DNA of 64,000 nt from Candidatus Krumholzibacteriia bacterium (lineage in GTDB: Bacteria > Krumholzibacteriota > Krumholzibacteriia > JAJRXK01), in NCBI GenBank assembly GCA_041484665.1, contig JBGPIA010000001.1:832001-896000 (forward strand), read 5' to 3'. Every line of letters starts with the position of its first letter. Positions within the stretch are counted from its first letter, which is position 1. The notes beneath the pieces were generated by a model that saw nothing but the letters and a program-made list of their open reading frames with translations, was not told the origin of the DNA and ran no database searches. The translations under genes were made by a program, and so were the position numbers. Shown one piece after another: positions 1-64,000 of the stretch.

Positions 1-200
1 GCGTTGCTGTTGACGCCCTGACCTCGATCGGCGCCCACGAGGAACTAGAAGTCGGGAGTACCGTCGCCGTCGAGGTCGTCCACGAGGGTGGCGTGATGGT
101 CGAGGATCCTGATCTGGGCGCCCCACTCGGGCAGCCGGTCGCAGCGATGGCGAGGGCCGGGATGATACAGATGCAGGCGCGCGTCGGCACCGGCGGTCAC
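1..200 (-). pseudogene. FG-GAP/VCBS-like repeat remnant, interrupted by an in-frame TAG and running off the window edge
   Basis: GTG overlaps the stop of the GWxTD gene. Manual translation gives ...TLVDDLDGDGTPDF*FLVGAD..., matching the FG-GAP DxDGDGxxD-xxVGA motif with TAG at 45-47. Confidence 0.35.
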
Positions 201-2818
201 CCCTTGCTCCCCGCGGATCGAGCCTCCGCCTTCGCCTTGCGGAACGGCTGGAAGCGGCTGGTCTTCTCGCCGGAGAGCAGGTCCTCGATGGTCACGACCA
301 GCACGTAGCGACCGGGCGCAAGCTCCGCGATGTCCACCTCGCCGCCCTTCACCACGTGCCGCTGCGCGGAGATGCCGCTGGTCTCCTCGAGGAACGTCAC
401 GCTCATGGGATCGATGCGATCGTTGCCGCCGCGCCGGAACGACTTCAGGGGCTTGCCCTTGTTACCGCTCTGACGGTCCCGGTAGATATCGTAGGTGACA
501 TTGAAGCGCGTCTGGCCGTCCTTGCCTGTCGAGAGGTTGTACACCTCGTAATAGACATACACGTCTTCGGTCGCCTCGGCGTACACCCCGGCCGGAACGG
601 GGATGATCCCATAACCGTGCTTGACGAACTCCACGGGGATCGGCAGTGGCGCAGAGCAAGGCGAGAACGTCGCCGCCAGCTGCAGGTCGGACAGCGCCAG
701 CATCCCGGTGGTGGGCGGCTCGAGCACGACCTGGCTGCGCACGGCGCGGTGCCCGCCATCGCGCACGTCGGTGACGTCCAGAGCAACCTCGTAGTCTCCC
801 GGAGGCAGGTCGGCGGCGAACTGCAGCAGCAGCGGTCCCTCGCCGTCGCGCGCCGCGGCATCCCCCAGCGCCCGCAGCAGGGAACCGAGGCGCCGTTCTG
901 CACCCAGGGTGTGCCGCTCGTACTGGATGCGGTGGTGACCGCTGTCGAAGACCGCCAGCTCCACCAGGGCCAGCGCCGTGCTGTCCTGACGCAGGTCGGC
1001 GGGCAGCGGGAGCGGCGGACTGGCGGCGGTGGCTGGCCGCGCGAGGGCCGGCGTGCCGGAAGCTGCCGCCGCGGCCACGGCGGGCGGCCCCGGGGAGTCC
1101 TCCGGCTTCAGCGGCGTCACCGCGACGTACGCCTCCAGCGTGGAGCGGCCGGCACCGCGCTGGAATCCGGCGGTCACCACACCCACCGCCAGGGCGGGCT
1201 CGCGCTGTGGAGGCGGTTCCGCGATCAGCGGCACCTGCTTGCTGAAGGCGAGCAGGCTCTGGCGCGAGTCGCGCGTGGTCACCCAGCGCTTGTGGTAGGT
1301 GAGGTCGCGGAACAACAGCCCGAAGGCGTTGTCCGGCAGCCGGTAAATCCACATCCAGTAGCCCACGTGCTGCGAGACCCCAACCCCCAATCGCTCACCG
1401 CGGATCGGCGTGCCCTCGAACATGTCCAGCAGGTCGCCGAAGCCCGGTGCCTCGTAGCGAGTCTCCGTGGGAGGCCCCCAGCGGACCCACGCCATTCCGG
1501 GCTCGGTCTCCCAGCCGCGCCCCGCTCCGTGCTCCTCGCCAAAGAGCAGGTCCGCCTCCACCATCCGGCGCCAGAAGACCAGCCGATCACGGTTCGCCAG
1601 ATGGGTCGGCCAAGGGTTGCGGTCGCGCCACCACGCCTCCACGGCGACGCGTCGTACCGTGGTGTCCCTCGCCGCTTTCTTGAGGTTGATGCCGTCCTGC
1701 GGCTTCCAGTCGCCGTCTTGATGCTGCATGGCCGCCAGGAGCGTCGCGCTGTCGGCCACAGCCGCGTACCCGTGGCGCAGCGCGTCCTCCAGCACCAGGC
1801 CCTTGCCGAGCAGGAAGAGCTGCCGGGTCCAGGGATCCAGGCTGTCGAGCGCTCGGTGGAACGCTCCCCACGCGGCCTCATCCTGCTGCAGCGCGGTGCG
1901 CGCGGCGCCCGCGAGCAAGAGCCCGGCGGTGGCGAAGGAGTCGCTCGCTGCAAGGTGATCGCCGGTGCTGGCGGCTGCGGCGTACTCGCCTAGGATCAGC
2001 TCGCAGCCGCCCAGCCCCAACCACCCCGCCATCGAGGTGGAGTCGGCGGACACGGCCGCGGCGTACGCGTTACGCGCGCGGGTGAAGCGCTCGTGGTCGA
2101 GCAGCTTGCGACCTTCGAGGAACTCGAAGTGCGCCAGGCCCAGGTGCCCCTGCGCCTGGCCAGGAAAGGTCTTCGTGAGCTGGCCGTACCACCTCTCCGC
2201 TTGCCCCGGATACTGCATGCGCTGCGCCGTCGCCGCGCGCAGCCGGTACGCCTCGAACAGGGCCGGATCCAACGCGATGGCCTGGTCAAGATACTCGAGC
2301 GCCGTGCGCCGGTGCTTGAACATGTCGGTGGCCAGGTAGAGCTGCGCGAGGCGGAAGGCCAAGCGTCCGCGGTCCGGCGTCGAGGGCGTGGCCAGCAAAG
2401 CGTCGAGGCTGTCGATGCGGGCGAAGATCCGCTTCATCGGGAGCCCCTGGCCCTCCAGGGGTGGGTCGCTGGCGGGGGGCATCAGCCGCAGCGCCCCGGC
2501 AACTGCGGCGACGCAGTCGGCGACCGCCGCCGTGTCGGGCAGGGCAGCTGCATCGGCAAACGCGGTCGAATCGGCGAAGGCGGCCGTGCCGGCTGCGGTG
2601 GCTTTGTCGGCCGCGGCGGCTGTGTCGGCCGCGGCTGCCGCATCGGCGGGGGCAGCCGTGTCCGCAAGAGCCGAGCTCACGTCGATCGCGACGCGCTCCG
2701 CACCCGCGGCGATTTCGGTGAGGGCAGGCGCCCTCACGCGGTCGGCAGCGTCGCCCAGCGCGGCGAGCGCAGCGGCCGGCAGGATGAGCAGAGGCGCCAG
2801 GTTCCAGGCTCGTGGCAT
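197..2818 (-). CDS. GWxTD domain-containing secreted protein with TPR-like helical repeats
   Basis: N-terminal signal peptide; TPR-like segment (ALEYLDQAIALDP, AQGHLGLA); motif WRRMVEADLLFG...GWETEPGMAWVRWGPP resembling GWxTDRG-x-YGPP; C-terminal Ig-like domains (LAPGRYVLVVTIED). Confidence 0.8.
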   Translation of the reverse strand: MPRAWNLAPLLILPAAALAALGDAADRVRAPALTEIAAGAERVAIDVSSALADTAAPADAAAAADTAAAADKATAAGTAAFADSTAFADAAALPDTAAVADCVAAVAGALRLMPPASDPPLEGQGLPMKRIFARIDSLDALLATPSTPDRGRLAFRLAQLYLATDMFKHRRTALEYLDQAIALDPALFEAYRLRAATAQRMQYPGQAERWYGQLTKTFPGQAQGHLGLAHFEFLEGRKLLDHERFTRARNAYAAAVSADSTSMAGWLGLGGCELILGEYAAAASTGDHLAASDSFATAGLLLAGAARTALQQDEAAWGAFHRALDSLDPWTRQLFLLGKGLVLEDALRHGYAAVADSATLLAAMQHQDGDWKPQDGINLKKAARDTTVRRVAVEAWWRDRNPWPTHLANRDRLVFWRRMVEADLLFGEEHGAGRGWETEPGMAWVRWGPPTETRYEAPGFGDLLDMFEGTPIRGERLGVGVSQHVGYWMWIYRLPDNAFGLLFRDLTYHKRWVTTRDSRQSLLAFSKQVPLIAEPPPQREPALAVGVVTAGFQRGAGRSTLEAYVAVTPLKPEDSPGPPAVAAAAASGTPALARPATAASPPLPLPADLRQDSTALALVELAVFDSGHHRIQYERHTLGAERRLGSLLRALGDAAARDGEGPLLLQFAADLPPGDYEVALDVTDVRDGGHRAVRSQVVLEPPTTGMLALSDLQLAATFSPCSAPLPIPVEFVKHGYGIIPVPAGVYAEATEDVYVYYEVYNLSTGKDGQTRFNVTYDIYRDRQSGNKGKPLKSFRRGGNDRIDPMSVTFLEETSGISAQRHVVKGGEVDIAELAPGRYVLVVTIEDLLSGEKTSRFQPFRKAKAEARSAGSKG
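2516..2665 (-). repeat. Degenerate 18-bp (6-aa) tandem repeat within the GWxTD gene
   Basis: ADTAAP-ADAAAA-ADTAAA-ADKATA-AGTAAF-ADSTAF-ADAAAL-PDTAAV, about 8 units. Confidence 0.7.
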
Positions 2819-2951
2819 CGGCGACCGGGAACGAAAGAGGGGACACGGTGAAGATACCGGACCCCTCCCTGCCGGGCCAAGCCCGCCCGTCCACTTGGGC
2901 CCCGCTCGCGTTGGGCCCCGCTCGCGCGCAGCGGCTTTGGCGCGACGGCCG

Positions 2952-3626
2952 CTAGAGCGTGCCGCCGCCCTTCTTCTCTCTGGTGCTATCGCCCTTCTGG
3001 CGGCCCCGCTCCCGATCGCGGTCCTGTTGCTGCGCCTCCTTGTCGATCATCCCTTGCATCTCGGGGATGTTGAAGTGATGGCTCAGCTTGCTGATCTTGT
3101 CGAACTCGAAGCGGCCCACGATATTCACGAAGACCGCCTGATCGTCCTCGCCCACAGCAACGATCGTCAGCCCCGAGAGCATCGGGCTCTCGCCCGGGTT
3201 TTGCTTGGCCCCGGGCTCCTCCATCTTCACGAAGACGCTGGCGCGCTCAGCGCGGTCCTTGACCTTCACGACCTGCTCCCAGTCCTTGTTGAGGAGCTGC
3301 TTGCTCCAGGTGTCGGACCGGCCGCGCAGCTCCTGCGCCTGCTGCTCGGTGCAATTGAAGACGTTCACGTCGACCAGCTTCAGCCCGGCCACCAGCCCGG
3401 CCAGATCGGGATCGTCCTCGCGCACCGCCCAGTCGGCCAACGACAGCAGCGGCTGCGTGAGGCGGACCTGCACCGTGGGCTCACCACCGAAGTATTTCTC
3501 GAGATCCCCGAAGTCGAAGTAGCCGGGCTCCTTGCGGAGCTCCTCGGGAGTGATGCCGGCCCACGCCGGCGCCGCCAGCGCGAGCGCTGCCACCACCACA
3601 CCCAGGTGTCGCATGATCGTTCTCAT
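2952..3626 (-). CDS. DUF4252-family secreted protein
   Basis: Signal peptide ending AWA; motifs PGYFDFG, GLKLVDVNVF, WEQVVKVKD, AVFVNIVGRFEFDKISKL; follows an anti-sigma gene. Confidence 0.75.
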   Translation of the reverse strand: MRTIMRHLGVVVAALALAAPAWAGITPEELRKEPGYFDFGDLEKYFGGEPTVQVRLTQPLLSLADWAVREDDPDLAGLVAGLKLVDVNVFNCTEQQAQELRGRSDTWSKQLLNKDWEQVVKVKDRAERASVFVKMEEPGAKQNPGESPMLSGLTIVAVGEDDQAVFVNIVGRFEFDKISKLSHHFNIPEMQGMIDKEAQQQDRDRERGRQKGDSTREKKGGGTL

Positions 3627-4408
3627 GTCTGTCTGTCCTCCTCCACTGCGGCTTGGATCGAGCCCGTTCGCTTCTCCGTCCCCGCAGCGCCCGACGGCGG
3701 ACGCCCGCCCCGGTCCAGCGCCTTGAGGAACGGATCGGCGATCGACGAGCGTACGTTTTCCTCTACGAGCGTGTTGGTCCGGTCCATCGTCTTGCCGACG
3801 ATGCCCAGCGCCAGCTTCACCTGCTCGGCAGCAGCGGCGGCCGCCTGGGCGTCGACCCGGGGTTGCACGCCGGGAAGCTGCGGCTGTTCGGTCGATGGCC
3901 CCGCGGCTCTCCGCGCGATCTGCACCTGCTGCGCGCGGCGCGCCAACATCGGAACGACCAAGAGCAGCAGGATCGCCGCCGCGACGGGGATCGCCACCCT
4001 GCTCCAGGCCGGCAGCGGGAGCAGCCGGGGGATGCGCCGGCCCACGCGGGGAGCACGGGACGCATCGCGCGCCCCTGCGTGGCGAGGCGCCTGTGTGGCA
4101 CGCTGCCTCGCCTCACCTCGGGCCGCCCCGGCGGCGGAGGAAGCCTGCGCGAGCTCGCGGTCGACCTGCGCGAGCACGCGCTCGACGACGACATCGGGGC
4201 ACACGATGGGGAGTGTGCCACGGACCATCTGCCGCACATCGGCAGCGTCCTGCGCCAGCGCAGCGCAGGCCGCACACTGCGTCAGGTGCGTCGCCAGTCG
4301 CGGCTCGTCGTCCTCGGCCAGGCGTCCGTCCAGGCCGAGCTCAATCCAATCCTGGACCTGCTCGCACGGGACGGGGGTCATGTCCGTGGGCTCGTTCGGC
4401 CGATTCAT
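3623..4408 (-). CDS. Membrane-anchored zinc-finger (zf-HC2/ZAS) anti-sigma factor
   Basis: CEQVQ...LDGRL...HLTQCAAC (HxxxCxxC); one TM helix (VAIPVAAAILLLLVVP); ATGA overlap with the ECF sigma stop. Confidence 0.85.
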   Translation of the reverse strand: MNRPNEPTDMTPVPCEQVQDWIELGLDGRLAEDDEPRLATHLTQCAACAALAQDAADVRQMVRGTLPIVCPDVVVERVLAQVDRELAQASSAAGAARGEARQRATQAPRHAGARDASRAPRVGRRIPRLLPLPAWSRVAIPVAAAILLLLVVPMLARRAQQVQIARRAAGPSTEQPQLPGVQPRVDAQAAAAAAEQVKLALGIVGKTMDRTNTLVEENVRSSIADPFLKALDRGGRPPSGAAGTEKRTGSIQAAVEEDRQT

Positions 4409-4992
4409 GCCTGCGCTCCTTTGCTCGCGCGCTGCTCCAGCAGATCGCGAAGCCGGTGCCGGGCCCGGTGCAAGGTGACCTTCACCGAGGCCAGCGTCAG
4501 CCCGAGGTTGCTCGCGATGTCCTCGTACGTCATGTCGTGGACCTCGCGCAGGACCAACACCGCCCGCTGCTGCTCGGAGAGCTCCTGCATCGAGCGGACG
4601 ACCCAGGCTGCCTCCACCCGCTGCTCGATCTGCAGGGCACCCTGCCCGCCATCGCTGACCTCCAGCGATCGGGCCGACCCAGCGGCACCGGGGTCGTCAC
4701 GGCCCCCCACCGCTCGAGCGCGACCCGTCCCGGGGTCCTCCAGGGCATCCAGATGGGTGGCCTGGCGGACCTTGCGGCGGCGGTAGAGGTCGAAGCAGGC
4801 GTTGCGGCACACGCGCAGCAGCCAGCCTCGCAGCGCCCCCTCCTGCACCGTCCCCCCCACCCGCCAGAGGGTCAGGAAGACGTGCTGGGTGACGTCCTGG
4901 GCATCCTCCACGTTGCCGGACAGGTGCAGGGCGTACCCGTAGACCGCGTCCTTGTGGTCCTGCAGCAGGCTGGCGAATCGGTCGCGGTCCAT
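4405..4992 (-). CDS. ECF-type RNA polymerase sigma-70 factor
   Basis: Region 2 (DAQDVTQHVFL, WLLRVCRNACFD) and region 4 (TYEDIASNLGLTLASVKVTLHRARHRL). Start reassigned to ATG at 4992. Confidence 0.92.
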   Translation of the reverse strand: MDRDRFASLLQDHKDAVYGYALHLSGNVEDAQDVTQHVFLTLWRVGGTVQEGALRGWLLRVCRNACFDLYRRRKVRQATHLDALEDPGTGRARAVGGRDDPGAAGSARSLEVSDGGQGALQIEQRVEAAWVVRSMQELSEQQRAVLVLREVHDMTYEDIASNLGLTLASVKVTLHRARHRLRDLLEQRASKGAQA

Positions 4993-5023
4993 GGGTCCCT
5001 CCGCCCTCCTGATGCGATGGAAA

Positions 5024-5050
5024 GACGCGGGGGGGCAGGCCGGGGTTACA
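5024..5050 (-). promoter_or_regulatory. Putative autoregulatory ECF promoter
   Basis: Minus strand TGTAAC-N17-CGTC, about 30 nt upstream of the sigma ATG; fits the ECF AAC...CGT architecture. Confidence 0.6.
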
Positions 5051-5072
5051 GGCTCGAGCCCGGGGACGGACC

Positions 5073-7562
5073 CTAGCCGCGAGGCTTCTTGCGCAATGCC
5101 TCCAGGTTGATCTGGATCGACACGCTCGAGCGCAGCAGATCCTCCAGCACCTGCTGCGACGGGCGGGTTGGCCTGGGCTCCTGCGCTCCCCCGGCCGGCG
5201 GCGGCGCTTGGGCCGGCGCCGCGAGCCCAGCAGGCGGTGTGGGGGCCGCGGGTGCGCCGGCCGGTCCCACCCTCCGGGGCGCGCTCTGCTCCTCCATCAT
5301 CGGCCACAAGGCGGCCCGCACGGGCGGCGGCAGGATCGACTCGAGGTACTCCAGCGCCGTGCCGCGCAGCTGTGGGTCGCTGGTGTGGAGCCCCTCGTAG
5401 GCGATCGCGAGCGGTTGCCGCGGATACACCAACGCCAGCAGCGTGAACAGGTGCTGCAAGCTGCGGCTGCCCCGCTCCCGCAGCACGTCGAGGGTGAATG
5501 GGCTGTCGTCGGCCTCGTCCGCTTGGTCCAGCAGCCGCTGACTCTCCCACACCGCCCGGCCGAGCGCCGTCTCGCGCAGCACCGCCTCGAATACGCGCTC
5601 ACGTTCGAACGCGATCGAAGGCGCGGCCCCCTGGATGCGGGCCAGCGCCCGCCCACACTGATAGCGCACCTCGAAGCGCCCGTCCTTCAAGCCCTCGAGC
5701 AGCCCGTCCACTGCGCGCGGAGTCGCCGATGCCGACAGCACGCGAGGCAATCGCCGGCGCACCGTGAACTCGACGCGGTCGTCCAGCAGCGCGTCCACGA
5801 TTTGCCCGCACAGCCGGCGTGCGTTGGCGCGCAGCACCGAGGTCGCCTCGGACGCCAGATCATCGCGGGCGAGCAACGGGATGACATGCGCTGCGACCGC
5901 GGGCTGCAGACTGCGCGTGCGCGCCAGCAGGCCGCGGACGCGTGATGGGTCGCCGCCGCGCAGCGCCGCGATCTCCGCGAGCAGCGGATCGGCAGAGGGC
6001 CCGCGGGCCCCGGCGGATCCGGCTGCAGCGGCCGCAGCAGTTGCCGCGGCCGGTCCAGTTGCCTTGCCCGGACCACTCCCCGCATCCACACCCGTTGCTG
6101 TGCCCGATCCTGCGGCGGCGTCCGCTGCGCGGGCTGACTCCGGCGCGCCGGGAGCACGCACCGTGGCGAGTCGCAGGCTGGTCATCGTCAGCATGACCGT
6201 CGCGCGCGTCGTGCTGTCGAGCGTATCGGTGAGGTCGACATCCACGGCGCGCAGCATGAGATTGCGCTCCAGTGCGCCGACGTAGCTACGGTGTAGACGC
6301 AGCGCGACCCAGGCGCCCGCCAGCGCCAGGGCGACGGCCAAGCCCGTCAGAGCGGGTAGCGCGACCGCCGGCAGCACCAGCAGCACGAGCCGGATCAGCC
6401 CACCGCCCACCGCATCGCCAGCGCGGTCCACTCCCACGTCGATCAGGGCTTTCGACGCGCGCTTCTCTTGAGGCGGCACGGGCGTGAAGAACAGCTCGAA
6501 TCCCGAGCGGAAGAGCGAATTGCGCAGCACGGCCTCCAGCCCGCGCGCCATCGCGCTGGAGAGCAGCCCCGGCGCGGCCAGGGACGCGGCCGCCGTCGCG
6601 GCTACGCCTGCGGGCAACAGCGCGACCGTTCGCGCCAGCCCCAGCCGCTCCAGGCAGACGCGGCTCAACGCCGCCTGGATCAGGAACGCCAGCAAGCTGA
6701 CGGCGACGTAGAAGAGCGCGAAGAAGCGCAGTAGCTCGTGCCCCTCGTACACGGCGACGGCGCGCGCTTTGAAGACGTAGTCCAGCAGGCCGGCTGCCAC
6801 GGTCAGCAGCGCCACCAGCGCGGCGACGTGGCGCAGGTACGGAGCCGTCGTCAGGGCACGGAAGCCGGCGCCGAGGTCCAGCGCCGCCCCGGACCGCTGC
6901 GCGCCCGGCGTCCCTGGCGTCGCCGGCGTCCCCGGTACGCGCAGTGTGCCCGCTGCGCCCGACGCACGGCTCGGCGCTGCGCCCGCCACACCGCCCACCG
7001 GCCGCACCACGCGCAGCGCGACCGCGCACAGCAAGTGCAGCATGGACAGCATCGGCAGCACCGCGAGCATCCCCAGGTGCGTACCCAGCCGCTCGGCGGC
7101 GATGCCGCCCAGCAGCCCGCCGAGGGTGCCGCCCGCGGCGATGCGGCCGATCTCCCGCTTCGCCGCGCGCGGATCGAACGTCTCACCCACCTGGGACCAG
7201 AAGCCGGAGATCAAGAGCGACCCGAGGACGGCGATCTCGAGGTACAGCAGCACCGACCCCACCGCGCGCGCCCGCAGCGCCACCGCCCAGGTCAGCGCCA
7301 TCAGAACTGCGCTCGCGGCGAAGGCGCCGGGGATCACCCTCGCCGGCCCCCATCGTGCCATCGCCCGCGAGGCGAGCAGTACGCCCGCCAGCGAGAGCAG
7401 CGCGGACACCACCAGCATCGTGGGCAGCGCCGTGACTGGGAAGCTGGACAGGAAGAGGCTGTCGCGCGCCGCCTTGCCGGCGACCTGATGGGCGATCATC
7501 AGGAAAGCCGCGGCAGTCGCGGCCGTGGCCGCGGGCGCTGGCCGGGCTCGGGCGTGATCCAT
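5073..7562 (-). CDS. Npt1/NTT-like (MFS-type nucleotide exchange) transporter fused to HEAT repeats
   Basis: KAARDSLFLSSF, FW...FDPRAAKR, LLDYVFK, LRNSLFRSGFELFFTPVP, KALIDVGVDRAGD; about 12 TMs, then HEAT-like repeats (DGRFEVRYQCGRAL). Start reassigned to ATG 7562. Confidence 0.75.
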   Translation of the reverse strand: MDHARARPAPAATAATAAAFLMIAHQVAGKAARDSLFLSSFPVTALPTMLVVSALLSLAGVLLASRAMARWGPARVIPGAFAASAVLMALTWAVALRARAVGSVLLYLEIAVLGSLLISGFWSQVGETFDPRAAKREIGRIAAGGTLGGLLGGIAAERLGTHLGMLAVLPMLSMLHLLCAVALRVVRPVGGVAGAAPSRASGAAGTLRVPGTPATPGTPGAQRSGAALDLGAGFRALTTAPYLRHVAALVALLTVAAGLLDYVFKARAVAVYEGHELLRFFALFYVAVSLLAFLIQAALSRVCLERLGLARTVALLPAGVAATAAASLAAPGLLSSAMARGLEAVLRNSLFRSGFELFFTPVPPQEKRASKALIDVGVDRAGDAVGGGLIRLVLLVLPAVALPALTGLAVALALAGAWVALRLHRSYVGALERNLMLRAVDVDLTDTLDSTTRATVMLTMTSLRLATVRAPGAPESARAADAAAGSGTATGVDAGSGPGKATGPAAATAAAAAAGSAGARGPSADPLLAEIAALRGGDPSRVRGLLARTRSLQPAVAAHVIPLLARDDLASEATSVLRANARRLCGQIVDALLDDRVEFTVRRRLPRVLSASATPRAVDGLLEGLKDGRFEVRYQCGRALARIQGAAPSIAFERERVFEAVLRETALGRAVWESQRLLDQADEADDSPFTLDVLRERGSRSLQHLFTLLALVYPRQPLAIAYEGLHTSDPQLRGTALEYLESILPPPVRAALWPMMEEQSAPRRVGPAGAPAAPTPPAGLAAPAQAPPPAGGAQEPRPTRPSQQVLEDLLRSSVSIQINLEALRKKPRG

Positions 7563-7696
7563 TCCGTCCTCTTCGCGCCCCGCAGCGACCTCGCGTGAGC
7601 CTCCGCGAGAGGCAGGTCTGGCGTTTGACTGTTCGCGTCGGACCCGGTCATTATACTGGCGGTTCCGCCCAGTCGATCCACTCCAAGGAGACCCCC

Positions 7697-10426
7697 ATGC
7701 GGCCCTTTCCGCCCTCCCGCCCACCCACCGGCCGGCCGAGCCGGATGATCGCCCACCGGATCGCGCGCCCGATCGGCCGCCCGACCGCCGCGTTGCGGAT
7801 CGTCACCCTCGCCGCCGTGCTCGCGCTGGGACGCAGCCGCTTGGGGGCGCTGGCCGCCGAGGCCGACCCCAACCGCCTGGGCAATGCCGCGGCGCCGACC
7901 TTCCAGGCCATCCAGCTCGATCTGGACGCCGATAAGACCGACTACACAGGGCGCACACGCATCGAGCTGAAGGTGCTGCAGCCGGCGAGCGCCCTGCGCT
8001 TCCACGCCGAGGGGCTCAAACTGGACAAGGTGACGCTCACCGGTCCGGCGGGGGCGATCCGGACCACCTTCACGGTGGGTGAGAACGCCATTGTGGTGTT
8101 GACGCCGCTCACGCGGTCGATGCTCATGCCGGGCGACTACGTGCTCGCCATCGAGTTCTCCAACGTCTTCGACACGCAGGCCACCAGCCTCTACCGCCTC
8201 AAGGCCGGCGAGCATGCCTACACCTTTACCCAGTTCGAATCCGACGACGCACGCGAGGCCTTCCCGTGCTGGGACGAGCCGGAGTTCAAGATCCCCTTCC
8301 AAATCACGCTCACGGTCCCCAAGGACCATCTGGCCATCAGCAATACGCCGGTGGACAGCGAGACCGTCGCGGGCGACCACAAGACCGTGGTCTTCCAGCG
8401 CACCCGGCCGCTGCCGGCCTATCTGCTGGCGATCGCGACAGGGCCCTTTGACGTGGTGCCGATCCCCGATCTGGGCGTACCCGGCAACGTCATCACCGTG
8501 AAGGGGTCGGGGGGCCTGGCCGCGGAGGCCGTGCGCATGGCGCCGCCTCTGCTGGAGGCCCTGGAGCACTACTTCGACCGGCCCTATCCCTATGAAAAGC
8601 TGGACCTGCTCGCCGTGCCCGAGTTCTGGCCGGGCGCCATGGAGAACGCCGGCGCGATCACGTTCGCCGATCGCATCCTGCTCATCGATCCGCAATCGGC
8701 CACGGTCGCCCAGCGGCGGTCGCTGGCCAGCGTGATGGCCCACGAGATGGCCCACATGTGGTTCGGCGATCTGGTCACGATGAAGTGGTGGGATGACCTG
8801 TGGCTGAACGAGTCCTTCGCCACGTGGATGGGCAACAAGGTCACCGACGCGGTCTTCCCCGAGTACCAGCTGGGCGTTACTAGCGTGCTCGACGTACAGC
8901 GGGCAATGGAGCAGGACGCCAACCTCACCACGCGTGCGATCCATCAGCCGGTCGTGGCGGGGGAGAATCTCGTGCAGGAGGCGGACGGCCTCACCTACGA
9001 AAAGGGTGCGGCGGTGCTCGGCATGTTCGAGACCTGGATGGGCGAGGAACCGTTCCGCAAGGGCGTGCTCGACTACCTCGAGCGCTTCGCGTGGCGCAAC
9101 GCGCAAGCCTGCGACCTGTGGGCAGCCCTCGCGCGCGCCGGCGGCCAGGACGTCGGGGCCGCCATGACCGGCTACCTCGACCAGAAGGGCGTGCCGCTGG
9201 TGTCGGCGCGGCTATTGCCCGACGGCTCCGTGGAGCTGAGCCAGACGCGCGCTCTCCACTACGGCGTGCAGGACGCCGAGTCGGCGGCACGGCTGTGGAC
9301 CATCCCGGTGTTCCTGAGCTGGGGGGACGGCGCGCAGACCCAGACGCAGACCGTGTTGCTCACGCAGCGCTCGCAGGTGGTCGAGCTACCCAAGGGCATC
9401 AAACCGGCCTGGATCCATCCCGATAGCGGCGAGCGTGGCTACTACCGCTGGAGCGTGCCGCCCGACCTGCTCACTGCCATGGCGTCGCGGGCGGCGGCCA
9501 TTCTCTCGCCGCGCGAGCGCGTCGGGCTGACGGGCCACGTGGGCGCGCTGCTGGAAGCGGGCGAGATCCACGCCGATACCTACCTGAGATCGCTCGAGGA
9601 GCTCGCCGACGATCCGCAGCCCGAGGTGGTCGACGCCGTGCTCAGCCATCTCGGCGGAGTGCGCGCGGCGTTCGTCACCGCGGAGCTGGAGAGCGATTTC
9701 GCACGCTACGTGCGCCGTCTGGCAGCGCCGTCGGTGACCCGCTTCGGCCTGGAGGCCAAGGAAGGCGAGCCCGAGACCGTGCCGGTGCTGAGGGCGAAGC
9801 TGCTCATGTGGTTGGGGCGCTGGGGTCACGACGAGGCAGCATTGCAGCGCTCCCGCACGCTGGCCGACAGCTACTTCAAGGACCGCCACTCCGTCGATCC
9901 GTCGCTGGTGGGCACAGCGTTGAGCCTCGCCGCGCTCAACGGGGACTGGAAGCTGTACAACCAATTGAAGACCGGGTTCGAGACCACCGAAATCCCCGCG
10001 GAGCGCGGCCGCTATCTAGCAGCCATGGGCTGCTTCCTCGACGCGCAGTACCTCAAGGCGGCTCTGCGCTACACCGTCACCGGGCCACTCCGCCCGCAGG
10101 AGCTTTTCACCGTCGTGTTCGGCATGGGCACGGTGCAGCTGGATCCGGGGCCCATGCTGTGGGACTGGATGACCGGCAACTACGACGCGATCGCGGCGCG
10201 GATCCCGCCCACGTTCATGGCCTACATGCCCTTCTTCGCCAGCGGCTGCGACCAGAGCCGCCTGGCCGCCGCGCGGGAGTTCTTCGCCGATGAGAAGCAC
10301 AAGGTGGCGGGAACCGACAAGACCCTCGAGCAGGTCGCCGAGTCGGTCACCCATTGCGCGCAACTGCGCGATCGTGAAGGCAAGGCCGTGTCCGCGTATC
10401 TGCGCCAAGCCGTGGGCCTGCGGTGA
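7697..10426 (+). CDS. pepN: M1 family aminopeptidase (aminopeptidase N/ERAP1-type)
   Basis: TQFE...AREAFPCWDEP, GAMENAG, HEMAHMWFGD...WLNESFA, TYEKG; ERAP1-like C-terminus. ATG 7697 follows AAGGAG. Confidence 0.93.
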   Translation: MRPFPPSRPPTGRPSRMIAHRIARPIGRPTAALRIVTLAAVLALGRSRLGALAAEADPNRLGNAAAPTFQAIQLDLDADKTDYTGRTRIELKVLQPASALRFHAEGLKLDKVTLTGPAGAIRTTFTVGENAIVVLTPLTRSMLMPGDYVLAIEFSNVFDTQATSLYRLKAGEHAYTFTQFESDDAREAFPCWDEPEFKIPFQITLTVPKDHLAISNTPVDSETVAGDHKTVVFQRTRPLPAYLLAIATGPFDVVPIPDLGVPGNVITVKGSGGLAAEAVRMAPPLLEALEHYFDRPYPYEKLDLLAVPEFWPGAMENAGAITFADRILLIDPQSATVAQRRSLASVMAHEMAHMWFGDLVTMKWWDDLWLNESFATWMGNKVTDAVFPEYQLGVTSVLDVQRAMEQDANLTTRAIHQPVVAGENLVQEADGLTYEKGAAVLGMFETWMGEEPFRKGVLDYLERFAWRNAQACDLWAALARAGGQDVGAAMTGYLDQKGVPLVSARLLPDGSVELSQTRALHYGVQDAESAARLWTIPVFLSWGDGAQTQTQTVLLTQRSQVVELPKGIKPAWIHPDSGERGYYRWSVPPDLLTAMASRAAAILSPRERVGLTGHVGALLEAGEIHADTYLRSLEELADDPQPEVVDAVLSHLGGVRAAFVTAELESDFARYVRRLAAPSVTRFGLEAKEGEPETVPVLRAKLLMWLGRWGHDEAALQRSRTLADSYFKDRHSVDPSLVGTALSLAALNGDWKLYNQLKTGFETTEIPAERGRYLAAMGCFLDAQYLKAALRYTVTGPLRPQELFTVVFGMGTVQLDPGPMLWDWMTGNYDAIAARIPPTFMAYMPFFASGCDQSRLAAAREFFADEKHKVAGTDKTLEQVAESVTHCAQLRDREGKAVSAYLRQAVGLR

Positions 10427-10941
10427 GACCGCTCGAGGAGTTCGCCGGCCAGGATCTGGAGTGGGTTCAGCCCACGCGTTTGCGGCGCGCTTGGGACCTG
10501 CGCTCTGGCGCCGAGACCGTGGCCATGCTGCGCTGGCAGCAGACGTTCGGCTCGCTCGCGCTGGGCGAGGCGGCCAACGGGCGCTGGTACTTCAAACGGC
10601 ATGGCTTCATCCCACCCAGGATCACCGCGCGTGCGGAACGGTCCGCCCGCGACCCGGTCACGCTGCAGCTGGGCTGGCTGGGCAAGGGTGAGCTCCAGAC
10701 GCCTGACGGCCGCCGGTTTCGTTGGACGCCGATCGGCCTCTTGTACCGCCGGTGGACGATGTCCACCGACGCGGGCAGCGTGGTTCTGCGCTATCACACC
10801 CACATCGAGCTGCTGCGCAAAGGCGCCACGCTGCGGGTGGAGCGGACCAGCGTCTCGATCGCGCACCTGTCACTGCTGGCGATCTTGGGGTGGTACACGA
10901 TCGTACGGCTCACCGACGAGGCCGCCAGCCACGCCGGTTGA
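10423..10941 (+). CDS. Hypothetical protein
   Basis: GTGA overlap with the aminopeptidase stop; coding-like codon usage; beta-rich with a hydrophobic C-terminal helix. Confidence 0.7.
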   Translation: MRPLEEFAGQDLEWVQPTRLRRAWDLRSGAETVAMLRWQQTFGSLALGEAANGRWYFKRHGFIPPRITARAERSARDPVTLQLGWLGKGELQTPDGRRFRWTPIGLLYRRWTMSTDAGSVVLRYHTHIELLRKGATLRVERTSVSIAHLSLLAILGWYTIVRLTDEAASHAG

Positions 10942-11013
10942 GGCGCGCGGTCCGGCCGTGGGCATTGCCGGGGTGGTGCGAGACACGCGCCGCACGCCAC
11001 GCGTAGCGCAGGA

Positions 11014-12549
11014 TCAGCGGAAGAAGATGAACGTGACCGCCACGAACAGCGGGATCAGGATCGCCCCCGACCACTTGACGTAGCCCAAGAACGAGGGCAT
11101 CCGCACGCCGTTCTCCTCGGCAATGGCTTTGACCATGAAGTTGGGGCCGTTGCCGATGTAAGTATTGGCCCCCATGAACACGGAACCGCACGAGACGGCC
11201 GTGAGCAGCGCCACCGCCTCCGGCCCGTGGGCCAGGAACTGGGCGAGATAGCGGCTGCCCTCTGCGCCCACCCCCAGTGTGCCGCACGCGGCAGCCGCGA
11301 ACGTCAGGTAGGTGGGAGCGTTGTCCAGGAAGCTCGACAGCCCCCCCGACGCCCAGAAGAACTGCCACGGGTGCGCGAGCCCGAGCGCAGGACCCGCGGC
11401 ATTGAGGATCTGCAGCGGCGCGATCATCGTCAGGAAGATCCCCGCGAACAGCACGGCGACCTCGACGATCGGCCCAAACGTGAAGTTGTGCGCCGCGCGC
11501 GTGGGCTGGCGTGTGGTGACGTAGGCCGCGATCCCCAGCCCCAGCATCAGCCCCTCCTGCAGGCCGAACGGCCAGTGGCCCCCCGCGGCCCCCCACCCAT
11601 TGCCCTTGCCCAGGACCACCAGCACCACGCCCAACAGGAACAGCAGATTGTGCGCGCCCTCGATGCGCAGCGGCTGGTGCTCCATCACCTCGTCCAAGAG
11701 CGACCCGGGCCGCTCCTTCTCGTCCTTGTCGAGCATGAAGTCGTCGAGGAAGTGGAACAGGATCAGCAGCGCGCCGTTGACCAGCAGCCACTCCTTCCAC
11801 AGTCGCAGCGTCCACTGGAACGGCACGCCCTTGAGGAAACCCAGGAACAGCGGCGGGTCACCCAGCGGGGTGAGCAGCCCGCCGCAGTTGGACACGATGA
11901 AGATGAAGAAGATCACCAGGTGGACCTTGCGCAGGCGTTTTGCGTTGGCGCGCAGCAGGGGTCGCACCAGGATCATCGAAGCGCCGGTCGTGCCCACCAC
12001 ACTCGCGAGCACAGCCCCGATGGCGAGCAGGGTGGTGTTGGACAGCGGCGTGCCAGCCAGCGAGCCCCGCACGAGGATCCCGCCGCTGATGGTGAAGAGC
12101 GAGCCCAGCAGCGCGATGAACGACAGATAGTCCAGCACCGCCTCGCTCACCCAATGGCCGGCGTGCTCGCCGTGCGACACCAGCAGGTAGGCCGTCAGCA
12201 GACCGCCCAACCCCAGACTCACCAGCGCCCGGTTGCGGTTGTGGTGCCACCAGCGGGGAGCCGTCAGGGGCAGGACCGCGATCGAAAGCAGCAGCAAGAC
12301 GAAAGGGAGGACGGTCCACAGCGGCAGGTGTGGCGCGCCCGCCCCGGCCGCCGCCGGCGCAGCGCCTCCTGGATCACCGGAGACCGCTGCAGCCGGCGCA
12401 CGCGAGAGGGCGAGCGCGGCCGCGCTCGCCAGGGCGGTCGTGGCGACGATGACGGTCGCGACAACGATGGCGATCCTGGCAACGTTCGCGATCGTGGCGA
12501 CGGCTGCGGTCCGAGCGAGGCTGGGGGCGGCCGCCGGGCGGAGGTTCAT
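11014..12549 (-). CDS. Sodium:proton antiporter / CitMHS_2 (IT superfamily) transporter
   Basis: GTTGASM, NCGGLLTPLGDPPLFLGFL, SSFLDNAPTY, GANTYIGNGPNFMVK; multiple TMs. Confidence 0.88.
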   Translation of the reverse strand: MNLRPAAAPSLARTAAVATIANVARIAIVVATVIVATTALASAAALALSRAPAAAVSGDPGGAAPAAAGAGAPHLPLWTVLPFVLLLLSIAVLPLTAPRWWHHNRNRALVSLGLGGLLTAYLLVSHGEHAGHWVSEAVLDYLSFIALLGSLFTISGGILVRGSLAGTPLSNTTLLAIGAVLASVVGTTGASMILVRPLLRANAKRLRKVHLVIFFIFIVSNCGGLLTPLGDPPLFLGFLKGVPFQWTLRLWKEWLLVNGALLILFHFLDDFMLDKDEKERPGSLLDEVMEHQPLRIEGAHNLLFLLGVVLVVLGKGNGWGAAGGHWPFGLQEGLMLGLGIAAYVTTRQPTRAAHNFTFGPIVEVAVLFAGIFLTMIAPLQILNAAGPALGLAHPWQFFWASGGLSSFLDNAPTYLTFAAAACGTLGVGAEGSRYLAQFLAHGPEAVALLTAVSCGSVFMGANTYIGNGPNFMVKAIAEENGVRMPSFLGYVKWSGAILIPLFVAVTFIFFR

Positions 12550-12801
12550 GGGTTTCCACGCCGTCTGCTGGGGTCGCGCCCTTGTAACAGATGGCCTCGG
12601 TCGGGGCAATGCCGTCGCCGAGGTGCTGGCGCCAGGCCGGCCAGCGAGGTCGGCTGTGGTTGGGGTCTGCGCTGGGCTATGACCTCGTATCAAACTGTGT
12701 TCCAATCGGTTACAGCCTCGTCCGGGATAAGGCCCCAACCCGCCCGCCGCTCTTGCGGCGCTGGCCCGCCCCCGTCGCGATTGCGGCCGACCTCGGGCCT
12801 C

Positions 12802-12840
12802 TTGCGCAGACTATATCTATATGATATCATTTTGCTACCA
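12802..12840 (+). promoter_or_regulatory. Sigma70-like promoter overlapped by a putative RHH operator
   Basis: TTGCGC-N17-TATCAT (12802-12830); palindrome TGATATCA (12822-12829) plus a degenerate copy TGCTACCA (12833-12840); AT-rich patch upstream of GGAGG-ATG. Confidence 0.55.
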
Positions 12841-12854
12841 ACCGGAGGTGGTCC

Positions 12855-13736
12855 ATGAACCGCGAGCTGATCCGCGAGAAGAAGCCGAGCGCCGCCCCGG
12901 GCGGCCTGATGTTGGTGGTGCTCTTGGCCGCGCTCATCGGAACGGTCGTCTGGCTCATCCAGTCGGCAAAGACGGGCTCAGGCGAAGGCGTCCTGGTCAG
13001 CCTCGTGCTGCTGGGGATCACCATCGTCGCCCTCCCGGGCCTCACGGTGGTCAACCCGAACCAGGGGCGCGTGCTGGTGCTGTTCGGCACGTACGTCGGC
13101 ACCCTCAAGGAGCAGGGATTCTGGTACGTGAATCCCTTCTGCCAGAAGCGGTCGATCTCCCTGAAGGTGCGGAACTTCGAGAGCTCCAAGCTCAAGGTCA
13201 ACGACCACGACGGCAACCCGATCGAGATCGCCGCGGTGGTGGTCTGGCGGGTCGTGGAGACCGCCGAAGCGATCTTCCAGGTCGACGACTACGAGAATTT
13301 CGTCCACGTGCAGAGCGAGGCGGCGCTGCGCAACCTGGCGACTTCGTATCCCTACGATCAGCACGTTGAGGGTCAGAAGGCCCTGCGCAGTCACACGTCG
13401 GACGTGGCCGAGGACCTCAAGAAGGAGATCCAGGACCGGCTGACGAAGGCTGGTGTGAACGTGATCGAGGCGCGCATCAGCCACCTGGCATATGCGCCCG
13501 AGATCGCCGGTGCGATGCTGCGCCGCCAGCAAGCGAACGCCATCGTGGCAGCGCGCCAGAGGATCGTGGAGGGCGCCGTGGGCATGGTGGAGATGGCCCT
13601 GGAGATGCTCTCGCAGAAGCACGTCGTGCAGCTCGACGAGGAGCGCAAGGCCGCCATGGTCAGCAATCTACTGGTGGTGCTCTGCAGCGATCAGCACACC
13701 CAGCCCGTGGTGAATACGGGGTCCCTCTACACGTGA
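12855..13736 (+). CDS. SPFH/band 7 domain membrane protein
   Basis: Two N-terminal TMs; [51 protein letters not shown]. Confidence 0.92.
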
Positions 13737-13740
13737 GCTT

Positions 13741-13962
13741 GTGATCGTGGCGGACCGGCGCTCCTACCTGCTGCGGATCGATCGCAAAGTGCTCGACGCG
13801 ATGCAGCGCTGGGCGCGGGACGACCTGCGCAGCGTCAATGCGCAGATCGAGTTCGTGCTGCGCCGGGCGCTGCACGGCGAGGGCCGCTTGCCGCAGGAGG
13901 ACCCCACCGCGGGCTCCGCCAAGCCTCCCTTGGACCCCGGGCGGCGCAGGGATCCGCCGTAA
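13741..13962 (+). CDS. Arc-like ribbon-helix-helix DNA-binding protein
   Basis: RRSYLLRID...WARDDLRSVNAQIEFVLRRAL; directly follows the SPFH gene. Confidence 0.85.
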   Translation: MIVADRRSYLLRIDRKVLDAMQRWARDDLRSVNAQIEFVLRRALHGEGRLPQEDPTAGSAKPPLDPGRRRDPP

Positions 13963-14477
13963 GGCCGTTCGTGATCTCGGGACCCAAGTGTCCACGCGCG
14001 CTCCCGGTCCCGACCTCTGTCCCCCCGGTGCGCATCCGGCAGGTCCAGTTCGTTCCTCTCTCGGGAGGGCGGGGCTGCGGACAGAAGCGCGCGCCAGTCG
14101 GCCCCTCGCTTGGCGATGGCATGGCAATCGACTAAGCTCCGTCGGCCTGGTCCGCTCCGCGGAGCACCGCGCACCCGTGGGGGCGCAGCGGTGGACCACG
14201 GCCCGCCGCCCGACCCCGTCCATGGACCACGCCCCGCCGGACCCTCCGCAAGCCCCCCCGCCGGCGCGACCGCGACCAGAGTCCTCCACGCTGGGCTCGT
14301 CCCACCTCGCGCTGTACGTAGCGTCGTAAGACCTGCGTCCCGGCGGCCGATCGCCCGCTGCCCGGCCTGATGAAGGGCGTTCGGCGCTCGCTGCAGCGCC
14401 CGGGCCTCCAGCGGCATCTGCTCAAGTAGGAGGCCCCGCACGGGGTGCCTCGCATGGATCGGCCCGGGAGGAATGCC

Positions 14478-14669
14478 ATGTCGCACCGGTACACGACGCC
14501 GCACTTGATCGCCCGCATCTGGCCGGCCCCGCAACCGAGACCGCGGGCGCAGGTCCTGCCGCTCTCGCGCTACAGCCGGCGCCGCGATCCGACGTTCCAG
14601 CACATGGTTGGGTCGTGGGCGTTGGCGGGCGTGCTGACGCTTCTCGCGCTGCTCGCCACGCGGCTTTGA
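14478..14669 (+). CDS. Small hypothetical protein with a C-terminal TM helix
   Basis: GGAGGA upstream of ATG 14478; basic N-terminus, hydrophobic C-terminus (WALAGVLTLLALLATRL). Confidence 0.4.
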   Translation: MSHRYTTPHLIARIWPAPQPRPRAQVLPLSRYSRRRDPTFQHMVGSWALAGVLTLLALLATRL

Positions 14670-14735
14670 CCGGTTGGGGTTGACCGGCAAGTCTGGCGAA
14701 CCGCTCTGCCCCACCTCGCGGAGAATCGGATCCTT

Positions 14736-14984
14736 CTACCGGACGAAGCTGATCGGCAGGCTCGCGGCTTCGCCAACCGCCTCGAGGCGGGCTACGTAGC
14801 TGCCGGAGCCGACCGCCTTGCCCCGCAGGCCCGTTCCATCCCACACCACTCGATGGCTGCCGCGCGGCACGTCCTCGTCCTCCTGAGTCCGGACGAGCCT
14901 GCCACCCAATCGGTAGATGCTCAGGCGGACGTGCGCCGCGGCAGGCAGCTGGGCGAGGTATCTTTGGCCCTGGGGATGGTGAAC
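14736..14984 (-). pseudogene. Orphan FlgD-type Ig-like C-terminal domain (gene remnant)
   Basis: Manual translation (not in the ORF track): HVRLSIYRLGGRLVRTQEDEDVPRGSHRVVWDGTGLRGKAVGSGSYVARLEAVGEAASLPISFVR*. No convincing start. Confidence 0.65.
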
Positions 14985-15034
14985 ACGCCTGGCGCGCCCG
15001 GGGAGTGCGGAGCGCCGGCGCCTTCTGCTGCGCG

Positions 15035-15077
15035 TCCGTCTACGGCTGCGCTTCCGTCTACGGCTGAGCTTCCGTCT
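15035..15077. repeat. 18-bp tandem repeat (about 2.4 copies)
   Basis: TCCGTCTACGGCTGCGCT / TCCGTCTACGGCTGAGCT / TCCGTCT. Confidence 0.75.
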
Positions 15078-15087
15078 TTGGCCGCGC

Positions 15088-17346
15088 CTACGACCGCCGC
15101 GCCCCGGCGCGGCGCGCCAGCAGCCACGCCTGGCTGCTGATGCGGGTTTCGTCGTCGTGCGGCTGGACGCGCTCGTAGACGCCTGTCGGCAGCAGTCGGC
15201 GCGCTTTCACGTTGTCGGCGAGTTGCACCGCCAGCACCTCGTCGCGCAGGTGGCGCACCAGCACGGGGTCCTCCACGGGGAAGAGGACCTCCACGCGGCG
15301 GGTCAGGTTGCGCGGCATGAGGTCGGCGCTGCCCAGGTAGACCGCCTCGCTCCCCCCGTTGCGGAAATAGTAGATGCGGCTGTGCTCCAGGAAGCGCCCC
15401 ACGATGCTGGTGACGCGGATGTTATCGCTCACGCCCTGGATGCCGGGGATCAGGCAGCAAATGCCCCGCACCAGCAGGTCGATCTTCACGCCCGCCTGCG
15501 ACGCGCGGTAGAGCAGCTGGATCATCCGCTTGTCGGCCAGGGAGTTCATCTTGAAGATCAGGTGCCCCTGCTCGCCATGTTCCTGGTGCTCGATCTCACG
15601 CTCGATGAGTTGCTCGAGCCCTTTGCGCAGGTTGATGGGCGCGACTAGCAGCTTGCGGTAGGCCGTCTTGGCGGAGTAACCGGTCAGGTAGTTGAACAGG
15701 TCGGTCGCGTCGGCCCCGATCGCTTCGTCGCAGGTGAAGAAGCCAAGATCCGTATACACCTGCGCCGTGGTGGTGTTGTAGTTGCCCGTGGAGAGGTGGA
15801 CGTAGCGGCGGATGCGGTCCGCCTCGTTGCGCACGACCAGGGCGATCTTGCAGTGGGTCTTCAGCCCCACCAGTCCGTAGATCACGTGCACGCCCTCGCG
15901 CTCCAGCGCGCGTGCCCAGCCGATGTTGCTCTCCTCGTCGAAACGCGCCTTGAGCTCCACCAACACCGCCACCTGCTTGCCGTGCTCGCGCGCCTCCAGC
16001 AGCGCCTCCACCACCGGGGAGTTGCGCCCGACGCGGTACAGGGTCTGCTTGATGGCCAGCACCTGGGGGTCTCGCGCGGCGCGCTCGATGAAGTCGACGA
16101 CCGGCGCGAACGAGTCGAATGGATGGTGCAGCAGGATGTCCTGCTGGCGGATGGTCGCGAAGATGTCCCCTTCGCCGGTCTCGGGCGAGAGCGCTGCCGG
16201 CGTTGCGGGCATGAACGGCGGTTCCTTGAGGTCGCGGCGGTCCACGGCGTGCAACTCCATCAGGCTGCGCAGTCCCAGCGGCGCCGGCAGCGCGTAGACA
16301 TCCTTGGGGTCCATACCGAGGTTTTCCACCAGGATGTCGCGGATCTTCACCGGCATGTCCTCGGTCACGGTCAGCCGCACGACAGAGCGGAATCGCCGCT
16401 CGCGCACCCCTTGCTCGATCGTCTCCAGCAAGTCGTCCGCCTCCAGCTCCTGGATCACGAAGTCCGCGTCGCGGGTCACCTGGAATGGGTACGCCGCCAC
16501 GATCTCCATCCCCGGGAACAGCGCCTGCAGGTTGGCGGCGATCATCTGCTCGAGCCACACAAAGCAGAGCCCCTGCGGCGCACCGTCCAAGGCCCGGGCA
16601 ACCCGCGGGCGGCGGACCGTGACCAGGCGCGGGAATGCCTCGGGCACCTTCAGGCGCGCGAAGCGCTCCTGCCCCTGGGGATCGCGGATCGAGATGGCCA
16701 GGTTCAGGCTCAGGTTGGAGATGTGCGGGAACGGACGTCCCGGATCAAAGGCCAGCGGCGTCAGGACCGGGAAGACAGCCTCGTCGAAGTATTTCTGGAC
16801 GCCGGCGCGCTGCTCGTCGTCGAGCTCGCGGTACTCCAGAAGGTGCACACCGGCGGCGCGGAGCTTGGGCAGCAGATCTTCCTTGAGCGTGATGCGCGCC
16901 TGGCGAGCGAGCCGCTCGGCGGTGCGCCGGACGGCTGCCAGCTGCTCGGCGGGCGTGAGCCCGTCGGGTGGCAGGTCGACGAACCCGGCGCTGATCTGCT
17001 GCCGTAGCCCCGCCACCCGCACCATGAAGAACTCGTCGAGATTGGAGGCAACGATGGCGAGGAACTTCACCCGATCCAACAGTGCATTGCTCTCGTCCTG
17101 GGCCTCCTCCAGCACACGCCACTGGAAGTCCAGGAGTGCCATCTCGCGGTTGAGGAAAAGGCGCGGATCGTCCAGGTCCACGTCCGGCGGCAGCGGGTGT
17201 TGTGCTGCAGGGGGTTGCGGCCCCGTGGTGCGCGCGGCCGGGGGCTGCGTCGGATCGGGCTGCGCAGGCGCGGGCGCAGCGACGGCAGGCTGCGCAGGCG
17301 CGGGCGGTGCCGGCTGGACGGGCTGGGCGGGATCGGAGGGCGACAT
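15088..17346 (-). CDS. ppk1: Polyphosphate kinase 1
   Basis: FLNRE, SNLDEFFMVRVAGL, DILLHHPFDSF, KQTLYR, ELKARFDEESNI, LKTHCK, GRFLEHSR, GSADLMPRNL. Start at ATG 17346 with a Pro/Ala-rich N-extension. Confidence 0.96.
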   Translation of the reverse strand: MSPSDPAQPVQPAPPAPAQPAVAAPAPAQPDPTQPPAARTTGPQPPAAQHPLPPDVDLDDPRLFLNREMALLDFQWRVLEEAQDESNALLDRVKFLAIVASNLDEFFMVRVAGLRQQISAGFVDLPPDGLTPAEQLAAVRRTAERLARQARITLKEDLLPKLRAAGVHLLEYRELDDEQRAGVQKYFDEAVFPVLTPLAFDPGRPFPHISNLSLNLAISIRDPQGQERFARLKVPEAFPRLVTVRRPRVARALDGAPQGLCFVWLEQMIAANLQALFPGMEIVAAYPFQVTRDADFVIQELEADDLLETIEQGVRERRFRSVVRLTVTEDMPVKIRDILVENLGMDPKDVYALPAPLGLRSLMELHAVDRRDLKEPPFMPATPAALSPETGEGDIFATIRQQDILLHHPFDSFAPVVDFIERAARDPQVLAIKQTLYRVGRNSPVVEALLEAREHGKQVAVLVELKARFDEESNIGWARALEREGVHVIYGLVGLKTHCKIALVVRNEADRIRRYVHLSTGNYNTTTAQVYTDLGFFTCDEAIGADATDLFNYLTGYSAKTAYRKLLVAPINLRKGLEQLIEREIEHQEHGEQGHLIFKMNSLADKRMIQLLYRASQAGVKIDLLVRGICCLIPGIQGVSDNIRVTSIVGRFLEHSRIYYFRNGGSEAVYLGSADLMPRNLTRRVEVLFPVEDPVLVRHLRDEVLAVQLADNVKARRLLPTGVYERVQPHDDETRISSQAWLLARRAGARRS

Positions 17347-17354
17347 GGAGTTTT

Positions 17355-18242
17355 CTACTGTAACTGGTCGGCCTTGTTCCTGGTCTGTTTCGCGTTCTTG
17401 GTCTTGGTCCGGTTGCGGTTCTCGCTCTTGTGCCCGGTCTTGCTCTTGATCTTGCTCCTGCTCTTGTCGCGATCCTGGCCCGAGCGCCCCTTCCCACCAC
17501 CATTCTCGCCGAAGGGCAGGTGCTGGAAGGGATCGTGCTGCAGCTCGCGGCCGAGGCCATCCACGAGCGTGCGCAGGATCTTGACCCGAGCATACCACTT
17601 GGCGTTGGCCTCCACGATCGTCCAGGGAGCGGTCGCGGTGCTGGTCTTCAGGAGCATCTCGTCCACGGCCGCATAGTACGCGTCCCACCTGCCGCGATTG
17701 CGCCAGTCCTCGTCGGTGAGCTTCCAGCTCTTCAGTTTGTCGTCGGACCGCGCCTCGAAGCGGTGCAGCTGCTCCTCCTTGCCGACGTGCAGCCAGAACT
17801 TGAAGAGGATCGTCCCGAACTCGACGAGCTGGCGCTCGAAGTCGTTGATCTCGCGGTAGGCGCGCTTCCAGGCCTCCTCCGTGCAGAAGCCCTCGACGCG
17901 CTCCACCATCACGCGCCCGTACCAGCTGCGGTCGAAGATCGCGATCTGTCCGGCCTCGGGGATCCGCCGCCAGAAGCGCCAAAGATAATGGTGCGTCGCG
18001 TCGTCACCTTTCGGCGCGGCGATGGGATGCACCACGTAGCCGCGCGGATCGAGTTGGCGAGTCACGCGCTTGATGGCGCCCCCCTTGCCCGCCGCGTCCC
18101 AGCCCTCGAACACGATCGCCACCGGGCGCTTGCGTACGAACACCTGGCGCCCCAGCACGTCGAGGGCGGCTTGGTAGCGCACGAGCTCGCGCTCGTACTC
18201 GTCCTTGTTCATCGAGAGCGTCAGCTCGACCTTGTCCAACAT
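17355..18242 (-). CDS. Polyphosphate kinase 2 family protein (PAP C-terminal-domain-like) with Lys/Arg-rich tail
   Basis: FEGWDAAGKGG (Walker A), FDRSWYGRVMVERVEG, WKLTDEDWRNR. Confidence 0.92.
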   Translation of the reverse strand: MLDKVELTLSMNKDEYERELVRYQAALDVLGRQVFVRKRPVAIVFEGWDAAGKGGAIKRVTRQLDPRGYVVHPIAAPKGDDATHHYLWRFWRRIPEAGQIAIFDRSWYGRVMVERVEGFCTEEAWKRAYREINDFERQLVEFGTILFKFWLHVGKEEQLHRFEARSDDKLKSWKLTDEDWRNRGRWDAYYAAVDEMLLKTSTATAPWTIVEANAKWYARVKILRTLVDGLGRELQHDPFQHLPFGENGGGKGRSGQDRDKSRSKIKSKTGHKSENRNRTKTKNAKQTRNKADQLQ

Positions 18243-18272
18243 GGCGTTACCTTGGGTGCGCGGGGAGCGCTG

Positions 18273-19094
18273 TCAGATCGTGCCCGTCGACGGCGACGGC
18301 GGCGCGCCCGCCGGCGACCCAACGGCGGTCGCGGGCGACGGCCCCGCGGCCGCGGTCGTGGCGCCGGTGGATGTCCGGGCGGGCAGCTTCGCCAGCCGCT
18401 CCTCGATCGCCGCCAGGATCGTCTCGAGGACCGTCGCGCGGGCGAAGTGCCGGTCGGTAGCCTCGACGATCGTCCAGGGGCCCCACTCCGTGGTCGTGCG
18501 CTCCAGCATCTCCTCGACTGCGCGGGCGTACTGGTCGTACTGCGCGTGGTGCTCCCAGTCCTCGGGGGCCACGTGCCAGGCCGTCAGGGGGTCCTTGCTG
18601 AGTCGCTTGAAACGGCGCTTCTGCTCTTTTTTTGTGATGTGGAGCCAGAACTTGAGGATGGCGTAGCCCTCGTCGGCCAGCGTCCGCTCGAAATCCACGA
18701 TGTCCCGGTAGGCGCGCCGCCAGAGCTTGGGCGGGGCGAGCTCCTCCACGCGCTCGACGAGGACGCGCCCGTACCAGGAGCGGTCGAAAATGGCCCAGTG
18801 TCCGCGCCCGGGCAGCCGCAGCCAGAAGCGCCACAGCCAGGGGCGACGCTTCTCCTCGCCGCGGGCTTCGCGGATCGGGTGGATGGTGAACCCGCGCGGG
18901 TCCATCAGCGAGCTCAGCAGGCGGATGGTCGTGCCCTTCCCCGCTGCGTCCCACCCCTCGAAGACGATCACCACCGGGATTCCAGCCTCCCACGAGGCCT
19001 TCTGGGCGGCGTAGAGCCGCTCGCCCAGCGCGGGAAGGATCCGGTCGTACTCCGCCTTCGCCAGCTGCTTGTCCAGATCGACCTGCTCGAGCAT
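18273..19094 (-). CDS. Polyphosphate kinase 2 family protein (PAP N-terminal-domain-like)
   Basis: FEGWDAAGKG, LMDPRG, PWLWRFW, FDRSWYGRV, KFWLHI. Start at ATG 19094. Confidence 0.92.
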   Translation of the reverse strand: MLEQVDLDKQLAKAEYDRILPALGERLYAAQKASWEAGIPVVIVFEGWDAAGKGTTIRLLSSLMDPRGFTIHPIREARGEEKRRPWLWRFWLRLPGRGHWAIFDRSWYGRVLVERVEELAPPKLWRRAYRDIVDFERTLADEGYAILKFWLHITKKEQKRRFKRLSKDPLTAWHVAPEDWEHHAQYDQYARAVEEMLERTTTEWGPWTIVEATDRHFARATVLETILAAIEERLAKLPARTSTGATTAAAGPSPATAVGSPAGAPPSPSTGTI

Positions 19095-19134
19095 GACGGC
19101 CTGCCTGCGGCGGAGAGTCCGGGGCACCGTGGCA

Positions 19135-19156
19135 GGGAGCGCCGGCCGGCGCTCCC
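19135..19156. repeat. Perfect 22-bp palindrome upstream of the ppk2-ppk2-ppk1 operon
   Basis: GGGAGCGCCGGCCGGCGCTCCC. Confidence 0.6.
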
Positions 19157-19246
19157 GCGGGGTGGGCCAAGCAAGGTTCGAACCGCCTGTGGCCGTCGCG
19201 GACCGGCGAGGCGCGGCGGCGCATGGAATCTACGCTCTGCTGTCAC

Positions 19247-19488
19247 TCAGGCGAGCTGACGGTGCTCGATCAGCTCTGCATGGCGCCGGGAGGCCCGGCC
19301 CGTGACGAGGCCAAGCGGACGAGGTGCCAGGCGCACGCACGCGACCACGAGGTCGTCGATTGCGATCCCGCCGTGCTCGCTTGCGTCGCGAATGTGGAGC
19401 TGGGGAGCGCGGCGGTGGTCGTAGACCACGCAGAACATCCTGATCACGACAGGATCACGATCGCGAAAAATCGGCAGATTTCCGGCAT
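19247..19488 (-). pseudogene. Frameshifted DUF4160-family gene
   Basis: MPEICRFFAIVI in one frame and RMFCVVYDHRRAPQLH...LAPRPLGLV...HAELIEHRQLA in another. Removing 19442-19452 (11 bp) restores a DUF4160-like ORF. Confidence 0.7.
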
Positions 19489-19739
19489 TTGGGACCCTCC
19501 AGGGAGGCTGTCGCCTCGAAGGCGAAAGGATACGCCGCCGTGGAAACGCCGGCAACCGGGCGACCTCCGCCTGGGCAACCTCCGCCGCGCGGCTCCCCGC
19601 TGCCGCGCACCCGCGGAACCGGGGTGACGGGCTCCCTTGCCTTGGGTTACCCTGGACCCGTTTCTTGCGCGCCGGAGGCCGCTGGCTCTCCCTCCAGCCC
19701 CCGGCCCAGAGCTCCCCAGCCCTCCCAGAAGAGAGCCCA

Positions 19740-22541
19740 ATGATGCACTCACGATTCTTTGGACTGGCCGCGCTTGCGCTCGTTGCGCTGGGCGGCACCT
19801 CCCTCTGCTTCGCAGCCGAGCCCCGCATGATGACCTCCCTCGAGGGGATCAACGAGTACGTGCTGGACAACGGCCTGCAGGTGCTGTTGTACCCGGATGA
19901 CTCCAAGCCCACGGTCACCGTGAACGCGACGTACCTGGTCGGATCGCGGCACGAGGGCTACGGCGAGACCGGGATGGCTCACCTGCTCGAGCACATGCTG
20001 TTCAAGGGGACGCCCAAGCATTCGCAGATCTGGAAGGAGCTCCAGGAACACGGCGCCCAGTTCAACGGCTCGACCTGGTTCGACCGGACGAACTATTTCG
20101 AGACGATGCCCGCGACCCCGGAGAATCTCGAGTTCGGCCTCAATCTGGAGGCCGATCGCATGGTCAACAGTTTCGTGGCGAAGAAGGACCTCGACTCCGA
20201 GTTCTCGGTGGTGCGCAACGAGTTCGAGATCGGAGAGAACAGGCCCACCGACGTCCTCTCCGAGCGAGTGATGTCCACGGCCTATCTGTGGCACAACTAC
20301 GGCAAGTCGACCATCGGCTCGCGCGAGGACATCGAGCGGGTTCCGATCGAGCGGCTCCAGGCCTTCTACAAGAAATTCTACCAGCCTGACAACTGCGTGC
20401 TGATCGTGGCCGGGAAGTTCGACCCGAAGCAGACGCTTGCGCAAGTCAACACGGTCTTTGGTGCGACGCCGCGGCCCACGCGCACGCTCGAACCGACCTA
20501 CACCTGGGAGCCGACCCAGGACGGCGAGCGGGAAGTGACACTGCGCCGCGTCGGCGACACCCAGGCGCTCGACGTCGTCTACCATGTCTGCGCCGGAGCC
20601 CACGCGGACTTCGCCCCGGTCCAGGTGCTGGCGGACATCCTGGCCACTGAGCAGACGGGCCGCCTCTACAAGGCCCTGGTAGAGCCAGGGCTGGCGACGC
20701 GCGTATCAGCCCACAGCCAGGCCCTCCACGACCCGGGAGTGATCGAGATCGAGGTCGAGGCTCGTCTCGATCAATCGGCTCCCGAGATCCGCCATCGCCT
20801 GGCGGAGGTGCTCGACAACCTCGGCCATGAGACGTTCACGCAAGAGGAGGTGGACCGGGCGAAAAACGCCTCCTCCAAGAACTTCAACACGCTCATCAAC
20901 GACAGCAATCGCATTGGCGTCTCGCTGAGCGAATCGGCGGCGATGGGCGACTGGCGGCTCTTGTTCTGGAACCGGGATCGCATTGCGCAGGTCACGCCGG
21001 CGGACGTGCAACGGGTCGCTGCGCGCTATCTCAAGCCCAGCAACCGGACGATCGGAACGTTCATCCCCGACAAGACGCCTGACCGCTCCGAGATCCCGCC
21101 CACGCCGGACGTCGCGACGCTCCTGAAGGATTACCACGGAGGCGCCGAGGTGGCGAAGGGGGCCGCGTTCGAGGCGACCTACGCGGGCATCGAGGCGCAC
21201 ACGCAGCGCTCGAAGCTGCCCTTCGGAATGAAGCTGGCGCTCGTCCCGAAGGAGACCCGCAACAACCACGTCAATGTCGTCCTGAACCTCCGCTACGGTT
21301 CGGAGAAGGATCTCACGGGCAAGACGGAGGCGGCAGCATTCGTCCCCACGATGCTGATGCGCGGGACGACCAAGCATACCCGCCGCGAGATCCAGGACGC
21401 CTTCGATGCGCTCAAGGCGCAAGTGCGCTTCGGCGGCTTCGGGGGCGCCGGCCGCGGGCGGATGATGGGCATGGGCAACGGCCTGGGAACCCCCGGGGTC
21501 ATCGACGTGTCGATCGAGTGCAGCCGGGAGACGCTCGCGAAGGTGCTCGACCTGGTCGCGGAGGTGCTGCGCCAGCCGGCGTTCCCGGCGGACGAGTTCG
21601 AGACGCTGAAGAAAGAGACGCTTGCCGGAATCGAGCAGCAGATCTCCGAGCCGATGCCTCTGGTGATGGTCGAGGTGCAGCGTCGATTGAATCCCTATCC
21701 CGCGACCGACGTCCGCTACGTTGCGAAGCTGCCCGAGCAGGCCGAGCGGATCAAGGCCGTGACGCTGGACCAGGTGAAGGCGGTCTACGCGAGCCTCGTG
21801 GGAGCCAGCTTCTCTGAGGCGGCCGCGGTCGGCGACTTCGATGCCAGCCAATTCACTGCCTCGCTCACACAGCACTTCAGCGACTGGAAGAGCCCCAAGC
21901 CGTTCGAGCGGATCGTGAGGCCCTACAAGGCCACGGCGGCGGACTCGCTGGTCATCGACACGCCCGACAAGGCGAACTCGTTGTTCGCCATGGGAATGGC
22001 ACTGGAGATCCGCGACGATGATCCGGACTACCCGGCACTGTTCATGGCCAACTACATCCTGGGGGGCAGCGCCAGCTCGCGCTTCCTCAATCGCATCCGG
22101 CAGAAGGAAGGGCTCTCCTATACGTGCGGCACGGGGGTCCAGGCCGGCGCGCAGGATCGCAACGGCACGTTTATGGGCTTCGGCATGTGCGCCCCGCAGA
22201 ACGCCGAGAAAGCGCTGGCGTGTGGTCGCGAGGAGCTTTCGAAGCTGCTGCGGGAAGGAGTCGCTGGCCCGGAGCTGGACGATGCCAAAAAGGGCTATGC
22301 GCAACAGGTGGAGGTCCAGCTTGCCAACGATTCCATGGTGGCGATGCAGCTCGCGCAGGGCCTCTTCCTTGATCGCACGCTGAAGTTCAACGACGACCAG
22401 CAGAAGAAGATCGAGGCGCTCAAGGCGCAGGACGTCCCGGCGACCCTCGGCAAGTACGTGAAGCCCCAGAAGCTCGTGCTCATCCGCGCGGGCGACTTCT
22501 CCAAAAAGGCCGCCCCGCCGCAGCAGGCGACGGGCGGGTGA
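19740..22541 (+). CDS. M16 (pitrilysin/PqqL-like) zinc protease, secreted
   Basis: Signal peptide; GSRHE, inverted Zn motif HLLEH, NGSTWFDRTNY, VVRNE, RIRQKEGLSY. Confidence 0.94.
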   Translation: MMHSRFFGLAALALVALGGTSLCFAAEPRMMTSLEGINEYVLDNGLQVLLYPDDSKPTVTVNATYLVGSRHEGYGETGMAHLLEHMLFKGTPKHSQIWKELQEHGAQFNGSTWFDRTNYFETMPATPENLEFGLNLEADRMVNSFVAKKDLDSEFSVVRNEFEIGENRPTDVLSERVMSTAYLWHNYGKSTIGSREDIERVPIERLQAFYKKFYQPDNCVLIVAGKFDPKQTLAQVNTVFGATPRPTRTLEPTYTWEPTQDGEREVTLRRVGDTQALDVVYHVCAGAHADFAPVQVLADILATEQTGRLYKALVEPGLATRVSAHSQALHDPGVIEIEVEARLDQSAPEIRHRLAEVLDNLGHETFTQEEVDRAKNASSKNFNTLINDSNRIGVSLSESAAMGDWRLLFWNRDRIAQVTPADVQRVAARYLKPSNRTIGTFIPDKTPDRSEIPPTPDVATLLKDYHGGAEVAKGAAFEATYAGIEAHTQRSKLPFGMKLALVPKETRNNHVNVVLNLRYGSEKDLTGKTEAAAFVPTMLMRGTTKHTRREIQDAFDALKAQVRFGGFGGAGRGRMMGMGNGLGTPGVIDVSIECSRETLAKVLDLVAEVLRQPAFPADEFETLKKETLAGIEQQISEPMPLVMVEVQRRLNPYPATDVRYVAKLPEQAERIKAVTLDQVKAVYASLVGASFSEAAAVGDFDASQFTASLTQHFSDWKSPKPFERIVRPYKATAADSLVIDTPDKANSLFAMGMALEIRDDDPDYPALFMANYILGGSASSRFLNRIRQKEGLSYTCGTGVQAGAQDRNGTFMGFGMCAPQNAEKALACGREELSKLLREGVAGPELDDAKKGYAQQVEVQLANDSMVAMQLAQGLFLDRTLKFNDDQQKKIEALKAQDVPATLGKYVKPQKLVLIRAGDFSKKAAPPQQATGG

Positions 22542-22662
22542 TCCGCAGCGGATGACTGCCGGTGGACGAGTCTGGGCGTTTCTGTCTCGGCGTACGCGCC
22601 AGGCCGCAACAGGCCCGGCCTGGAGTCGGCGACGGCGATTGCGCCACCCGTGATCGAGCCGT

Positions 22663-22995
22663 TCAACTGCGGGCGCGGCGCGGAACAACCCGCGCCGCGT
22701 CCCCGGGCTGCGGCAAGCGCGGCTCCACGGTCACAGCCACCGTGGCGCCGATCCAGGCCTTTGCCGCCGCCTGGAGCTTTGCATCGACCGGCATCCAGAA
22801 GCGTCCCGAGCGCGCAACGATGAAGCTCTCGAACGGCACCCCGTTCAAGCGGCCCCGGACCGCGTGGCCCCGCCGGCCACGCCACAGCGCGCGAGCAGGG
22901 ATTCCCCAGCGCTTCGACGGATCGAAGGGCGCCTCGACGGCCGCTCCCTTGTGACCGTCCAAGATCACACCCTTGAATTGCGTCGTCTTCATCAT
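22663..22995 (-). CDS. DUF1905 domain-containing protein
   Basis: AVEAPFDP...VRGRLNGVPFESFI...GATVAVTVE. Confidence 0.75.
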   Translation of the reverse strand: MMKTTQFKGVILDGHKGAAVEAPFDPSKRWGIPARALWRGRRGHAVRGRLNGVPFESFIVARSGRFWMPVDAKLQAAAKAWIGATVAVTVEPRLPQPGDAARVVPRRARS

Positions 22996-23063
22996 TCGTC
23001 CTTGCGATCATTCTACCGCGCTGCCACGGTCGCTCGCTCGCGCGCTGGACCCGTCCGCGGCGA

Positions 23064-24275
23064 TCATCGACCGAGTCCCCTGCCCGTCACCAAGTACACT
23101 GCGAAGCTCCCGAGCCAGTGGCCTCCCTCGTAGTGCTCGCCGGTCACGGCTTCCAGACCGGTGCGGCGGTGCGCCTGCGCTGCGGCTCGGATCGCCGCGA
23201 GGCGCGGATCGCCCGCGGGCAGCCCGCTGGCGATCCCCTCGAGCATCCACGCGCGGCTCAGGTTCAGGCCATCCAGGTGCGCGAGCTTGGGATCGGCGCG
23301 ATCGGTGACCTCGGCCACCGGTAGCCACCCTACCGAGCCGTCCTCCGCAATGCCAGGAAGGAAGCCGTGGAGCCAGACCGCGAACTCGTTGGGCGCAAGG
23401 ACGCGCCGCATCAGGTCGGCCTCGCCCAGGCAAGGCGAGAGGAAGTCCTGCCCCGAAGGCTCGAAGCTCAGATTGCAGCCGCAATCGTGCAGGTGGAACG
23501 CGCGCGCTTTCGCGACGACGAGCGTGGCGAGTGACTCCGCCGGCGCCGCGCCCGCGGCGCCGGCGCCACCGGTGGTGCCCGCCGCGCGGGCGCCGAGAAC
23601 GGTCCGGGTCCAATCGAGAACCAGCCCCAGTGAGAACGCCGTCTGGTCGTGCTCGCCGATACGGATCGGGTAGCGCAGCTTCGGCAGCCACACGATGAAG
23701 CGTGCTGCGGCCTCCGCCTCGAGCGGCTCGAGCGCGGCTGCCCAGCGTCGCGCGACAGGGTCATCCCACTCGTGCAGCTCGGCGCAGAGCTGCAACAGCC
23801 ACGCGAGCCCGTAGGGTCGCTCGAACGAAGCGCGCCCCGACCCGTGCAGGTAGGCGACCTCGCGGGCGATCTTCTCGGGGGTCAGGCTCTTGTCGAGCGC
23901 TGCGCGCGCCTGCGCGGCAAACGGTGCGTCTGGAAACGAGCGTACGATCCGTACCAGCAGCCAGTGTCCGTGCACCGAGGAGTGCCAGTCGTAGCAGCCG
24001 CAGAATGCGGGCGTGAGCTCCCGCGGCGGCGCCAGGTCGGCGTCGCTCTGCATGACGTGCGCGATCTTGTTGGGGTACTCGCGCCCGACGCAGTCGAGCG
24101 CGAGTCGGGCGAAGCGCTCGACGGCGGCGGGATCGAGCGCCGGAGCAGTCCCGGCGGCTTTGGCCGTGGTGGACCCAGCCGACAAGGAGAGGGCAGCGCA
24201 GACCAAGACAGCGAAGGAAAAGGCAGCCCGCGAGATCGCCGCAGCGAGCCAAGCCGTACGGACTCTCACGCTCAT
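23064..24275 (-). CDS. DUF2891 domain-containing secreted protein
   Basis: REYPNK, PAFCGCYDWHSSVHGHW, SFERPYGLAW, HLDGLNLSRAW, YEGGHWLGSFA; signal peptide. Confidence 0.88.
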   Translation of the reverse strand: MSVRVRTAWLAAAISRAAFSFAVLVCAALSLSAGSTTAKAAGTAPALDPAAVERFARLALDCVGREYPNKIAHVMQSDADLAPPRELTPAFCGCYDWHSSVHGHWLLVRIVRSFPDAPFAAQARAALDKSLTPEKIAREVAYLHGSGRASFERPYGLAWLLQLCAELHEWDDPVARRWAAALEPLEAEAAARFIVWLPKLRYPIRIGEHDQTAFSLGLVLDWTRTVLGARAAGTTGGAGAAGAAPAESLATLVVAKARAFHLHDCGCNLSFEPSGQDFLSPCLGEADLMRRVLAPNEFAVWLHGFLPGIAEDGSVGWLPVAEVTDRADPKLAHLDGLNLSRAWMLEGIASGLPAGDPRLAAIRAAAQAHRRTGLEAVTGEHYEGGHWLGSFAVYLVTGRGLGR

Positions 24276-24589
24276 CCTCCCGGTGTTTCGAATCGGTGCC
24301 CCACGCCTGGTGATCCAAGATCAGCGCACGCCGGCCAAAGGGAGACGATCTCGCCTTTGCCACCGGCCACGCCTTGGGCCAGCTGCATCAGGAGACTCTA
24401 CCGCGGCGTGGCCGCCTTGGGAAACCGCAGAGGGGCACGGCCGGGTGATCTCCCTTGGGCACCGCAGCGGCGGACGGCGAGCGGGCATCGCAGCACATCA
24501 GATCACATTTTCGGTGGATACGCGGCGCTTCCCCATGGGCGTATGGTGGTTCGGTCGCGCACCCGACCTGCGCACGAGGAGATAACGAG

Positions 24590-25171
24590 ATGAAGATCCC
24601 CCGGAACCAGATGCTGGCCGTGGCCGTGGCCCTGGGCCTTTGGACTCCGTTCTTCATCGGCTGCGAGGAGAGCGCTACGAGCCCGAAGCAGGCGGGTGGA
24701 AAGCTGCTGGGAGAATTCTCGCTGGTCGTCGCCGGCACGGGCGAGGAGCTGCCCGCCAGCACGTGGGAGGGGAAACTGCTCGTCCTGGTGTTCGAGCGGC
24801 CCACCTGCATCCACTGCGTGCGAGCTGCACCCTCCCTGCAGGACACGATCTGTTGCCTCTACGAGTCCCGCGGCGTGCAGCTCGTCGCCGTGTGCACCAG
24901 TACGGGGATCTCCGATAGCACGCTCGTGGATTTCGCCCGGCGCAATGGCTGGACGTTTCCGACGTGCAGGGCCAACGCGCCCTTGATGGCGCACATCGGG
25001 GTCCAGTTCGTGCCGTTCGTCGCCTTGCTGGATCGCGACGGAGTGCTGGTCTACAAAGACAGCTACGACAGCAACCTCATCCACGACAGCGACGTGAGCG
25101 CGCTGCGGCGCAAGCTCGATGAGTTGCTGGCGCCCCACCCGCTCCTCGCGCCGGCGGGGACAAGCGGTTGA
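24590..25171 (+). CDS. Thioredoxin-like (TlpA/redoxin) lipoprotein
   Basis: Lipobox-like FIGC; GKLLVLVF...TCIHC (CxxC); VPFVALLDRDG; GAGGAG upstream of ATG 24590. Confidence 0.78.
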   Translation: MKIPRNQMLAVAVALGLWTPFFIGCEESATSPKQAGGKLLGEFSLVVAGTGEELPASTWEGKLLVLVFERPTCIHCVRAAPSLQDTICCLYESRGVQLVAVCTSTGISDSTLVDFARRNGWTFPTCRANAPLMAHIGVQFVPFVALLDRDGVLVYKDSYDSNLIHDSDVSALRRKLDELLAPHPLLAPAGTSG

Positions 25172-25499
25172 CGAATGGAGGATTCCGTCTGCGCTGCGGT
25201 GCAGCCGCGTCGCTTCGACCCATGAGGGAGACGGGCGCCCCGCGGTGGCCCCGCCAGGCGTCCCCGCTCGGGACCGTCACCAACTGCCCCTCCACCACCA
25301 CTTCCTACCGCTTCGTATCTCTGCCGTCGCCAGCTCACACCCGCGCTCGCTGTCCCACTGCGCCAGCGCGATCGGCGCCGCGTAAGCCAAGGCAGGCAAC
25401 GGCGCCCTCTTGTGCTAGGGTCTGCCTGCTCGTACGACCGGACTCGCTCGGGCCGGTGAGTTGCAACCCACTGACTCGAGCCGACTGGAGGTGACCTCG

Positions 25500-26516
25500 A
25501 TGACCGAAGGCGGATTCGGACGACCCCACGATCCTCGCAGGATCGATCCCCGCAGCTTCAAGATTCCCGGCTTGGGCCAGGGCTGGCGCGTTCTGGCTCT
25601 GGCCGTCGTCGCGCTGGCGCTCCTGTTCTCGAGCTTCTACACCGTCGACCCCGAGCAGATCGGCGTCGTCCAGCGCTTTGGGCGCTACGTGCGCAGCTCC
25701 GACCCCGGGCTCCACCTGCGGCTGCCCCTGGGCATCGAGCGGGTCACGAAGGTCCCGGTGCAGCGGCAGCTCAAGGAGGAATTCGGGTTCCGTACCCTGC
25801 GCTCCGACATCCGCAGCCAGTTCACCACCCAGGGGCATGAGGGCGAGTCGAACATGCTGACCGGCGACCTCAACGCCGCGATGGTGGAGTGGGTCGTGCA
25901 GTACCGGATCGTGGATCCGTACAAGTACCTGTTCCGTGTGCGCGCAGTACAGAACACCTTCCGCGATATCTCCGAGGCGGTGATGCGCAAGGTGATCGGC
26001 GACCGAACCGTCAACGAGGTGCTGACCGTCGGGCGGTCGGAGGTCGCCACGCTGGCGGAGGCCGGGATCCGGCACCTGTGCGATCAGTACGAGACCGGCA
26101 TCAAGGTCGACCAGGTGGTGTTGCAGGACGTCAACCCGCCGGACCAGGTCAAGCCGTCCTTCAATGAGGTGAACCAGGCACAGCAGGAGCGCGAGAAGCT
26201 CATCAACGAGGCGCAGTCGGAATACAACAAGGTGATCCCGCGCGCGTCCGGAGAGGCCGAGCAGACGATCCAGCAAGCACAGGGCTACGCCCTCGATCGC
26301 GTCAACCGGTCCCGGGGTGACGCGACGCGCTTCCTGGCGGTCTACGAGGCGTACCGCCAGGCCCCCGACGTGACCCGCAAGCGCATCTACCTGGAAACGA
26401 TGGGACAGCTCCTGCCCAAGGTGCAGAGGAAGGTCATCGTGGACGACCAGCTGCGCAGCGTGCTGCCGCTGCTGAACCTCGAGCCCGCCAAGCGGGCGGC
26501 TGGAGGTGTGAAATGA
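25500..26516 (+). CDS. hflK: FtsH protease modulator HflK
   Basis: GVVQRFG, MLTGDLN, QDVNPPDQVKPSFNEV, IPRASGEA, APDVTRKRIYLETM. Confidence 0.93.
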   Translation: MTEGGFGRPHDPRRIDPRSFKIPGLGQGWRVLALAVVALALLFSSFYTVDPEQIGVVQRFGRYVRSSDPGLHLRLPLGIERVTKVPVQRQLKEEFGFRTLRSDIRSQFTTQGHEGESNMLTGDLNAAMVEWVVQYRIVDPYKYLFRVRAVQNTFRDISEAVMRKVIGDRTVNEVLTVGRSEVATLAEAGIRHLCDQYETGIKVDQVVLQDVNPPDQVKPSFNEVNQAQQEREKLINEAQSEYNKVIPRASGEAEQTIQQAQGYALDRVNRSRGDATRFLAVYEAYRQAPDVTRKRIYLETMGQLLPKVQRKVIVDDQLRSVLPLLNLEPAKRAAGGVK

Positions 26517-27454
26517 GGGCCATCATCGCCGTCTTCGCGGGCTTCCTCCTGCTGATCGGGCTGGCCAACACATTTTATTCCGTCAACGAGTACGAGCAGG
26601 TGATCCTTACGCAGTTCGGCCGTCCGGTCAGCCAGCCGGTGAATACGCCCGGGCTGAAGGCGCGCACCCCGTTCATCCAGAAGATCCACCGCTTCGAGAA
26701 GCGTTTCCTGGAATGGGACGGCGACGCCAACCAGCTGCCGACGAAGGACAAGCGCTTCATCTGGGTGGATGCCTATGCCCGCTGGCGCATCACCGATCCG
26801 CTGCTCTTCTTCCAGCGCTTGCGCGACGAGCGCGGCGCCCAGACTCGGCTCGACGACATCCTCGACGGCGAAACGCGCAACGCCATCGCCAACCATGACC
26901 TGGTCGAGGTCATCCGTAGTTCCAACCGCAAGCCCTTCAGTGAGGGGATCGACTCGCTCGACACGGGGGGAGTGCTGGACTCGATTCGGGTGGGCCGCGA
27001 CGCGATCCGCACCGAAATCCTGGCCAAAGCGCAGTCGCGCACCAGCGATCTGGGGATCGAGATCCTCGACGTGCAGTTCAAGCGCATCAACTACGTAACG
27101 GAGGTCCAGTCCAAGGTCTACGAGCGCATGATCTCGGAGCGCCGCCGCATAGCCGACCGTTTCCGCTCCCAGGGCGAGGGCGAGGCGTCGCGCATCCGCG
27201 GCGAGCGGGAGCGCGAGCTCAAGCGCATCCAATCGGAAGCGTACCGCACGGCGTTCGAGATCATGGGCAAGGCCGACGCGGAGGCGAGCCGGATCTACGC
27301 CGACGCCTTCAACCGCTCCGCGGAAACGCGCGATTTCTACGAGTTCATCAAGACCATGGAGACGTACCCGAGCGCGTTGGATTCGTCGAGCACGCTGGTG
27401 CTGTCCACCGAGGGGGACTTCTACAAATACCTGAAGGGGTCGGGCAAGCGCTGA
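26513..27454 (+). CDS. hflC: FtsH protease modulator HflC
   Basis: ILTQFG, TKDKRFIWVD, RMISERRRIA..FRSQG, GKADAEA; ATGA overlap with hflK. Confidence 0.93.
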   Translation: MRAIIAVFAGFLLLIGLANTFYSVNEYEQVILTQFGRPVSQPVNTPGLKARTPFIQKIHRFEKRFLEWDGDANQLPTKDKRFIWVDAYARWRITDPLLFFQRLRDERGAQTRLDDILDGETRNAIANHDLVEVIRSSNRKPFSEGIDSLDTGGVLDSIRVGRDAIRTEILAKAQSRTSDLGIEILDVQFKRINYVTEVQSKVYERMISERRRIADRFRSQGEGEASRIRGERERELKRIQSEAYRTAFEIMGKADAEASRIYADAFNRSAETRDFYEFIKTMETYPSALDSSSTLVLSTEGDFYKYLKGSGKR

Positions 27455-27584
27455 GCGCCGGGCTCGCAGACTTCTCGCCTTTGCGCGCAGAGCTCCGGCC
27501 GCTGCGCGACGCGACGCGTCGGCGATGCTGGTGCGCGCCGCGCCGCCGTGCCGGTGCGCAGGCGCGCAGGTTGCGGGCCCCGCC

Positions 27585-28199
27585 TCACTCGGGCTTGCGC
27601 ACAGCCGCCTTGGAGAGGGCGGCCGTCGCCTTGTCGGGCATCGTGCCGGCGCTGCGCACGACCCACTCGAGACGGACCCTGGCGCTCTCGTAGTTTCCGG
27701 CCTGGGCGTCGCCTTGCGCCTCCTGTAGAGTGCTGGTGAGCGACACCAAGTCGCTGCGGAGCGCGTCAACCATCGCCCGGTTGCCGCGGCTGATCGGCAC
27801 GCCCTCCACGGTCGCGGTGGCGCTGTCCACGGCGGCCTGTGCCTGGGCCATCATCGCCGCGACCTCGGCGCGCAGCCGTTGTTGCTGCGTCTGCATGTTC
27901 GCTTTGGCCTCGGTGACGGCTTGCTTGCCCAGCTGCGTGGCGAGCTCGAACAGGCGCCGCGAGCGGCCGTAGCGCCGCGCCAGCGTGCTCCTCTCACTCT
28001 GCTGCTGCATCGCCGTAACGGCGGCCGCGAACGTGTCGGCGGCGGCATGGAAGGTCGCAGCAGCGTAGTAGTCGGCCTCGACAGTGCGCGCAGCATCCAA
28101 AGCGGCGTTGGCCGCGTGCATCTCGGTTTGGGGGGCGTCGCTGCAGCCGGCGGCGGCAGCCAGAGCCAGGGCGGCAATCGCAGAGGTGAGAAGCCTCAT
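27585..28199 (-). CDS. Coiled-coil lipoprotein (DUF4398-like)
   Basis: Lipobox AAGC; PQTEMHAANAALDAAR...ADYYA; Ala-rich helices. Confidence 0.7.
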   Translation of the reverse strand: MRLLTSAIAALALAAAAGCSDAPQTEMHAANAALDAARTVEADYYAAATFHAAADTFAAAVTAMQQQSERSTLARRYGRSRRLFELATQLGKQAVTEAKANMQTQQQRLRAEVAAMMAQAQAAVDSATATVEGVPISRGNRAMVDALRSDLVSLTSTLQEAQGDAQAGNYESARVRLEWVVRSAGTMPDKATAALSKAAVRKPE

Positions 28200-28537
28200 G
28201 GGTCTGCGGGTCCCTCGGGAATCCTCGGTTCGTGGCGCCGCGGCGCGGGCGGGCACCGGTTGCTGCCCGTTCCAGGGCAACCGAGCCCGAGTGACGGCCG
28301 GCGACACGGATGACGGCCGGCGCAAAAGGTCATGCATCGGCGCCAAATGTCAAGAGGCTCGGCCGCTCCCGGCCCTGCGGTACCCGTGGGCCCGCCGCGG
28401 CAAGGGCGCGCCCGGGCCTGTGAATCCGAGCCGGCGGGGCCGCTGGGGGGTCCAGGCCTCGCAACCGCATGCGTGGGGTGAGGTCCCTTGACCCTGCTCC
28501 CGCCGCTTCTTTACCCTGAAGAGCCCCCCGGGACGCC

Positions 28538-31500
28538 ATGCCACTGGCCACCTTCCACCCCGCCGTCGCCGCCTGGTTCGCCCAGCGCTTTGCGGCGCCC
28601 ACGCCCGCGCAGGCGGCGGCGTGGCCGTCGATCCGCGCCGGCTGCCACACCCTGATCGCCGCGCCCACGGGATCGGGCAAGACGCTGGCTGCGTTCCTGG
28701 CCGCCATCGACGCGCTGGTGGAAGCGGCCCAGCGGGGGGAGCTGGCTGACACCACGCAGGTCGTCTACGTTTCACCGCTGAAGGCGCTTGCCAGCGACAT
28801 CCAGCGCAACCTGCAGGAGCCCCTGGAGGGCATCCGCGAGCAGCTCACGCGCATGGGGCTGCCCGACGCGCCGATCCGCACTCTGGTGCGCAGCGGCGAC
28901 ACGCCGGCCTGGCAGCGGCAGACCATGGCGCGGCGCCCGCCGCACATTCTGGTCACCACGCCCGAGTCACTCTACATCCTGCTCACCAGCGCCTCGGGCC
29001 GCCGCATGCTCGCCACCGCGCGCACGGTGATCGTTGATGAGATCCACGCCGTGCTCGCGGACAAACGCGGCTCACACCTGGCGCTCAGTCTGGAGCGACT
29101 GGAGGAGCTCGCGCAACGGCCGCTCGTGCGCATCGGGCTCTCGGCCACGCAGCGACCGATCGCGGAGGTCGCACGCTTCCTGGTCGGCTGCGGCTCGCTG
29201 ACAAAGGATGGCGCGCCGGGTTGCGCCATCGTCGACGCCGGCCACCGCCGCGACCTCGACTTGCAGATCGAGCTGCCGCGCTCGCCGTTGTCGGCCGTGA
29301 TGGAGGGCGAAGTCTGGGAGGAAACCTACGATCGCCTTGCCCAGCTCGTGGGCGAGCACCGCACGACGTTGATCTTCGTGAACACGCGCCGGATGGCCGA
29401 GCGCGTCAGCCGCCACCTCGGCGAGCGGCTGGGCGAGGACGTTGTCGCCGCGCACCACGGCAGCCTCTCCCGGCAGCGGCGGCAGGCTGTGGAGCAGCGC
29501 CTGAAGGCCGGCGAGCTGCGCGCGCTCGTGGCGACCGCCTCCCTGGAGCTGGGCGTCGACATCGGCGCCGTGGATCTGGTCTGCACTGTGGGCTCCACGC
29601 GCGCGATCGCCACGCTGCTGCAGCGCGTGGGACGCTCGGGCCACTTCCTGGCCGGGCTGCCCAAGGGACGGCTCTTCCCCCTCAGCCGCGACGAGCTGGT
29701 GGAGAGCGCCGCCCTGATGGCTGCCGTGCGCGCCGGCGAGCTCGAGGAGTTGCGGATCCCTCCGCAGCCGCTGGATATCCTGGCCCAACAGATGGTGGCC
29801 GCCGTGGCCTGCCGCGACTATGGGGAGGAAGAGCTCTTCGCGCTCGTGCGCCGCGCGTACCCGTACCGCGATCTCACGCGGGTGGAGTTCGACGCCATCG
29901 TGCAGATGCTGGCCGAGGGCTTCCACACGCGCCGTGGCCGGCGCGGGGCGCTCCTGCACCACGACGTCGTGCACGGGAGGCTGCGCGCGCGGCGGGGCGC
30001 GAGGCTGCTGGCGATGACCTCGGGCGGCGCGATCCCGGACACTGCCGATTACAGCGTGGTGCTGCAGACCAGCGGCACGGTCGTGGGCACGCTCAACGAG
30101 GACTTCGCGATCGAGAGCGCGCCGGGCGATGTGTTCCAGCTCGGCGACAGCAGCTGGCGTATCCTGCGCGTGCAGCAGGGGCGGGTGCTGGTCGACGACG
30201 CGCGCGGCGCGCCGCCGTCGATCCCCTTCTGGCTCGGCGAGGCTCCCGGACGCAGCGCCCAATTGTCCGCTGCCGTGTCACGCCTGCGCGCCGACGTCCA
30301 GCGTTGGCTCGAAGAGGCCGCTGACGATCCGGCGGCCGCCATCGCGTGCACGGCCGAGGCGCTGGCCGACGCCACGGGGATCGGCCGCGCTGCGGCCGAG
30401 CAGGTCGCGGGATACCTTGCGGCCGGGCGTGCGGCGCTCGGCGCGCTCCCGACGCAGCAGCACTTGATCCTGGAGCGCTTCTTCGACGAAGCGGGGGATA
30501 TGCACCTGGTGCTGCATGCCCCGTTCGGCAGCCGACTCAACCGCGCGTGGGGCCTGGCGTTGCGCAAGCGCTTCTGCCGCGCGTTCAACTTCGAGCTGCA
30601 GGCCGCCGCTACCGAAGACTCCATCGTACTGTCTCTGGGACCCACGCACAGCTTTCCGGTAGCCGACGTATTTCGCTACCTGCACTCCAGCAGCGCGCGC
30701 GAAGTGCTGACGCAGGCCTTGCTGGAGGCGCCGATGTTCCCCACGCGCTGGCGTTGGAACGCCACGCGATCCCTGGCGCTACCACGCTGGCGCAGCGGCC
30801 GCAGGGTCGCTGCCCCGCTGCAGCGCATGCAGGCGGAGGACCTGCTCGCTGTCGTGTTCCCCGATCAGCTGGCCTGTGCCGAGAACGTCCCCGGCGATCG
30901 CGACATCCCCGACCATCCGCTGGTGCAGCAGACGGTGCGCGACTGCCTCACCGAGGCCATGGACGTCAGCGCGCTGGAGGGGCTGCTGCGCCAGATCGAA
31001 GCCGGCGAAGTCCGCTGCTCGGCGGTCGAGCTGACGGAGCCATCGCCGCTCGCCCACGAGGTGCTCGGCGCACGGCCCTACGCCTTCCTCGACGACGCGC
31101 CCCTGGAGGAGCGCCGCACGCGCGCTGTGGCGACGCGCCGCTGGATCGACACCGCCGGTGCCGCGGACCTGGGCCGGCTGGACGCGGCCGCCATCGCCAG
31201 CGTGCGGGCCGAGGCCTGGCCGGCGCCCCGTGATGCCGACGAGCTGCACGACGCGCTGGTCGTGGCGGGGTTCGTGACCGCGCAGGAAGGGCGTGACAGC
31301 GGATGGCAGCCGCTCTTCAACATCCTGCGTGGCGACGGGAGCGCGACGCTGCTGCGGGCGCCCGCCCCTGGACACGAGGTGTGGCTGGCCGCGGAGCGCT
31401 TGGACCAGGCACGCGCCGCCTGGCCGCAGGCCGCGCTCGATCCGCCGCTCGCGCCTCTGCCGCGGCGCTCGCCGACGACGTGGAACGCACAGACTGCGTT

Positions 31501-33025
31501 GGTGGAGCTGCTCCGCGGACGGCTGGAGGTACTGGGCCCGGTCACGGCGCGCGCGCTGGCCGTATCCGTTGCGCGCGACGAGGCATCGGTCCTCGCGGCC
31601 CTCGCCGCGCTGGAAACGGAGGGGTTCGTACTGCAGGGCCGCTTCACTCAAGGCGCGCAGCAGCCGGAGTGGTGTGAGCGGCGTCTGCTCGCACGCATCC
31701 ACCGCGCCACCGTCGCCCGGTTGCGCCGCGAAATCGAGCCTGTAGCACCGGCCGACTTCATGCGCTTCCTGTTCGCGTGGCAGCGTGTCGCCGCGACGGA
31801 CAGCGCGGAGGGCATGGAGGGCCTAGCCGCGGTGCTCGAGCAGCTCGAGGGCTTCGCCTGCCCCGCCGCCGCCTGGGAGGAGGAGATCCTCCCCGCTCGC
31901 GTGCGCGGCTACGAGCCGGCATGGCTGGACGGGCTGTGCCTCTCGGGACGGTTCCTGTGGGCGCGGGGCGCCGGGACCACGGCGCCGCGGGAGAGCTCGC
32001 CGCGCACGGCCGTCCTGCGCACGACCCCCATCTGCCTGGTGCGGCGCGCCAACGCCGCGCTGTGGCGAGCGGGCACGGCCGCCAGCCCGAGCGTGGGCGC
32101 CGCGGCGGGGGCGGCCGCCTTGTCCCACCCCGCGCAGTCCGCTCTGCGCGTCCTTTACGCACGTGGCGCGAGCTTTTTCGAGGAGATCGTGCAGTCCACC
32201 GGGCTGTTGCGCACGCAGACCGAACTGGCGCTCGCCGAGTTGGTGGCGCGCGGACTGGTGAGCGCCGACAGTACGGCGGGCCTGCGGGCGCTGCTCGTGC
32301 CCGCGCGCGAGAAGGAGCGGGCGGAGCGCCGCAGCCGCCGCCGGCTGCGGGCTGCAGCGCGCATCGAGCAGGCGGGCCGTTGGTACTGTATTGGCGCTGC
32401 TGCTGGCGCGTTGCACGCGGACGGCCGGACGGGTGCTGCGCCCACTGTCGCCCCGGACGCCGCGCGCGGCGCGACGCGCGATGGGACGCTTGAGCGGGCG
32501 CGCGGTGCCGGGCGTCTTGACGATGCGGCTCATCCGGACGACTCGGATCTGGAGTCGATCGCGCGCACGCTGCTGCGCCGCTACGGCGTCGTCTTCCGCC
32601 GGCTGCTGGAGCGCGAGCCGGGCCTGCCTCCGTGGCGCAATCTGCTGCCTTTGCTGTGGCGGCTGGAGGCGCGCGGCGAGCTGCGCGGCGGGCGTTTCGT
32701 GGACACGTTTTCAGGCGAACAGTTCGCCCTGGCCGCGGCCGTCGCGCGGCTACGCGAGGTGCGCCGCGACGAGCGCCGCGGCATCCTGGTCGGCGTCAGC
32801 GCGGCCGACCCTCTCAACTTGACGGGGATCGTCACGTCCGGCGAGCGCGTCCCGGGGCTGACGCGCAATCGCGTGCTCTATCGCGACGGCGAGCCCATCG
32901 CGGTCTACGAGGGGCGGGTGGTGAAGCTCCTGGTCGGCGCTGCTTCGGCGCAGGCCTGGGAGATCCAGCGGGCGCTGGTGCGCCGCGCGCCGGCGCATTC
33001 GCGGGCGGCGGCGGGCGAGCGCTGA
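28538..33025 (+). CDS. lhr: Lhr-family ATP-dependent helicase (long form)
   Basis: [51 protein letters not shown]-terminal winged-helix region ([19 protein letters not shown]). Confidence 0.95.
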
Positions 33026-33128
33026 GCGGCCCCGCAGGAGCGCTGCGCGGCGGCGCCTCCCACTGCGCGCGTCCAGCGGCCTGCGGTCGCTTGGGACCAC
33101 CAGCGAGTTCCCGGTGCGCCCCCCGCGG

Positions 33129-33911
33129 TTAGTCGCCCTGCTGCTGCAGTATGGCTTCCAGCCTGCGCTGCTCCTTGCCCCGCAGGTGGCCGTGGAATGC
33201 CTGCAGCGGACCGATCATCGAGTAGATCAGCCCGGAGATCCCGATCCACGGCCCGGGTAGGACGCTGGCGAGCAGGATCGAGGCCAGCCCCACACCCGTC
33301 ATGATCAGGCTGTAGCGGATCTCTGCTCGCGCCACCAGCGCCTCCAGCGCGTTGAGCTGCAGCCGCGCGCGGCTGCGCCAGGCGTGCAGGTAGAGCAGGG
33401 CGAACAGCAAGTAGATGGAGGAGAAGCCCGCGCTGTAGATCCACATCAGCGTGCGCACCTGGGAGCCGTCGATCACGTGTAGCACGGACCCGTCCGGCTG
33501 CATCACGTTCGCTGGAAAGCCGGCGAAGATCCACCGAAACAGGAACTTGAGGGGATAGACGTAGAGCAGCACCAGGAACAGGATGGCGAAATTGAGCAGC
33601 ATCGTCCATCCGTCGCTCATGGCGAACCGGCGGAAGAACGCGTAGTGCTCTCGCCAGAGCATCACCAGGCTCGCGAAGCAGACCGCGAATGCCAGCGTCT
33701 CGCGCATCACCGCCATGAGCTGGTCGAAGCTGTGCGGCACCTCGAGCGAGACCACCAGCAGGGTGACGGCGAACGCGAAGACTGCATCGCTGAACGTCTC
33801 CAGCCGGGGCACGTCGGCACCCCTCCAGCGCAGCGTCAACCCGCCCCGGTCCGCGTTGCCAGCGTGCGTTGCCAAGAGCACCTCCCGGTTGGACGCCCCG
33901 CGCGCGGCCAC
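33129..33911 (-). CDS. TMEM175-family (DUF1211) potassium channel
   Basis: RLETFSDAVFAFAVTLLV signature; about 6 TMs. Confidence 0.85.
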   Translation of the reverse strand: MAARGASNREVLLATHAGNADRGGLTLRWRGADVPRLETFSDAVFAFAVTLLVVSLEVPHSFDQLMAVMRETLAFAVCFASLVMLWREHYAFFRRFAMSDGWTMLLNFAILFLVLLYVYPLKFLFRWIFAGFPANVMQPDGSVLHVIDGSQVRTLMWIYSAGFSSIYLLFALLYLHAWRSRARLQLNALEALVARAEIRYSLIMTGVGLASILLASVLPGPWIGISGLIYSMIGPLQAFHGHLRGKEQRRLEAILQQQGD

Positions 33912-34090
33912 CGCGCCGTGCTCTCATCCACGGCCCGGCCGCGCGTCAAATCGATCGAGAGTACCCCGTCGCCGGCGCCACCTCCAACAGCCGGCGCAGC
34001 GCCGTCGCGGTCGCCGCGGCTGCGTCGCCGCCGCCGCCGCTTCGTCACGCGCGTGCCGCCGGCTGCCGGAGCACCTCCGACTGACGGTTG

Positions 34091-34120
34091 TTGACAGCGC
34101 CGCAGCAGCGTCTCTAGCAT
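34091..34120 (+). promoter_or_regulatory. Sigma70-like promoter, probably giving a leaderless BMC-T mRNA
   Basis: TTGACA-N18-TAGCAT with ATG (34128) 7 nt after the -10 box; no Shine-Dalgarno. Confidence 0.6.
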
Positions 34121-34127
34121 GGTCGCC

Positions 34128-34751
34128 ATGATCGAGCTGCGCACCTTCGCCTTCCTGGACCAGCTTCAGCCCCAGCTGGCGGGGCAAATCGGGACGACCT
34201 CGCGCGGCTTTATGCCCACCCCAGGCGTCGCCTCGCTATGGGTGGAGATCGCGCCCGGAATCAGCATCCACCGCCTGCTCGACTCCGCGCTGAAGGCCAC
34301 CAGCTGCCAGCCGGCCACCATCGCGGTCGAACGCGCCTTCGGCGTGCTGGAGGTGCACCATGCCGACCAAGGGCAGGTGCGCCAGGCCGGCGCCGCGATC
34401 CTGATGGGCATCGAGCGCAGCGAATCCGACCGCGCCAAACCGCGATTGGTCTCCTCGCAGATCATCCGCTCCGTCGAGTCCTATCACACCCAGCTCATCA
34501 ACCGAACGCGCTACGGATCGATGATCCTGCCCGGCCAGTCGCTGTACATCCTGGAAACCGAGCCGGCCGCCTACTGCATGCTGGCCGCCAATGAGGCCGA
34601 GAAGGCCGCGCAGATCATGCTGGTGGACGTGATCCCGATCGGCGCCTACGGGCGCTTGTACCTGGCCGGCCCGGAGGCCCAGATCGACGCGGCCAAGGAG
34701 GCGGCCGAGCGGGCGCTCGCCTCGCTCAGCGGGCGCAGCTCCGAGGAATAA
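34128..34751 (+). CDS. Bacterial microcompartment tandem-domain shell protein (CcmP/BMC-T double-stacking type)
   Basis: [70 protein letters not shown]. Confidence 0.92.
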
Positions 34752-34805
34752 CCGGCGAGGAATACGCCGCGTTTTTGGACCGCTGCCCGCGCGCCCGCTT
34801 TGACC

Positions 34806-35309
34806 ATGCAGCAGCCCCCTGCGCAGCCCGAGCGCACCCCCCTTCCCTGGAGCCGCTTCTGCTTCGTGTGCGGTGCCGACAATCCCATCGGGCTGCGAGC
34901 GCGAAGCTACAAGGTCGGCGGCGCGATCGAGCTGCCCTTCGTGGTTCGGCCCGAGTTCGCAGGCTGGAGCGAGGTCGCGCACGGTGGGCTGATCGCAACG
35001 GTGCTCGATGAGGTGATGACCTGGGCCGCGATCCTGGGCAGCGAGAAGCCCTGCTTCGCCGCCGAGCTCACCGTGCGCTTGCAGAAGCCCCTGCCTCCGC
35101 GGACCGACTGCGTGGCGGTGGGAAGCGTGACTGCGATGCGCCGCAGCATCGCCGACACCGCCGCGTTCCTGCGCGACACGGGCGGCCAGATCTACGCGCG
35201 GGCCACGGGGCGCTACATGCCGGTGCCACCTGATCGCATGGCTCATCTGCGCCAGGACTTCGTCCGCACACCGGACTGCCTGGACGTCGCGCGATTCTTC
35301 GGCCAGTGA
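34806..35309 (+). CDS. PaaI-family hotdog thioesterase
   Basis: CFVCGADNPIGL, HGGLIATVLDE, LTVRLQKP. Confidence 0.88.
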   Translation: MQQPPAQPERTPLPWSRFCFVCGADNPIGLRARSYKVGGAIELPFVVRPEFAGWSEVAHGGLIATVLDEVMTWAAILGSEKPCFAAELTVRLQKPLPPRTDCVAVGSVTAMRRSIADTAAFLRDTGGQIYARATGRYMPVPPDRMAHLRQDFVRTPDCLDVARFFGQ

Positions 35310-35355
35310 ACGGAGCAGCTGGTCGCGGCGCGGCGGTGTCCGCCGGACCACCCCT

Positions 35356-36723
35356 TCAGAACGCCTCGTCCAGCGTCAGGTAGAAGCGAACCGAGCCCTG
35401 CCCCACCGCTGCATCGAGGCGGGCGCGTAGGTCATCGCGCCCTGCAACGCGAGCTCGCAGACCCCCACCCACGGTGGGGCGCATGTGCTCCAGCTGCAGG
35501 CGGCGCAGCGTGGGCGCCACGTCGCCCAGCCCGGCGAAGGCCGTCATCCCCAGGCGCCACCAAAGGTCGGCCCGGTACTCCCCCTGGAAGGCCATCAGCA
35601 CGCGGTCCACGTACCGACCGAGGCGGTAGCCGCGGCTGTGGGCCCGCCCGCCCAGCTCGGCGAACCGCCAGATGGGCGGCGATCCGCGCGAGGAGTAGAC
35701 GAAGAACTGCGTGGCCAGCACGTGCTCGCCACCCAGCGGCAGGTACTTGCGCAGGTCGAGGTTGTAGTTGTTGAAATCGTAGGCGCTGCCCAGCGCGTCG
35801 TCGAACACCATGGCGAAGGCCTGGTGGTAGCTGCCACGCGTGGGCGAGTAGCGCCGGTTGCGCGTGTCCCACTCCAGCAGCAGCCCCGTGCCGACCACGC
35901 CCTTTCCCTGCGTTCCGGGCAGGCCGGCAGACTCCAGTTGCTGGCCCGCCTCCCGCTCCAGGTAGCTGAAGCTCTCCCCCTCGAAGCGCACGCCCACGCC
36001 CAGCTGCGCGAGGATCCGGCGGTGCAGCTCCAGGTACGCCAAGAGGTCGCGCGGTCGATAGATCTCCTCTGCGTTCGAGGGGGAATCGGGTCCGACCCCC
36101 CAGAAGCGTCGGGCCAGGTCGGTGTAGCTCACCTTGGCGCGGACGGAGTACGTGCCGTCGCCGAAGTAGACGTCGTTGACGAACTCCGCGCGCATCTGCC
36201 CGTTGAGGGTGATCAGCCCCTTGAGCCAGACGTCGGAGTCGTGCGTGGAGGCCAGGGCGCCCGGCCCGCGGAAGGGCCGCACCAGTTGCGCGCCCATTCC
36301 CAGCTTTGTCTCGCTCGCGTAGTGCACGGTAGGCAGGAAGACGAAGCGCCCGAACATCAACCGCGGTGGGAGCAGCCGCGAATGGCCGCGAGCATGGCCG
36401 TCGGATGTGGACGGGGGAGCGGAGATGGTGGAAGCGCTGCTCGCGGCCGCCATGCTGTCCGCCGGCGCTGCACCGCCCGCGCGAACCGGACCGGCGAGCG
36501 CGCGCGACAGCGGCGCGGTGGCGACCAGCGCGAGGGTGAGCACGATGAGCGCGAGGACGAGCAGGTCGCACCGTCGAGCGTGCTGCCCGCGGCCCGCGAC
36601 GCGTGCTGGACAGATGCGGCGCACTTGGAGGGTCCCTCGCGCATACGGACACCAGGCCACGGCCGTGCAGCCGCGGAGAATCCCCAGGTCAACGGGGCGT
36701 CGGCGCAACGTTGTGGGGGTCAT
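35356..36723 (-). CDS. BamA/TamA (Omp85)-family outer membrane beta-barrel (start uncertain)
   Basis: WDTRNRRYSPTRG, LDLRKY, LGG...RGY..GRYVD, GGGLR; C-terminal beta-signal FYLTLDEAF; hydrophobic signal-like stretch near 36500-36570. Confidence 0.8.
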   Translation of the reverse strand: MTPTTLRRRPVDLGILRGCTAVAWCPYARGTLQVRRICPARVAGRGQHARRCDLLVLALIVLTLALVATAPLSRALAGPVRAGGAAPADSMAAASSASTISAPPSTSDGHARGHSRLLPPRLMFGRFVFLPTVHYASETKLGMGAQLVRPFRGPGALASTHDSDVWLKGLITLNGQMRAEFVNDVYFGDGTYSVRAKVSYTDLARRFWGVGPDSPSNAEEIYRPRDLLAYLELHRRILAQLGVGVRFEGESFSYLEREAGQQLESAGLPGTQGKGVVGTGLLLEWDTRNRRYSPTRGSYHQAFAMVFDDALGSAYDFNNYNLDLRKYLPLGGEHVLATQFFVYSSRGSPPIWRFAELGGRAHSRGYRLGRYVDRVLMAFQGEYRADLWWRLGMTAFAGLGDVAPTLRRLQLEHMRPTVGGGLRARVAGRDDLRARLDAAVGQGSVRFYLTLDEAF

Positions 36724-36940
36724 AGCCCTGCCCGGAAGGGATCGGGTCGACGGTCGATTGCCGCGCCGCCTCGAGCTGCGCAGCCTGGCCGAGCATCCAG
36801 CCTTTCGATCGCCTTGACGGTCTCGCCGGCCCGCAGGCGCTCGCTGCAGCGCTGCACGCCGACGATGTGTCCCCGACGACGGCGCGCAACCGGGTGAGGC
36901 TACCGGGAAGCCCGGCGCGCCGCAAGATGGTTGCGGGCTC

Positions 36941-37822
36941 GTGTGGTTGCGGGCTCGTCACCGCCGACGCCGGCGGGAGCCTCGCCTGGACAGCCCTCAA
37001 GCGCGGCTGGACGAGACACGCATCAAGCACCTTCCCTCCAAGCTGCTGGGCATCTTGAGCTGCCTGGTGTATCTGCGCATGCAGCGGCTCGGCGCGCGCG
37101 AGGTCGGACTCGTCGCACGCGGCGCGGGCAGGGCGATCCTGTTGGGGACACTGCTCTCGCTGACGGCCGGTCTCGCGGCGTACGGTGCGCCCCTCTACGT
37201 GCTGCGTGGCGCGAACGTACGCATCACGCTGGGCGCGGGAGCCACCTCGACGCTGACCGCGACCGGGCTAATGCTGCTGCTGGTCTTTCACCTGGGCAAT
37301 GGGCTGCTCCACGCCGTATCGGGAATCTGGAACGAGCTGTTCGGGCTGTTGGAGGTCCGCACCCACGGCGCGCTGGGCGCCACCGGCGGCACGACGGTGC
37401 TGCTCGTCCCGATGCTGTTCGTCGTCGCCGTCCAGCTAATGGACATCGGGCGCACCGCGCGGGTTGCGCCGTGGGGAGCGCCGGCGGCCGGGCCGGAGGC
37501 TCCCGGATGCCACGCGCCAGCCCCGCTCCCAACTTCGCTCTACGCCAGCACTTGCCGACCGCCCCCGCCCCGCGGGCGGAACGGTCCTGGGCGGAGCCGG
37601 CCGGGGTCCACGCGCGGCGCGCAGACCGACTGGGCGGTGGCGGGCGGTCGGCGCCTGCCCCGCGTCCCGCAGGTCACAGAATCGAACTTGCGGAGGGCGG
37701 CCGTCGGTCTAGACTTGATCATGGAATCGGGAACGAGAAGCGAGAGGGCGCCCGGCACGCGCGGGCCCGCAGACTTCGGACGGCACTGGCTCGTTGTGGG
37801 CCCAACGGGCGCCGACAGGTGA
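36941..37822 (+). pseudogene. Membrane protein, possibly a degenerate CPBP-family protease remnant
   Basis: Hydrophobic core (SKLLGILSCLVYL...AILLGTLLSL...HLGNGLLH) between non-coding-looking ends; no EExxxR motif visible. Confidence 0.3.
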
Positions 37823-37837
37823 AGCACTGGGACCGGG

Positions 37838-37866
37838 GGGGGGCGCGGACGCGCCCCCCTCTTGTT
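37838..37866. terminator. GC-rich hairpin between convergent ORFs
   Basis: GGGGGGCGC-GGAC-GCGCCCCCC followed by TCTTGTT. Confidence 0.5.
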
Positions 37867-38035
37867 GGATCGTGGCGCTGCGTTCGGCGCCGCTGGTCGC
37901 GCGCCTGGTTGCGTTGCTCGTTGCGCTGTTCGTGGTGCTGCGCGACGCGCTGCCGGTTGCACTACGCCGTGCCCCACTTGGGACGCTGTGTGTCGAGCGG
38001 CGTCTCGCGCCGCGCTGCCCGATGCGACCCGCCGT

Positions 38036-39820
38036 CTACTCCGCCTGCGCCTTCATGACGAGCACCGTGCAGTCGTCCGAGAGGTCACCCTCGCCGCTGT
38101 GGCGGCGCACGGCGTCCACGATTCCGTCGGCGATGTCCCGCGCGGAGCCACCCGCCAGAGACGTGAGAACCGCGTGCAGGCGTCCAGACCCAAACTGCTC
38201 CTCCTGGCGATCGAGGGCCTCCTGCACACCGTCGGAGCAGATGACCACCACGTCGCCGAGCTGCAGGTGCAGGGTCGCCTGCTCGTAGACGCGGCCGGCG
38301 ATCAACCCCAGCGGCACGCCGGCCACTTCCACCGGGGTGGGACGCCCGGCGCGCACGAGGTGCGGGAACGGAAGCCCGGAGTTCGCCAGGGTCAGCGTGC
38401 GCTCGCCGCTGTCGTACAGAGCGAATGCCATCGCCGCGGATCGTCCGTCAACGGCCAGGCGTGTGAGTTTCTCATTGAGGTCGGCGAGCACGTGGGCGGG
38501 GTCGAAGAAGCTGTGCCCCGCGTACTCGCGCAGGATCCCGATCACCAGAGTCCCGTAGAGCGCAGCCGAGGTGCCTTTGCCCGCCACGTCGCACAGCGCG
38601 ATCGCGGCGCGGCCCTCGCCGTACGGGAGCACGTCGTAGAAGTCGCCCCCCAGGTGCCGTGCCGGCTCGTAGGCCACGGCCAGCTGCAGCCCGGGCAACC
38701 ACGGCGTGGCTTTGGGCAGCAGCTGCTTCTGCAGCTCGCGAGCGGTGGCGAGGTCCCCCTCGAGCGCTTGCTCGTTCAGGCGCAGCTTCTCGTACAGGCG
38801 CGCGTTCTCCAGAGCGATCGACAAGGACGAGCAGAGCGTCGACAGCAGCTGCTCCGACTGCGCGCTGAAAGCGTCGTACTCCGCGCTTTCGAGATCCAGC
38901 ACTCCGATCAAGCGGTCCTTGAACACCAGGGGCACGACCAGCTCCGAGCGCGTCTCCAGCCCCAGCGAGCAGCGGACCCAGCGGGGGTCCAGATGGACGT
39001 TGGGGACGCGTACGGGCTGGCGCAGCGCTGCCGCCGTGCCGCAGAGCCCGTGGCCCAGAGCCAGGCTCTGGACCTGCACGCTCGCCCGCGTATCGCCCAG
39101 GTAGGTCACCGAGGGCTCGAGCAGGCGCGTCTCCTCGTTCCAGAGCATGAGGCTGAACACGTCGAAGCGGATCAGCCCCTTGACCAGCTCGGCGACGCGC
39201 GCGACGAGCGTGCCGCGGTCGAGGATCGAGGTCAGGTCGCGGCTCACCTCGTGCAGCAGCGAGAGCGTCCGCGCCTGCGCGAGCATGTTGCGATAGATGC
39301 GCGCCCGCTCGATGGCGTCGGCGAGGTGTCCCGCCACGAGCACGAGCAGATCCTGGTGCTCGGGAGTGAATAGCCCCAGCCGGACGCTGCCCAGATCGAG
39401 CACGCCGATCGTGCGCTCCTTGGCGATCAGCGGCAGCGCAAGCTCGCTGCGCGTGGACGGGCAGGCGTCGATGTAGCGTGGGTCCGCGGCAACGTCGCGC
39501 AGCAGGATCGGCCGGCCGGTCTGGGCGACCGTCCCCACGATCCCCTGCCCCATGCCGAACCGCCAGTGATCGGCCACGCCTTGTGGGTAGCCGACCGCCA
39601 GCTCGAAGCGTAGCTCCTTGCCCAGATCGTCCATCAGCAGGATCCCGAGCGTGTCGTAGGGGACGAACTCCCGCAGCCGCTCGGCGAAGCGCTCCAGTCC
39701 GGAGACCAGATCGGGCGCGGCGTTCAGCTCGAGCGTGAGCCGCATCAGGGAGGCAATCGCATCTTGGCGACCAGCGGCACCGCCCGACGCGTCGGAAGCG
39801 CGGTGTTGCGGGCTTTCCAT
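38036..39820 (-). CDS. GAF-GAF-PP2C (SpoIIE/RsbU-like) phosphatase
   Basis: Two GAF domains (GIVGTVAQTG...SELALPL; SELVVPL) and PP2C motifs GGDFYD, DVAGKG, CSDG, SDDCT. Start at ATG 39820. Confidence 0.92.
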   Translation of the reverse strand: MESPQHRASDASGGAAGRQDAIASLMRLTLELNAAPDLVSGLERFAERLREFVPYDTLGILLMDDLGKELRFELAVGYPQGVADHWRFGMGQGIVGTVAQTGRPILLRDVAADPRYIDACPSTRSELALPLIAKERTIGVLDLGSVRLGLFTPEHQDLLVLVAGHLADAIERARIYRNMLAQARTLSLLHEVSRDLTSILDRGTLVARVAELVKGLIRFDVFSLMLWNEETRLLEPSVTYLGDTRASVQVQSLALGHGLCGTAAALRQPVRVPNVHLDPRWVRCSLGLETRSELVVPLVFKDRLIGVLDLESAEYDAFSAQSEQLLSTLCSSLSIALENARLYEKLRLNEQALEGDLATARELQKQLLPKATPWLPGLQLAVAYEPARHLGGDFYDVLPYGEGRAAIALCDVAGKGTSAALYGTLVIGILREYAGHSFFDPAHVLADLNEKLTRLAVDGRSAAMAFALYDSGERTLTLANSGLPFPHLVRAGRPTPVEVAGVPLGLIAGRVYEQATLHLQLGDVVVICSDGVQEALDRQEEQFGSGRLHAVLTSLAGGSARDIADGIVDAVRRHSGEGDLSDDCTVLVMKAQAE

Positions 39821-39990
39821 CGGTCCCTCCCAGAGTCGGCGCCAAAGCCTTGGCGCGGGTCCGGGCCGCTGGGCGTCGGGGACTCGGGGTGCCCCGGTGC
39901 GTCGGCGCGCGGACGGTGGACAAAGGATACACGTGCCCGGACGCGGCCGCCCGGTGCATCCACCGCGCGGCGAACCGACCGCCCGGCGGA

Positions 39991-41709
39991 TCAGCGCTGG
40001 TGCGGCTCGGCCGCAAAAGGCTCCTCGCCCTCCGGGATCTCCCAGATCCGTCCGGCCCCCAGCGGCCCGACCGCCTGGGCGCGGCCTGACGGCCAGCGGA
40101 TCTCGATTGAATCGACGGTCGCCGCGTCGCCCAGACCGAAATGCAGCGGCAGCGGCATGCTGCTGCCGGCAACCTGCGCCGGCCAGTGCTGGCGCACCTG
40201 CCGCGCGCCCCCGGCGTAGAGTGCGACGCGAGTCCCGAAGGCCTCCGGATTGCTGCCCGGCCCGCCGCTCAGCGCCAGCTCGATCCAGCCCCGCGGGGCA
40301 AGATCGTTGCGCAGCAGCCGGGCACCCCCCGGACCCGTGGCGTCGCCGTGGCCTCCTTGCAGGAACAGCAGATCGAGGTCGCCATCGCCGTCCCAGTCGA
40401 ACGCCAGCGCGCCCTGCGACACTCCTGGCAGCGCGCGCTCCAGCCCCCACGCGCGGCTGACGTCCTCGAACGTTCCATCGCCACGATTGCGCAGCGCGAC
40501 GCTGGCGCGACCGTGTGAGGCGTCCTCGCGGCGCACCACCAGCAGGTCGAGGTGGCCATCGTTGTCGAGGTCCGCAGCCACCGCGGCGGTGCCGATGCCA
40601 TCGAGCTCCGCGCCGCTGACGGCCGCGCTCTCCCGGAACGCCGGCCCGTCGCGCGCGGCCCGCGCGCCTTGGATCCCATCCGCCCGGGGAGTGACTCCCA
40701 GCAGCAGCCGATTGTGGCGCTGCGGGAACGCGGGATCGCCGACGCCGTCGCCGTAGACGAGGTACAGGTCCAGTCGGCCGTCTCCATCGAAATCGCCCCA
40801 TACGCCGCCCGCCGGCCCGGGCACGTAGACGGCGGGCGGCAGCAGCTCGGGCGCCCGGCGCCACGTGCCGCGGCCGGTCCCGAGGTACAGCACGAGCGGC
40901 GGCCGGCCGACGCCCAGCAGGTCGATGGCGCCGTTCTCGTCGAAATCCGCAGGGAACACCTCGACCAGGTACTGCTCGCGCACGCGCGGGCCAAAGAGCG
41001 TGTCGGCGGGAGGCGGTGTGCGGGCGAGCAGCTCCTCGTCCACGGGGTCGTGCCCTGGCAAGCGCTGCGGCTGGTCGAGGAATCCGCCGCCGGTCTGCGC
41101 CACGAACAGGCGCAGCGGGCTGCGGAAGTTCAGCACCAGCAGGTCGAGCTGCGGATCGCCCGCCAGGTCCGCGAAGAGTGCGCCGCGGCCGCGCCCGAAG
41201 CGGTCCTGCACGCGCAGGGCGGCGGCCCGCTCCGTCGCACCGGCGGACGAGCGCAGCCAAAGCTGATTGGGTCCCTCGCCATGCCCCCGGTGCGCGCCCG
41301 CGACCAGATAGAGATCGGCGAAACCGTCGCGGTCGAGGTCTGCGACGGCGGTAGCATGGTGGTCCTCGATCATGCCCGGCGGCCAGAAGCCCCGCGTGCG
41401 CTCGAAGCGCAGCCCGGGCCGGCACAGGTACGCATTCGGCAACGACGCGTGGCGCCCCAGCAGGAGATCCATCCGCCCGTCACGATCGAGGTCGAGCGCC
41501 GTGCACCCGGAGGTCTTGCCAGTCACGGGCAGGCCGCTGCGCAGCGTGACGTCGATGAAGCGCTTCGCGCTGCTGGGGCCCGCGGGACCGCGCGCGGCGC
41601 TGCCCAGGAGGATGACCACCAGCAGTACCAGCATCAGCGGCTGCGCCCACGGAAGCCTCCGCGCGATGGAGCGACGGCAGACGCCCGCCACGTGTGTCGG
41701 TGCAGTCAC
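39991..41709 (-). CDS. CRTAC1/ASPIC-UnbV FG-GAP repeat secreted protein
   Basis: Repeated DxDxDGxxDL motifs; C-terminal LHFGLGDAATVDSIEIRWPSG; GTGA overlap with the aldolase stop. Confidence 0.87.
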   Translation of the reverse strand: MTAPTHVAGVCRRSIARRLPWAQPLMLVLLVVILLGSAARGPAGPSSAKRFIDVTLRSGLPVTGKTSGCTALDLDRDGRMDLLLGRHASLPNAYLCRPGLRFERTRGFWPPGMIEDHHATAVADLDRDGFADLYLVAGAHRGHGEGPNQLWLRSSAGATERAAALRVQDRFGRGRGALFADLAGDPQLDLLVLNFRSPLRLFVAQTGGGFLDQPQRLPGHDPVDEELLARTPPPADTLFGPRVREQYLVEVFPADFDENGAIDLLGVGRPPLVLYLGTGRGTWRRAPELLPPAVYVPGPAGGVWGDFDGDGRLDLYLVYGDGVGDPAFPQRHNRLLLGVTPRADGIQGARAARDGPAFRESAAVSGAELDGIGTAAVAADLDNDGHLDLLVVRREDASHGRASVALRNRGDGTFEDVSRAWGLERALPGVSQGALAFDWDGDGDLDLLFLQGGHGDATGPGGARLLRNDLAPRGWIELALSGGPGSNPEAFGTRVALYAGGARQVRQHWPAQVAGSSMPLPLHFGLGDAATVDSIEIRWPSGRAQAVGPLGAGRIWEIPEGEEPFAAEPHQR

Positions 41710-42497
41710 CGCTCGCCCAGGGCGCGGGCGATCTCCTCGGCGATGATGCGCGCCACGTCGGCGTTGTGCGGCTCGCCGGGTCCAGCGGGGACCGGCGGGG
41801 TCCGCTCGGCGGCCGCTTCCTCCGCCGTCTTGCAGCTGGGCGGCGTGCCACTCAGGCCGTACATGGCACGTCCGGACTGCAGCCTGTCCACCTGCTGTTG
41901 CGAGAGCGGCTGCGGTCCGCCCAGCACCATCGACAGCAACGTGATGCGCGCCACGTGATCGACGGTCTCGAGCTTGTAGTACGCGTCGAGCACGTCCTTG
42001 CCCACGGCGACCACTCCGTGATTGCGCAGCAGGATCGCGTCGTGGTCGACGATCAGCTCGCAAACCACGGAGCCCACCTCGGCGGTCCCGGGTGTCGCGT
42101 ACCGGGTCACGGGCACTGCACCCAGGCTCACCACGACCTCCGGCAGCAGGCACAGGTCGAGGTCGCGCCCAGCGGTGGCGAAGGCCGTGGCGAACGGCGG
42201 GTGGCCATGGACGATGGCGCGCACATCGGGGCGCGCAGCGTAGATGGCCAGGTGCATCCCCAGCTCGGTGCTTGGGCGCGCGTCGCCCACCGGGCGCCCC
42301 TGCAGATCCGCCAGCGCGAGGTCCTCCGGCTGCAGGAAGCCCTTGCAGACGCCCGCCGGCGTGGCCAGCACCCAGTCGTCCCCCACGCGCGCGCTGACGT
42401 TTCCCTCCAGCCCGATCACCAGGCGGAAGCGGTACATGCGGCTGCCCACCTCGACGATGTCGCGGCGGGCGGCTTCCAGCGAAAGAGAGGTCGTCAT
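41706..42497 (-). CDS. Class II aldolase/adducin family protein with a probable C-terminal BMC encapsulation peptide
   Basis: EGNVSAR, TP, STELGMH, HGHPP, LRNHG; Pro-rich linker then amphipathic helix ADVARIIAEEIARAL. Confidence 0.9.
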   Translation of the reverse strand: MTTSLSLEAARRDIVEVGSRMYRFRLVIGLEGNVSARVGDDWVLATPAGVCKGFLQPEDLALADLQGRPVGDARPSTELGMHLAIYAARPDVRAIVHGHPPFATAFATAGRDLDLCLLPEVVVSLGAVPVTRYATPGTAEVGSVVCELIVDHDAILLRNHGVVAVGKDVLDAYYKLETVDHVARITLLSMVLGGPQPLSQQQVDRLQSGRAMYGLSGTPPSCKTAEEAAAERTPPVPAGPGEPHNADVARIIAEEIARALGER

Positions 42498-42647
42498 CGT
42501 TGACCCCAGTGAGCCCCGCTCCGTCCAAGCACGCTGGCCGTGGCGCGCGAGCAGCGCCCGAGTGTAGGGGCAGGCAAGTTGCGACACAAGCGGGGCGACC
42601 GCGAGGGAGCGACCACGAGGCGACCACGACGTCCGGGCGGCCGCGCG

Positions 42648-43631
42648 CTACGGCACGAGGACCGCTGCGCCCACCACGCTCCCAGCACGCAGCGCGGCGA
42701 GGGCCTGCTGCGCGTGCTCCAGCGGGTACCCATGCACCGTCACGCGTACGGGCACAGCGGGGGCGAGCCGGAAGAACTCCTCCCCATCGCGCCGTGTCAG
42801 ATTGGCCACCGAGCGCACCACGCGCTCCCCCCAGAGGATCTCGTAGGGAAACGACGGGATGTCGCTCATGTGGATGCCGGCGCAGACGACCGTGCCACCC
42901 TTCCGCACGGCACGCAGCGCGGCCGGCACCAGCGCTCCAACCGGCGCGAAGAGGATCGCGGCGTCGAGGGGTTCGGGCGGCGCGGAGTCGGAGCCGCCCG
43001 CCCACTGTGAGCCCAGCGCGCGGGCGAAGCACTGCCCCTTTGCGTCACCGGGTTTGGTGAATGCGAACACGCGCCGGCCCTGGTAGCGCGCGATCTGGGC
43101 GATGATGTGCGCCGCCGCCCCGAAGCCGTAGAGCCCAAGGCGTTGCGCGTCCCCGGCGGCGATCAGCGACCGATAGCCGATCAGACCCGCGCACAACAGC
43201 GGCGCGGCCTCCAGGTCCGAGTAGCCCGCCGGGAGCCCAAAGCAGAAGCGCTCGTCGGCGACCGCGTACTCGGCGTAGCCCCCGTCGAGGTCGTAGCCGG
43301 TGAAGCGAGCGCGGTCACAGAGATTCTCGCGGCCGGCCCGGCAGTGCTGGCATTCGCCGCAGCTCCACCCCAACCACGGCACGCCCACGCGATCGCCAAG
43401 TGACCAGCGCCGCGCTCCGGGGCCGGTCTCCAGCACGGTTCCGACGATCTCATGCCCGGGAATCAACGGCAGCTTGGGCTGCGGGAGCTCCCCGTCGATG
43501 ATATGCAGGTCGGTGCGACACACGGCGCAGGCGTGCACGCGCAGCAGCACCTGCCCATCACCCGGCCGCGGGTCGGCCACCTGCGCCGCGCGTAAGGGAA
43601 CGCGCGGACTCTCGAGCAGCATCGCTCGCAT
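42648..43631 (-). CDS. Zinc-dependent alcohol dehydrogenase family protein
   Basis: CRTDLH, GHE, CGECQHC...ENLC, PLLCAGLIGYR, GFGAAAH. Confidence 0.93.
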   Translation of the reverse strand: MRAMLLESPRVPLRAAQVADPRPGDGQVLLRVHACAVCRTDLHIIDGELPQPKLPLIPGHEIVGTVLETGPGARRWSLGDRVGVPWLGWSCGECQHCRAGRENLCDRARFTGYDLDGGYAEYAVADERFCFGLPAGYSDLEAAPLLCAGLIGYRSLIAAGDAQRLGLYGFGAAAHIIAQIARYQGRRVFAFTKPGDAKGQCFARALGSQWAGGSDSAPPEPLDAAILFAPVGALVPAALRAVRKGGTVVCAGIHMSDIPSFPYEILWGERVVRSVANLTRRDGEEFFRLAPAVPVRVTVHGYPLEHAQQALAALRAGSVVGAAVLVP

Positions 43632-43802
43632 CGTTGCCCACCTCCTCGTCCGCGCCGCGCCGCCGGCTCGCGACGCGGTGCATGGCCCGTGCTTTCGCCA
43701 AGCGAGGCTAGTATGGCACCACGCCGCGTGCGTAGCGCTCCCACGACGTGCGCAACGGGGGCGATGGACGCGCCGGGGCCGCCCGGGGCGGCGGTCGCGC
43801 CG

Positions 43803-44609
43803 TCATCGTGCCCGCCCCGTGGCGCGGGCGCGCGCCGTGCGGGCTCCCTGGCGGGCGGCGCGCAGCGGCGGCGGCGTGCGCGTGGCGCGCGTGAGCGCCA
43901 GCACCGCCACCACCGCAACATCGGGGTCCGTGCGCCAGGCGGCGTGGACCGCCAGCGGACGCGTGCCGGCGCGCGTGCGCACCCAGCAGCCCACGATCTC
44001 GCCGCCGATGCGCAGCGGGCTGCCGGAGCCGCGTTCTTCGGCGGGCAGGCCGCCAAGGGCGAGCAGTGGGCGGTTCGTGATGCCGATGGACGGCACACCC
44101 AGCTGCGCGCCCAGGTGCAGAGCGAGCCCGGCGCGGCGGGGGTGGTCGCGGCCCGTCGCGTTCACGAGCAGCAGATCCGCAACGCAGGGCAGCGCGCGGA
44201 CCGCGGCCTCCAGCAACGGGCCCTCGCGCAGCGCGAGCAGCCCGGCGCCGTACGATGCGCCCGCGGCGCCGCGGACCACGGCCACGGCGACGATCCTGCC
44301 CGCGACCACCAGCGCGGCGGCAGCCCAGGCCGGATCGCCTGGCGATCCCGGCCCACCACCGCCGCGCGGGAAGCAGACGAAACAGCCGGCCACCGCGCCC
44401 AGGCTTTCCGCGTCCAGCTCCGGCGAGACAGGGGGCACCAAGCCTGCATCCGCGGGACCGGGGCGCGCCGTGCCGACGCCTTTGGCCGGGTGCCAGAGCG
44501 GCGGCGACTGCGCCCCCAGCTGCTGCTGCACCGCCATCAGCTCCTGCGGCGTCGCAGGCCAAGGCTGCACGAGCGCCTCCCCTGGTCCGTCCTCCGCGGG
44601 CCACTTCAT
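43803..44609 (-). CDS. nfi: Endonuclease V homolog with substituted catalytic residues
   Basis: WPATPQEL..QQQL, SYGAGLLALRE, HPRRAGLALHLG, PSIG, RTPPPLRAAR; the catalytic Asp positions read F, N and R. Start uncertain. Confidence 0.75.
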   Translation of the reverse strand: MKWPAEDGPGEALVQPWPATPQELMAVQQQLGAQSPPLWHPAKGVGTARPGPADAGLVPPVSPELDAESLGAVAGCFVCFPRGGGGPGSPGDPAWAAAALVVAGRIVAVAVVRGAAGASYGAGLLALREGPLLEAAVRALPCVADLLLVNATGRDHPRRAGLALHLGAQLGVPSIGITNRPLLALGGLPAEERGSGSPLRIGGEIVGCWVRTRAGTRPLAVHAAWRTDPDVAVVAVLALTRATRTPPPLRAARQGARTARARATGRAR

Positions 44610-44884
44610 GTCAGCGCGCAGCGCCGAGCGGATCGATACCGGCGCTGCGCCAGGGGTAAGGTGAACATCCGAATGGCCCAGCGCCGGCTCACACAGTACC
44701 ACGGGACGCCGGGAACCCGGCCACTGCGGGCACCGGGCGGGCGCCCCGTGCCGCGACGTCCCGGCACGCGTTGACGCCTCCCGCACCCGATGCAATTGGA
44801 ACAGCCCTTGCGATCCCTGGACCCGAACGACAACCGGCGACGCAACTGACGCATTGCCAACGAGCCAGGAAGGAGAGGCGTCCC

Positions 44885-45574
44885 ATGAGGTACACAATGT
44901 TCACGCCCGTGCTTGCGCTGGGCCTTGCCGTGTGGGCGGTGACCCCGGCGCAGGCGCAGCTCGCGCGCGACCGTGTCGAGAAGGCCAACGACCGCGCTCA
45001 GATTCGCCAGGATAACCGCGCGCTGCGCGATGACCTGTCCGATGCCGCGCGCCTGCAAGCCCTACTCGATCGCTTCGACGCCGCGCGCGCGGGGCACGAT
45101 ATGGCGGCCCTCGCGCGCATCGACGGCGAGCTTCGAACGTATCTGGGCTCCGAGCTCGGCGAGTCCAAGGTCGGGGTGGCGCGCGCCGGCAAGGAGGTTC
45201 GCCAGGACCGGCGCGAGGTGCGCTCCGATCGGCGCGAGATCCAGGGCAATCAGATCCAGGACGCTCCCCCGGTCGTTCGGGTAGATGACCGGCACGACCT
45301 GCGCGACGATCGGCGCGATCGGTCCGATGACCGCCGTGACGCCAGTGCCGAGCGCCGCGAGTTGGCGGCCAAGCGGCGTATCGCCGTGCGGCTGCACGGT
45401 CTGGATGGCAAGTACGATGAGAGCAGCCTGGTCGCCCGTCGCGCCATGATCGTAGACCTGGTAGGGCTGGCGGGCGGTGAGATCCGCCAGGATGCCACCG
45501 AGAAGCACGAGGACGTGCGCGAGCTGCGCGAGGACCGCCACGAGACGCGGGAGGACCGCCGGCAGGGCGGCTGA
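44885..45574 (+). CDS. Secreted helical protein with D-R-R heptad repeats
   Basis: AGGAGAGG RBS; signal peptide ending AQA; repeats EVRQDRR/EVRSDRR/DLRDDRR/ELREDRH. Confidence 0.8.
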   Translation: MRYTMFTPVLALGLAVWAVTPAQAQLARDRVEKANDRAQIRQDNRALRDDLSDAARLQALLDRFDAARAGHDMAALARIDGELRTYLGSELGESKVGVARAGKEVRQDRREVRSDRREIQGNQIQDAPPVVRVDDRHDLRDDRRDRSDDRRDASAERRELAAKRRIAVRLHGLDGKYDESSLVARRAMIVDLVGLAGGEIRQDATEKHEDVRELREDRHETREDRRQGG

Positions 45575-45626
45575 TCCGCGGCGCACGGCTGTGCCCCGCG
45601 CGCGGCCGAAGCGGCAACCGACGAAC

Positions 45627-45654
45627 AGGCCCCGCTCTCGCAGGAGCGGGGCCT
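45627..45654. terminator. Hairpin between convergent genes
   Basis: AGGCCCCGCTC-TCGCAG-GAGCGGGGCCT, 11-bp perfect stem. Confidence 0.65.
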
Positions 45655-45698
45655 CGTCGTCTGGGCCGCGCTGGCGTCGGATCTGCTCCCCGCGGTGC

Positions 45699-46490
45699 CT
45701 ATTCAGGCTCAGGCCCGCCCTTCGCAGGCGCTGGCGCCGGACGCAGCCGGTGCCTCGCCCAAGCAGCGAGCAGCAAGACCGTCGGTACGATCGCGAGCGC
45801 GTAGACAAGCCAGTGCCCGTAGCGCCCGTCCGGCCCAAAGGCCTCGGTCGCGTCGTGCAGCGCCTGGGAATTCGGCCAGACTCCCGCCTCGGCGAGCTCG
45901 TGGAACCCAGCCAACAACAGCTGCACCAGGAAAAGACCGAGAAACGCCGATGAGACGTTCAGGATCGCCTTGAAGTTGATCCGCTTGCCGAGGCGGATCC
46001 ACGCGAATCCGATCGCCACAGATCCAACCAGCCCCAGCAGGAGTCCCGCCAGCAGCCCCGCCCGCTTGACCTGGAACAGCGCCGCATCGATCAACAGGGC
46101 CGTCTCCATTCCCTCGCGCGTGATCATGAAGACGGTGAACAGGAAGATGCCCCAGGAGCCCGCGAGCGTGCCCGTACCCGCGGCCGCCCCCTCCACACGA
46201 TGCTCGATGTCCGCTTTCAGGTGGGATGAGATCCGCTTCATATAGATCAGGAAGCTCCCCACCAGAAGAGCCGAGACCAGCGCGAGGACGCCCTCCCAGA
46301 GCGACTGGCGCATCGCTTTGGAGAGCAGATAGCCAGCGCCGGCACAGGTCGCGATGGACACCGCCACGCCGGCCCACACCGCCCGCAGAAGCCGGCGCCG
46401 CCCCGTCCGCAGCAGGTAGAGGGCCGTGAGCGCCACGATCAGGAACGACTCGGTGCCCTCACGAAGGGCGATGGTCAGACCCTGCCACAC
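45699..46490 (-). CDS. FTR1/EfeU-family iron permease
   Basis: Two RExxE motifs (REGTE, REGME); GFHELAEAG; about 7 TMs. Confidence 0.9.
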   Translation of the reverse strand: MWQGLTIALREGTESFLIVALTALYLLRTGRRRLLRAVWAGVAVSIATCAGAGYLLSKAMRQSLWEGVLALVSALLVGSFLIYMKRISSHLKADIEHRVEGAAAGTGTLAGSWGIFLFTVFMITREGMETALLIDAALFQVKRAGLLAGLLLGLVGSVAIGFAWIRLGKRINFKAILNVSSAFLGLFLVQLLLAGFHELAEAGVWPNSQALHDATEAFGPDGRYGHWLVYALAIVPTVLLLAAWARHRLRPAPAPAKGGPEPE

Positions 46491-46544
46491 GGGCGTTTCC
46501 TTTCGAGGCTTGACTCTCCGCAGAGATTGGGAAGAGTATCGTAG

Positions 46545-46561
46545 TCGAGACTGAGTCGCAA
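46545..46561. promoter_or_regulatory. Putative Fur-family operator between FTR1 and fur
   Basis: Imperfect 8-1-8 palindrome TCGAGACT-G-AGTCGCAA abutting the fur ATG. Confidence 0.5.
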
Positions 46562-47067
46562 TGTCATATCGTCGCGAAGCTGCCCTGTTCCAGACCTACC
46601 TCGCGGGGCGGGGGCTGAGGTTCACCCCCGAGCGCCAACACCTCTTCGAGGAGATCTTCAAACGGCACGAACACTTCGAGCCGGACGAGCTCCTCTTCCG
46701 CCTGAGGCGGCGCGGTCGGAAGATCTCCCGGGCCACCATCTACCGTGGCCTGGATCTGCTGCTCGCGGCCGGCGTGGTGGGACGGGTGCGGGCGGGCGGC
46801 GAGGGGTATCGCTACGAGCGGCTCCAGGCGGGCGAGCACCACGACCATCTCATCTGCATCGGCTGCGGCCGGATCATCGAGTTCTACGAGCCGGAGATCG
46901 AACGTCTGCAGGACTCCGTCTGTGCCCGCAACGGATTCCGCCCCGTCAGCCACAGCCACGAGATCCGCGGTTTCTGCCGCGACTGCCGCCGGACGAAGCA
47001 GGCGGCGGTGGAGCCGCCGTCGCGTTCCCCGCGGGCGCGTCCGCTCAACCGCCGTAGGCGCCCTTGA
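46561..47067 (+). CDS. fur: Fur-family transcriptional regulator
   Basis: GLRFTPER, ISRATIYR, HHDHLICIGCG, GFCRDC; divergent from FTR1. Confidence 0.9.
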   Translation: MSYRREAALFQTYLAGRGLRFTPERQHLFEEIFKRHEHFEPDELLFRLRRRGRKISRATIYRGLDLLLAAGVVGRVRAGGEGYRYERLQAGEHHDHLICIGCGRIIEFYEPEIERLQDSVCARNGFRPVSHSHEIRGFCRDCRRTKQAAVEPPSRSPRARPLNRRRRP

Positions 47068-47293
47068 GCACGCTCCACGCGCGAGTGGGCAGCGGCAGGG
47101 CGGCGCAGTCGCTGTCGTTTCCGTCGTAGGCCAGATCCCCGTCGTTGTCCAGCCCCTTGCCGTCGGCGTTGAAGTCCTCGCCGCCGTTAGCCTTGTTCTT
47201 GACGCAAGGCTTCGTGACGCGCACGTCGGCGCGTGTGAAGTACGGCGGCTTTACGTTCTCCGCGGCCGGAAGCGTCCCCGAAATTGCCCACAA
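47045..47293 (-). pseudogene. 3' remnant of a secreted protein with a Ca-binding-like DxDxD loop and a WxxxKxxY tail
   Basis: PPYF...EDFNADGKGLDNDGDLAYDGNDSDC...PTRAWSVLKGAYGG; no signal peptide or RBS; abuts the start of the accessory region. Confidence 0.55.
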
Positions 47294-47315
47294 TGCTCAA
47301 TGGCGCGCGCCTGCG

Positions 47316-47819
47316 TCAGCGGTCTCGAGGTGGCGACGCCCCGCCCTCGAAGCGATCGTCGGCGATCCTCTGGTCGGAGGCGCTCGCATCCAGCCATCCC
47401 GCACGAGATTGCGGATAGGCGTCGAATGCAGGCACGTACGGCTTGATGTCCAGCAGAGGGGTGCCATCCAGCATGTCGAGGTCCTGGATGTGAAGCGTGT
47501 TCCCCTCGACCGACATGAGTCTCACCGCGGACAGGCCAATGGGATTCGGGCGCGTGGGCGCTCGCGTCGCGAAGAGCCCCCTTTCCACCGTATCGCGGTA
47601 GGGGATCACGCGGCTCTTCCAGGTCTTCGAGCGATTGAAGTAGTACAGCAGCCAGATGCGCTCGAATCCGGCGAGGTCCGCCAGCGCCTCAGCATATGGC
47701 TCGAAAATCGACACCGTGCCACGGGCACCTTGCGCGCAGCCCGGTTGGATCGGAGTGCCTGCCTGCTCACGATGCGGCGTGTGGATGACACCGATGGGAC
47801 GAACCAGAATCTCCTCCAA
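47316..47819 (-). CDS. tsaA: TrmO/TsaA-family SAM-dependent methyltransferase
   Basis: PIGVIHTP, RGLFATRAPTRPNPIGLS, LDMLDGTPLLDIKPY; TTG start after AAGGAG. Confidence 0.9.
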   Translation of the reverse strand: MEEILVRPIGVIHTPHREQAGTPIQPGCAQGARGTVSIFEPYAEALADLAGFERIWLLYYFNRSKTWKSRVIPYRDTVERGLFATRAPTRPNPIGLSAVRLMSVEGNTLHIQDLDMLDGTPLLDIKPYVPAFDAYPQSRAGWLDASASDQRIADDRFEGGASPPRDR

Positions 47820-47861
47820 CAGCGGCTCCTTTGCCTGCCAGGCGCTCGATGCACCGCCCCA

Positions 47862-49076
47862 TCAAAACATGGGTGTCGGGACGCGCCCCCACCCCGTGCC
47901 TGGGCCCAGGGGGCGGATGTCTAGCAGGACGAGGTTGTGGATATCCACGTCGGCAAGGAACTGCGGGACGCGGGTCGTATTGATGCCGAACAGTCTCCCC
48001 GGGGTATGCGCCGCCTGCGGGGCGTCGATGCGCAGGAAGATGAGCCGGCGAACAACACCGCCGGCAGCGGGGCTCGTCGCCGGTGCGCCTCCCATCTCGT
48101 GATGCATCATCATGTGGCCGCCCTGCAGGTGCCGGAAGGGATGGAAAATCCAATCAGCGATCATCGCCAGCGTCTGATGGTGTTCGTAGAGCCGCCACTG
48201 CGGGCCGGTGTCCGCGATCATTCCCTGCATCACGTATTGCTGGGGGACGAGGTAGACGAGAATGGGCCCGGCCTCCTGCTCAAGCCTGGTCTTCACCTGC
48301 GGCAGCTCGAGAACGTCGGTCATCCGGTGTTCCAACATGATCGCGTCGCCCGGCAGAATCGCGATGGCAGTGACCTGCCCCGACGACCACAGGGGTAGCC
48401 GGGCGATCGTGTAGGCACGAAGGGCAAATGCACCCCCCACGACCACAATCACGAGGAGCGCGAAGCCAAGCAGCGGCCGAAGCACCGGCGACTTCGGGAA
48501 CGGCGGCCGATTCACGACCCGCTCCAACCCCAGCGGGAAGAACGCACCCGCCCGGGCCATGTACGACTCGTACTGCTCGCCGAACTTGTCGACCATGCGC
48601 CGCTCCTCGTCCCTGGACAGCAGGTAGTAGAGCCAGACCATGACCGTCCACAGAACGATGGTGAGGAACCGCGGCCAGAGGATGGCCAACCCCAATCCGG
48701 TGAGGCTAAGGGCGAGGTACTGCGGGTGTCGGATCCACCGGTAGAGCCCGCCGAGGGCCGGGCCGCGCCGGAGGAACTTGTGGAAATACACCTGCCCGGC
48801 GCAGGCGAGGAAGACGATCGTTCCGCCGACAACAAGCACCGAGCCTGCCACCCGGATGGCCTTCAGAAAGAGCCCGGGCGGGAGCACCATGTGCGGGAGG
48901 AAGAACGCCGCGAGCCAGCGCGTGGCCGGCCACTGGGCGCAGACGAGGAGAACGGGATTGAAAGCCGCATAGAAGAACGCAGCGAAGGGGCTGATCATGA
49001 TCAACACTTCGAGCGCGATAATGAAATACAGGACGATGACCCCGCCGAAGAGGCCACGCACTTGGCTCACACGCAA
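47862..49076 (-). CDS. ICMT/PEMT-family integral membrane methyltransferase with a His/Met-rich C-terminal domain
   Basis: GLYRWIRHPQY...EERRM..KFGEQY; multiple TMs; HLQGGHMMMHHEM. Confidence 0.8.
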   Translation of the reverse strand: MRVSQVRGLFGGVIVLYFIIALEVLIMISPFAAFFYAAFNPVLLVCAQWPATRWLAAFFLPHMVLPPGLFLKAIRVAGSVLVVGGTIVFLACAGQVYFHKFLRRGPALGGLYRWIRHPQYLALSLTGLGLAILWPRFLTIVLWTVMVWLYYLLSRDEERRMVDKFGEQYESYMARAGAFFPLGLERVVNRPPFPKSPVLRPLLGFALLVIVVVGGAFALRAYTIARLPLWSSGQVTAIAILPGDAIMLEHRMTDVLELPQVKTRLEQEAGPILVYLVPQQYVMQGMIADTGPQWRLYEHHQTLAMIADWIFHPFRHLQGGHMMMHHEMGGAPATSPAAGGVVRRLIFLRIDAPQAAHTPGRLFGINTTRVPQFLADVDIHNLVLLDIRPLGPGTGWGRVPTPMF

Positions 49077-49372
49077 CCTCCTGGTCCTGACACGTGGCTC
49101 CTACTTCCCGTTCTCAGTGGCCTCGGCTCCACGGTCCCCGGCGCCGGCTGGCGGCAACCTAGCGAATCTGCATCCGGGCGCGATTGTACTCCTGCCTTGC
49201 GCCACACGACCGCTCTCGATCTGTGATCCTGCCCCGACGGCTGATGGCCTGCAGAAGCTACCGGACGACTACGGTCGGCGGAGGCGATCGGGTCACGGCA
49301 CAGTACTGGGACAAGACGACATCGAGCGGCCCAAACTGGATCGCCCGCGGCCACCGCGGCTCCAGTCTCCGC

Positions 49373-49413
49373 TTGACACGAACTATCACAGTATTCTATA
49401 GAGTCATTGAATA
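49373..49413 (+). promoter_or_regulatory. Promoter with a putative ArsR/SmtB operator
   Basis: TTGACA at 49373 and TATAGA at 49397; inverted repeat TATTCTAT-N6-ATTGAATA (49392-49413); AT-rich patch. Confidence 0.55.
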
Positions 49414-49436
49414 CAGGAGTTCTAGAAAACGGCGAG

Positions 49437-49835
49437 GTGACGCACGTGCCTTTCGAGAACCCAGAGGTCCGCGGCAGAGCCGCGCGGGCTCTCTTCGAGA
49501 GCCATGCCGAGATGTGCAAGGTCTTCTCGAACCCAATCCGCCTCATGATCTTGAACGTCCTGCGCGAGAAGGAGATGAGCGTCGCTGCGCTCGCGGACGA
49601 GCTCGGCGAGGCCATCGGAACCGTGTCCGCCCATCTCCTGATGATGAAGCGACAGCGAGTGCTCACCTCCCGGAAGCAGGGGAATCAGGTCTTCTACAGC
49701 CTGGCGAATCCGAAACTGCTACGCGCCTTCGACCTGATTCGGGAGATCCTGCGGGAGCAGATGCAACGGGAGGGGCGGCTCGCCGAGGGAATGACTCCGG
49801 CCAGACGGGTCAGGAAACGAGGCGGCAGACCATAG
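49437..49835 (+). CDS. ArsR/SmtB-family transcriptional regulator (start uncertain)
   Basis: AEMCKVFSNPIRLMIL, VSAHL, SRKQGNQVFYSL. Confidence 0.9.
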   Translation: MTHVPFENPEVRGRAARALFESHAEMCKVFSNPIRLMILNVLREKEMSVAALADELGEAIGTVSAHLLMMKRQRVLTSRKQGNQVFYSLANPKLLRAFDLIREILREQMQREGRLAEGMTPARRVRKRGGRP

Positions 49836-49869
49836 TGCCTGCCTCGCGTGCCACTACCGAGGAGTCGAC

Positions 49870-52185
49870 ATGTCGGAACGGCGGACCACCTGGCTGACGC
49901 GGTTTTCCATGCGACACCCCAGGCTCGTCGTCGCACTCGCAGCCGCCGTCACGGCTGCCTTCGCGTCCCAGCTCGCGAAGATCACGACCGACACTGATCC
50001 CAAGCACATGCTGCCCGCGACCTCCCCGGTCCGCCAGTACAACGACCGCGTCGAGAAGGACTTCGCGTTGCACCCGGACGTTATCGTGCTCGGCATCGTC
50101 AACGACCGGGGGATCGTCAACCGGACGACCCTCGCTCGCATCGTCCGGCTCACTCAGGCGATCGAGGAGATCCCCGGCGTGGTCACCCGCGACGTGGTGA
50201 GCCTCTCAACCGTCGACAATGTCACGTCCGGGTCCGGCAATCTCGACGTCCGCCCCGTGCTCGAGGCGGTGCCCGAGTCCGACACTCAGCTCGAAGGGCT
50301 CCGGCGGAGCCTGGCCGAGAACCCGCTCTTCGTCAACCGCATCGTGTCCGCGGACGGCTCGGCGACGGCAATCTACGTCCCCATAGAGCCGACGGCCAAC
50401 GGGAAGGAAATCGCCGCGAAGATTCGCGGCCACTTCCCCGGGGACCCCGGCGACGACCGCTACTTCCTTGCTGGTGACCCTGTGGCGCGGGACACCTTCG
50501 GCGCCGAGATGTTCCGGCAGATGGCCGTCTTCGCGCCGATCGCAGGTCTCGTGATGAGCATCGCGCTCTGGCTCATGTTCCACAGCATCCCCCTGATCGC
50601 GGCCAACATGGCCGTCGCCATGGCGAGCATCACCTGGTCCATGGGCCTGCTCGTCGGGCTCGGGTACCCGGTCCACATCATGAGCTCCATGAGCCCGATC
50701 TTCCTCATGGCCATTGCCACCGACAGCGTCCACATCTTCAACGAGTTCGCCTTCCGCTTCCGTGAGCAGCCGGACAAGCGCCAGGCGGTCATCGATACCA
50801 TGGCCGCCGTCGGGCGCCCCGTGCTCTACTCCGATCTCACGACCGCTACCGGATTCGCCGCCCTGGCCACAGCCACGATCGTCCCGGTCAAGATCTTCGG
50901 GCTCGTGGTGGCCTTCGGCACCCTCGTCATTCTCCTGCTGAGCTTCACGCTCGTACCCGCGGTCCTCGTGTTGCTCAACGAGAGCCAACTCCGTTCACTG
51001 ACACGCTCCCAGCACGCTGCCAGCGTCGCAGGCAGGACCGCTTTGTGGCGCCTGGGGGAGTTCTGCGTACGGAAGGCACGGGGTATCGCCCTCGCCGGTG
51101 CCATCCTCCTGGTCATCGCCGCAGTCGGGCTCTCGCGCATCAAGGTCAACAACAACATGGTGCACTGGTTCAAGTTTGGAAGCGACGTGCGCACGGCCGA
51201 TCGAGTCCTGAACGCGCGCCTCGGTGGCACCTCCACGGCCTACCTGATCGTCGAGGGACCAGCGGAAGATGCCATGAAGGACCCGTCCATGCTGCGCACG
51301 ATCGAGGGGTTGCAGCGGGAGCTCGAGCGGGATTCCAAGGTGGGTAAGAGCTTCTCGATCGTGGACTATCTGAAGCGCGTCAACCGCGCGCTCCACGAGG
51401 ACGATCCCGCCTTCGACCGCATCCCGGACTCGGCCGACGAGGTGGGGCAGTACTTGTTCCTCCTCGGAACAGCCGCCAGGCCTCGCGATCTCGACAACGT
51501 CGTGGACTACCCCTTCCAGAGGGCCAACGTCCATCTCCAGCTCAAGAGCTGGGACGCGGGCGTCATGGCGGACGTTCTCCGGAGCGCGGAGGCCTACATC
51601 GCGGGACACCCCTTTCCGAGCGGTACGACGCTCCGACCGGCCGGCATCGCCTACTTCAACCTCGTGTGGAGCGGCGAGGTCTTGCGGGGAATGCTCTTGA
51701 GCTTCCTGGCGGGCCTCGGGCTCGTCCTCGTCCTCCTCGTGGCGCAGACGGGCTCGCTCCGCTGGGGCGTTCTGATGTTCGTGCCCCTCCTCTTCACGAT
51801 CGTGCTGATCTATGGAGCGGTCGGGCTCGCCGGCAAGGACTTCGATATGCCGATCGCCGTGCTCTCGACGCTGTCCCTGGGAATGGCCATCGATTTCGCC
51901 ATCCACTTCGTCGCTCGCTTCCAACAGCGCCACCGGGAGGGCGCTTCGCTCCACGAGGCCCTTGCCTGGACGGTGGCGCGACCCGGCAAGGGGATCCTGC
52001 TGAACGCGATCCTGTTCGCCCTCGGCTTCGCGGTCATGGTGTTCGCCGATCTGACGCCGTACATCACAGTCGGGGTACTCATGATCGCCATCATGCTGCT
52101 CTCCGCGCTGGCGAGCGTCGTCTACCTCCCCGGTCTGATCCTTCTCGTGAACCCCAAGCTGAGGAAAGGAAACCAGAATGCGTAG
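49870..52185 (+). CDS. MMPL/RND-family transporter
   Basis: Duplicated RND halves (AIATDSVH; LGMAIDFAIHF) with large periplasmic loops. Confidence 0.9.
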   Translation: MSERRTTWLTRFSMRHPRLVVALAAAVTAAFASQLAKITTDTDPKHMLPATSPVRQYNDRVEKDFALHPDVIVLGIVNDRGIVNRTTLARIVRLTQAIEEIPGVVTRDVVSLSTVDNVTSGSGNLDVRPVLEAVPESDTQLEGLRRSLAENPLFVNRIVSADGSATAIYVPIEPTANGKEIAAKIRGHFPGDPGDDRYFLAGDPVARDTFGAEMFRQMAVFAPIAGLVMSIALWLMFHSIPLIAANMAVAMASITWSMGLLVGLGYPVHIMSSMSPIFLMAIATDSVHIFNEFAFRFREQPDKRQAVIDTMAAVGRPVLYSDLTTATGFAALATATIVPVKIFGLVVAFGTLVILLLSFTLVPAVLVLLNESQLRSLTRSQHAASVAGRTALWRLGEFCVRKARGIALAGAILLVIAAVGLSRIKVNNNMVHWFKFGSDVRTADRVLNARLGGTSTAYLIVEGPAEDAMKDPSMLRTIEGLQRELERDSKVGKSFSIVDYLKRVNRALHEDDPAFDRIPDSADEVGQYLFLLGTAARPRDLDNVVDYPFQRANVHLQLKSWDAGVMADVLRSAEAYIAGHPFPSGTTLRPAGIAYFNLVWSGEVLRGMLLSFLAGLGLVLVLLVAQTGSLRWGVLMFVPLLFTIVLIYGAVGLAGKDFDMPIAVLSTLSLGMAIDFAIHFVARFQQRHREGASLHEALAWTVARPGKGILLNAILFALGFAVMVFADLTPYITVGVLMIAIMLLSALASVVYLPGLILLVNPKLRKGNQNA

Positions 52186-52822
52186 ACCGTCCCTTCGTTT
52201 CTGCGCGCTCCTCGGCGTTTTCGTCCCGGTCGCTCTCTCAACGGTCGCGGTGTGGGTCGCCTTCGGCTATCCGCCCGCCGTGGGCATCCTGAGCTCATCG
52301 CGGAACTGCCTCGCGTGCCACGTCGACAACGGCCCGTGGAAGGAGCAGGCGAGCCTGATCCTCGATGTGCTCGACAAGGAGAGCGGGAAGTCCCTGAAGC
52401 AAGCCGACGGCACATTCCTCATCGCAGCCAAGCGCGGCGAGGCTAGGACCGTGCTGACGGTGATCGGCTGGCACTCCGGCTCGCGGGAGGAGGCGCCGTA
52501 TCGCACCGCGTGGTTGTACGTCGATCCCGCGCGCATCGGGGATGCGTCCTCGCTAAGCAAGTTTGCCCCAGGTTGGTCAGTGAACCTGCCGATGGCGTGC
52601 CGCCTGGTGGGCGACGCCTCCGAGGCCTACCCCGGAGCGCGTGTCACGGTGCTCCCGATGACCATCCGCCCGGGCGACGACGCAGGGGGCGCACAGCTCG
52701 AGCTCCAGGTCATGCTCACGAAGGGGGAAACCGTGAAGGGAAAGCCCCGCGAGGGTATGATCGGCACCTACTTCGAACGTGCCGTGAGGCTCGCGGTCAC
52801 TGCGAAACCGGAGGCACGATGA
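52178..52822 (+). CDS. Secreted single-CxxCH (c-type heme) protein
   Basis: Signal peptide followed by NCLACH; overlaps both neighbours. Confidence 0.7.
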   Translation: MRRPSLRFCALLGVFVPVALSTVAVWVAFGYPPAVGILSSSRNCLACHVDNGPWKEQASLILDVLDKESGKSLKQADGTFLIAAKRGEARTVLTVIGWHSGSREEAPYRTAWLYVDPARIGDASSLSKFAPGWSVNLPMACRLVGDASEAYPGARVTVLPMTIRPGDDAGGAQLELQVMLTKGETVKGKPREGMIGTYFERAVRLAVTAKPEAR

Positions 52823-53655
52823 TGTTGCACACGAGACAGCTGGGCGTGGCAGCGATCCTGATCGGGCTCGCTGCCGGCCGTTCCCCCGCTCAGCAGGACG
52901 CGCCCCCGAGCGCGCTCGCGATCCTGGAGAGGTCGCAGCAGGCCTTCTACTCCGAGGGAGCGGACATGCGGGCCAGGGTCAGCATGGACCTCGTCACGGA
53001 ATCGGGGCAGAAGCGCACGCGGGTGTTGACGATGCTCCGGCGAAACGAGCCGTCGGGCGGGACCCAGAAGTACTTCCTATACTTCCACGAGCCGGGCGAC
53101 GTGCGCCGGACGGCGTTTCTCGTCTGGAAATACCCCGAGAAGGACGACGATCGGTGGATCTTCATCCCCGCAGTGAACATGGTCCGACGGGTGGCTGCTC
53201 GCGACAGCCGCTCGAGCTTCGTGGGCTCGGACTTCACCTACGAGGACATCTCCGGCCGCGATCTCTCCGCCGACATCCACACGCTGCTGCGCGAGGAGAA
53301 GCTGGGTGACGCGGACTGCTGGGTCCTGCAGAGCGTGCCGAAGGCCGCCACCGACTACACGAGGAAGCTGGCTTGGATCGACAAAGCCACCCTCCTCCCG
53401 CTCCAGGAGGAGTACTACGACGCGCAGAACAAACTCGCCCGGGTCTTCACGGCAGACAAGATCGAGGTCGTGACAACGGGCGAAGGAGCTGCCCGGAAGG
53501 CCTATCCAACGGTGACGCAGCGGACCATGAAGAACGTCCAGAGCGCGCACCGCACCGAGGTGAGGTTCGCGAAAGTCGCCTACGACGTGGGCCTGGACGA
53601 GGCCGTCTTCACCGAGCGCTCGCTGCAGACCCCTCCGCAGAAGTGGATACAGTGA
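52819..53655 (+). CDS. Outer membrane lipoprotein-sorting (LolA-like) protein
   Basis: FHEPGDVRRTAFL, DDRWIFIPAVNMVRRVA, SFVGSDFTYED; ATGA overlap. Confidence 0.88.
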   Translation: MMLHTRQLGVAAILIGLAAGRSPAQQDAPPSALAILERSQQAFYSEGADMRARVSMDLVTESGQKRTRVLTMLRRNEPSGGTQKYFLYFHEPGDVRRTAFLVWKYPEKDDDRWIFIPAVNMVRRVAARDSRSSFVGSDFTYEDISGRDLSADIHTLLREEKLGDADCWVLQSVPKAATDYTRKLAWIDKATLLPLQEEYYDAQNKLARVFTADKIEVVTTGEGAARKAYPTVTQRTMKNVQSAHRTEVRFAKVAYDVGLDEAVFTERSLQTPPQKWIQ

Positions 53656-54945
53656 ATGCGTGTTGCAGCTCTGTCGCTAGCGACGCTTCTCAGCCTGTCG
53701 GCGCCCGCTCTCACGGTGAAGGCACAGGAGGGCGGCGCAACGCCGCTCCGGAGCCCCGTCGAAGTGCACGGTTTCCTGCTCGGCACGGTGACCGGGCGCA
53801 CGACGGGCCTCCGGCCAGCGCGCGGCGATGGGAGCGACTTCGTCCTCGTCGAGGAGCGGCTGCGCTTCGACGTCGGTAGGGCGACGAGCGCTGGCGCAGG
53901 CCTGTTCCTCGTCAAGGGGGACCTCTTCCACGACGCGGGCGCGGACCGGTTCGACGTCGATCTCCGCGAGGCCTGGGTCGGCTACACTGCGGGGCCGCTC
54001 GACCTCCGTCTCGGACGCCAGATCGTCACCTGGGGCGTCGGGGACCTCGTCTTCATCAGCGACGTGTTCCCGAAGGACTGGGAGTCCTTCTTCTCGGGAC
54101 GGCCGCTCGAGTACCTGAAGCTGGGGGTGGACGGACTCCGGGCGCGCTGTTCGTCGCAGACGCTGAACGGTGAGCTGCTGATCGTTCCGTTCTTCACGCC
54201 CGACGCGTTGCCCTCGGCATCGCGGTTCTTCTTCTTCGACCCGTTCGCATCAGTGCCAGATCAGCGCGAGCTGCGCCCACCGCGCCGCTATTCGAACGCA
54301 GAGCTCGCGCTCCGGCTCTACGGCCTTGCGGCCGGCTTCGACCTCTCGCTGTACGCCTACCGGGGATTCTGGCGCACGCCGAGCGCGCGACTCGACAGCG
54401 GCGCGGACCCAGCCGCGGTAGTACGCTTCTACCCTCGCCTCTCTGCGTATGCCACCAGCGCGCAGCGCAGCTTTCTCGAGGGCGTGCTGAGTCTCGAAGG
54501 GGGTCACTACGACTCGAGAGAGGATCGGCAGGGTACCAATCCGTCGGTCCCGAACTCGCAGTGGCGCTTCCTGGCGGGCTACCAGCGCCAGCTACGGCCG
54601 GATCTCACCGCGGGCATTCAGGCGTACGCGGAGCTCATGGGCCGGCACGACGCCTATCTCGAGGCCCTTGCGGCCGGGAGCCCGAGCGCGGACAGGATTC
54701 GCTGGGTGCTCACGGCCCGCGTGATGCAGCTGCTGGACTACCAAGCCTGGAAGCTGGGCATCTTCGCGGCCTACAGCCCTACTGATGAGGACTACCTGCT
54801 CCAGCCCGAGGTCTCCCACCGGCTGAGCGACGAGCTCGCCGTGTCCCTGGGAGCGAATGTGTTCGGCGGGACGAGCGAGACGACCTTTTTCGGCCAGTTC
54901 GAGAAGAGCGACAACGTCTACATCGGCGCGCGATTCGACTTCTGA
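53656..54945 (+). CDS. Outer membrane beta-barrel protein (DUF1302-like)
   Basis: Signal peptide; LREAWV..DLRLGRQIVTWG; FFGQFEKSDNVY; C-terminal ARFDF. Confidence 0.8.
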   Translation: MRVAALSLATLLSLSAPALTVKAQEGGATPLRSPVEVHGFLLGTVTGRTTGLRPARGDGSDFVLVEERLRFDVGRATSAGAGLFLVKGDLFHDAGADRFDVDLREAWVGYTAGPLDLRLGRQIVTWGVGDLVFISDVFPKDWESFFSGRPLEYLKLGVDGLRARCSSQTLNGELLIVPFFTPDALPSASRFFFFDPFASVPDQRELRPPRRYSNAELALRLYGLAAGFDLSLYAYRGFWRTPSARLDSGADPAAVVRFYPRLSAYATSAQRSFLEGVLSLEGGHYDSREDRQGTNPSVPNSQWRFLAGYQRQLRPDLTAGIQAYAELMGRHDAYLEALAAGSPSADRIRWVLTARVMQLLDYQAWKLGIFAAYSPTDEDYLLQPEVSHRLSDELAVSLGANVFGGTSETTFFGQFEKSDNVYIGARFDF

Positions 54946-54971
54946 GTCAAGCGCGAGCACGCTCATCGTGA

Positions 54972-55292
54972 GAGCGGCGCGGCACCAACCCGTTGCAGTA
55001 CCGGTTTGGCAATCAGGTGGTCACGAATCTCGGAGCCGAGTTAGTCGTCTCGCGGCGCGTCGCGGTCTCGCTGCAAGCAGTCGGCCGGTTCACCGCGTGG
55101 GATCGGTTCCGCGGACAGGACGTGCCGAGCACCGGCGAGACGTTTCTGGACGTCAGCCCCGGGGTCTCGTTGCGCAGCGGCCAAGGCACCACCGTGTACG
55201 CCCACGTGGAGCTGCCAGTCTACGAGCGTGTGAACGAGACCAACCTCGCTCCAAGGTGGGGATTGCTCCTAGGGATCTCGGGCCGGCTCTGA
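54972..55292 (+). pseudogene. C-terminal fragment of an outer membrane beta-barrel/transporter
   Basis: YRFGNQ...STGETFLDVSPG...VELPVYERVN...GISGRL; in-frame TGA at 54969; no signal peptide. Confidence 0.55.
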
Positions 55293-55452
55293 ACCGGTAC
55301 AGGGCCCGCGAGGTCCACAGGGGCCACCGTGCCCCCCTCAAAGCGGCCGGCCAGACTGCGCGCGCCAAGTCGAGGCACAGGAGGAGAGGAGCTGCGGGGT
55401 GCACTTCGGGGTGGCGTGAAACCTGTGAGAGGCAGCACGCCACCGGCACGCT

Positions 55453-56094
55453 TCAAAGGGCTGGGCCGACGTGGTAGACGAACAGTCGGAAGCGGATCCC
55501 CTCGTGGCTGACAAGCTCGAGAGGGTCACGCGCCCAGACGAACGGCACGGGGCCACTCTCGGTCGACAACACTCGGCCGCGGCGACCACCATCATCGAAG
55601 AGGGCTGCGGCGTTCTCCGGGTCACGTGCGTGTGCGTAATCAGAAACCAGCTTGGACCTGCTCCCAGGGTACTGCTGCACCTGCGACAAGCAGATCAGGT
55701 ACCGCTCCGCTCGAGGGTTCGCGATCCAGGCCAGCTTTGCGAAGTCGTTCAGGAGTTCGTGGTAGTCGTTGTCGGTGTAGTTCCCCCTGCCGATCTCGCG
55801 GCGCCCATCCTTGGCCTTGATGATCGTCTTCCAGAACTTGAACTGGAAGAAGTGCGGGACCCCATCGACCACACAGTACAGGTCCACCGACCTGCGGGCG
55901 GGTACGCCATCGCCGAGCTTCTCCAGCTGCAGGTGCTCGGCTTGTCCGTAAAACACGGGGTCGCACGCGAGAACGATCTCAGCGAGGGTCCTGCGGAAGT
56001 CGTGCTCAAGTAGAAGCCAGGCAGGAACACACGCCAGCAGGCGCTCAGACGCGGTTTCGAATTGCGAAAAGCAGGCCGGGAGAGTGGCTGCCAT
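55453..56094 (-). CDS. Hypothetical protein, possible PD-(D/E)XK-like nuclease
   Basis: AGGAGG RBS; E..F, LE, SVDL-x10-QFK pattern. Confidence 0.5.
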   Translation of the reverse strand: MAATLPACFSQFETASERLLACVPAWLLLEHDFRRTLAEIVLACDPVFYGQAEHLQLEKLGDGVPARRSVDLYCVVDGVPHFFQFKFWKTIIKAKDGRREIGRGNYTDNDYHELLNDFAKLAWIANPRAERYLICLSQVQQYPGSRSKLVSDYAHARDPENAAALFDDGGRRGRVLSTESGPVPFVWARDPLELVSHEGIRFRLFVYHVGPAL

Positions 56095-56099
56095 GTCAT

Positions 56100-56579
56100 C
56101 TATCCTCCTGAGCTGGGCTTGCGATCGCCTTCCAGGGACAGCCCCGAATCTCGCTGCTCGGCCTCGTAGGCTACTCGCTCCTGCTCCGTGAGACCCGTCG
56201 TGCAGGCGAAGAAGACTGCGCGGTAGAACAGCAGCCACCAAATCGAACAGGTGGGTCGCTCGCTGGGTGACACCCACGAATAGCGGAAGGTATCTACGCC
56301 TCGCCACCCATGGCTCGCGTGCTCCAAAGCGCTTTCCAGCATCGTGCGCGGTTTGGACCACACGCGCACCGACACGTCGTGCGGGAGCGGCGCTCCAAAG
56401 TGGTGGTAGTACAGACCGCGCATGATGCGCTCCACTACGTGGACGAGGCGCTTCTTGTCCCCGGTGTAGCCCAGCACCTGTCCGAGATACAGGCCCGACG
56501 GGCTACGGAAAGTGATGCGGTAGGCGGACGAGCGGATGTGGGCCCACAAGCCAGGACTGCGCCGCTTGGAGCGCACCAC
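56100..56579 (-). pseudogene. 5'-truncated hypothetical gene (resembles C-terminal regions of HNH-domain proteins)
   Basis: RIMRGLYYHHFG...FRYSW...WWLLFY; no recognisable N-terminal domain or RBS. Confidence 0.4.
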
Positions 56580-56696
56580 CTGTTCATCCCAGACACGCCG
56601 CGCGGCTTGGTGCTCCTGGGCCTCTCCGAGGAAGCCGGGACGGCTGCTACGAGATCTACCACCCCGTTCCTGCGGCCCTCTGCTGTCGCCGCACCA

Positions 56697-57581
56697 TTAG
56701 GGGTGAGCTCGCTCATCGCCGCAGTGTGCTGCCTCCAGCTGAAGCGTGATGTGGTGGATTCCGAATTCAGCGACGCACCGCTGGAGCCGTAGGCGCACCT
56801 CATCGTGTGCAGCGCCATCGTCCAACACCGCGTGGGCGCTCAGCGCGTGCATCCCCGAAGTGATGCTCCAGGCGTGGAGGTCGTGAACTCGTGCGACGCC
56901 CGGCACCGCCTCCATGGCCGCGCGCAGAGCTCCGAGGTCCACGCCGCGCGGCGCCCCCTCGAGCAAGACGGCCGTTGCCTCACGCACGAGCAGCCATGTG
57001 CGCGGCAGAATGAAGAGGCCGATACCGGCCGACACGATCGGGTCGGCGTAGTACCAGCCAGTGGTCCACATCACCGCGCCGGCCACCAGCGCGCCCAAGG
57101 ACGACAGCAGATCGGAGAGCACCTCGAAGTAGGCACCCTTGATGTTCAGACTTCGATCGGACCCTTCTCGGAGAAGCCATACTCCCGCGAGATTGACGAC
57201 AAGGCCCGCCCCGGCCACGGCCATCATCGCGCCGCTGGCAACAGGCGGCGGTTCTCGCAGACGCCTCACGGCTTGCCAGAGGACGAGCACGGAGATCCCG
57301 ACCAGCGCGGTCGCATTGGCGAGTGCCGCCAGGATCTCGACACGATAGTAGCCGTATGTCCGACGTGCGGTGGCCGGTCGCTCGGCAATTTTCATGGCGA
57401 CGAGGGCCAGCGCCAGACCCGCGACATCGGAGAGCATGTGGCCAGCGTCGGCCAGGAGAGCGAGGCTGCCTGTCCACCTGCCTGCTGCTGCCTCGGCGAG
57501 CATGAACGCTGACGTGGCACCAAGCACGATCGTCAAACGCCGCCGGCCACCGGCCCGCTGCGCCCCGTGGTCGTGGGACAT
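56697..57581 (-). CDS. czcD: Cation diffusion facilitator (CzcD/ZitB-like)
   Basis: SLALLADAGHMLSD, TYGYYRVEILAA, VHDLHAWSIT, HITLQLE. Confidence 0.92.
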   Translation of the reverse strand: MSHDHGAQRAGGRRRLTIVLGATSAFMLAEAAAGRWTGSLALLADAGHMLSDVAGLALALVAMKIAERPATARRTYGYYRVEILAALANATALVGISVLVLWQAVRRLREPPPVASGAMMAVAGAGLVVNLAGVWLLREGSDRSLNIKGAYFEVLSDLLSSLGALVAGAVMWTTGWYYADPIVSAGIGLFILPRTWLLVREATAVLLEGAPRGVDLGALRAAMEAVPGVARVHDLHAWSITSGMHALSAHAVLDDGAAHDEVRLRLQRCVAEFGIHHITLQLEAAHCGDERAHP

Positions 57582-57673
57582 GGATCGACTCCCTCGGTTC
57601 AGGCGCGACGCTCGCAGTCCAAGCGGCCAAGCTGATACGCTACGTGAACCCAATCCATCCCGCGAGCCGCCGA

Positions 57674-57937
57674 TCAAACGGCCTTCCCTCCGATCTCGAC
57701 CCTCCACGCTTCCGTATCCTTCGCACGTCGCTCGGCCGGGAGACGCCAGATCACGATACCGCCGGACGCGGTCTCGACGACGCTGTCGACCCCGAAGCCG
57801 AGGAGGACGATGCTCTTGGCGGCGAGAGCAGCCGCTACGGCGTCGACGCCCTCGATGATGTTCCAGCCGACGGTCAAGTACTCAAGGCGGGGGGCCCGCC
57901 GGAGGATTCTGGGGCGAGCATCTGGTTCGGCACTCAT
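57674..57937 (-). pseudogene. Truncated cation transporter (CDF-related) N-terminus
   Basis: RLEYLTVGWNIIEG...SIVLLGFGVDSVVE..SG.IVIWR; ends after about 87 aa; ATGA overlap with czcA. Confidence 0.7.
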
Positions 57938-60900
57938 GATGGCTCCACCGGCTGGTGCGCTGGCGTGGGGCGCGCGAACCGCTCGCCGAGCTCGTGGGCC
58001 AGCGTGTAGAAAGTCGGAAGCGCTAACAGGGTGAACAGAGTCGACGTGATCAGCCCGCCGATCATCACGATGGCAAGCGGACGCTCGATCTCGGTCCCGT
58101 GCAGGCGAAGCACCAGCATGGGCAAAAGCCCGAGGATTGCAGTCCCTGCGGTCATGATCTTGGGACGCACACGCCCGATGCTCGCCCCGCGCAGCGCCTC
58201 CGAGAACGGTTTCCCTTCGGCCATCAGCGAGCGCGTCTGCGCCACGAGCACGAGGCCGTTCTGCACCGCTATGCCGAACAGCCCGCACAGCCCGACGAGC
58301 GATGACACGTTCCAGGTCTCGCCCGAGATGGCGAGGGCCACCACTGCCCCGACGAGGGCAACTGGCAAGCTGATGAGGATTCCGATGACCTCCAGCACCG
58401 ACCCGAGCGCCAGGTAGAGGAGGATGAAAACGGCGACGACCGCAATCACAAGCGCCACGCTGAGTGATCGCGCCGCGCGCTCCTGGCTCTCGACCCGCCC
58501 GCCGACGTCGAGGAAGTACCCCTGCGGGAGTTGGAGCTGCTTCTCGAGCCGCTGACGGACCTCTTTAGCCGTACTGCCCAGGTCCCTGCCCGATACGCCC
58601 GCTTCCACGGCGATGCGCCGGCTACCGGCTTCTCGTCGGATCGCGCCAGGCCCGAAGGTCTCCTCGATGGCAGCCAGCTGACCCAGTGGGATTCGGGCGC
58701 CGTCGCGGCCATCCACGAGGAGCGCCCGGATGACGTTCGCGTCCGAGCGCCAGTGGTCCTGCAGGCGGACGACGAGGTCGAAGCGGCGCTGGCCGATCCA
58801 GACCTCGGACTCCTCCTCACCTACGAGCCCGATGCGGACGGCGCGGATTACATCGCCGGGCGTCAGCCCGGCACGCGCGGTGCCCGCCCGGTCGACGGAA
58901 ATGCGAAGCTGTGGGAGGCCGGTGAGTTTTTCCGCGCGAAGGTCCGTAATTCCATCGACGCGACTCATGATGTCGCGGGTCCGCTCGGCAAGGCGGGCCA
59001 GCTCGTTCAGGTCCGGGCCGAAGATCCGCACGGCAAGGTCCGCAGGTGTCCCACCGAGTCCCTCGTCGATGCGCATCCCAAGCGGAGTTGTAAACAGCGC
59101 CGTCACACCGGGTACCTGTTCGATCCTCTTGCGCATGGCCTCTTCGAGCCCGTCGAGGGTTCGCTGGCGGTTCTTCTTCAGGACCACGAGGACATCGGAG
59201 AGCGTGTGCGGCATCGGGTCCTCGGTGCGTTCAGCACGACCGGTCCGCCGCACGACATCCTCCACCTCGGGGAACTCGCGCAGGACGTCCTCAACCCGGC
59301 AGTTCAGGCGATCCACCTCCTCCAGCGAGGCTTCGGGCGGAAGGAGCGTCTGGATGAGAAAAGCGCCCTCGTCGAGATTCGGCATGAAGTCGCTTCCGAC
59401 GAACAATGCCAGCACGATTGCGGGTACGGTCAAGGCGAGTGAGCCTAGACGAACCCACCCCGCGCGGCGCATGCAGGCATCGAGGATAGGCGCGTAGACG
59501 CTCTTGAGCCGGCGCACCAGCCAGACGTCTTCGGGCTTGTTCTCCGGGCGTGGGCGCAGGATCAGCCCGGATGCAACGGGGACGAGGCTGAGCGCTAGGA
59601 TAAGCGATGCTGCGACGGCCGCGATCACCGCGGCGGCGAGCGGCTTGTACATGCGTCCCTCGATGCCCGTCATCCCGAAGAGCGGAACAAAGACCGCGAT
59701 GACGATCAATGTCGCGAACGCGATCGGGCGCCCAACCTCTGCGGCCGCGACCAGGGCGTGCTCGCGTCGCGCTCCGTCGCGGCGAGCAGTGATTCGATGG
59801 ACGACGTTTTCGGTGACGATGATCGAGGCGTCGACCAGAAGACCCACCGCAATCGCGAGCCCCCCAAGCGTCATCGTGTTGAGCCCAATGCCCGCCTGCT
59901 TGAGGATCACCCCAGCCAGCGCGATCGAGAGCGGAATCGTGAGCGTAACAAGAATGGCAGCCCGGATATCACCCAGGAGGCCAAACAAGACAAGGATCAC
60001 AAGGAGCGCGCCGAGGAGCACGGCGCGGCCCACGCCCCCTAGCGCGGAGCGGACGAGCTCAGATTGGTCGTAGACGATCCGGAGCTCGACTCCCTGCGGA
60101 AGGCTCCGTCTGATCTCCGTGATTGCTTTCCGGATGCCCGCGGTGACCGTCACGGTGTCGGCGCCGAACTGCTTGACGATGCGGCAGCTCACAACCTCGC
60201 CCTTCAGGCGATGCGCGATGCCCCGGCGTACGGCTGGCGCCTCGCAAACGTCGGCCACGTCTCCCAAGAGCACCGGGGTGGTCCCCCAAACGGCGACCGC
60301 CGTGCCACGCAGGTCGTCGACGGTTCTGACCCGGCCGACCGCGCGCACCGTCCATTCCATGGGCCCCTGAACGATAAAGCCGCCCGCGGAGTTCAGGTTC
60401 GCGCCCTCGACGGCGTGAAGGACCGCATCGAGGGTCACGCCGCGCGCGGACATCCGATCGGGATCGATCTGCACCTGGAACTGGCGCAGGTACCCGCCGA
60501 GCCGTTCGACCGCCGCCACCCCTGGCACCGCCAGGAGCCGGTTCTTCACGTCGAACTCAGCTAGATCGCGGAGCGTCATCAGGTCGGCAGAGCCCGATTC
60601 TGCTTCGAGCGTGATCTCGAAGACCTCATTGAGCCGCCCGGTGAGGCTGGAGATGAGCGGAGCGTCGGGGCCAGGCGGAAGCTGCGAGCCGACCTGTGCC
60701 ACCCGCTCGGCGACGAACTGGCGCGACCGGGAGTAGTCGGCGTCCGGCTCGAATTCGACTGTCACTTGCGACACGCCGAGCTGGTTGTTCGAGCGGATGC
60801 GGCGGACGTTTGGGAGGCCAGCGAGCGCGACCTCCATAGGGATCGCGATGGCCGTCTCCAGCTCCTCGGCCCCCATCGCGGGGTCCTGGACAATGATGTT

Positions 60901-61041
60901 GAAAACCGGAGCCGAGAGGTCAGGGAAAACGTCGCGTCGGAGCTTCTGGAACGACACGATGCCTAGACCTGCACCGGCGAGCACAAGCACCACCGCCAGG
61001 GCCGGCTTGGCGAAGAAGCTCCGGATGATTCGTTCGATCAT
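57934..61041 (-). CDS. czcA: CusA/CzcA-family heavy-metal RND efflux permease
   Basis: DVFPD, GGLAIAVGLLVDASII..EN, GIEGRMYKPLA, RVRPKIMTA, RPLAIVMIGG. Confidence 0.95.
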   Translation of the reverse strand: MIERIIRSFFAKPALAVVLVLAGAGLGIVSFQKLRRDVFPDLSAPVFNIIVQDPAMGAEELETAIAIPMEVALAGLPNVRRIRSNNQLGVSQVTVEFEPDADYSRSRQFVAERVAQVGSQLPPGPDAPLISSLTGRLNEVFEITLEAESGSADLMTLRDLAEFDVKNRLLAVPGVAAVERLGGYLRQFQVQIDPDRMSARGVTLDAVLHAVEGANLNSAGGFIVQGPMEWTVRAVGRVRTVDDLRGTAVAVWGTTPVLLGDVADVCEAPAVRRGIAHRLKGEVVSCRIVKQFGADTVTVTAGIRKAITEIRRSLPQGVELRIVYDQSELVRSALGGVGRAVLLGALLVILVLFGLLGDIRAAILVTLTIPLSIALAGVILKQAGIGLNTMTLGGLAIAVGLLVDASIIVTENVVHRITARRDGARREHALVAAAEVGRPIAFATLIVIAVFVPLFGMTGIEGRMYKPLAAAVIAAVAASLILALSLVPVASGLILRPRPENKPEDVWLVRRLKSVYAPILDACMRRAGWVRLGSLALTVPAIVLALFVGSDFMPNLDEGAFLIQTLLPPEASLEEVDRLNCRVEDVLREFPEVEDVVRRTGRAERTEDPMPHTLSDVLVVLKKNRQRTLDGLEEAMRKRIEQVPGVTALFTTPLGMRIDEGLGGTPADLAVRIFGPDLNELARLAERTRDIMSRVDGITDLRAEKLTGLPQLRISVDRAGTARAGLTPGDVIRAVRIGLVGEEESEVWIGQRRFDLVVRLQDHWRSDANVIRALLVDGRDGARIPLGQLAAIEETFGPGAIRREAGSRRIAVEAGVSGRDLGSTAKEVRQRLEKQLQLPQGYFLDVGGRVESQERAARSLSVALVIAVVAVFILLYLALGSVLEVIGILISLPVALVGAVVALAISGETWNVSSLVGLCGLFGIAVQNGLVLVAQTRSLMAEGKPFSEALRGASIGRVRPKIMTAGTAILGLLPMLVLRLHGTEIERPLAIVMIGGLITSTLFTLLALPTFYTLAHELGERFARPTPAHQPVEPS

Positions 61042-61051
61042 GGCCGCCTCC

Positions 61052-62251
61052 TCAGTGCTCGTCGTGCTCGCCCTCGCCGCTCGCCTTCTCGGCCTCGGCC
61101 TTGAGCAAGAACGCCCCCTCGACAACGACCGTCTCGCCCGGACGCAGCCCCGAGACGATCTCGACCTCGCCGCCGAGATCGCGGCCGCGTGCTACCGTCC
61201 GCATCTCGAAAGTCCTGTCGTCGCGCGGGACGAAGACGCACCAGCCCTCTTGCATGCGCTGCAGGCAAGCAGATGGGACCGCGACCACGCTGCCGCCGGT
61301 ATCGCCGAGCGGGACCCACGCGCTGCCGGACATGCCCGGCCGCAAGCTTCCGTCACCGTTCATGACGTCGATGCGGACAGGGATGGTCCGCGTGCTGACA
61401 TCGACCTGGCTTCCGACCAGAGCGACCGTACCCACGAACTGGCGGCCCGGGAGCGCTGGAAAGCTCAAGCGCGCGCTCGTGCCCGGCTTCACACGAACGG
61501 CGTCGCGCTCGAAGGCATGGACCGTGAGCCAGAGACGAGAAAGATCGGCGACCCGATAGAGCGGCCGCGCAGGATCCGTCATCTGTCCCCGAACGACATT
61601 GCGCTCGATGGCGGTACCGGCGATCGGTGTGCGCAGGGTGAAACGTGCGTCTGCATCGCCACCATCGTTCTGATCCTCTTCCGAGACGCCGAGGGCCCGC
61701 AGTGCCGCCCGCGCGGCGCCTACGTTGGCGTCGGCGGCGGTCGCCTCTGCCTGCGCTTCCTGAAGCTCGCGCTCCGGGGCTATGTGCTCGCTGACCAGGC
61801 CGCGTTTGCGCTCCAGAGCCTGTCGGGCCAGCTCCGCGCGAGCCCGGGCCGAGAGGTAATCCGCGCGGGCCTTGCCGAGCTCCACACTCTGGAGCTCGAC
61901 GAGCGGTTGCCCCGGCCGCACCAAATCCCCCGGTGAGGCGAGGACGCGGACGACCCGTGCCGCGATCGGCGAGCCCACCTCGGCGTAGGCATCCTCGTTG
62001 ACCTTGACCTCTCCGAGCACGGTGACCCCCTCGCCGCTGACGCGCGTTTCCGCCTCAGCGGTGGTGATGTGGAGATCGCGGAGCATCTCGGGGTCGATGG
62101 CAACGACGCCCGCGGGCGCGCCGGCGGCCCTTTGATTCGGCTGCCCGGATGGCTCGGCGTGCGACTCCTCGTGGCTTTCCTTGCGTCCGGAGCCGTTGCA
62201 GCCCACGAGCAGCGCTACACCCAGCAAGATCGTCGTCATGACGGTGCTCAT
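61052..62251 (-). CDS. czcB: RND efflux periplasmic adaptor (CzcB-like lipoprotein)
   Basis: Lipobox LVGC; LRTPIAG, ADLSRLW, LRPGMS; His-containing termini. Confidence 0.92.
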   Translation of the reverse strand: MSTVMTTILLGVALLVGCNGSGRKESHEESHAEPSGQPNQRAAGAPAGVVAIDPEMLRDLHITTAEAETRVSGEGVTVLGEVKVNEDAYAEVGSPIAARVVRVLASPGDLVRPGQPLVELQSVELGKARADYLSARARAELARQALERKRGLVSEHIAPERELQEAQAEATAADANVGAARAALRALGVSEEDQNDGGDADARFTLRTPIAGTAIERNVVRGQMTDPARPLYRVADLSRLWLTVHAFERDAVRVKPGTSARLSFPALPGRQFVGTVALVGSQVDVSTRTIPVRIDVMNGDGSLRPGMSGSAWVPLGDTGGSVVAVPSACLQRMQEGWCVFVPRDDRTFEMRTVARGRDLGGEVEIVSGLRPGETVVVEGAFLLKAEAEKASGEGEHDEH

Positions 62252-63474
62252 CGGAGTGCTCCCGCGCTCGCCTCGAGCTCGATGCCGGCGACGGCTGCCT
62301 CGAGCAGACGGTCGATGTGCTGGTTTCGTGTTTCGAGGATTTCGCGGCGCACGAGCAGGAGCTCGGCCAGGCCGATCTGTCCCGCCTCGTAGCTCCGGCG
62401 TGCCAGGGCCTCATTCTCGTCGAGTAGCGGCAGCGCGTTCTGCTCGAGCTCCGTGACGGCGTCGACGCGTCGCCCGTAGACTTCGAAGGCCGTTCTCACT
62501 TCCACGTCGATCAGCCGTCGACCCGCGTCCAGCTCGAGCTGCAGCCTCCGGGCTCGCGCGCTCGCCTCCGTGCGCAGGCCTTGCCCGCGCTCGAGGAGCG
62601 GCAGCGCGAGCGTCAGCCCGCCCAGGAAGACATTGGCCTCCTCCTCGCGTGCGTAGCGAACGCCGAGCCCCACGTCGGGCCAGGCTAGACCCTTCCCGAG
62701 CCGAAGATCGGCGTCCGCCTCGTGGGCCTCCGCGTCGAGGGATCGCAAGTCCGGCCGATCGGAACTCCCAGCGATGAGTTCGCGTAGCTCGAATCGGCGT
62801 CGGTTGTGGAGGTCACCTTGGACCGCGAAAGGTTGGACTGCGTCCATGCCGAGCAGGATGCGAATGTCACCGAGCGCGGCGCTCCGAGTCGCTTCGGCCG
62901 CTTGATGATCAGAGCGCGCCCTCGCGAGGGCGGCGCGGCTGACGTTGACGTCTAGAAGAGGCACGTCGCCGGCCTGGTGCCGCTGTTCGGCGATCCGAAC
63001 GATCTCCTCCGCCACTCCCTCTGCCGCGGTTGCTAGGCGAAGCCGCTCCTCAGCGTAGAGCGCCCGATAGAAAGCGACGGCAACGTCACGCAAGAGCCGT
63101 CGAGCCGCATCCTCGCTCTCTGCCACGGCCCGAGCAACACCGGCTTCCGCGCCCGCGACCCGTGCGCCGCGGCGGCCGCCCAGCTCGAACGTCTGGTGGA
63201 TTCCGATCTCGGTGTCCAGGAATCGGCCGCGCTCGGAGTTCCGCGGCCCAGCGGCGGCCTCGACCAGCGGGTTCTCGTGGAGCAGGACCGAAGCGCCGAC
63301 TAGCCGCCCGCGTGCCTCATCGATCCGGATGCGAGCGGATAGAAGCGTGGGCGCTCGCTCGCGAGCCAGGGTGAGCGCTTGGTCAAGCGTCAGGGCGTTT
63401 TCTTGGGCCGTGCAGAGCTGAGGCCGCAGCATCACGATGGCAGCAACGAGTGCCGCCGCTGACAAGCGGTACAT
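62248..63474 (-). CDS. czcC: TolC/CzcC-family outer membrane efflux protein
   Basis: LTLDQAL, QTFELGGRR, RPDL, SYEAGQIGL. Start at ATG 63474. Confidence 0.9.
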   Translation of the reverse strand: MYRLSAAALVAAIVMLRPQLCTAQENALTLDQALTLARERAPTLLSARIRIDEARGRLVGASVLLHENPLVEAAAGPRNSERGRFLDTEIGIHQTFELGGRRGARVAGAEAGVARAVAESEDAARRLLRDVAVAFYRALYAEERLRLATAAEGVAEEIVRIAEQRHQAGDVPLLDVNVSRAALARARSDHQAAEATRSAALGDIRILLGMDAVQPFAVQGDLHNRRRFELRELIAGSSDRPDLRSLDAEAHEADADLRLGKGLAWPDVGLGVRYAREEEANVFLGGLTLALPLLERGQGLRTEASARARRLQLELDAGRRLIDVEVRTAFEVYGRRVDAVTELEQNALPLLDENEALARRSYEAGQIGLAELLLVRREILETRNQHIDRLLEAAVAGIELEASAGALR

Positions 63475-63557
63475 AAGTTCCTCGCGCAATCGGGTGGAAT
63501 TACGCGCGCACGCGCTCAACACACGTGCCGCTCAGCCGTTACTAGTTCAGGTTCGGA

Positions 63558-63866
63558 TTACGCGGGGACGAGAATGGGGACGTGGAGGATTTCACGCGGC
63601 TGAGGCGATGGCGGTACTTCGTCACCCGATGCGACGAAATGCTGCTCGACCGCCGGCACCGGTATCGCTACGCCGGAGCGGGTCGCGACCGTGAGCGGCG
63701 CCGAGCAGCACGCGCAGAGCTGGCACGTCGGTGGGCACGTTCCGTTGGGTGAGTCGCCCGGGCACTTCCCAGAGCACGCCTGCTCCCTGGCGAGGTGCGT
63801 TGAAACGCCGGTCGCCTGACCGAGGAAGAGGGCGACCGCCAACAAGATGAAGATGAGCCGTCCCAC
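63558..63866 (-). CDS. Small secreted Cys-rich protein upstream of czcCBA (CzcI/DUF2946-like)
   Basis: GAGG RBS; signal peptide; CSGKC...CPPTCQLCACC; Pro-rich end PQPREILHVP. Confidence 0.65.
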   Translation of the reverse strand: MGRLIFILLAVALFLGQATGVSTHLAREQACSGKCPGDSPNGTCPPTCQLCACCSAPLTVATRSGVAIPVPAVEQHFVASGDEVPPSPQPREILHVPILVPA

Positions 63867-64000
63867 ATCCTCGAAGCTACCACCGACAGACGCATGCGTC
63901 CAGGGGCCGAGGAGGAGAGTCGGTGTGGCGGCGCCCGTCGCGGGCGCGGCGCCCGATGCGAACGGGAGGCACAGGGTTTACTTCCAGGCGTGTGCAGGGT

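Follow-up and report, generated by a model that had tools for sequence, protein, structure and literature searches.

A class II aldolase as putative cargo of a dispersed, MIC7-like microcompartment, with a possible substrate from nucleoside recycling

Introduction

An encapsulation peptide (EP) of bacterial microcompartments (BMCs) is described as an amphipathic terminal helix of 15-20 residues on a poorly conserved linker (Sutter et al. 2021, PMC8217296). The same catalogue reports C-terminal EPs on class II aldolases for the ACI, MUF2, MUF3 and SPU5 types and for some HO loci, and its HO, MUF2, SPU5 and ACI entries show that class II aldolases with an EP on satellite loci are nothing new. 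For HO, its text describes a satellite locus that carries a pfam00596 aldolase, which in about a third of cases may end in a C-terminal EP, and a remote DeoC with an EP-like extension; HO-5816, the Tdp of the HO main locus, is put in the CsoS1D-containing clade. MIC7 and HO are both catalogued without a signature enzyme, AldDH being the sole enzyme of MIC7 (PMC8217296, Supplementary Data 2). Structural and engineering work on these organelles has the HO shell as its main model, and the native job of that shell is not known (PMC8217296).

The conversion of MtnA products by a class II aldolase to DHAP and acetaldehyde, as described in PMC6079011 and PMC10986504, is established. Our literature search found no EP or microcompartment link for DHAP-shunt or 5-deoxyribose aldolases; a search on MIC7 microcompartments gave no match either and was weak, since it overlooks even the catalogue, which spells MIC7 out in its supplements only. 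Here we describe a class II aldolase gene in a stretch of 64,000 nucleotides (the window) and follow it through its genome and relatives. The lineage is likely uncultured, as had been supposed from the sequence, the nearest named homologues being labelled Candidatus Krumholzibacteria.

The aldolase gene and its catalytic core

The features of the window are:

41706..42497, minus strand: class II aldolase gene, 263 residues, translated without internal stops
41937..42461, minus strand: Aldolase_II domain, residues 13-187 (PF00596 match, E 1.2e-48)
41832..41834, minus strand: Cys222, at the linker start (alignment of close homologues)
41766..41831, minus strand: Pro/Ala-rich linker of variable sequence, residues 223-244 (tailed homologues average 0.16 identity here)
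41715..41765, minus strand: conserved amphipathic helix, residues 245-261, putative EP (predicted helix, conservation)
34119..34751, plus strand: BMC-Tdp shell gene standing alone, a satellite of the same compartment (HO-5816 is its best match in the PDB)

The domain, the Glu and three-His metal site and the fold place the product in the class II aldolase/adducin family PF00596. It is the sole PF00596 gene found in the host genome, and a scan of genome contigs gave four distant loci only. The sequence-only reading had called the core intact, and STE (76-78), HGHP (97-100) and NHG (159-161) are indeed all present; G32-N33, S76-T77-E78 and the metal ligands H97, H99 and H160 lie inside the Aldolase_II domain. 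E78, H97, H99 and H160 align with E73, H92, H94 and H155 of Escherichia coli FucA and are invariant in 75/75 aligned homologues, while Cys222 and Cys116 are both invariant in 25/25 close homologues. A promoter and terminator scan found nothing.

Structure comparison matched the fold to YgbL, DrdA and FucA with about equal scores (TM by target, 0.88-0.92), DrdA (6BTG) being second among the structural matches. YgbL/OtnC was the top PDB match and the second NCBIfam match, and no equivalog cut-off was reached among the 25 NCBIfam matches listed. An MtnB identity was ruled out (68.8 bits against a cut-off of 137), as was an OtnC role, the genome having no OtnK. A tree against BMC and housekeeping aldolases, which the sequence-only reading had proposed, placed the aldolase in one large group with the PVM- and ACI-locus enzymes and apart from E. 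coli FucA, Ald2, OtnC and AraD, the HO aldolase being absent from this tree. ACI aldolases are the closest references (47% identity), followed by PVM (35-40%), and E. coli Ald2 is among the weakest (30%, E 9e-19). Thr43, Tyr113 and Phe131 of FucA are replaced by Ala, Leu and Pro, so that specificity is unreadable from known enzymes; we set aside tree and fold as guides to the substrate, neither being informative.

A conserved helix behind a variable linker

The Pro/Ala linker and terminal amphipathic helix proposed from the sequence were confirmed by composition, prediction and conservation. Of the 23 residues from 223 to 245, 5 are Pro and 5 are Ala. In the AlphaFold2 prediction, residues 245-261 form a helix, which follows a linker of lower confidence (pLDDT 76-81, residues 231-250) that includes a second, short helix at 225-231. 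The C-terminus (residues 245-263) reads NADVARIIAEEIARALGER, and the hydrophobic moment of its helix is 0.66. Across the 21 close homologues that carry a tail, identity to the aldolase averages 0.60 for the core, 0.16 for the linker and 0.57 for the terminal helix; 17 of them have the motif [LIV]A[RED][IV][IV]AEE[IVL][AV]R. The tail therefore has both parts of the EP definition, a predicted amphipathic terminal helix and a poorly conserved linker.

Judged by sequence pattern alone, the helix is only moderately special. A home-made EP profile, trained on 38 putative EPs of AldDH, DeoC and RpiB from relatives, ranked the tail 39th among the 3751 C-termini and 54th among the 7502 termini of the genome, and the EP of the genome's own AldDH 58th. 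Many clear non-cargo proteins outranked the aldolase tail; the helix score alone is not diagnostic. A first strict EP regular expression caught DeoC and missed the aldolase itself. The profile was dropped as a genome-wide search for more tagged cargo, its top matches being unrelated proteins, presumably peptidase-like, aspartate kinase-like, acyl-CoA dehydrogenase-like and GTP cyclohydrolase-like.

The compartment and its dispersed genes

The sequence-only reading had placed the aldolase outside a main BMC operon, as cargo of a microcompartment with scattered genes, and took an absence of BMC-H and BMC-P from the genome as decisive against this. No shell gene adjoins the aldolase, and BMC-H, BMC-P and AldDH were all found on another contig, in a main locus (C2:52645-56171) with the order BMC-H, BMC-P, AldDH, BMC-Ts, BMC-P, BMC-P; the genome thus holds BMC-H, BMC-T and three BMC-P genes. 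With AldDH, which carries an N-terminal EP, as sole enzyme beside BMC-H, a BMC-P triplet and BMC-Ts, the locus fits the MIC7 text and the locus-tag order in the supplements of PMC8217296. Only one BMC-H was found in the genome (93.65% complete) and no second, specialised one; we file the compartment as MIC7-like. PduL was not found in the genome.

The lone BMC-Tdp of the window lies 7 kb from the aldolase, a linkage that we put down to chance, since in relatives the two genes lie on different contigs or at a long distance. HO-5815 and HO-5816 are the best matches of the shell BMC-H and BMC-Tdp among natural PDB sequences, which makes the link to Haliangium a close one; CcmP outscores CsoS1D as a match of this BMC-Tdp. 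The analogy with PVM function that was drawn at the outset is not supported: no FGGY kinase, FucI or PduL was found in the genome.

Two further enzymes with terminal helices lie in nucleoside operons. The gene for DeoC (C3:6912-7772; TIGR00126 over cut-off), a protein with an N-terminal helix, is flanked by cdd and thymidine phosphorylase. The second of two RpiB (C15), with DGAG replacing CGSG, also has an N-terminal helix and is the first gene of rpiB-dNK-ADA-PNP, where dNK and ADA are labels that we presume. The housekeeping RpiB adjoining transaldolase has no such helix, no EP-like extension was found on MtnA or the PNPs, and the pattern of tagged DeoC and RpiB recurs in relatives. EP-bearing DeoC and RpiB thus occur together in this genome, as in SPU types, whose core is DERA plus AldDH, but on C3 and C15 and not inside the shell locus on C2. 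The similar tags on DeoC and on an SPU-type RpiB, both encoded in operons of nucleoside catabolism, give the compartment the look of a dispersed SPU3; it seems to work like SPU3 without being a member by locus. DeoC with its own tag is a better candidate for signature enzyme than the aldolase, which is probably accessory.

Distribution of the tail

The aldolase tail occurs in 18/18 genomes of MIC7 layout, in 0/39 of SPU3 layout and in 0/10 without detected BMC-H, so that its presence in BMC-free homologues, which would have spoken against cargo status, was not observed; 7 of those 10 tailless homologues are distant (32-39% identity). This confinement to BMC genomes rests on 3 independent pairs only: the association of tail and layout involves at least 4 changes on the tree, with 3/3 independent pairs concordant (sign test p 0.25). 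Within one genus, the tail was lost in G005 and G007 (SPU3 layout), and their close relative G003 (MIC7 layout) is tailed. Read-through of the stop codon in G005 and G007 was ruled out, no helix following the TGA. Two MIC7-layout relatives (G004 and G021) have no PF00596 gene. The 39 SPU3-layout genomes combine a compartment with a tailless homologue, and the enzyme is therefore evidently functional outside a shell. Syntenic orthologues that are tagged or untagged according to the compartment layout of their genome amount to a natural experiment on targeting.

Shell genes adjoin 32/59 long-tailed and 0/20 short-tailed homologues in a set of 79 metagenome loci, so that all 32 shell-adjacent homologues are long-tailed. 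In some of these loci the aldolase is part of a Tdp-H-P-AldDH-PduS-Ts or PduS-Ts-P-P operon, PduS being a label that we assume. Taken with the conserved helix, this distribution suggests that the aldolase is very probably cargo, its C-terminal helix acting as a putative EP into a MIC7-type compartment. The earlier idea, cargo for a microcompartment whose genes are scattered, is supported.

Candidate substrates

No FGGY kinase, FucI (fucose isomerase) or OtnK was found in the genome (93.65% complete). The 19 MIC7 relatives gave two FGGY matches over cut-off, both glycerol kinases, and the three PfkB genes of the host are HldE, ThiD and one kinase without assignment. Fucose or rhamnose chemistry is unlikely, because none of the 20 MIC7 genomes (the host and 19 relatives, including the single-contig G031) has a FucK/RhaB-type kinase.

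The genome does encode MtnA (TIGR00512 over cut-off). ARD is absent from 41/41 genomes and no second PF00596 gene is present that could be MtnB, so that MtnA has no canonical continuation; MtnA without MtnB and MtnD is one mark of the DHAP shunt (MtnP or Pfs plus MtnK, then MtnA and Ald2/DrdA). MtnA occurs in 39/41 genomes, including 7 without a PF00596 gene. Two genomes, G014 and G019, have mtnA next to a class II aldolase that lacks the tail; these two enzymes are only 33-34% identical to our aldolase and sit on a long branch. Beside 80 metagenome homologues we counted mtnA in 0/80, FucI-like genes in 6/80 and FucK-like genes in 5/80, and clustering of the aldolase with mtnA and a kinase or phosphorylase was seen neither in the genome nor in these loci. 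No synteny supports an MtnA-linked substrate in the aldolase's own clade, and the gene has no conserved metabolic neighbours in relatives. The upstream Zn-alcohol dehydrogenase (42648-43631) was rejected as a partner, as it is not beside the gene in relatives and appears in 3/80 metagenome loci. No MTA phosphorylase or nucleosidase (MtnP, Pfs) was found in the genome, both PF01048 genes being inosine/guanosine-type PNPs below every MTAP cut-off; the route would therefore need prior deamination.

Discussion

Our best guess for the substrate is a sugar left from nucleoside recycling and not one of the plant sugars of the best-known relatives. MtnA would make a nucleoside-derived pentulose-1-phosphate, most likely 5-deoxyribulose-1-phosphate, which the aldolase inside the compartment would cleave to DHAP and a short aldehyde. 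In a dispersed SPU3-type organelle, DeoC would free acetaldehyde from 2-deoxyribose-5-phosphate and the acylating AldDH would turn it into acetyl-CoA; the aldolase would then be a second, accessory source, of acetaldehyde from 5'-deoxyadenosine or, alternatively, of methylthio- or glycolaldehyde from MTA or ribonucleosides. If the enzyme is encapsulated, its cleavage of an MtnA-made pentulose-1-phosphate has close to an even chance. The complete reading, an encapsulated aldolase that cleaves such a product, for instance 5-deoxyribulose-1-phosphate, to DHAP and aldehyde, is tentative and somewhat less probable than an even chance. That the aldehyde-releasing step of the DHAP shunt itself runs inside a microcompartment is rather unlikely.

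An encapsulated aldolase with a different substrate or role is a serious possibility, if clearly short of probable. It might act on the product of the SPU-type RpiB, condense DHAP with an aldehyde, catalyse an epimerase or decarboxylase reaction of the same fold, or serve mainly in core packing. An active-site wall unlike those of FucA and Ald2, the YgbL/OtnC matches below any equivalog cut-off among the 25 listed and the lack of conserved metabolic neighbours all favour such a role, as does the account of an SPU RPI with little or no R5P activity that may serve packing (PMC11585597). The invariance of all catalytic and metal residues, however, argues against a purely structural role, and the genome has neither OtnK nor a pentulose kinase to feed an AraD-type reaction. 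PVM/MIC4-like chemistry, in which L-fuculose- or L-rhamnulose-1-phosphate gives DHAP and lactaldehyde, would agree with the ACI and PVM aldolases as closest references, with tailed homologues of other phyla in BMC operons with PduL and AckA, with FucI- or FucK-like genes in 7/21 metagenome loci that have an AldDH match, and with the automatic name 'L-fuculose-phosphate aldolase' of many homologues. We consider it very improbable, as the host lacks detectable FGGY kinase, FucI and PduL, 0 of 19 MIC7 relatives has a FucK/RhaB-type kinase, and AldDH is 47-50% identical to those of the Tdp/PduS-type loci but only 38-43% to those of the fucose-type loci.

The tail helix might instead serve oligomerisation or the binding of a partner, or be a vestige, on a cytosolic enzyme: about 1% of the genome's C-termini score equally well, the gene shows no linkage to the main locus, relatives do not share its nearness to BMC-Tdp and the independent contrasts are few (3). 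Yet the helix is conserved like the core across a divergent linker, it was lost in G005 and G007 and kept in G003 of the same genus, every shell-adjacent metagenome homologue (32/32) is long-tailed, and C-terminal EPs are reported on this aldolase family in the catalogue (PMC8217296); a tail that is no EP is thus improbable.

Should the DHAP shunt indeed release its aldehyde inside a microcompartment, one dispersed organelle would gather acetaldehyde both from 2-deoxyribose (DNA) and from 5-deoxyribose (radical-SAM waste). The unassigned tagged class II aldolases of HO, SPU5 and related compartments, among them the Haliangium model shell, would then be accounted for by this one substrate. The aldolase is the third putatively tagged cargo named for MIC7-like compartments, fucose and rhamnose chemistry is argued against across 20 genomes, and a short substrate panel results that one assay can test. 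If the substrate guess is wrong, the gene is still one more EP-tagged satellite aldolase, new but ordinary.

Comparison with known systems

The fold and catalytic residues are those of DrdA (Bacillus thuringiensis, 6BTD/6BTG) and Ald2 (E. coli ATCC 25922), and the genome has MtnA with neither MtnB nor MtnD. In contrast to those enzymes, identity is about 30%, the aldolase is not clustered with mtnA or mtnK, and MtnP and Pfs were not found. With PVM and ACI aldolases it shares a broad tree group, a Cys-containing linker and a C-terminal helix; unlike them, it lies outside the shell operon, and the PduL and fucose/rhamnose isomerase and kinase of PVM, looked for as PduL, FucI and FGGY kinase, were not found. 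PF00596 has the FucA/AraD fold and not that of FBP aldolase. Fructose-1,6-bisphosphate synthesis is the role that Dwyer et al. 2024 (PMC11585597) suggest for the class II aldolase of SPU compartments.

In its gene content the compartment resembles SPU3 and SPU5 as they are described: DeoC and Asp-type RpiB with EPs, AldDH, a BMC-P triplet, Tdp and Ts, with a class II aldolase that carries a C-terminal EP in SPU5 (PMC8217296; PMC11585597). It shares the order H-P-AldDH-Ts-P-P with SPU3-layout relatives, whose aldolase is tailless, and differs from SPU3 in having DeoC, RpiB and Tdp outside the shell locus. One BMC-H, a BMC-P triplet, Ts, Tdp and AldDH with an N-terminal EP are features of HO as well (PMC8217296), from whose description our locus departs by one Tdp instead of two, by three BMC-P in the main locus and by an aldolase that does not adjoin BMC-P genes. 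The likeness to the MIC7 entry is in the order H, P, AldDH with N-terminal EP, Ts and two more P, in the satellite Tdp and in a lineage near Latescibacteria/Eisenbacteria. The text and locus-tag order of the 2021 entry lack the aldolase (PMC8217296); unlike the entry, this genome has a tagged class II aldolase, DeoC and RpiB at other loci.

The aldolase and its C-terminal tail

Window 41706-42497, (-) strand: class II aldolase gene, 263 aa by translation
Window 42648-43631, (-) strand: Zn-dependent alcohol dehydrogenase matching TIGR02822, next to the aldolase on its upstream side; the adjacency is not conserved
Window 43803-44609, (-) strand: endonuclease V-like gene
Window 33129-33911, (-) strand: TMEM175-family channel gene

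The class II aldolase is a real feature: the 263-aa open reading frame has a PF00596 match at residues 13-187 in the domain search, and E78, H97, H99 and H160, unchanged across 75 aligned homologues, align to E73, H92, H94 and H155, the catalytic and metal-site residues of E. coli FucA. No cut-off was met among the 25 NCBIfam families listed, of which AraD-like PRK06557, OtnC, methanogen FucA and haloarchaeal ribulose-1-P aldolase scored best, and Foldseek scored YgbL, DrdA and FucA near-equally. The AlphaFold2 model (mean pLDDT 94.7) has a terminal helix at 245-261. The pair C116 and C222 (the latter at window 41832-41834) is kept in 25/25 close homologues, and a CxxC occupies the equivalent linker position in one family of relatives (f3) and in PVM homologues; C116 and C222 may form a disulfide or metal site. 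Homologues of 423-458 aa (P0034, P0053, P0060, P0067, P0069, P0072, P0079, P0093 and P0111) apparently carry two tandem class II aldolase domains.

We aligned 25 homologues, 21 tailed and 4 stopping shortly past C222. Mean identity over the 21 was 0.60 for the core, 0.16 for the linker and 0.57 for the terminal helix. A home-made encapsulation-peptide (EP) profile, built from 38 putative EPs on aldehyde dehydrogenase (AldDH), DeoC and RpiB of relatives, placed the aldolase tail 39th among the 3751 C-termini of the genome. Unrelated proteins ranked higher, and the tail pattern alone is therefore weak evidence.

A probable dispersed microcompartment

Contig C2, 52645-56171: shell operon with BMC-H, BMC-P, AldDH (N-terminal helix), BMC-Ts, BMC-P, BMC-P
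Window 34119-34751, (+) strand: stand-alone BMC-Tdp, satellite of the C2 compartment; closest PDB match HO-5816
Contig C3, 5588-8182: nucleoside-catabolism operon holding a tagged DeoC (locus L041)
Contig C3, 6912-7772: DeoC with an EP-like N-terminal amphipathic helix, flanked by cytidine deaminase and thymidine phosphorylase
Contig C15, 114759-118430: nucleoside-catabolism operon headed by a tagged second RpiB (loci L043, L057)

The sequence-only reading had made the aldolase cargo of a bacterial microcompartment (BMC) with scattered genes, and a profile search of the genome (93.65% complete) did find PF00936 and PF03319 genes, with AldDH between shell genes on C2. The best natural PDB match of the operon's BMC-H is HO-5815; PduL was not found in the genome (93.65% complete). 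A PF00809 pterin-binding gene (C2:51462-52181, locus L008) lies directly ahead of the shell operon and is there in only some relatives.

The true start of the C15 RpiB lies further upstream than simple gene calling places it. The protein carries an EP-like amphipathic helix at its N-terminus and Asp in place of the catalytic Cys, as in SPU RPIs; the other RpiB, adjoining transaldolase, is without such a helix. The C15 operon continues with deoxynucleoside kinase-like and adenosine deaminase-like genes, and PNP. The tagged DeoC/RpiB pattern recurs in relatives, and DeoC of the BMC-free genomes G022 and G027 has no extension. According to PMC11585597, the SPU core is DERA plus AldDH, and SPU RPI has little or no R5P activity. 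Our reading is that the compartment is an SPU3 whose genes are dispersed. DeoB phosphopentomutase was not found in the genome, though DeoA, DeoC and PNPs are present; three phosphomutase-motif genes (C2:651353, C5:63893 and C10:80279) are candidates for this step.

The tail and the compartment layout

BMC genes occur in 28/40 relatives, tracking family lines, in two layouts that share the order H-P-AldDH-Ts-P-P. In the MIC7-like layout these six genes stand between glmU and HU, and in the SPU3-like layout they follow an RpiB-DeoC fusion and Tdp. Among 155 genomes of the phylum, 99 matched the query and 86 BMC-H. We compared 67 aldolases, from 66 of the 99 genomes plus G036, the remainder being mostly further genomes of family f2 and weak matches. 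Layouts were called by BMC-H identity and DeoC position ahead of reading the new tails; they were confirmed directly in every MIC7-layout genome, and DeoC lay within about 2 kb of BMC-H in 35/39 SPU3 assignments, the other 4 being cut by contig ends or lacking a DeoC match. A tail was scored as long when it had at least 85 residues past the third His and ended in a helix. Such a tail was present in 18/18 MIC7-layout genomes, in 0/39 with the SPU3 layout and in 0/10 without a BMC-H match. Two further MIC7-layout genomes, G004 and G021, lack a PF00596 gene. The tail state changed at least 4 times on the tree of 66 cores, where 3/3 independent pairs were concordant with layout (p 0.25). G003 (MIC7 layout) has a tailed aldolase, whereas that of G005/G007 (SPU3 layout) ends after the Cys, in the same genus and gene neighbourhood. 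Because both layouts are found within one genus and never together in one relative, one locus seems to have been replaced by the other.

Of 297 metagenome loci we took the best 80, near-duplicates included and one open-ended locus dropped: shell genes adjoin 32/59 long-tailed versus 0/20 short-tailed homologues, and 21/29 versus 0/16 at loci of at least 6 kb. Owing to the near-duplicates, a Fisher test on these counts overstates the contrast. Several loci hold the tagged aldolase within a Tdp-H-P-AldDH-PduS-Ts or PduS-Ts-P-P operon, where PduS stands for a PduS-like gene. We consider it very probable that the aldolase is cargo of a dispersed compartment that is MIC7-like and related to SPU3. 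At the metagenome loci L225, L229, L230, L239, L242, L205 and L254, a BMC operon combines a tagged class II aldolase with a PduS-like gene and Ts, and DeoC and RpiB were not found in the available DNA.

Substrate of the aldolase

In a FastTree phylogeny of modest support, one large group unites the query with the aldolases of PVM and ACI loci, apart from E. coli FucA, Ald2, OtnC and AraD. In the 80 metagenome loci taken above, FucI-like genes flank 6 and FucK-like genes 5, and fucose/rhamnose chemistry is likely the job of some distant homologues. For the query it is unlikely: its genome (93.65% complete) has neither FGGY kinase nor FucI, and the only two FGGY matches over cut-off in 19 MIC7 relatives are glycerol kinases. 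OtnK was not found in the query genome either.

MtnA is the only identified ketose-1-phosphate source in the genome, from which its continuation, MtnB and ARD, is missing. PMC6079011 and PMC10986504 describe MtnA and a class II aldolase converting 5-deoxyribose-1-P to DHAP and acetaldehyde. Acting on the MtnA product, the aldolase would yield DHAP and the same aldehyde that DeoC would already supply to the acylating AldDH. Against this, mtnA is not beside the aldolase gene in the query genome or in those 80 metagenome loci, the mtnA-adjacent class II aldolases of G014/G019 are only distantly related to the query, MtnA also occurs in 7 genomes without a PF00596 gene, MTA phosphorylase was not found in the query genome, and one of its PfkB kinases has no assigned role. 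The substrate is therefore reached by exclusion, and we propose the MtnA link only tentatively.

Comparison with known compartments

Our literature search found no coupling of tag to locus layout and no DHAP-shunt role inside a compartment. In the MIC7 text of PMC8217296, figures aside, we found no aldolase of this sort. As described there, MIC7 comprises AldDH, shell proteins and a satellite Tdp, occurs in Latescibacteria and Eisenbacteria, and has an AldDH nearest to that of SPU3. By its Eisenbacteria locus tags, MIC7 has the gene order of the C2 operon plus one extra BMC-H, which was not found in the query genome (93.65% complete). The same source records tagged pfam00596 aldolases, satellite-locus ones included, for HO, MUF2, MUF3, SPU5 and ACI, and the kind of enzyme is therefore known.
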